Origin: Pseudomonadota bacterium
GTDB lineage: Bacteria; Pseudomonadota; Gammaproteobacteria; Halothiobacillales; Halothiobacillaceae
DNA: 24,000 nt
Reading direction: 5' to 3'
NCBI GenBank assembly: GCA_040751855.1
Contig: JBFMGA010000003.1
Coordinates: 142,026 to 166,025, forward strand
Shown here: one piece after another, positions 1 to 24,000 of the stretch
How positions within the stretch are numbered: position 1 is the stretch's first letter
Layout: each line of letters starts with the position of its first letter
The notes under the pieces: generated by a model
What the model was told of the DNA's origin: nothing
Database searches by the model: none
Seen by the model: the letters and a program-made list of their open reading frames with translations, nothing else
Translations under genes and position numbers: made by a program

Positions 1-116
1 TCGCCACGGTTGGGCTTTTCCGCCGCGCTGCCGGGCAGAACGATGCCGCTGGCGGTGGTGAGTTCTTCTTCAACGCGCTTGATCAGCACGCGATCATGCA
101 AAGGACGAATTTTCAT
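1..116 (-). CDS. groES: Co-chaperonin GroES, first 38 codons; the gene runs off the left edge
   Basis: The reverse complement of 1-116 translates to [38 protein letters not shown]. This matches the GroES N-terminus pattern (E. coli [14 protein letters not shown]...GIVLTGSAA). A GGAG Shine-Dalgarno (plus-strand ctcc, 124-127) lies 7 nt before the ATG at 116-114. The ORF track misses it because it is truncated. Confidence 0.9.
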
Positions 117-164
117 GGTTTATCTCCACCTAATCTTGGATTTGGGAACGAAATGCACCAAGAA

Positions 165-191
165 TTGGCACTCGGCACATTCGAGTGCCAA
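165..191. promoter_or_regulatory. CIRCE-type HrcA operator in the groES leader
   Basis: TTGGCACTC-N9-GAGTGCCAA is a perfect 9-bp inverted repeat. It matches the CIRCE consensus TTAGCACTC-N9-GAGTGCTAA at 16 of 18 arm positions. It sits between the candidate promoter and the groES start. Confidence 0.8.
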
Positions 192-219
192 GCATAGGGC
201 GATAAAAACGGATTTCAAG
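192..219 (-). promoter_or_regulatory. Sigma-32 (RpoH) type heat-shock promoter for groES
   Basis: The minus strand reads CTTGAAA-tccgtttttatcg-CCCTATGC, against the consensus CTTGAAA-N13/14-CCCCATNT. It lies directly upstream of the CIRCE element and groES. Confidence 0.65.
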
Positions 220-261
220 CCCAGCCAAGCGAGTCGTCTTCAATTCACCGGCACGATCTCA

Positions 262-1584
262 TCAAACCGCAACCACGGCACGCTCAAGAGCACATAAGGC
301 GCGGGAAAAAAGGTGGTCGAAGTCATTATCCTTTTGCGCATCAAACGCCGCCACGCCAACGCTCACGCTCAAAGGCATACCGAAAGGTCTCTGCATACTG
401 AGCACGCGGCGGTAACGTTCACCCACTCCTGGCGCGTCAACTGCGGCACAGTAGGGCAGGGATACGGCAAAACGAGCATCCCCCACCCGTGCGACGATGT
501 CGCTTGCGCGAGCGACCTGACGCATGGAGCGTGCGCAATCACTCAACACAGCATCTCCGGCTTCCGTGCCATATTGAGCGATGACCTCGTCCAATCCTCT
601 CATTTCCACCACGACAAGACTGAACACCCCCTTGTTGCGCCGTGCAGTCGCCAAGTATTTGTCGCTCATGGTGAACAACATGCGGCGGTTATAGACCCCG
701 GTGAGCGCGTCGCTGGACTCCAACAGCTTGATGCGCGCATGTTGCGCCTCAACCCGGATCGCCAAACGGTTGGCGATGATCAGGTTGCGCGTGCGCACGA
801 TCAGTTCCTCTTCCAGCACCGGCTTGACCACATAATCATTCACGCCCAGACGAAAAAGCTCGCGCCGACGCGAACGCTCGTCAAAACCGGTCATGGCCAG
901 GATGGGCAGGGCGTACTCCGAATAACCTTGTTGACGCAAGGCGCTGACCAAAGCCACGCCGCTCATCTTGCCTTCCAGCACAAGATCGGTAATCAGCAGA
1001 TCGTAGTTTTTATGCTTGATGGCATCCAATGCATCTTCGGCGCTGCGCTCCCAATCCACCATGAGTCCATGCTGGGTCAGCGTCTTGCGCACCACGAAGG
1101 CGACCGTGCTGGAATCTTCGACCAAGAGCACCTGCTTGCCATAGATATGCTGACCATGCGGTCCGGTGCGCTCCGTATCGCGATTGTTCAGGTAACGACT
1201 CAAAATCTCCGGCGATGTCGGTGAAAAAACCTCGGTCACGCCACACAAAAACAATGACTCCACCTGCTGAGGCACATCGCTCACCGAAGACATCATCAGA
1301 ATGGGAGCGCCATCAACCAGCGCCTCACGCAAATCCCTGATCAGCTGACAAAGACCGGGGTTGCTTGCAGACGCCGCAATGCAGCACACCGTTACGCCGA
1401 TTTCATTCGCCATGGCCGGCGCGTCTTCAAAGTTCGGACAATCCAGAGACTGATATCCGGCCTCGCGGCAAGCGGCGCGCATCACATCACGCGCCGCCCG
1501 ATCCAGCGACACCAGCAGGGCGAATTGTTGGCTGCTCACCGGCAGTGCATGCGCACCGCCCATTAAGTTCTGAGACGCTGTCAC
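262..1584 (-). CDS. Pseudo-receiver + receiver + degenerate GGDEF domain protein (PleD/PopA-like response regulator)
   Basis: The ORF is 262-1662. The second REC domain has LLVEDS, LLITDL (phospho-acceptor Asp), AMTG and VVKP. The first REC-like domain has Ala where the acceptor Asp should be (CCIAASASNPG). The C-terminal GGDEF fold (LTGVYNRR...) carries RVGDARF instead of GG(D/E)EF, and RASD (RxxD) lies 5 residues upstream. The start is uncertain. GTG at 1584 has a GGAG 8 nt upstream; alternatives are ATG 1626, ATG 1563 and TTG 1662. Confidence 0.85.
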   Translation of the reverse strand: MTASQNLMGGAHALPVSSQQFALLVSLDRAARDVMRAACREAGYQSLDCPNFEDAPAMANEIGVTVCCIAASASNPGLCQLIRDLREALVDGAPILMMSSVSDVPQQVESLFLCGVTEVFSPTSPEILSRYLNNRDTERTGPHGQHIYGKQVLLVEDSSTVAFVVRKTLTQHGLMVDWERSAEDALDAIKHKNYDLLITDLVLEGKMSGVALVSALRQQGYSEYALPILAMTGFDERSRRRELFRLGVNDYVVKPVLEEELIVRTRNLIIANRLAIRVEAQHARIKLLESSDALTGVYNRRMLFTMSDKYLATARRNKGVFSLVVVEMRGLDEVIAQYGTEAGDAVLSDCARSMRQVARASDIVARVGDARFAVSLPYCAAVDAPGVGERYRRVLSMQRPFGMPLSVSVGVAAFDAQKDNDFDHLFSRALCALERAVVAV

Positions 1585-1682
1585 GTTGCGGGCTCCATGC
1601 TGTTTTATATTGATGTGCGTGAGCATCGTACATTTTTCATCAGGCCGGAACACCCGCAGCAAAAAAATCTGAGCTTTGATCC

Positions 1683-1844
1683 GGGCGCTTCCATAAATTC
1701 GATCAAACCTGTGGATGCAAGCCGAGAATCGTCGAAAATGCAGCCTTGCTGCAGCTTCGCATGCAGCATGGGGGAACCAGATGAGCGACTTGAGCCGTTT
1801 TCTGCCGCAGCAGGCGTGACCTTTGCGAATTTTCAGAAACGCTC
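1683..1844. mobile_element. MITE-like structured repeat, copy 1 (degenerate right end)
   Basis: The left end gggcgcttccataaattcgatcaaacc matches the left end of the element at 21506 at 24 of 27 positions. Internal blocks are also shared (gcaagccRaRaaYcgKcgaaaa; ttgagcYgKtttYtg..gcagYagRcg). The right end cgaattttcagaaacgctc is a 14/19 inverted match to the left end. It is intergenic, between divergent genes. Confidence 0.55.
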
Positions 1845-1878
1845 AGCTGATTGACACAAGTCAGCAACTAAAGCTACG

Positions 1879-2724
1879 GTGCACGCCGTTGCTGGCAAAC
1901 GGATACTCCTTTTGAAGCTGCATTACGAAATTCTTGGACAAGGCGAGCCGCTCATCATCCTGCATGGCCTGTTCGGCTCATCCGCCAACTGGCGCTCCGT
2001 CGCCTCCGCCCTGTCCAGTCCTGAGCGCCCTGGGCACGGGCGCTGGCAGGTCATTCTTCCTGATCTGCGCAATCACGGCGCATCGCCGCACACCCCCGCT
2101 CACCGCTATCTGGACATGGTGAGCGACACCCTGGGGCTGATGGATGCCCTCGGGCTGCCGCGCGCCCATCTTCTCGGCCATTCCCTCGGCGGCAAAGCCG
2201 CCATGCTCATGGCCAGCCGTGCGCCGGAACGGGTGCAAAGCCTGAGCGTGGTCGATATTGCGCCGCGCGCCTATGCGCCGCTGCATCTGGAATTGTTCGC
2301 CGTGATGAACGCACTGCCGCTCAAAGAGATGCACTCACGCCCCCAGGCCGCCGAGTGGATGCGCTCGCGTCTTCCCAACCCGCAGGTACGCGAATTCCTG
2401 CTCACCAACCTTGTGCGCGATGCCGGTGGTCAGCTGTATTGGCGCATCAATCTGCCCGCACTGGAAATGGCCTATGACGACCTCAACGCCATGCCCTTCC
2501 TCGACCGCCTGTATGACGGCCCAGCGCTGTTCATTCGCGGCGGGCATTCCGATTATGTGCGTGACGCCGACCTCGGCCTGATCCGCAAGAGTTTCCCCCA
2601 AGCCTGCGTATGCAGCCTGCCGCTGGCGCACCACTGGCCGCACATCGAAGCCCCGGATGACTTTCTCAGGGCGCTGCGCAACTTCTTGCAAACCCGGTGC
2701 GAACGCCTGCCCTGTGAAGCTTGA
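1879..2724 (+). CDS. Alpha/beta-fold hydrolase (YbfF-like esterase family)
   Basis: 281-aa ORF with an oxyanion region IILHGLFGS and a nucleophile elbow GHSLGG. The overall layout resembles the YbfF/BioH-like esterases. The track start is GTG 1879; in-frame TTG 1912 (MKLHYEILGQG) is an alternative. Confidence 0.8.
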   Translation: MHAVAGKRILLLKLHYEILGQGEPLIILHGLFGSSANWRSVASALSSPERPGHGRWQVILPDLRNHGASPHTPAHRYLDMVSDTLGLMDALGLPRAHLLGHSLGGKAAMLMASRAPERVQSLSVVDIAPRAYAPLHLELFAVMNALPLKEMHSRPQAAEWMRSRLPNPQVREFLLTNLVRDAGGQLYWRINLPALEMAYDDLNAMPFLDRLYDGPALFIRGGHSDYVRDADLGLIRKSFPQACVCSLPLAHHWPHIEAPDDFLRALRNFLQTRCERLPCEA

Positions 2725-3292
2725 GCCGATCACGCTGCCTGTGCTCGCCCAAACGCCGCTGGGCGCCTACACCCAACTGAGCCTGGGCTGGCCGGACGTA
2801 CTCCCATCCCCCTTGCCTGGACAGCGCCTGCGTCTGCACGATGAGCGCGAACTCTGGCCGATGCGCGCACCGCACGCGGGTCAACTCGAAGCTCTCACAA
2901 ACGCCCCCTTTCCTGATAACGCAATCAGCCTCGCGGAACTCGTCGGCGACGCCATCCCCCTGGCTGCAGATCAAGCCTGTGTTTTAGTGGCCGAAGGTCT
3001 GGCGCTGGCTGCGTTGATCCACCTGTGCAGTACGCGACGCAAGGCTCCGGCCAACACCTTGGCTCTGTATCAAATAAGCGAACCCGCCCCCTTCCGCCCG
3101 CGACCCTCACGTTTTTTTCTGCCTGCAATGCCAGCGGGCGCCATTGCCGCCATTCCATTACTGGAAGACTGGGGCATCCCCTCACGCCTTTGCGCAGAAG
3201 ACGAACGTCCAGGATGCTTTACCGGTCGAGTGGATGAACTGGCCGCACTTCTGCCGCCGAATCCTGCGCGACGCTTACTGCACCTGCAATAA
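2714..3292 (+). CDS. Hypothetical protein, possibly a degenerate FNR/PyrK-like two-domain fold
   Basis: GC3-rich codon usage runs throughout ORF 2657-3292. GTG 2714 (VKLEPITLPV...) overlaps the upstream stop (2722-2724) by 11 nt and is the preferred start. A beta-rich N-terminal half is followed by a VLVAEGLALAALIHL segment, which resembles a decayed nucleotide-binding motif. I did not recognise any catalytic motif. Confidence 0.5.
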   Translation: MKLEPITLPVLAQTPLGAYTQLSLGWPDVLPSPLPGQRLRLHDERELWPMRAPHAGQLEALTNAPFPDNAISLAELVGDAIPLAADQACVLVAEGLALAALIHLCSTRRKAPANTLALYQISEPAPFRPRPSRFFLPAMPAGAIAAIPLLEDWGIPSRLCAEDERPGCFTGRVDELAALLPPNPARRLLHLQ

Positions 3293-3316
3293 AAAAGGCC
3301 GCCTGAAGCGACCCTT
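3291..3316 (-). terminator. Rho-independent terminator after the DUF465 gene
   Basis: The minus-strand RNA reads aaGGGUCGC-UUCAG-GCGGCCuuuuuu. This gives a 6-bp GC stem with one G-U pair, extendable by A-U pairs, followed by U6. It begins 22 nt after the stop at 3338. Confidence 0.5.
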
Positions 3317-3337
3317 GCATCACGGAATGTGTGGCGA

Positions 3338-3574
3338 TTACGCCGTCAACATGGAGTAAAGCTCGTCCTTCAGGGTCAAACGCTGCTTCTTCAGGTCTTC
3401 CAGCGTTTCGTCGGCTACCGGTGATTCATTATTTTCCAGCGCCTCAATCTGGTTGGTGGCGTTGTGATAAGCCTCAAACTGCTTGGCGAAATGCGCGTTA
3501 TCCATCTTCATCTGATGAATTTTTTCCTTGTGCTCAGGAAATTCGTGGGCGAGATCGTGATGATCGACGGTCAT
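3338..3574 (-). CDS. DUF465 (YdcH-like) small protein
   Basis: 78 aa: MTVDHHDLAHEFPEHKEKIHQMKMDNAHFAKQFEAYHNATNQIEALE.... This is the characteristic DUF465 signature (HDL..EFPE...I..LK..D..F..L..EY). A GAGGAG Shine-Dalgarno lies upstream of the ATG. Confidence 0.85.
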   Translation of the reverse strand: MTVDHHDLAHEFPEHKEKIHQMKMDNAHFAKQFEAYHNATNQIEALENNESPVADETLEDLKKQRLTLKDELYSMLTA

Positions 3575-3699
3575 GTTGTGCTCCTCATGTCAGGTTGATG
3601 AATTTAATTGTTTGGCCGCGCACAGTACACGGCCAGACCAAGGGTTTCAATCACCCATGTAAATGCTGAACAAATCAGCGTTTCCCCTATCTCCTGCTT

Positions 3700-6300
3700 T
3701 CAAGATGCCAGGCTGCGCTCGACCACTTCGCGCAATTCGGACGACAACGCGGAATGCGCCGACAACTCGTGCAAAGTGGCCTGCATCAGGCCGCGACGGT
3801 GCGCTTCAAAGCGCCGCCACTGCTGGAATGCGCCCGCCATGCGTGAGGCCACCTGCGGATTGAGCGCGTCCAGCGCCAGCACTTGCTCGGCGACGAATCG
3901 ATAGCCCGAACCATCCGCCGCATGGAAATTGACCGGGTTGTTGCGCGCAAAGCCGCCGATCAGCGCACGCGCCTTGTTGGGGTTGGTCAAATGGAACGCC
4001 GGGTGCTTGAGCAGGGCGCGCACTTCGTCCAGCGTGCCGGGCAAGGGGCTGCTGGCCTGCGTTCCGAACCATTTGTCCATCACCAGCGCCTCGTGCGCCC
4101 AGCGTTGTTCAAACTCCTGCAACACTTCGCGGCGGTCGGCGCAATCGGTATGCGCCAGGCTCAACAGGGCGGCCATTTCGTCGGTCATGTTGCCGCCCAC
4201 GCGGAATTGGTGCGTAGCCAGCGCATGGTGCGCGCTGTTGTCCAGCGTCATCAAAAAGCCCAGTGCCAGATTTTTCAGCCGACGCTTGCCCACTGCCTCG
4301 GGCGTGACCTGATATTCGCCGCTCTCTTGCTGCGCGTAATACACGGCAAGCCAGCTTTCTTCCCAGGCTTCGGCCAGCGCTCGGCGCAGGAAGCGGCGCG
4401 CCTGATGAATCGCCAGCGGGTCAACCTCATCCATTTGCTCCGCCAGCCAGGCTTCGCTCGGCACCATGAGCAGGTCAGCCTTCATGCGGGCACTCAGGTT
4501 TTTATCATGCAGGGCATGACCAAAGGCCGCGCTCAAGCCTTCATCCAGCACCAGCTCGTTCTCCGCCTGCACATCGGCCACCAGACGCAGCAGCACCTGG
4601 GTCATCAGGCGCTGCCCAGCTTCCCAGCGGTTGAAGTCATCGCCATCGTGCGCCATCAAAAACGCCAGCTCGGCATCGCTGTAGGCGAATTTCAGGTGCA
4701 CCGGCGCGGAAAAGCCGCGCAGCAGGGAGGGCACGGGCGGCGTATCCACGCCGTCGAACACGAAACTCTGCGCCTGTTGATTCAGCTCCAGCACCTGCGC
4801 CGTCATTTCCTTGCCATGCTTATCCAGCAAGGCCATGTCGATGGGAATAACCATCGGCAGCTTTTCCATCTGCCCCGGTGTGGGCGGGGTAGACTGGCGC
4901 AGGTGCAGGGTGTAGCGCCGCGCCGTGGCGTCGTACTCGCCCGCCGCTTCGACCAAGGGCGTTCCCGCCTGGCGATACCAAAGACGGAACTGGCTCAAGT
5001 CGCGCCCGGAAGCGTCTTCCATCGCCTTGACGAATTCCTCGATGGTCACGGCCTGACCGTCATGGCGGACAAAATACAGGTCGCTGCCTTGGCGGAAAGT
5101 CGGCCAACCGAGCAGATTCTTCAACATGCGCACCACTTCCGCGCCCTTGTTGTACACCGTGCTGGTGTAGAAATTACTGATCGCCTGGTACTCGGCGGGC
5201 TGCACCGGATGCGCCAAAGGCCCGGCGTCTTCGGCAAACTGCCAGGTGCGCAGACCGTTGACATCCTTGATGCGCTGCGTAGCGCGTGCGCCCATGTCGG
5301 CGGAAAACTCCTGGTCACGGAATACGGTGAAGCCCTCTTTCAACGAAAGCTGGAACCAGTCGCGGCAGGTGACGCGGTCGCCCGACCAGTTGTGGAAGTA
5401 TTCGTGCGCAATCACGCTTTCGATGCCTTCATAATCCAGGTCAGTCGCCACTTCCGGGCGCGCCAGCACATAGCTGGCATTGAAAATGTTCAATCCCTTG
5501 TTCTCCATCGCTCCGGCGTTGAAGTCTTCCACCGCCACCACCATGAAACGCTCCAGATCGTATTCACGGCCATAGGTGTCTTCGTCCCAGCGCATGGCCT
5601 TGTGGATGGATTGCATGGCGTGCCCCAGCTTGTCCACATTGCGCGCTTCGGCATAAATCTCCAGAGCCACGTTTTTGCCGCTCATGGTGATGAAGTTTTC
5701 ACGCAGCACGCCCAACTCCCCCGCCACCAGCGCATATAAATAGGTCGGTTTGGGGAAAGGATCGAACCAGGTCGCCTGGGTGCGTCCATCCTCAAGAGCT
5801 TTTTCCTCGACGAAATTGCCATTGGAAAGCAGCACGGGATAACGCTCAGGGTCAGCAATCAGATGCGTGGTGTACACCGAAAGCACGTCCGGGCGATCCA
5901 GGCTGTACATCATGCGGCGGAAGCCTTCGGCCTCGCACTGGGTGACGAGAATCCCCTTGGACACATACAACCCCATGCCCGTGGTATTGGCCGCCGGATG
6001 GATGCGCGTGCTCATGCTGAGGGTAAAACGTGCGGGAGGACGATGCAGGATCAGACCGCTGTCATGCACGCTGAATGCGCTCGGCTCAAGCGGCACATCG
6101 TCCAGCGCAATACGCACCAGCTCCAGGCATTCGCCCTGCAACTCCAGCGCGCTTTCCGCCTCGCTCACCCGCTCGCAGTGCATGAGCGCATGGACATGGG
6201 TCGCATCCGCATCCAGTTCAAAAGTCAGGCTGATGGCAGGAATGCGCCATGCAGGCGACTGATAATCCACAAGGCGGACGGTGTGATGGGCGGTACTCAT
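3700..6300 (-). CDS. pepN: Aminopeptidase N (M1 family zinc metallopeptidase)
   Basis: 866 aa with a GAMEN exopeptidase motif (NAGAMENKGLNIF) and the zinc site HEYFHNWSGDRVTCRDWFQLSLKEG (HExxH-18-E). Length and N-terminus are colinear with E. coli PepN. Confidence 0.95.
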   Translation of the reverse strand: MSTAHHTVRLVDYQSPAWRIPAISLTFELDADATHVHALMHCERVSEAESALELQGECLELVRIALDDVPLEPSAFSVHDSGLILHRPPARFTLSMSTRIHPAANTTGMGLYVSKGILVTQCEAEGFRRMMYSLDRPDVLSVYTTHLIADPERYPVLLSNGNFVEEKALEDGRTQATWFDPFPKPTYLYALVAGELGVLRENFITMSGKNVALEIYAEARNVDKLGHAMQSIHKAMRWDEDTYGREYDLERFMVVAVEDFNAGAMENKGLNIFNASYVLARPEVATDLDYEGIESVIAHEYFHNWSGDRVTCRDWFQLSLKEGFTVFRDQEFSADMGARATQRIKDVNGLRTWQFAEDAGPLAHPVQPAEYQAISNFYTSTVYNKGAEVVRMLKNLLGWPTFRQGSDLYFVRHDGQAVTIEEFVKAMEDASGRDLSQFRLWYRQAGTPLVEAAGEYDATARRYTLHLRQSTPPTPGQMEKLPMVIPIDMALLDKHGKEMTAQVLELNQQAQSFVFDGVDTPPVPSLLRGFSAPVHLKFAYSDAELAFLMAHDGDDFNRWEAGQRLMTQVLLRLVADVQAENELVLDEGLSAAFGHALHDKNLSARMKADLLMVPSEAWLAEQMDEVDPLAIHQARRFLRRALAEAWEESWLAVYYAQQESGEYQVTPEAVGKRRLKNLALGFLMTLDNSAHHALATHQFRVGGNMTDEMAALLSLAHTDCADRREVLQEFEQRWAHEALVMDKWFGTQASSPLPGTLDEVRALLKHPAFHLTNPNKARALIGGFARNNPVNFHAADGSGYRFVAEQVLALDALNPQVASRMAGAFQQWRRFEAHRRGLMQATLHELSAHSALSSELREVVERSLAS

Positions 6301-6429
6301 GCGGCAGGACTCATGACTGAAAATGGGCGTTCAGTATAGTTGCAAAGCGTGGCGGTGACGTTGCGTTTGCACCGCGCGAGTGCGAAACCGATAATCCCCG
6401 CCCCTTGCAATAACGATGACTATGCCGCC

Positions 6430-7380
6430 ATGTGGTTTCGCTCACTCTCTCTGTTTCCGCTGAATGCCGCCCTGCCCTTTGACCTGGACAGCTTGGAAAG
6501 CGCCTTGGCCGCCAAACCCTTCCGCCCCTGCGGCACGCTGGAGCTTGCCAGTCATGGCTTTGAACCCACCCTGGGGCATCAGGCGCAGGCCTATGTTCAC
6601 GCCCGCGAAGACGTATGGACGCTGCGCTGGGTGATGGAAGAAAAGAAACTGCCCGCAGGTTATGTGCGCGAACAACTCGCCGACCAGATACGCGAATTTG
6701 AACAACGCGAAGGCCACGCCCCCGGCTCCAGGGAAAAGAAGGATCTGCGCGAAGGCATTGAGCACGCGCTTTTGCCGCGCCTGATCCCGCGTCGGCGTCG
6801 CCTGTTCGCCAGCATCGACAGCCAGAGCGGCTGGGTCATCGTCGATTCGGCCTCCGAAAAGAGCGCCGAGAGCCTGCTCTCCGCCGTGCGCGAAGCCACC
6901 GGCACCCTGCCCGTCAGCCGCTGGAAAACCAGCAACGACTGGGCGAGCCTGATGACCCACTGGCTGCAAAGCCAAGAACTGCCAGAAGGATTTGAGCTTG
7001 ACCAAACCTGCCAGCTTGCCGCCCCCGATGACGAGGGCGGCACCGCCACCCTGCGCAAGCACGACCTGACCTGCGAGGAAGTGAAAACCCACCTCGCCTC
7101 GGGCAAGCAAGTCACCCGTCTCGGCCTGATCTGGCGCGAACGCATGAGTTTCGTGCTCGATGCCCAGGGCGTACTACGCAGCCTGCGCCCCACCGACACC
7201 CTGGTCGAAACCCTGGAAAGCGATCACGACGACATGCTGGAACAAATGGATCAGACCCTTGCCCTGCAAAACCTGACCTTGCGGCCCTTGGTTGTTAACC
7301 TCAACAAAGCGCTCGGCGGCCAGTCTCTATCCAAACCGAGCGCAACCGCCAGCGACACATCAACCGAAGCCCCCTTCTGA
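6430..7380 (+). CDS. rdgC: Recombination-associated protein RdgC
   Basis: The in-frame ATG at 6430 gives MWFRSLSLFPLNAALPF..., the typical RdgC N-terminus (MWFKNL...). The product is 316 aa. The 30 codons upstream in the track ORF (from 6340) look non-native. Confidence 0.85.
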   Translation: MWFRSLSLFPLNAALPFDLDSLESALAAKPFRPCGTLELASHGFEPTLGHQAQAYVHAREDVWTLRWVMEEKKLPAGYVREQLADQIREFEQREGHAPGSREKKDLREGIEHALLPRLIPRRRRLFASIDSQSGWVIVDSASEKSAESLLSAVREATGTLPVSRWKTSNDWASLMTHWLQSQELPEGFELDQTCQLAAPDDEGGTATLRKHDLTCEEVKTHLASGKQVTRLGLIWRERMSFVLDAQGVLRSLRPTDTLVETLESDHDDMLEQMDQTLALQNLTLRPLVVNLNKALGGQSLSKPSATASDTSTEAPF

Positions 7381-7384
7381 AAGG

Positions 7385-7903
7385 TCAGAAAATGATGTAG
7401 GCATAACCTTCCTGCTGCAGCTCGATCAAGCGCGTATAGGCATCAAACACGATCTTGACATCGGGAAGCAGCATGTCATGCGTCCAACCGTAGCCGCGCA
7501 GGGTGACGTTGCAGACCTCGACCTTGACCCCGAGCGCGTTCAGGTCGTGGATGATTTTGGCGTTGGTATTCACCGCAAACGGATCGCTCTGCGTGGTTTG
7601 GAAAGCCTCGTCCTTCAACGCCCAATACGCCGTCGGCCCGTGCAGCACGATATGAATATCCAGCTTGGAAGGCTCGACGCCCTGCTTTTTATAGGACTCG
7701 ATCAAGCCGCGCACGTAGTACAGCGACTTGCCGATCCCAGCTTGCCACTCATCTTTGCGTGCGTCGTAAACGGCCTTGATGCCTTGCTTATTCTGGATTT
7801 GCATAACCGGTCGCTGCGACGACGCCTCCACAGAGGCGGCCTGGCCGAGGTTCGCCGCAAACAGAGCCAACGTTACACATCCCGCAATCAAGAAACTGCG
7901 CAT
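7385..7903 (-). CDS. Secreted DsrE/DsrF-like family protein
   Basis: The internal ATG at 7903 is preceded by a GGGGG Shine-Dalgarno and gives 172 aa. The Sec signal peptide is MRSFLIAGCVTLALFAANLGQA|AS. A DsrE-like fold follows (IHIVLHGPTAYWAL, VKVEVCNVTL, ...EGYAYIIF). The longer track ORF (to 8476) reads through a palindromic repeat and is rejected. Confidence 0.8.
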   Translation of the reverse strand: MRSFLIAGCVTLALFAANLGQAASVEASSQRPVMQIQNKQGIKAVYDARKDEWQAGIGKSLYYVRGLIESYKKQGVEPSKLDIHIVLHGPTAYWALKDEAFQTTQSDPFAVNTNAKIIHDLNALGVKVEVCNVTLRGYGWTHDMLLPDVKIVFDAYTRLIELQQEGYAYIIF

Positions 7904-7957
7904 TACACACCCCCACATGCCTTGACAAGACTCACCCAAGCACGAGCTTTCAGATGC

Positions 7958-8011
7958 AGGTGCGAATTCATTCGCACACCGCCAGCACCTTGTGCGAATG
8001 AATTCGCACCT
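7958..8011. repeat. REPIN-like double palindrome (two inverted REP-like units)
   Basis: aggtgcgaattcattcgcaca (7958-7978) and tgtgcgaatgaattcgcacct (7991-8011) are perfect reverse complements: 21-bp arms with a 12-nt spacer ccgccagcacct. Each arm is itself nearly palindromic (tgcgaat-NN-attcgca). Confidence 0.75.
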
Positions 8012-8049
8012 ACAGATCGGCACATGCCCCGGATAGCCTTTGCTTTGCG

Positions 8050-8466
8050 TCAAGCCTGATTGGTTTGAATCGCCCTGGTTTGAATCGACTTGGGGCGTGT
8101 CTTGTGAATCCGCGCCCCCGTCTGGAGTGTAGGACATACTGAACCGCCCCGAATTTTCCGGAGACACCGCTCTTTGAGAGGGTGGGGCGATGAAGACGAC
8201 AACGAGGCATCCCCCGTGACTCCGAGACTTCCGGGGCGGTTCACGACTAACCAGACCGCAACCCGCCAAATCGTGCCGAAAGCAGCACGCTGCCCACGGC
8301 GCGCGCGGAGGTGCAGCAGCGCCATGCCCAGCCCAAGCACGCTCAGCGCGGCGGCAGCCCAAGTGCGCACCGAGGTGAAGGCGAGATCGTCCAGTTGGCT
8401 GGCCAGCGCCAGGGCGATCACAAGCAACAGGAGCGGGAGCGCACGCAAGCTCATGTTCATGTTCAT
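8050..8466 (-). CDS. Hypothetical small membrane protein translationally coupled to creD
   Basis: Its ATG (8466-8464) overlaps the creD TGA (8465-8463) in an ATGA junction. The first ~75 codons are GC3-rich and encode three hydrophobic segments (LRALPLLLLVIALALA, WAAAALSVLGLGMALL, IWRVAVWLVV). The 3' third has poorer codon usage, so the true C-terminus is uncertain. Confidence 0.45.
   Translation of the reverse strand: MNMNMSLRALPLLLLVIALALASQLDDLAFTSVRTWAAAALSVLGLGMALLHLRARRGQRAAFGTIWRVAVWLVVNRPGSLGVTGDASLSSSSPHPLKERCLRKIRGGSVCPTLQTGARIHKTRPKSIQTRAIQTNQA
8061..8087. repeat. Two-copy direct repeat tggtttgaatcg with a 15-bp period
   Basis: tggtttgaatcg occurs at 8061-8072 and again at 8076-8087, separated by ccc. 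It lies just upstream (minus-strand sense) of the REPIN and the DsrE-like gene. Confidence 0.5.
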
Positions 8467-9785
8467 GCGGCTTCATCCTCAGCGGCGCGACCGAGACTGC
8501 GCCAGTCCAGCTTGCGGGTCAGCCACATGGTCAGCGCCAACAAACCGAAGATCAGCCAAACGCCCATGAGCAAGGCATAGTCTTCCGAGGCCAGCAGCAT
8601 AAACAGCCCCGCGTAGAGCAGCGCGTAACCGACCCCCAGCACGCCCGCCCCCAACCAATGGCCGAGCAGCGTGCGCCCATAGGCCGTAATCAACAGCACG
8701 CAGGCGCTCGCCGTAACGACATAGGCCAGACTGAAGGCAATGTGCTCGGACAAGGCGAGCAGCAACAGGAAAAACAGCACCACAGCGAAACCGATCAGCA
8801 GATATTGCAACGGATGCACCGACTTGCGCTTAATCATCTCGAACAAAAAGAAACCGCCCAAGGTCAACAGCACGAACAGAAAACCATAGCGCACGGCACG
8901 ATCGGTCTGGGTGTAGGCATCCACCGGATCAAGCAGCGAGACACCGAATGATTCGCTCAGCCAATGTTCCGGTTGCTCGGCATTGCGCGCATAGTTCGTC
9001 AAAACCTGATCGCCGCCAGTGGCGAAATCGCTGACCCGCCAGCGGGCATTGAATCCGTCGTGACCGACCTCGCGTGTTTCAGGCAGATACAGACCGGCGA
9101 AGCTGGGATGCGGCCAGCTCGATTGCAGGCTGAAATCGTTATTGGCCGCGACTGGAACCAAATCCAGACGAGCGCTGCCCGCCACTTCGAGATCAAGCGT
9201 CAGCCTCTGCACTTGATCCAAGTCCGCTGGAGTAAGCGGCACATGGAAGCCAAACTTGCTCGGCCCACCGGAAACGCCTGGCCGGGCGGCTAATTCATCA
9301 CCATCCGCCGTGACGATCCGCACCTGCTTGATGCCGCGCGGATCGGCGACACCGAAAATCAGCTCAGCCGCTTCAATCACCTGGCCGGGCTTGGGGGTAA
9401 AGGCGGGCATGACCGCCTGCAATTGCAGCGCCGCCGTATAAATATGCGCCCTGTAGATGCCTCGATAGCGCTCGGCCACCTCAAGACGGCCTTGGCCGGT
9501 GAGGCTGTCGGGGCGGATGACCTGGGAACAATCGTGACTGACGACCTGACGACGGCTGCCGTTGCTATCGGTCTCAATGAGATTGCTCGGCTCGCTGCAT
9601 TTGATCCAGAGCAGCGGCCCGACCAGCTGTTGCGCATGAGCGTATTGCTCAGCGATGGTTTGCACCACGCTATCGTGCGTGGCGCGACGTTCGTGGACTT
9701 TCCATTCCACTTGGCTGACGGCGAAAATCAGAATCAGCGCCAGCACCGCCAGCGCGAACAGTTTGGTATTGAGCAACTTGCCCAT
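8463..9785 (-). CDS. creD: Inner-membrane protein CreD
   Basis: 440 aa. It carries the conserved CreD blocks SSWPHPSF and HPLQYLLIGFAVVLFFLLLLALSEH (E. coli: SNWPHPSF, HPMQYLLVGLSLVMFYLLLLALSEH). There is an N-terminal TM anchor and a C-terminal multi-TM bundle. GGGAG Shine-Dalgarno upstream. Confidence 0.9.
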   Translation of the reverse strand: MGKLLNTKLFALAVLALILIFAVSQVEWKVHERRATHDSVVQTIAEQYAHAQQLVGPLLWIKCSEPSNLIETDSNGSRRQVVSHDCSQVIRPDSLTGQGRLEVAERYRGIYRAHIYTAALQLQAVMPAFTPKPGQVIEAAELIFGVADPRGIKQVRIVTADGDELAARPGVSGGPSKFGFHVPLTPADLDQVQRLTLDLEVAGSARLDLVPVAANNDFSLQSSWPHPSFAGLYLPETREVGHDGFNARWRVSDFATGGDQVLTNYARNAEQPEHWLSESFGVSLLDPVDAYTQTDRAVRYGFLFVLLTLGGFFLFEMIKRKSVHPLQYLLIGFAVVLFFLLLLALSEHIAFSLAYVVTASACVLLITAYGRTLLGHWLGAGVLGVGYALLYAGLFMLLASEDYALLMGVWLIFGLLALTMWLTRKLDWRSLGRAAEDEAA

Positions 9786-10014
9786 GATGAACTCCCGGTT
9801 GTGAAGACCGGGAAAGCTTGCTCGCTCTGTGTGGGGGCTTTGTGTGCGGGGCGTGTGGATTGGGTGGGGAATGGTGTTTTTGTGGATTTGGTCGGGTGTT
9901 GGTTAAATCCGTAGCGGTTTATTGATTGGTAATGCTGGATAGTGGCTCATCCGACGATGACAATCATCAAGATCGTGATTCATCTGTTATTCCAACGCGT
10001 TTCAAGCACAAAAC

Positions 10015-12456
10015 TTATAACGTTACTCCGCAACACTTCTTGTATTTCTTTCCACTCCCACACGGGCATCGCTCGTTACGACCTACCTTGTGCCGCCCAA
10101 CCGTTGCGAAGTAAGCCTGAAAACGATTGCCCACCAAGCGCTGCGAGTAGTTCCTCAACTCATCGCTATCGACCCTTTCAATGTCTTTGTCGGAGAAGAA
10201 GATAGGCGTAACGATCTGAAGCCTCTTATCCGAGGAATAGTCCAGTTTTAGAGCCAATCGTTCAGATTCGTTTGCGAGCTGAATAGTAGCGAGTGTATGA
10301 ACTTTGACGAGATGATCGTCAGGACGAACCCCGCCCTCAATGGAGCAATAGAACGTTACTGGGACATCGCCTGTGCATGTGGCAGGCTTAGGCCGCCCCA
10401 CTTTCTGCTGCTCTTCCAATACCTGATCGATGAGGGCGCTTGCCTGGTTTCGAAAATCACCGCCCATGTCTAGTATCCAAGCGGCAGCCTTGCAGCGGCC
10501 TGGAAGCTTACTTAAGGCAAGAACATCGATGATTTCCTCCAGACGAGCCGGTATCGACTGACGAGGCAACTCATTAGGTTCTCCACTGATCTTCCCCGAG
10601 AAGAACTTGTCGAGGCTCTCTCTGTAGCCGTGCCAATGGATGGGAGTCTCAAACTGAAAATCTTCCGCGTAAGTTGAATAGTGGTTATGCGAAAGATACA
10701 GAGCGAGATGATCCAACTCGTCGTTGGTCTGAAGTGCCGGAGAGGAAAAAGCCGCTGCACGCTGTTCGAGGAAATGGCAAAAGATAAGGGGGTTATCAAT
10801 TACGTCTGCGAACACGCGAAGATCATCGACAGAAACCGTCCACACAGGACTGCTGCCGACATTTACGCCAAGTTCATGCAGATTTTCTGCCCTGGCGGCG
10901 AACTCAGTAAGTTGATCCAACGTAACGCAGCAGCGGGTAATCGACCGGAAATTTGTGTGCTCTAGCGTTCCAATCGGAAAGTGCCCCGAGTCATAGATCG
11001 TGACTTGCGGTTCGCTGCCAAGATATGCGCAGAATCGATCAGTCTGCTCGGAGGGCTTGCGCAGTAATGCATTGAGAGAGCTTATGTAAGCGGGGAAATC
11101 AGAGCTCGGTGGTGTGTGGGTAAAGGCACCCGCCCTTACCTCAACCACGATTAAATGGTCATCGTAGATCAACAGACCATCTGTCTCGCACCATTGTTTT
11201 GTCCCAGCGGAGCCGGTTGCCCACTGGTAATAAACCGATTGATATACCGTAGCCCCTGGAAGAAGCCGTCCCAAGAGAGAAAGCGGAAGCGCCTCGGAAA
11301 TATCTTTCTGGCGTGAATTCCACGTCTCTTTATAAGACGGATCCAAATTTGTAAGTGTTCGCTGGAATATTCGATATCCGTGGTCTGTGAATGGATAGAT
11401 GCCGAAGGTGTAGTACCTGCCGTCAATTTTTAGGAAAGGACGCTTCCAAATAGGTAATACCCGCAAGGGCCAACCGCTGAATGAGCCGTGTGCCATAAAG
11501 GTAGTGTCTTCGCCAAGTTGCCATGACAGGCAATCCAGCAGTGTTCGCGGCCAGCCCGTAACGGCTTCCATGTCAAACAAACCATAGCCCATCGCATCGC
11601 CATGAACTCTGTCGCGCCACTCCTCCCAACCGTTTGCGTGAATAACCTTGTCCATCAGCTCGGCTGGGCTACCCGTCTCGCCGGTAGTATCAATGGACTG
11701 CTGCAAAGCATCTAGGGTTGCTGTCCGAAAGTCATCCAGTGCCTCAAATGCGTCCCTTGGGCCTCGACTGAATTTGCCGATGATTTGCTCGATGCCGTGA
11801 ATGACTTCATCCGTGGAGACACCGAAGAGGTGTCTAAACTGCACATCATGCGGTGTGAGAAGGTCGCGGAAATGTGGAACATCGTGGCATAAATATCGAT
11901 CTCCTCGCACAGCAAGCCAATGTAATTGAGCCTGCACCGCAAATCGCTCTTGTCGCTCGTCAAAGTTCGGATCATTCCGCTCTGCCCATGCTGTGTGAGT
12001 TATAAGATATTCGGAGGCGATCTTATGTATCAGGCTAGCAATGTCAGTTGTGAGCATTGACCATTCGGTATCAGTCGGCTGCTCACTCTGCTTGGTGTGA
12101 GGCGTAACAGCACAGATCATGCTTTGTAGATATTCGACAATAAAACGCTTTTCGACCCCCTCCTTTCCTTCTTCGACTTCTGACTGAATTCCCATCGCAC
12201 TGAGGAAGTACTCCCAGTAAGCACGATGCAACAGTGGAAGCGGACTGAACCCTGCAACGGCCGTTGCGATACGCCGAACTATTTCATCAATTTCTTCGCA
12301 AACCTCATGATAGCGACCTGCTAGTCGCTCCATGAATTTGGCGTGCTGATCCTCGCTCATCCGATTCTGAAGAACGTTGATCTTCCCAAATCGCATCATC
12401 CTGAGCGGACCAATCTCAAAGCCTTCGTCGGCTGCTATCATTTTCTTCTTTCGCAT
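10015..12456 (-). CDS. Orphan 813-aa protein with a C-terminal SEC-C zinc motif and a tentative PD-(D/E)xK/NERD-like core; lower-GC insertion
   Basis: A single uninterrupted ORF with a purine-rich GGAAAGGA just before the ATG at 12456. The C-terminus is RNERCPCGSGKKYKKCCGVTL, a SEC-C motif. Residues 424-441 read ETDGLLIYDDHLIVVEVR (nt 11134-11187), which has nuclease-like D...ExK spacing but Arg in place of Lys. A/T-ending codons are common, unlike in the flanking genes. Confidence 0.85.
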   Translation of the reverse strand: MRKKKMIAADEGFEIGPLRMMRFGKINVLQNRMSEDQHAKFMERLAGRYHEVCEEIDEIVRRIATAVAGFSPLPLLHRAYWEYFLSAMGIQSEVEEGKEGVEKRFIVEYLQSMICAVTPHTKQSEQPTDTEWSMLTTDIASLIHKIASEYLITHTAWAERNDPNFDERQERFAVQAQLHWLAVRGDRYLCHDVPHFRDLLTPHDVQFRHLFGVSTDEVIHGIEQIIGKFSRGPRDAFEALDDFRTATLDALQQSIDTTGETGSPAELMDKVIHANGWEEWRDRVHGDAMGYGLFDMEAVTGWPRTLLDCLSWQLGEDTTFMAHGSFSGWPLRVLPIWKRPFLKIDGRYYTFGIYPFTDHGYRIFQRTLTNLDPSYKETWNSRQKDISEALPLSLLGRLLPGATVYQSVYYQWATGSAGTKQWCETDGLLIYDDHLIVVEVRAGAFTHTPPSSDFPAYISSLNALLRKPSEQTDRFCAYLGSEPQVTIYDSGHFPIGTLEHTNFRSITRCCVTLDQLTEFAARAENLHELGVNVGSSPVWTVSVDDLRVFADVIDNPLIFCHFLEQRAAAFSSPALQTNDELDHLALYLSHNHYSTYAEDFQFETPIHWHGYRESLDKFFSGKISGEPNELPRQSIPARLEEIIDVLALSKLPGRCKAAAWILDMGGDFRNQASALIDQVLEEQQKVGRPKPATCTGDVPVTFYCSIEGGVRPDDHLVKVHTLATIQLANESERLALKLDYSSDKRLQIVTPIFFSDKDIERVDSDELRNYSQRLVGNRFQAYFATVGRHKVGRNERCPCGSGKKYKKCCGVTL

Positions 12457-12517
12457 TGTCCTTTCCAGTTATGCGCCGATCTTGGTGCCCTATGAAACCG
12501 AGCTTATTGAACTCACT

Positions 12518-13966
12518 TCACAAAAGCGCACCACCCGCACTTTTATCCACAGGCAAGCTCAAACAAGCCTCAGCCCCGCCCTGCGGATGATTGTGCAATG
12601 CAATGTTGCCGCCGTGCAGGCGGGCGACTTCTTGCACCAGGTTGAGGCCAAGGCCGCTGCTGCGTTCGCCACTATCGGGGCGGGGCACGGAATAGAAGCG
12701 CTCGAACAAACGCGACTGGGCGTAGTCGGGAATGCCCGCGCCGTGGTCGCGCAGGCGTAGCCGGACGTGGTCGCCTTCTGTTGCGAGGTGAATTTCAAGC
12801 ACGCCGCCGCTCGGGCTGAAATCGGCGGCATTGTCGAGCAGGTTGGCGACCGCCTGGCGTAGCAGAAAACGGCTACCGGACACTTTGACCGGTGCCAGCA
12901 TGGTCTCCACCTGCAGCGCCTTGTTGGCCAGCCGTGCGGTACGGGTGGCGATCACGTCGCGGATCAGCTCATCCAAGGCGATCTCCTCGCGTTCGTCCAG
13001 CCGCCCGCGATTCTCGGCGCGCGCCAGGTTGAGCACGCCTTCGACGATGCGTTGCAGACGCGCCGTTTCGGCGGCGATATTGCTCTCCAGGCGGGCGCGC
13101 CGTTGCGGGTCATTTTCGTCCGGCAACAGTTCAATTGCGCCGTGGATAGCCGCAATGGGGCTTTTCAGTTCATGCGCCAACAGTTGCGAGACTTTCTCAA
13201 CATGCGCCTTGCCATCCAGTTCGGCGCGCAGATGTTCCAACGCCTGCGCCAGACGGCGCAGTTCGCTGCGGCCTTCAATCGGAATACGGTCGCGCTTGCC
13301 TGCGGCCACTTCGTTGGCGTAATCGACCAGGCGGCGCAGACCGCGCGTCATCCAGTAGGAAAAGCCCAGCGCCAACAGCAAAGCCAGGGCGAACAACCAG
13401 AGCGCCGATTCCCAGGCCTTGGCCTGGGTCAGGTCGATAAAGCTTTGGAAGGAGCTCGCGGGTTTGCCGACCGACAACACGCCGACGATCTGGCCTGCGC
13501 GCAGAATGGGCGCGGCCACGTACATGACGCTGCTGGCGCTGTCCGTGGCGTTTTCCAGCGTGGTGCGCGCGCCGTACTCGCCGCTCAGGGTGAGACGGAC
13601 ATCCCGCCAGCCGGAATAGTCCTTGCCGACATCAAGGCCACGGCTGTCGTAGATCACCCTGCCGTTCCTATCGGTGACGTAGATGCGCAAGTTCGGGTCG
13701 CTTTTGAGCACACCATAAATCCGCGCCTCGAAACGGCGTTTTTCATAGGCGCGGAAGATTTCCTCGATATTGGTCATGCCCTGTCGGCCATGCGGCGCTT
13801 CCCGCGAAGCGATCTCGGCCAGCAGGTTGGCGGTCTGCACCAGGGTTTCCTCGACCGACTGGCGCACCCCCGGCACGAGTTGGTCGGTGAACAGCTTCAT
13901 CGCCAGCAATACGCCCAGCGCGGCCACCAGGACATAGCCGACGAAGAAGCGGATGAAAAAATTCAC
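12518..13966 (-). CDS. creC: Two-component sensor histidine kinase, CreC-like
   Basis: 482 aa. The N-terminus FVGYVLVAALGVLLAMKLFTDQLVPGVRQSVEETLVQTANLLAEIA parallels E. coli CreC (LLGYFLLVAVAAWFVLAIFVKEVKPGVRRATEGTLIDTATLLAELA). It has an H-box HELKSPIAAIHG, an N-box LLDNAADFS, G1 DHGAGIP and G2 GLGLNLV. The GTG start overlaps the creB stop (GTGA). Confidence 0.8.
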   Translation of the reverse strand: MNFFIRFFVGYVLVAALGVLLAMKLFTDQLVPGVRQSVEETLVQTANLLAEIASREAPHGRQGMTNIEEIFRAYEKRRFEARIYGVLKSDPNLRIYVTDRNGRVIYDSRGLDVGKDYSGWRDVRLTLSGEYGARTTLENATDSASSVMYVAAPILRAGQIVGVLSVGKPASSFQSFIDLTQAKAWESALWLFALALLLALGFSYWMTRGLRRLVDYANEVAAGKRDRIPIEGRSELRRLAQALEHLRAELDGKAHVEKVSQLLAHELKSPIAAIHGAIELLPDENDPQRRARLESNIAAETARLQRIVEGVLNLARAENRGRLDEREEIALDELIRDVIATRTARLANKALQVETMLAPVKVSGSRFLLRQAVANLLDNAADFSPSGGVLEIHLATEGDHVRLRLRDHGAGIPDYAQSRLFERFYSVPRPDSGERSSGLGLNLVQEVARLHGGNIALHNHPQGGAEACLSLPVDKSAGGALL

Positions 13967-14655
13967 CTCGCGTCCCGCGCCAGGCTATAGCCCAGACCGC
14001 GATGGGTGCGGATCGGGTCGGCATCCGGCGCGCAAACGGCCAGCTTGGCGCGCAGGCTCTTGATGTGGGTATCGACTGAGCGTTCCAGACTGGCTTCGGC
14101 CAAATCGGCGGCATCCATCAGTTCGCTCCGGCTGAACACCTTTTCCGGTCGGACAGCCAGCGCTTTGAGCATCAGATATTCGGTGCGACTCAGATCCAGC
14201 GCCTGCGCCCTGAAGCTGATGATGGCACGCTCTTCATCGACAGCGATACCACCCGTTCCCGCCATGGTCGCAGACGGCGAGGCGCGCACGGGCTGCATAC
14301 GGCGCAGAATGGTTTTGACGCGGGCGGCCAGTTCGCGCGGACTGAAGGGCTTGAGGACGTAATCGTCAGCACCGATTTCCAGCCCCACCACCCGGTCAAT
14401 CTCGTCGGAGCGAGCGGTAAGGAAGATGATCGGAATATCGGAAAAACCGCGCACGCTGCGGCACAGCTCGAAGCCATTGCCGTCGGGCAGGCCGACATCC
14501 AGAATCGCCAGATCGAAACTGTGGGCGCGCAGCAGCGCCAGGCCGTCGGCGGCAAGCGTCACATGGTGGCAGTCGATGTTTTCCCGTGCCAGAGCCAGAA
14601 CCACGTTCTCGGCGATGGGGCGGTCGTCCTCGACCAACAGGATGGATGTACTCAT
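13963..14655 (-). CDS. creB: OmpR-family response regulator, CreB-like
   Basis: Starting at ATG 14655 (MSTSILLVEDD; GGAG 10 nt upstream) gives 230 aa. The blocks LDVGLPDGNGFELCR and FLTARSDEIDRVVGLEIGADDYVLKPFSPRELAARV closely parallel E. coli CreB. A winged-helix C-terminus follows. The 22 extra N-terminal codons in the track ORF are rejected. Confidence 0.8.
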   Translation of the reverse strand: MSTSILLVEDDRPIAENVVLALARENIDCHHVTLAADGLALLRAHSFDLAILDVGLPDGNGFELCRSVRGFSDIPIIFLTARSDEIDRVVGLEIGADDYVLKPFSPRELAARVKTILRRMQPVRASPSATMAGTGGIAVDEERAIISFRAQALDLSRTEYLMLKALAVRPEKVFSRSELMDAADLAEASLERSVDTHIKSLRAKLAVCAPDADPIRTHRGLGYSLARDAR

Positions 14656-14726
14656 GCGGTGATTGCTCCGATCTTGGCTGGCGACTTTTTGCACACAAGA
14701 CTTGCGCAGGCAAGCAGACATCCAAT

Positions 14727-14751
14727 AAAAAAGGAACCCCGGAAGGTTCCC
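14727..14751 (-). terminator. Rho-independent terminator after the HPF-CSD gene
   Basis: The minus-strand RNA reads GGAACC-UUCCGG-GGUUCC followed by UUUUUU. It lies about 60 nt downstream of the stop at 14810 and separates that gene from creB. Confidence 0.75.
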
Positions 14752-14809
14752 TGTCAGGCATTACCAATTCATTTCTTCGGTCTCAGCCGCCTGCCGACCC
14801 CGGCAAGCA

Positions 14810-15370
14810 TCAACCCACAATATGGTGCTTGCCTACGAGTTGAACCGAACTGGCCTTCGGGCCTTTCTCACCCTCGACCTCATCGAAACGCACCTCGGCG
14901 CCTTGCGGCAAATCATCAAAGTCCACGTTCAGCAGACTGTTACGGTGAAAGTAAATTTCACGACCATCCGAGGTCAGAATCGTACCGGAGTCCGGGGTGA
15001 CCTCGACCACGCGACCATGCGCCGGCACTTCATGCATCTTCACCTCGCCGCGCATCTTGCCGACATAGGCTTCCAGCTGACGCTGCGCGGCGGCGAATGC
15101 GTCGCGCAAGGTGACGTAAAAATCCTCATGCGCCTGTTGGTCGTGCTTGTCGCGGCTGACCACGATCTCCTGCCCCGGCACGGTGATGTCGATGTTCACA
15201 TCGTAGAGATTGCCCTTCTGGTGGCTCTTGTGCGGGGCGGAGACTGTCACCCGCATGGAGGTGATGCGGTCAAAGTAGCGTTCCAGTTTCATAGCCTTGT
15301 CACGGATCGCCGTTTCAATGGCCTCAGATGGCGGAATGTCCCTGAAGGTAATTTGCAGTGGAACTCTCAT
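14810..15370 (-). CDS. HPF/RaiA-family ribosome-associated domain fused to a C-terminal cold-shock-like domain
   Basis: ATG 15370 is preceded by GAGGAGAAGAAG and gives 186 aa. The N-terminal half (MRVPLQITFRDIPPSEAIETAIRDKAMKLERYF...VNIDITVPGQEIVVS...DFYVTLRDAFAAAQRQLE) follows the YfiA/HPF pattern. The C-terminal 65 aa (GRVVEVTPDSGTILTSDGREIYFHRNSLL..DFDDLPQGAEVRFDEVEGEKGPKASSVQLV) follow the CspA-type CSD pattern. Confidence 0.8.
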   Translation of the reverse strand: MRVPLQITFRDIPPSEAIETAIRDKAMKLERYFDRITSMRVTVSAPHKSHQKGNLYDVNIDITVPGQEIVVSRDKHDQQAHEDFYVTLRDAFAAAQRQLEAYVGKMRGEVKMHEVPAHGRVVEVTPDSGTILTSDGREIYFHRNSLLNVDFDDLPQGAEVRFDEVEGEKGPKASSVQLVGKHHIVG

Positions 15371-15620
15371 CTTCTTCTCCTCGTCATGCCCGAACGCCGG
15401 GCGAAACTTGTGTGAACGCCTTGTGACATTGATAGCACCAGACTCCCTGAAAGCCAAGCGCTCTCGATCTTGCGCTCGCAGGGGCTGGCAAGCCGGATAG
15501 GAAAATGCCTTTCATTCACGCATAATCGGAGAAGCCGCCCATGCCGTGATGGCAAATAACTTGCTTAATCCGGCCGGGAATGCCCACCAATTTTCAAGCT
15601 GAATCTGGAGTGTTTGCCGC

Positions 15621-18287
15621 ATGACCACGCATTATCAGGACATGGATCCGCAGGAATCACAAGAATGGCTGGACGCTCTGGCTGCGGTCATCGAGTTTGA
15701 AGGCACGGAAAAAGCCCAGCACCTGATCGCCTCGCTGATCGAAGCGGCGCGCAAGCATGGCATCGACACGCCTTACAGCGCCAACACGCCCTACATCAAC
15801 ACCATTCCCAAAGAAGATCAACCAACCTACCCCGGCGACCTGCATTTAGAGCAGCGCCTGCGCGCCCTGATCCGCTGGAATGCGATGGCGATGGTAGTCA
15901 AGGCCAACAAGGCGCATGACGGAATCGGCGGCCATATCGGCAGTTATGCATCGTCATCCACCATGTACGAAGTCGGCTACAACCACTTTTTCAAAGGCCC
16001 GGATCACCCGGAAGGCGCGGATCTGGTGTTTTTCCAGGGGCATGTCGCTCCCGGGATGTATGCCCGCGCCTTCCTCGAAGGTCGCCTGGATGAGGAGCAT
16101 CTGCTGAATTTCCGCCAGGAGGTCGATGGCAAGGGCATTTCCTCCTATCCGCACCCATGGACGATGCGTGACTTCTGGCAATTCCCCACCGTTTCCATGG
16201 GCTTGGGGCCGTTGATGGCGATCTATCAGGCGCGCTTCATGAAATACATGGATGCGCGCGGACTCGCCCCCGCCAACAGCCGCAAGGTCTGGGCCTTCCT
16301 CGGCGACGGCGAAATGGACGAACCCGAATCCATGGGCGCAATCGGCTTGGCGGTGCGCGAAAAGCTCGACAACCTGGTGTTTGTCATCAACTGCAACCTG
16401 CAACGTCTGGACGGCCCTGTGCGCGGCAACGGCAAGGTGATTCAAGAGCTGGAATCCCACTTCCGCGGCGTGGGCTGGAACGTGTACAAGGTCATCTGGG
16501 GCTCCGACTGGGACGACCTGCTAGCTCGCGACACCTCGGGCAAACTTATCCAGCTGATGATGGAAACCGTAGACGGCGAATATCAGGCTTTCCGGGGCAA
16601 GGACGGGGCGCATGTGCGCACCAACTTCTTCGGCAAATACCCGGAAACCCTGAAACTGGTCGAAGACCTGACCGATGACGAAATTTTCAACCTGACCCGT
16701 GGCGGCCACAGCCCGCGCAAACTCTATGCCGCTTACAAGCGTGCCGTAGAAAGCGTGGACAAGCCGACCGTGATCCTGGCCAAGACGGTGAAGGGCTATG
16801 GCATGGGGCCGTATGGCGAGGCCTCCATGGCCGTGCATTCGCAGAAAAAACTGGATCTGGACGGACTCAAGTACTTCCGCGACCGCTTCAGCGTGCCCAT
16901 TTCCGACGAGCAGCTGGAAAAGAAAATCCCCTTCTACCGCCCAAGCGCGGACAGCGAAGTGATGCAGTACATGCAGGCGCGTCGTCAGGCTCTGGGCGGC
17001 TATCTGCCCAGTCGCCGCGACCATGCCGCCGCGCTGCCGATTCCGCCGCTTTCCGCGTTTGAAACCCTGCTGCAATCCACCGGCGACCGCGAAATGTCCA
17101 CCACCATGGTGTTCGGACGCCTGCTCGCCCTGCTGCTGCGCGACAAGACCCTGGGCAAGCGCGTGGTGCCGATCATCCCCGACGAAGCGCGCACCTTCGG
17201 CCTGGAAGGCCTCTTCCGTCAGGTCGGCATTTACGATCCGGCGGGGCAGCTATATGAGCCGATCGATGCTGACCAGGTGATGTGGTACAAGCAGGCGCAC
17301 AACGGTCAGGTGCTGCAGGAAGGCATCAACGAGGCCGGTTCGATGGCGAGCTGGATCGCCGCCGCCACCGCCTATGCGAACCACAACGTCGCCATGCTGC
17401 CGTTTTACATCTATTACTCCATGTTCGGCTACCAGCGCATCGGCGACTTGGTGTGGGCGGCGGGCGACATTCAGGCGCGCGGCTTCATCATCGGCGCCAC
17501 CGCCGGGCGCACCACGCTGGCAGGCGAGGGCTTGCAACACCAGGACGGCCACAACCTGCTGGCCTTCGGCCAGGTGCCCAACTGCATCAGCTACGACCCG
17601 ACCTTCGCCTATGAATTCGCCGTGATCGTACATGACGGCCTCAAGCGCATGTTTGAAGCGCATGAGCATGTGTTCTATTACGTCACCGCCATGAACGAAA
17701 ACTACGCGCACCCGGCCATGCCGCAGGACAGCGAGAGCGGCATCCTCAAGGGCTTGTACCGCTACGCGCAAGGCAGCGACAAGCACAAGATGCGCGCGCA
17801 GCTCATGGGCTCCGGCACTATTTTGCGCGAAGTCATCGCCGCCGCCGCCCTGCTGGAAGGCGAATGGGGCGTCAGCGTGGATATCTGGTCGGCCACCAGC
17901 TTCAACCTGTTGCACCGCGAAGGCGTGGACTGCGAACGCTGGAACACCCGTCATCCGGAAGCCGAATCGCGCACGCCCTATGTCACGCAAGCCCTGTCGG
18001 GCAGCGCAGGCCCGATCATCGCCGCCACCGACTATGTGCGCGCCGTTCCCGAGCAGATTCGCGCCTACTTGCCCGGCAAGCGCTATGTCACCCTGGGCAC
18101 CGATGGCTTTGGCCGCTCAGATACGCGCCAAGCCCTGCGCCGCTTCTTCGAGGTCGATCGCTGGAACGTCGTGGTCGCCACGCTCAAGGCGCTGGCCGAC
18201 GACGGCGCGCTCCCTGCGAGCACGGTCGCCAAGGCCATCGAGCAATACGGGCTGGATACGGAAAAACCCAACCCGATGAGCGTTTAA
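15621..18287 (+). CDS. aceE: Pyruvate dehydrogenase E1 component (homodimeric type)
   Basis: 888 aa. The N-terminus DMDPQESQEWLDALAAVIEFEGTEKAQHLIASLIEAARKHG parallels E. coli AceE. It has the ThDP motif GDGEMDEPES...NCNLQRLDG. A GGAG Shine-Dalgarno is present, and E2 and E3 genes follow. Confidence 0.95.
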   Translation: MTTHYQDMDPQESQEWLDALAAVIEFEGTEKAQHLIASLIEAARKHGIDTPYSANTPYINTIPKEDQPTYPGDLHLEQRLRALIRWNAMAMVVKANKAHDGIGGHIGSYASSSTMYEVGYNHFFKGPDHPEGADLVFFQGHVAPGMYARAFLEGRLDEEHLLNFRQEVDGKGISSYPHPWTMRDFWQFPTVSMGLGPLMAIYQARFMKYMDARGLAPANSRKVWAFLGDGEMDEPESMGAIGLAVREKLDNLVFVINCNLQRLDGPVRGNGKVIQELESHFRGVGWNVYKVIWGSDWDDLLARDTSGKLIQLMMETVDGEYQAFRGKDGAHVRTNFFGKYPETLKLVEDLTDDEIFNLTRGGHSPRKLYAAYKRAVESVDKPTVILAKTVKGYGMGPYGEASMAVHSQKKLDLDGLKYFRDRFSVPISDEQLEKKIPFYRPSADSEVMQYMQARRQALGGYLPSRRDHAAALPIPPLSAFETLLQSTGDREMSTTMVFGRLLALLLRDKTLGKRVVPIIPDEARTFGLEGLFRQVGIYDPAGQLYEPIDADQVMWYKQAHNGQVLQEGINEAGSMASWIAAATAYANHNVAMLPFYIYYSMFGYQRIGDLVWAAGDIQARGFIIGATAGRTTLAGEGLQHQDGHNLLAFGQVPNCISYDPTFAYEFAVIVHDGLKRMFEAHEHVFYYVTAMNENYAHPAMPQDSESGILKGLYRYAQGSDKHKMRAQLMGSGTILREVIAAAALLEGEWGVSVDIWSATSFNLLHREGVDCERWNTRHPEAESRTPYVTQALSGSAGPIIAATDYVRAVPEQIRAYLPGKRYVTLGTDGFGRSDTRQALRRFFEVDRWNVVVATLKALADDGALPASTVAKAIEQYGLDTEKPNPMSV

Positions 18288-18336
18288 GACCGTCGCACAC
18301 ACATATCCAACGAATGAATCCAAGAGGCAAACGCGC

Positions 18337-19656
18337 ATGGGCATGCTGAAGTTTCTCCTGCCGGACATCGGCAATCACAAGGACATCCCGGTGATTGAAA
18401 TCCTGGTGAATGAAGGCGAGCAAGTCGAGAAGGATCAATCCATTCTCACGCTTGAATCCGACAAGGCCACCATGGAAATTCCCGCACCGTCCGCCGGTGT
18501 GGTGCGCAATCTCCAGGTCAAGCTGGAGCAGAAAATCAACCAGGGCGACTGGATTTGCGATATCGAAACTACGGCTGAAGCAAGCGCGCCTGCAGTAGCC
18601 GATGAAGCCCCGGCCAGCAGGGCTCCCGCTGTCGCTGAAGCGCCCAAACCGGCTGCAGCGCCTGCGCCCGCTCTGGCGCCATCCGCCCCCCAGCCCGATG
18701 CGGCGGCGGAAAAACCGGTCAATGCTCCCAGCCTGGGCGCCAAATACCATGCCTCGCCCTCGGTGCGCGCCTACGCTCGCCAGCTGGGCGTCGAGCTGCA
18801 ACACCTCAGCGGCAGCGGCCCCAAGGGGCGCATCCAGAACGAGGATGTCGAAGCCTATGTCAAGGCCGTGATGCAGGGCGAAAAGCCCACGCCCAAAGCC
18901 CCGACAACCGTCGCGGGCAGCGGCATTCCTCCCCTGCCGGTGATCGACTTCAGCCCGTTTGGCGACACCGAGCGCATGGAGCTTTCACGCATCAAGAAAA
19001 TTTCAGGCAAACACCTCACCGCCTGCTGGCTCAACATTCCGCATGTCACCCAGTTTGACGAGGCCGACATTACCGATCTGGAAGCCTTCCGCGCCAATCT
19101 CAAGGCGCGTGCCGACAAGGCGGGCGTCAAGCTCACCCCGCTGCCGTTCGTCATGAAGGCGGTGGTGCAGGCGCTGAAGGAGTTCCCGCATTTCAACGCC
19201 TCGCTCGATGCGGATGGCGGCGCGCTGATCATCAAGAAATACTTCAACCTCGGCGTGGCGGTGGATACCCCGGGCGGCCTGGTGGTGCCCGTGGTGCGCA
19301 ATGTTGACCAGAAAGGACTGTTCGATCTGGCGCGCGAACTGGCGGAAATCAGCCAGCGCGCACGCGAAGGCAAACTCTCTCCCGCCGACATGCAGGGCGG
19401 AACCTTCAGCATCTCCAGTCTGGGCGGCATCGGCGGCACGCAGTTCACCCCGATCGTCAATGGGCCGGAAGTCGCCATTCTTGGCCTGTCCAAGGCGAAA
19501 ATGACGCCGGTGTGGGATGGCGAAGGTTTCGCGCCGCGCCTGATGATCCCCTTCTCGGTATCTTACGACCACCGCGTGATCGACGGCGCGCAGGGCGTGC
19601 GCTTTACCAGCCGCCTGAGCCAGTTGCTGGGCGATCTGCGCGAAATTCTGATCTGA
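18337..19656 (+). CDS. aceF: Dihydrolipoamide acetyltransferase E2, with a single lipoyl domain
   Basis: 439 aa. One lipoyl domain (LESDKATMEIPAP), an Ala/Pro-rich linker and a subunit-binding domain (ASPSVRAYARQLGVEL...GSGPKGRI). The catalytic domain carries SYDHRVIDGA. Confidence 0.93.
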   Translation: MGMLKFLLPDIGNHKDIPVIEILVNEGEQVEKDQSILTLESDKATMEIPAPSAGVVRNLQVKLEQKINQGDWICDIETTAEASAPAVADEAPASRAPAVAEAPKPAAAPAPALAPSAPQPDAAAEKPVNAPSLGAKYHASPSVRAYARQLGVELQHLSGSGPKGRIQNEDVEAYVKAVMQGEKPTPKAPTTVAGSGIPPLPVIDFSPFGDTERMELSRIKKISGKHLTACWLNIPHVTQFDEADITDLEAFRANLKARADKAGVKLTPLPFVMKAVVQALKEFPHFNASLDADGGALIIKKYFNLGVAVDTPGGLVVPVVRNVDQKGLFDLARELAEISQRAREGKLSPADMQGGTFSISSLGGIGGTQFTPIVNGPEVAILGLSKAKMTPVWDGEGFAPRLMIPFSVSYDHRVIDGAQGVRFTSRLSQLLGDLREILI

Positions 19657-19666
19657 GGAGCGCATC

Positions 19667-21439
19667 ATGGCGAATATTGAAACCATCCTGTTGCCCGATG
19701 TCGGCAATTTCGAACAGATTCCTGTGATTGAAATTCTCGCCCAGCCGGGCGAGAGCATCGACAAGGATCAATCGCTCATCACCCTGGAAACCGACAAGGC
19801 CACCATGGAAATCCCCGCGCCCAAGGCGGGGATCTTGGTGGAGTGGCTGGTCAAACTCGGCGACAAGGTGAGCAAGGGCGCGCCGATCGCCCGCTTCGAA
19901 CTCGCCGCCAGCGAAACGTCTGCGCCCGCCGCAGCGCCGCAACAGGCAGAGACTAGCGCGCCTGCGGCATCCCCCTCTTCCCTGCCCCCTCCCGTCAAGG
20001 AGAAGGAAGAGCTTCCCGCCGCCGATATGCAGTGCGAGGTGCTTGTCCTCGGCGCAGGCCCTGGCGGCTACACCGCCGCCTTCCGCGCCGCCGACCTGGG
20101 CAAGAACGTGGTGCTGGTGGAAAAAGAATCCGTCCTCGGCGGCGTTTGCCTGAATGTCGGCTGCATCCCCTCCAAGGCGCTGCTGCATGTCTCCCAGGTG
20201 ATGAACGAAACCCGCGAAATGGCTGAACACGGCGTAAGTTTCGCCGCGCCCACGGTCGATCTGGACAAGCTGCGCGGCTTCAAGGACAGCGTCATCCACA
20301 AGCTGACCTCCGGCCTGAAGCAAATGGCCAAAATGCGCAAGGTGCAGGTCGTCACCGGCGAAGGTCGCTTCACCTCGCCGCATACTGTGGCAGTGACAAC
20401 GGCGGACGGAACAAAAACTATCGCCTTTCAACACGCCATCATCGCCGCTGGCTCGCGCCCGGTGCATCTGCCTTTTATCCCGCATGACGACCCAAGGGTG
20501 ATCGACTCCACCGGCGCGCTGGCTCTGGCGGATATTCCCAAGCGAATGCTGGTCATCGGCGGCGGCATCATCGGTCTGGAAATGGCGCAGGTGTACGATG
20601 CCCTGGGCACGAAAATCACCATTGTCGAACTGGCGGACAGCATCATCCCCGGCGCAGACAAAGACATCGTGCAACCGCTGCTCAAGCGCATCAAAAAACG
20701 CTACGAAGCGATTTACCTGGGCGCGAAAGTCACCGCCGTACAGGCCACCGAGGCCGGTCTGGTTGTCAACTTTGAAGGCAAGGGCGCACCGGAATCCGAC
20801 ACCTTCGACAAGGTGCTGGTCGCCGTGGGGCGCATCCCCAATGGCAAGCTGATTGATGCCGACAAGGCTGGCGTCGAGGTCAACGAGCGTGGCTTTATCC
20901 CCGCCGACGCCCGCCTGCGCACCAATGTGGCGCATATCCACGCCATTGGCGACATCATCGGCCAGCCCATGCTGGCGCATAAAGCTGTGCATGAAGGCAA
21001 GGTCGCGGCGGAAGTGATCTGCGGCATGGCTTCGGCCTTCACGCCGATTTCCATTCCCGGCGTGGCCTATACCGATCCGGAAGTGGCCTGGGTCGGCAAG
21101 ACCGAAGAGCAACTCAAAGCCGAGGGCGTCGCTTATGAAAAAGGCGCCTTCCCTTGGGCGGCTTCCGGTCGCTCGCTATCCCTGGGGCGTGACGAGGGCA
21201 TCACCAAGGCTCTGTTCTGCGCCGAAACCCATCGTCTGCTCGGCGCGGGCATCGTCGGCCCGAATGCTGGCGAACTGATCGCCGAAGCCACCTTGGCGCT
21301 GGAAATGGGCGCGGACATGACCGACATCGGCCTGACCATCCACCCGCATCCCACCCTGTCGGAAACCTTGGGGCTGGCGGCGGAAATGGCCGAAGGCACG
21401 ATTACCGACCTGCTGCCGCCGAAAAAGCGCGCCGGATAA
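19667..21439 (+). CDS. lpdA: Dihydrolipoyl dehydrogenase E3 with an N-terminal lipoyl domain
   Basis: 590 aa. An N-terminal lipoyl domain (LETDKATMEIPAP) and an Ala/Pro linker come first. The flavoprotein follows, with GAGPGGY (FAD), the redox disulfide CLNVGCIPSK, and the C-terminal HPHPTLSE interface motif. Confidence 0.93.
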   Translation: MANIETILLPDVGNFEQIPVIEILAQPGESIDKDQSLITLETDKATMEIPAPKAGILVEWLVKLGDKVSKGAPIARFELAASETSAPAAAPQQAETSAPAASPSSLPPPVKEKEELPAADMQCEVLVLGAGPGGYTAAFRAADLGKNVVLVEKESVLGGVCLNVGCIPSKALLHVSQVMNETREMAEHGVSFAAPTVDLDKLRGFKDSVIHKLTSGLKQMAKMRKVQVVTGEGRFTSPHTVAVTTADGTKTIAFQHAIIAAGSRPVHLPFIPHDDPRVIDSTGALALADIPKRMLVIGGGIIGLEMAQVYDALGTKITIVELADSIIPGADKDIVQPLLKRIKKRYEAIYLGAKVTAVQATEAGLVVNFEGKGAPESDTFDKVLVAVGRIPNGKLIDADKAGVEVNERGFIPADARLRTNVAHIHAIGDIIGQPMLAHKAVHEGKVAAEVICGMASAFTPISIPGVAYTDPEVAWVGKTEEQLKAEGVAYEKGAFPWAASGRSLSLGRDEGITKALFCAETHRLLGAGIVGPNAGELIAEATLALEMGADMTDIGLTIHPHPTLSETLGLAAEMAEGTITDLLPPKKRAG

Positions 21440-21465
21440 GGCAAGGCGCGAACATGCCGCTGGCG

Positions 21466-21502
21466 AAAACCTCGTCTTGGAGTCAAGACGGGGTTTTCTT
21501 TT
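21466..21502 (+). terminator. Rho-independent terminator of the aceE-aceF-lpdA operon
   Basis: aaaaCCTCGTCTTG-gagt-CAAGACGGGGtttt forms a 10-bp stem with one G-U pair, followed by ttttctttt. It begins 27 nt after the lpdA stop. Confidence 0.85.
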
Positions 21503-21505
21503 AAA

Positions 21506-21658
21506 GGGCACTTCTATAAATTCGATCAAGCCGACCGCGCTTACGACTTGGGCAAGCCAAAAACCGGCGAAAAAACGCCGCATACATGCAATGTGCGGGC
21601 ATTTTGAGCTGGTTTTTGATGCAGTAGACGCGGCTTCAGCGGATTTATAGAAGCGCCC
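21506..21658. mobile_element. MITE-like structured repeat, copy 2 (intact terminal inverted repeats)
   Basis: The 27-nt ends gggcacttctataaattcgatcaagcc (21506-21532) and ggcttcagcggatttatagaagcgccc (21632-21658) are inverted repeats matching at 23 of 27 positions. They enclose about 100 nt with no coding potential. The element is homologous to 1683-1844 and sits 3 nt after the lpdA terminator. Confidence 0.6.
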
Positions 21659-21694
21659 TAAAGTGACCCGTCATTTTCTCAATTAAGGTCTGCA

Positions 21695-22492
21695 ATGGAT
21701 TTCATCGCCCTGGGAACCTACGCCCTGCTCGGCATTTTCGCCGGGCTGATGGCAGGCATGCTCGGTATCGGCGGCGGCCTGATCATCGTCCCCATCCTGG
21801 TCTGGCTGTTCAGCATCCAGGGGCATGTTCCCGCAGATGCCATGATGCAGATTGCGGTGGGCACATCATTGGCCACCATTATTCTCACCTCCATCGGCTC
21901 CATCTGGTCGCATCACCAAAAGGGCGCCGTGGACTGGCTGATCGTCAGGAAAATACTGCTTGGCCTGCTCATCGGCTCCGTGGCGGGTTCGGTCATCGCC
22001 CACTTCATGCCCAGCGAAATTCTGAAAAAAGTGTTTGGAATCCTGCAGATCATCATTGCGCTGCAAATGGCCTTGGGTCGCCCGCCCGAGGCCAAGCGAC
22101 AACTGCCCGGCGCTGTGGGCATGACCGCCGCAGGCAGCGTCGTCGGCTCGATCAGCTCGTTGATGGGCATGGGCGGCGGCGCCGTGTCCACGCCGTATTT
22201 TGTCTGGTGCAACGTGCCCATGCGCCGGGCGATCGCTACATCGGCGGCGATCGGCCTGCCCGCAGCGCTTGCTGGCACGGCGGCTTATATTTTCACCGGC
22301 TGGAGCGTGCCCGACCTTCCCGCCATGAGCTTGGGCTATGTCTATCTTCCGGCATGGATCAGCATCGGCGTGATGAGCATTTTCTTCGCCATTATCGGCG
22401 CCAAACTGACCCATGTCCTGCCGATCGCCATTCTCAAGCGCGTGTTTGCCGTGCTTTTGCTCGTTCTCGGCATAAAAATGCTGTTTTTCTAA
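21695..22492 (+). CDS. TauE/SafE family anion (sulfite-type) exporter, DUF81 membrane protein
   Basis: 265 aa and polytopic. It has the duplicated glycine-rich motifs typical of TauE/SafE/YfcA proteins: GLMAGMLGIGGGLIIVPIL and SSLMGMGGGAVSTPYF. Confidence 0.85.
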   Translation: MDFIALGTYALLGIFAGLMAGMLGIGGGLIIVPILVWLFSIQGHVPADAMMQIAVGTSLATIILTSIGSIWSHHQKGAVDWLIVRKILLGLLIGSVAGSVIAHFMPSEILKKVFGILQIIIALQMALGRPPEAKRQLPGAVGMTAAGSVVGSISSLMGMGGGAVSTPYFVWCNVPMRRAIATSAAIGLPAALAGTAAYIFTGWSVPDLPAMSLGYVYLPAWISIGVMSIFFAIIGAKLTHVLPIAILKRVFAVLLLVLGIKMLFF

Positions 22493-22501
22493 AGCCATAC
22501 C

Positions 22502-23038
22502 ATGCGTGAAAGCATCTTTCTAATCGGCCCGATGGGCGCAGGAAAATCCACCAGCGGACGTCTTCTCGCCCGCACCTTGGGGATGAAGTTCATCGACAGC
22601 GACAAAATCATCGAGCAACGCACCGGGGCGAGCATTCCGCTGATTTTCGAGGTAGAAGGCGAAAGCGGCTTCCGCCAGCGCGAAAAGGCGGTGATCGACG
22701 AACTGACCCAGCAACATGGCATTGTGCTCGCCACCGGCGGCGGCTCGGTGCTGGCGCAGGAAAACCGTGAAGCCCTGCACAACCGCGGCATTGTGATCTA
22801 TCTTTTCGCCTCGGTGGATCATCAGATGGAACGCACCTCGCATGACCAGAATCGTCCGCTGTTGCAAACCCAGGATCGACGTGGCACCTTGGAAAAGTTG
22901 ATGCAAATCCGCGACCCGCTCTATCGGGAAACCGCCCACCTGGTGGTTGAGACCGACCGGCTGATTCCGAAGTTTGTGGTGCAACGCATCCTGCGCGGCC
23001 TGCACATCGACCTGAACCACCTTGTTACACGCGAATGA
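22502..23038 (+). CDS. aroK: Shikimate kinase
   Basis: 178 aa. A Walker A motif [13 protein letters not shown] is followed by [22 protein letters not shown] and ATGGG. aroB lies immediately downstream, the classic aroKB arrangement. Confidence 0.92.
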
Positions 23039-23064
23039 GCGCCTTACCTATCTAAAGGATCGTT

Positions 23065-24000
23065 ATGCAGTCTTTGCACGTTGAGCTTGGCGAACGCAGC
23101 TACCCGATTCACATCGGCCATGGGCTGCTTGATAACCCCGACCTGCTGCGCGCCGCCATCAGCGGCAACAGCGCCCTGGTCGTGAGCAACACCACCGTCG
23201 CCCCGCTCTACCGTCATCGTCTGGATGCCGCTCTGGCCGGACTGAAAACCGCCACCGTCATCCTTGAAGACGGCGAAGCCTACAAATCCATCGAAAGCCT
23301 GCAAAAAATATGGGACGCACTGATTGCAGAACGCTTCGACCGCAACACCACGCTCATCGCGCTGGGCGGCGGGGTGATCGGCGACATCACCGGCTTCGCC
23401 GCCGCCAGCTACCAGCGCGGCGTGAACTTCATCCAGATTCCCACCACCCTTCTCTCCCAGGTGGACTCTTCGGTGGGCGGCAAGACCGGCATCAACCATC
23501 CCGGCGGCAAGAACATGCTCGGCGCATTCTGGCAACCGCAAGTGGTGATCGCCGACACCGATACGCTCAATACCCTGCCCGACCGCGAGCTTTCCGCCGG
23601 TCTTGCTGAAGTCATCAAATACGGCCTGATCTACGATGCAGCCTTTTTAAGCTGGATCGAGGAGCACATCGACGCCCTGCGCGCGCGCGCGCCGCAGGCG
23701 CTGGCTTATGCCATTCGCCGCTCCTGCGAAATCAAGGCGGAAGTCGTCTCCCAGGACGAGCGCGAAACAGGCTTGCGCGCCATTTTGAATCTTGGACACA
23801 CCTTCGGTCACGCGATTGAAAATGCTCAGGGCTACGGCAACTGGCTGCACGGCGAGGCCGTCGGCGCAGGCATGTGCATGGCGGCGCGCTTGTCCGAACT
23901 CGAAGGCTGCATCAGCGCCGAGGATGTGGGCAGAACGCGCCGCATCATCCAGCGTGCCGGACTGCCCGCCCACGCCCCGGAAAACATGTCCGAGGAACAG
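23065..24000 (+). CDS. aroB: 3-dehydroquinate synthase, N-terminal 312 codons; the gene runs off the right edge
   Basis: It is absent from the ORF track because there is no stop in the window. ATG 23065 is preceded by AAGGA. The translation is [22 protein letters not shown]...[60 protein letters not shown]...[12 protein letters not shown], carrying the canonical AroB NAD and metal-binding motifs. Confidence 0.92.

Follow-up and report, generated by a model that had tools for sequence, protein, structure and literature searches.

The window, by which we mean the whole 24-kb stretch of DNA analysed, carries between creC and creD a minus-strand ORF with an ATG start (10015..12456) that encodes a protein of 813 aa. 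This is the single 2.4-kb minus-strand ORF picked out in a first-pass annotation made from the sequence alone, and the flanks on its own strand encode CreD, a CreC-like histidine kinase and a CreB-like response regulator. Housekeeping genes make up the rest of the window, and this copy lies outside any defence island. The ribosome-binding context, earlier described as good, is partly borne out: a purine-rich GGAAAGGA is present 2-10 nt before the ATG, at a spacing that is plausible but not optimal. The features of the locus are as follows:

8463..9785, minus strand: creD, the downstream flank (Pfam PF06123, E = 1.6e-123)
9786..9880, minus strand: native creC-creD spacer kept upstream of creD (empty-site alignment)
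9881..12540, no strand assigned: inserted foreign segment of ~2.66 kb, edges +/- ~15 nt (alignment with four empty sites)
10015..12456, minus strand: 813-aa ORF, NERD-core protein with SEC-C tail, of an uncharacterised ~815-aa family (ORF call, homologues, dN/dS)
10162..10836, minus strand: recombination tract, codons 541-765 (near-identical DNA to the L085 allele)
12518..13966, minus strand: creC-like sensor kinase, the upstream flank (Pfam profile search)

The base composition of the gene is foreign. Its G+C is 0.507 and its GC3 is 0.533, compared with 0.57-0.64 and 0.64-0.80 for the 14 other measured ORFs of the window; GC3 in the adjoining creD and creC is 0.72-0.76. The five hand counts of G+C per 60-nt line on which the first-pass annotation had relied (28, 32, 24, 37 and 39) are exact on recount. 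The non-coding parts of the inserted segment have a G+C of 0.48-0.49. By codon comparison with the 91%-identical orthologue in the close relative L085, the ORF evolves under purifying selection (dN/dS = 0.20), and this value together with hundreds of full-length homologues identifies it as a real gene rather than a chance reading frame. The earlier label of "orphan" is true of the annotation of this protein but not of its distribution.

A lineage-specific insertion at the creC-creD junction

In four relatives whose CreD is 75-76% identical to that of the window, creC and creD lie just 72-73 nt apart. These four empty junctions, obtained through the comparison of related genomes that had been proposed at the outset, show that the 813-aa gene is a derived, lineage-specific insertion of ~2.66 kb in the creC-creD spacer. 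The inserted segment is bordered by short A4-5 runs. The final ~8 creC codons with their stop belong to it, followed by a 61-nt leader, the 813-aa gene and a 3' tail of ~130 nt. Apart from the A-runs, neither direct nor inverted repeats were found at its edges, and searches of the 24-kb window recovered no integrase, transposase, partner gene or tRNA. That the gene is a native member of the cre operon is ruled out by the empty sites in four relatives and by its non-native composition. The proposal of a horizontally acquired single-gene insertion thus stands on the empty junctions, the different genomic positions occupied elsewhere and the foreign composition.

No convincing match to a terminator or promoter was found in the spacers on either side of the gene. 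Because it is co-oriented with creC, starts 61 nt after it and has a leader without a promoter-like site, the gene is probably transcribed by read-through from creBC. The retained native spacer carries a CCACAC-N5-(C/G)CACAC direct repeat, a putative CreB box that may have a regulatory role.

Close relatives also carry other alleles of this gene. Codons 541-765 hardly differ at the DNA level from those of the L085 allele (dS = 0.03), whereas dS is 0.30 over the remaining codons and 0.27 for creD. The agreement between the dS of the gene and that of creD points to vertical, stable inheritance in the lineage of the window. The L087 copy is decayed, having lost both E439 and the SEC-C tail. With occupied, empty, recombinant and decayed alleles all present in close relatives, the creC-creD junction offers a clean natural experiment.

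Domain architecture of the 813-aa protein

None of the Pfam, NCBIfam or PADLOC models describes the overall architecture of the protein, and we divided it into regions using an AlphaFold model (pLDDT 88.9, pTM 0.86) together with the family alignment:

12355..12456, minus strand: residues 1-34, basic N-terminus and three-stranded beta meander (model, alignment)
11527..12354, minus strand: residues 35-310, all-helical N-terminal domain (model; conservation 0.37)
11341..11526, minus strand: residues 311-372, conserved module GWPLR..P..KRPF...D..YR (alignment)
10912..11340, minus strand: residues 373-515, divergent NERD / PD-(D/E)xK nuclease core (model, Pfam, alignment, fold matches)
11134..11187, minus strand: residues 424-441, ETDGLLIYDDHLIVVEVR, predicted catalytic hairpin D426 ... 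D433 ... E439-x-R441 (alignment)
10621..10911, minus strand: residues 516-612, conserved post-core helical region (alignment, conservation)
10087..10461, minus strand: residues 666-790, alpha/beta C-terminal domain, with the lowest conservation of all regions (model, conservation)
10027..10080, minus strand: residues 793-810, SEC-C zinc-binding motif with C797, C799, C808 and C809 (Pfam, alignment)

Conservation is concentrated in a central module (~311-612), and the helical N-domain and alpha/beta C-domain are variable. In the beta meander (strands 11-15, 18-23 and 26-31) R22 and G24 are nearly invariant. The module that precedes the core conserves G328, P330, P335, P340, D358 and Y361, and the region that follows it conserves S542, D545, F559, H561, R566, D579-E580-L-D582-H583, Y593 and G610; this post-core region is also recognisable in a sister family of 709 aa. 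Foldseek returned no credible fold match for residues 35-310, a candidate regulatory or sensor domain, and the alpha/beta C-terminal domain is likewise a candidate sensor.

A divergent NERD / PD-(D/E)xK core

The window protein alone gives no match to the Pfam NERD profile (PF08378) at E ≤ 0.1. Across 61 family representatives the profile matches 33 at E ≤ 1, weakly (best 1.3e-4), and it is the only family found repeatedly. A Lactococcus homologue scores 24.1 bits, above the Pfam gathering cut-off of 22.1, and a Photobacterium homologue 15.5 bits against the same cut-off. In the family alignment E388, D426, E439 and Q471 are invariant. The predicted model places these residues on the alpha-beta-beta-beta-alpha-beta topology of the PD-(D/E)xK superfamily (pLDDT ~90), with a helix at 373-398 (E388), strands at 403-413, 420-431 (E424, D426) and 434-441 (E439, R441), a second helix at 454-479 (Q471) and strands at 485-488 and 505-512.

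Foldseek matches are mostly to PD-(D/E)xK enzymes (McrC, SduA, Can2/Card1-like proteins, Cas4, Hjc, RecU, lambda exonuclease and R.BspD6I), and those to nucleases other than Upx, discussed below, are individually non-significant (E 0.06-2). Fold matches among viral proteins in BFVD are to NERD proteins, exonucleases and resolvases. Profile searches of the PDB with the whole family and with tail-less residues 370-788 recovered neither Upx nor any other nuclease; the one additional match, to volvatoxin (E = 0.26), was treated as chance. Taken on sequence and model, residues 373-515 are a divergent NERD / PD-(D/E)xK domain, for which metal-dependent cleavage is predicted. With NERD proteins, members of the PD-(D/E)xK clan, the core shares the E...D...ExK signature on an alpha-beta-beta-beta-alpha fold, and it differs from them in being embedded in 813 aa together with an N-domain, the 311-372 and 516-612 regions, a C-domain and a SEC-C tail. 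A nuclease-like core had been suspected from the spacing of residues 424-441, and the profile matches (one above threshold), invariant residues, model topology and PD-(D/E)xK fold matches now agree with that suspicion; the suggested modelling of residues 380-480 likewise gave a PD-(D/E)xK-type topology, with enzyme matches that are mostly weak.

The acidic D426 and E439 fit the PD-(D/E)xK canon, but the Lys is absent from the window copy. Its replacement by Arg had been remarked on earlier and is correct for this protein, yet it is a common family polymorphism: position 441 is Lys in 211 members (~79%) and Arg in 56 (~21%). The R441 of the window protein and the failure of that protein to match NERD by itself could mean that this copy, or the ExR subgroup in its entirety, has no catalytic activity and serves in nucleic-acid binding or as a scaffold, Arg having replaced the general-base Lys. 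We regard this as improbable, since the acidic ligands E388, D426, D433 and E439 and also Q471 are all intact, ExR occurs in about a fifth of full-length and otherwise conserved members, and ExR and ExK alternate between 91%-identical orthologues, the L085 protein having Lys where the window protein has Arg. A DxR motif is, moreover, reported to be catalytically required in the N-terminal domain of Upx (PMC13099982).

The SEC-C tail

The C-terminal CPCGSGKKYKKCC is a SEC-C motif, as the first-pass annotation had recognised by eye: Pfam PF02810 scores 34.4 bits over residues 793-810, where 20.4 is the gathering cut-off, and the solved tails of SecA and YchJ match as well. Of the CxC...C(C/H) zinc ligands, C797, C799 and C808 are invariant in the family, and 277 of 300 long members carry the motif. 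In single-protein searches of Pfam, NCBIfam, PADLOC and the PDB, this tail alone was recognised. The family is labelled in databases only as "SEC-C metal-binding domain-containing protein" or "YecA family". The second of these, a UniRef label, is a tail-only artefact: unlike YecA (UPF0149) and YchJ (UPF0225) proteins, the window protein matches the NCBIfam models only in its last ~25-45 residues, with 30-42 bits against cut-offs of 140-158.

A SEC-C motif is also found in Rugutis, a validated single-protein anti-phage defence of 359 aa from a lactococcal plasmid (PMC11381338). The likeness is noted for the motif alone, which is N-terminal in Rugutis, where no NERD domain is reported, and C-terminal in the 813 aa described here.

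Family distribution and genomic neighbourhoods

Counting matches at E ≤ 1e-30 and clustering at 50% identity, the ~815-aa family contains at least 512 clusters. Its members occur patchily, in at least 235 of ~185,000 species genomes from more than 10 phyla. Seven plasmids carry a member, and in one P2-like prophage a member is cargo between ogr and gpD. No family member was found in GenBank phage genomes. Among the best 80 matches in IMG/VR, 3 are full length and the others cover SEC-C only, and BFVD contains no full-length viral analogue. The family is large, horizontally mobile and so far uncharacterised.

All-against-all clustering of ~1,000 neighbour ORFs from 80 loci revealed no conserved partner gene, with nothing common to more than 6 of the loci, which extends to the family the lack of a partner gene first reported for the window. 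Most neighbours are heterogeneous housekeeping genes. At some loci, genes no more than two positions away encode type I and IIG restriction-modification, Shedu SduA, Gabija GajA, Shango SngC, Mokosh MkoB, BrxH, PD-T4-6, MADS or PARIS AriA, and integrases and transposases are also found near some copies. Plasmid copies adjoin IS elements, Hok/Gef and AbiE, and a Lactococcus plasmid copy adjoins a Y-family polymerase and recA.

There are two alternatives to a role in defence. The protein could be a housekeeping-type nuclease for DNA repair, recombination or stress that was recruited to the CreBC regulon, with the SEC-C tail coupling it to the ribosome, SecB or the membrane under stress. The co-oriented creB-creC-[gene]-creD arrangement, with its 61-nt gap and a leader lacking a promoter-like match, would suit such a role, as would purifying selection, the Lactococcus copy beside polymerase and recA, and the ordinary metabolic neighbours at many loci. 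This reading is nevertheless unlikely given the patchy occurrence across many phyla, the empty site in close relatives, the foreign composition and a gene position that is not conserved.

The second alternative is a selfish or addictive nuclease, toxin-like or homing-type, that helps the 2.7-kb cassette to persist or spread through empty-site cutting or post-segregational killing, which would account for single-gene insertions without a recombinase. Consistent with this are the solitary insertion, edged only by short A-runs and without a mobility gene, genomic positions that differ even among 85%-identical copies, the Hok/Gef genes beside plasmid copies, the recombination tract within the gene, and alleles that are decayed, as in L087, or split by IS30, as in Lactococcus. 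No antitoxin-like partner is conserved, however, a protein of 815 aa with variable domains on both sides of its core does not resemble the homing endonucleases known so far, the insertion sites share no recognisable target, and the matching dS of gene and creD speaks for stable vertical inheritance in the lineage of the window. We therefore give this explanation only a small chance.

Comparison with Upx, ZwsA and other defence systems

The best and sole significant match to a solved structure is Upx (PDB 9WUF), with a Foldseek E of 3e-4, a probability of 1.0 and 593 aligned columns. Upx is a single-protein PD-(D/E)xK anti-phage nuclease of 1272 aa (PMC13099982, PMC13601566) that consists of an N-terminal sensor domain, a middle domain and a C-terminal PD-(D/E)xK core with D1161, E1176 and K1178 (PMC13099982), and it is activated by the phage large terminase (PMC13601566). 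The two proteins are alike in being encoded by a single gene, in their monomer-like size, in combining a nuclease with large non-catalytic domains and in their wide, patchy distribution; the DxR variant reported in the N-terminal domain of Upx can also be set beside the ExR found here (PMC13099982).

The structural match could mean that the 813-aa protein belongs to the Upx family as a genuine but highly divergent member and, like Upx, senses the phage large terminase, each of the two being a single-protein nuclease of the defence type with extensive non-catalytic regions (PMC13601566). We consider this very improbable. TM-scores of the match are low (0.22 and 0.17), and the match disappears once residues 521-813 are removed; the combination of N-domain and nuclease that the Upx C-terminal domain would lead one to expect is thus not what carries it. 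No PADLOC Upx model matches any of 37 family members at E ≤ 10, and HMMER family profiles have no link to the 9wuf sequence at the same threshold. Upx is, in addition, 1272 aa long with its nuclease at the extreme C-terminus (PMC13099982) and lacks SEC-C, in contrast to the 813 aa, central core (373-515) and SEC-C tail of the protein described here. As neither sequence models nor architecture fit, we do not assign the protein to the Upx family.

Searches of PADLOC-DB v2 with the window protein and 37 members returned matches to the SEC-C tail only (PDC-S12 and CBASS E2-type models), so that the PADLOC check suggested in the first-pass annotation leaves the body of the protein unrecognised. NERD domains occur in type I Mokosh and in Nhi-like systems (PMC10952713) and in ZwsA (Zowangsin), a stand-alone NERD RNA endonuclease that defends Pseudomonas aeruginosa from RNA phages and requires NERD residues E535, D567, E580 and K582 to do so (bioRxiv 10.64898/2026.04.06.716636). 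ZwsA resembles the 813-aa protein in being a single multidomain protein and in its D-to-ExK spacing of 13 residues, as from D426 to E439 here. It has a mass of ~82 kDa, with VHS, DUF647 and S4 domains and a NERD domain near the C-terminus (bioRxiv 10.64898/2026.04.06.716636); compared by this published description, the proteins differ, no VHS, DUF647 or S4 match being found in the window protein or 61 representatives.

A possible single-protein immune nuclease

The explanation that we favour, and to which we give about an even chance, is that the 813-aa protein is a single-chain NERD / PD-(D/E)xK sensor-nuclease for stand-alone defence. An anti-phage or abortive-infection role is strengthened by the fold similarity to Upx, carriage by prophage and plasmids, and the defence genes beside some copies. 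The conserved core between variable flanks, the purifying selection and the inactivated alleles of Lactococcus and L087 also speak for it. Several observations count against it: the window copy sits among housekeeping genes rather than in a defence island; over all loci, heterogeneous housekeeping genes make up most of the neighbours; PADLOC v2 recognises the tail only; fold matches besides Upx fall short of significance one by one; the window protein has Arg for the canonical Lys and no NERD match of its own; and the family is absent from GenBank phage genomes.

On the defence reading, a single protein would be both sensor and effector, an immune nuclease that needs no partner. In the resting state the variable domains on either side of the core would hold the metal-dependent site (E388, D426, D433, E439, K/R441) closed, until one of them bound a protein or a nucleic-acid structure of the phage and so opened it. 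The opened enzyme would then cut nucleic acid and thereby block phage replication, perhaps at the cost of the host cell. Upx and the majority of PD-(D/E)xK enzymes suggest DNA as a possible substrate, and ZwsA, a NERD protein, suggests RNA as the alternative. The SEC-C tail would most likely tether or regulate the enzyme through a partner of the SecA tail (SecB, the ribosome or acidic membrane) or through metal occupancy; this role and the sensing step are pure inference.

It is also conceivable, although doubtful, that the family is a previously unrecognised and widespread class of single-protein immune nucleases that forms an evolutionary missing link to Upx. The central NERD core and C-terminal half would then be the equivalent of the "sensor / mini-nuclease" at the N-terminus of Upx, which would have degenerated to DxR in Upx and be complete (E-D-ExK/R) here. 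SEC-C would link an immune nuclease to metal status or, through the ribosome, SecB or the membrane, to translation and secretion.

Even if the inference of defence proves wrong, the family is well defined and its predicted active site is open to testing. If it is right, a family of at least 500 clusters in more than 10 bacterial phyla would constitute an unlisted one-gene immune system, and Upx and ZwsA would gain a NERD-based counterpart. Such a family would also open a natural K/R polymorphism at a catalytic position to study, and would raise the question of what role a SecA-type zinc tail plays on a nuclease.

A foreign gene between creC and creD

The gene is a minus-strand ORF whose translation gives the protein described in the first-pass annotation, and the creC and creD flanks named there were recovered by domain search on the same strand.

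10015-12456, minus strand: 2,442-nt ORF encoding the 813-aa window protein
CreD flank, minus strand: PF06123 match, E = 1.6e-123
CreC-like kinase flank, minus strand: HAMP/HisKA/HATPase domains
CreB-like response regulator, minus strand: domain search

Its composition differs from that of its surroundings, with a G+C of 0.507 and a GC3 of 0.533 versus a GC3 of 0.64-0.80 in the other measured ORFs of the window, and a 500-nt G+C profile, at about 0.60-0.63 around the gene, falls to 0.48-0.54 precisely along its length. Earlier hand counts of G+C per line proved exact on recount. Elsewhere the window encodes housekeeping functions (a GGDEF response regulator, a hydrolase, aminopeptidase N, RdgC, DsrE, an HPF-like ORF, pyruvate dehydrogenase E1/E2/E3, TauE, and shikimate kinase), and neither an integrase nor a transposase occurs within these 24 kb; no tRNA was found in the window either. 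A single 215-aa ORF at 14810-15457 (minus strand) joins a Ribosomal_S30AE domain (residues 34-136) to a cold-shock domain (residues 158-207), which would be an unusual fusion of a hibernation factor if the ORF is real.

Judged by its CreD homologs, the organism lies close to Parasulfuritortus, Thiobacillus, and the Hydrogenophilales. In 4 independent relatives with CreD 75-76% identical (loci L090/L091, L174, L175, and L176), creB, creC, and creD are contiguous and the creC-creD spacing is 72-73 nt, while a closer relative (CreD 93%; L085-L087) carries the same 813-aa gene at the same place. Alignment of occupied and empty sites delimits a foreign segment at about 9881-12540, edged by A-runs not long enough to be taken for target duplications. 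At window 12518-12545 (minus strand), the last ~8 codons and stop of creC (...VDKSAGGALL*) come from inserted DNA and have replaced the ancestral end (...ALKNT* or similar). An 85%-identical copy in another genome has a HigA-like gene on one side and an amidase on the other, and in none of 80 other genomes does the gene sit beside cre genes. The empty junction in relatives, the foreign composition, and the other genomic positions bear out the proposed single-gene acquisition, and the gene is almost certainly a horizontal insertion.

The native spacer is retained upstream of creD with a direct repeat, CCACAC-N5-CCACAC, and creD has kept its own upstream element. In the form CCACAC-N5-(C/G)CACAC the repeat is conserved with 11-nt periodicity (window 9830-9900, minus strand; L090:6929-7000) and resembles a binding site of the OmpR family, making it a putative CreB site. 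An imperfect 16-nt copy (9881-9896 versus 9854-9869) lies at the very edge of the insert. Transcription of the inserted gene probably rides on creBC, because the gene follows creC on that strand after a leader of 61 nt, in which no promoter-like site was found.

Relative to its L085 ortholog the gene has a dN/dS of 0.20 and is under purifying selection. Its dS over codons 1-540 (0.30) equals that of creD (0.27), and therefore the gene and its flanks have been passed on together ever since the insertion. Codons 541-765 (window 10162-10836 versus L085:1941-2615) are almost identical over about 680 nt, with 4 differences and a dS of 0.03, compared with ~9% difference (dS 0.27-0.30) in the remaining gene and creD; this stretch is a recent recombination or gene-conversion tract over the C-terminal half. 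The ortholog at the same creC-creD site in L087 (229-2607), a metagenome contig of about 4x coverage, has a 6-nt deletion that loses V438-E439, including the catalytic Glu, and lacks the SEC-C tail because of a frameshift near codon 770. Either the allele is decaying or the assembly is in error.

A NERD core with a SEC-C tail

Searched alone, the window protein matches only SEC-C. Of 61 diverse family representatives, all 61 match SEC-C and 33 match Pfam NERD, while any other domain family appears in one at most. A 30%-identical copy on the Lactococcus plasmid pUCCL637D exceeds the Pfam NERD threshold (24.1 bits versus 22.1) in the region homologous to residues ~380-470. Among the same 61 representatives, 28-42% identical to the window protein, P340, E388, D426, E439, Q471, F559, R566, E580, L662, N794, and three SEC-C cysteines are invariant, and K441 is conserved at ≥90%. 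The center (residues 311-612, 37 columns at ≥90%) is conserved and the SEC-C tail strongly so; the helical N-domain (35-310) varies, and variability peaks in the alpha/beta C-domain (666-790).

In a confident AlphaFold2 model (pLDDT 88.9, pTM 0.86), a helix bears E388, the second strand carries D426 and the third E439-x-R441, and Q471 lies on the next helix, a predicted arrangement that follows the canonical PD-(D/E)xK order. The sole significant Foldseek match in the PDB is the Upx cryo-EM structure 9wuf (E = 3e-4, probability 1.0, 593 columns); the PD-(D/E)xK enzymes ranked below it (VC1899, Cdn1, SduA, Can2, R.BspD6I, McrC, AF1548, Cas4, and lambda exonuclease) are individually weak matches. 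Modeling residues 1-520 kept weak nuclease matches (McrC, probability 0.90; AF1548, SduA, Cas4, Hjc, RecU, MGME1) and lost Upx, and therefore the Upx resemblance depends on the C-terminal 290 residues. The BFVD matches were all weak and of nuclease type, one of them a NERD protein.

On the model order, the Pfam matches, and the individually weak fold matches, the family belongs to the NERD / PD-(D/E)xK superfamily, in agreement with the nuclease-like core recognized in the first-pass annotation. The window copy itself falls below the single-sequence Pfam NERD threshold and has, as first reported, Arg for the canonical Lys at 441, a state it shares with 56 of 268 scored members; a 91%-identical ortholog has Lys. 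It is very probably a NERD-fold nuclease. The observations of the first-pass annotation are confirmed and its interpretation is largely supported: a single gene, horizontally acquired and under selection, encodes a NERD / PD-(D/E)xK-fold protein that keeps the acidic residues of the active site intact and ends in a SEC-C tail.

Distribution and neighborhoods of the family

At least 116 close relatives share words with the window protein, and an exhaustive phmmer scan gave 512 clusters at E ≤ 1e-30, rising to 1,236 at E ≤ 1e-10, with lengths almost always of 800-830 aa. When one genome per species was scanned for a pattern, 235 stretches were confirmed to encode a relative. The 80 loci retained from these span Pseudomonadota, Nitrospirota, Bacillota, Bacteroidota, Planctomycetota, Acidobacteriota, Verrucomicrobiota, Chloroflexota, Thermodesulfobacteriota, Spirochaetota, and others. 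Members occur on 7 plasmids, in no GenBank phage, and on at least 3 IMG/VR contigs, one being a P2-like prophage of Duganella phyllosphaerae (T54; L095 = L065). There, the interval from ogr/delta to tail gene D (L095 7071-10439) contains the family member together with a small HTH gene, which is a cargo position.

Clustering of about 1,000 neighbor ORFs revealed no conserved neighbor. Immediate neighbors are heterogeneous (IS21, IS3, and IS30 transposases, integrases, HTH proteins, type I and IIG restriction-modification, Shedu SduA, NERD proteins, a Schlafen-like helicase), and Gabija GajA, Shango SngC, Mokosh MkoB, BrxH, PD-T4-6, and PARIS AriA lie within ±2 genes; this lends a minority of loci a defense and mobilome flavor, short of a measured enrichment. 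An IS30 transposase splits the pUCCL637D copy (L092 5358-8718), leaving one fragment of 640 aa annotated "NERD domain-containing protein" and another of 146 aa annotated "SEC-C metal-binding domain-containing protein"; recA and genes for an AbiEii toxin and a Y-family polymerase are nearby.

A sister family of ~709 aa (L080:10421-12553 and L045:4490-6622, both minus strand) has a weak NERD match, the same post-core and C-terminal regions, a SEC-C tail, and QxK in place of ExK. In a Colwellia genome its gene directly adjoins the 815-aa gene convergently, and in a Sphingobium genome it lies two genes off; they may form a pair or merely share a common island.

Relation to single-protein defense nucleases

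Upx is a 1,272-aa monomeric defense protein that requires a C-terminal PD-(D/E)xK site (D1161, E1176, K1178) for defense and whose N-terminal part, with an atypical DxR site, senses a phage protein (PMC13099982); Upx is also reported to sense the large terminase (PMC13601566). ZwsA, a stand-alone NERD protein, cleaves RNA-phage genomes and requires E535, D567, E580, and K582 (bioRxiv 10.64898/2026.04.06.716636); the 13-residue D-to-ExK spacing is common to ZwsA and the window protein. NERD domains are also present in Mokosh type I and Nhi-like systems (PMC10952713). Membership in Upx was rejected, as no sequence model matches and length and domain order differ, and YecA / YchJ identity was rejected with the match confined to the tail. 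The window protein is not among the systems of PADLOC v2. Within residues 780-811 its SEC-C tail matches the C-terminal ends of PDC-S12 and several CBASS E2 / E1-E2 models there, and SEC-C-type tails therefore recur on defense-associated proteins.

By analogy with Upx and ZwsA, we infer that the protein may be a stand-alone sensor-nuclease of their kind, in which the variable domains would autoinhibit the nuclease, a phage cue would release it, and the freed enzyme would carry out metal-dependent cleavage of DNA or RNA. By analogy with SecA-type tails alone, the SEC-C tail may tether the protein to SecB, the ribosome, or the membrane, or may sense metal. An anti-phage function, argued from the same analogy, is an evenly balanced prospect. 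Literature searches found no paper describing a NERD and SEC-C protein of ~813 aa, and the family is large and unannotated. The window protein would represent a new architecture among single-protein PD-(D/E)xK/NERD defense-type nucleases.
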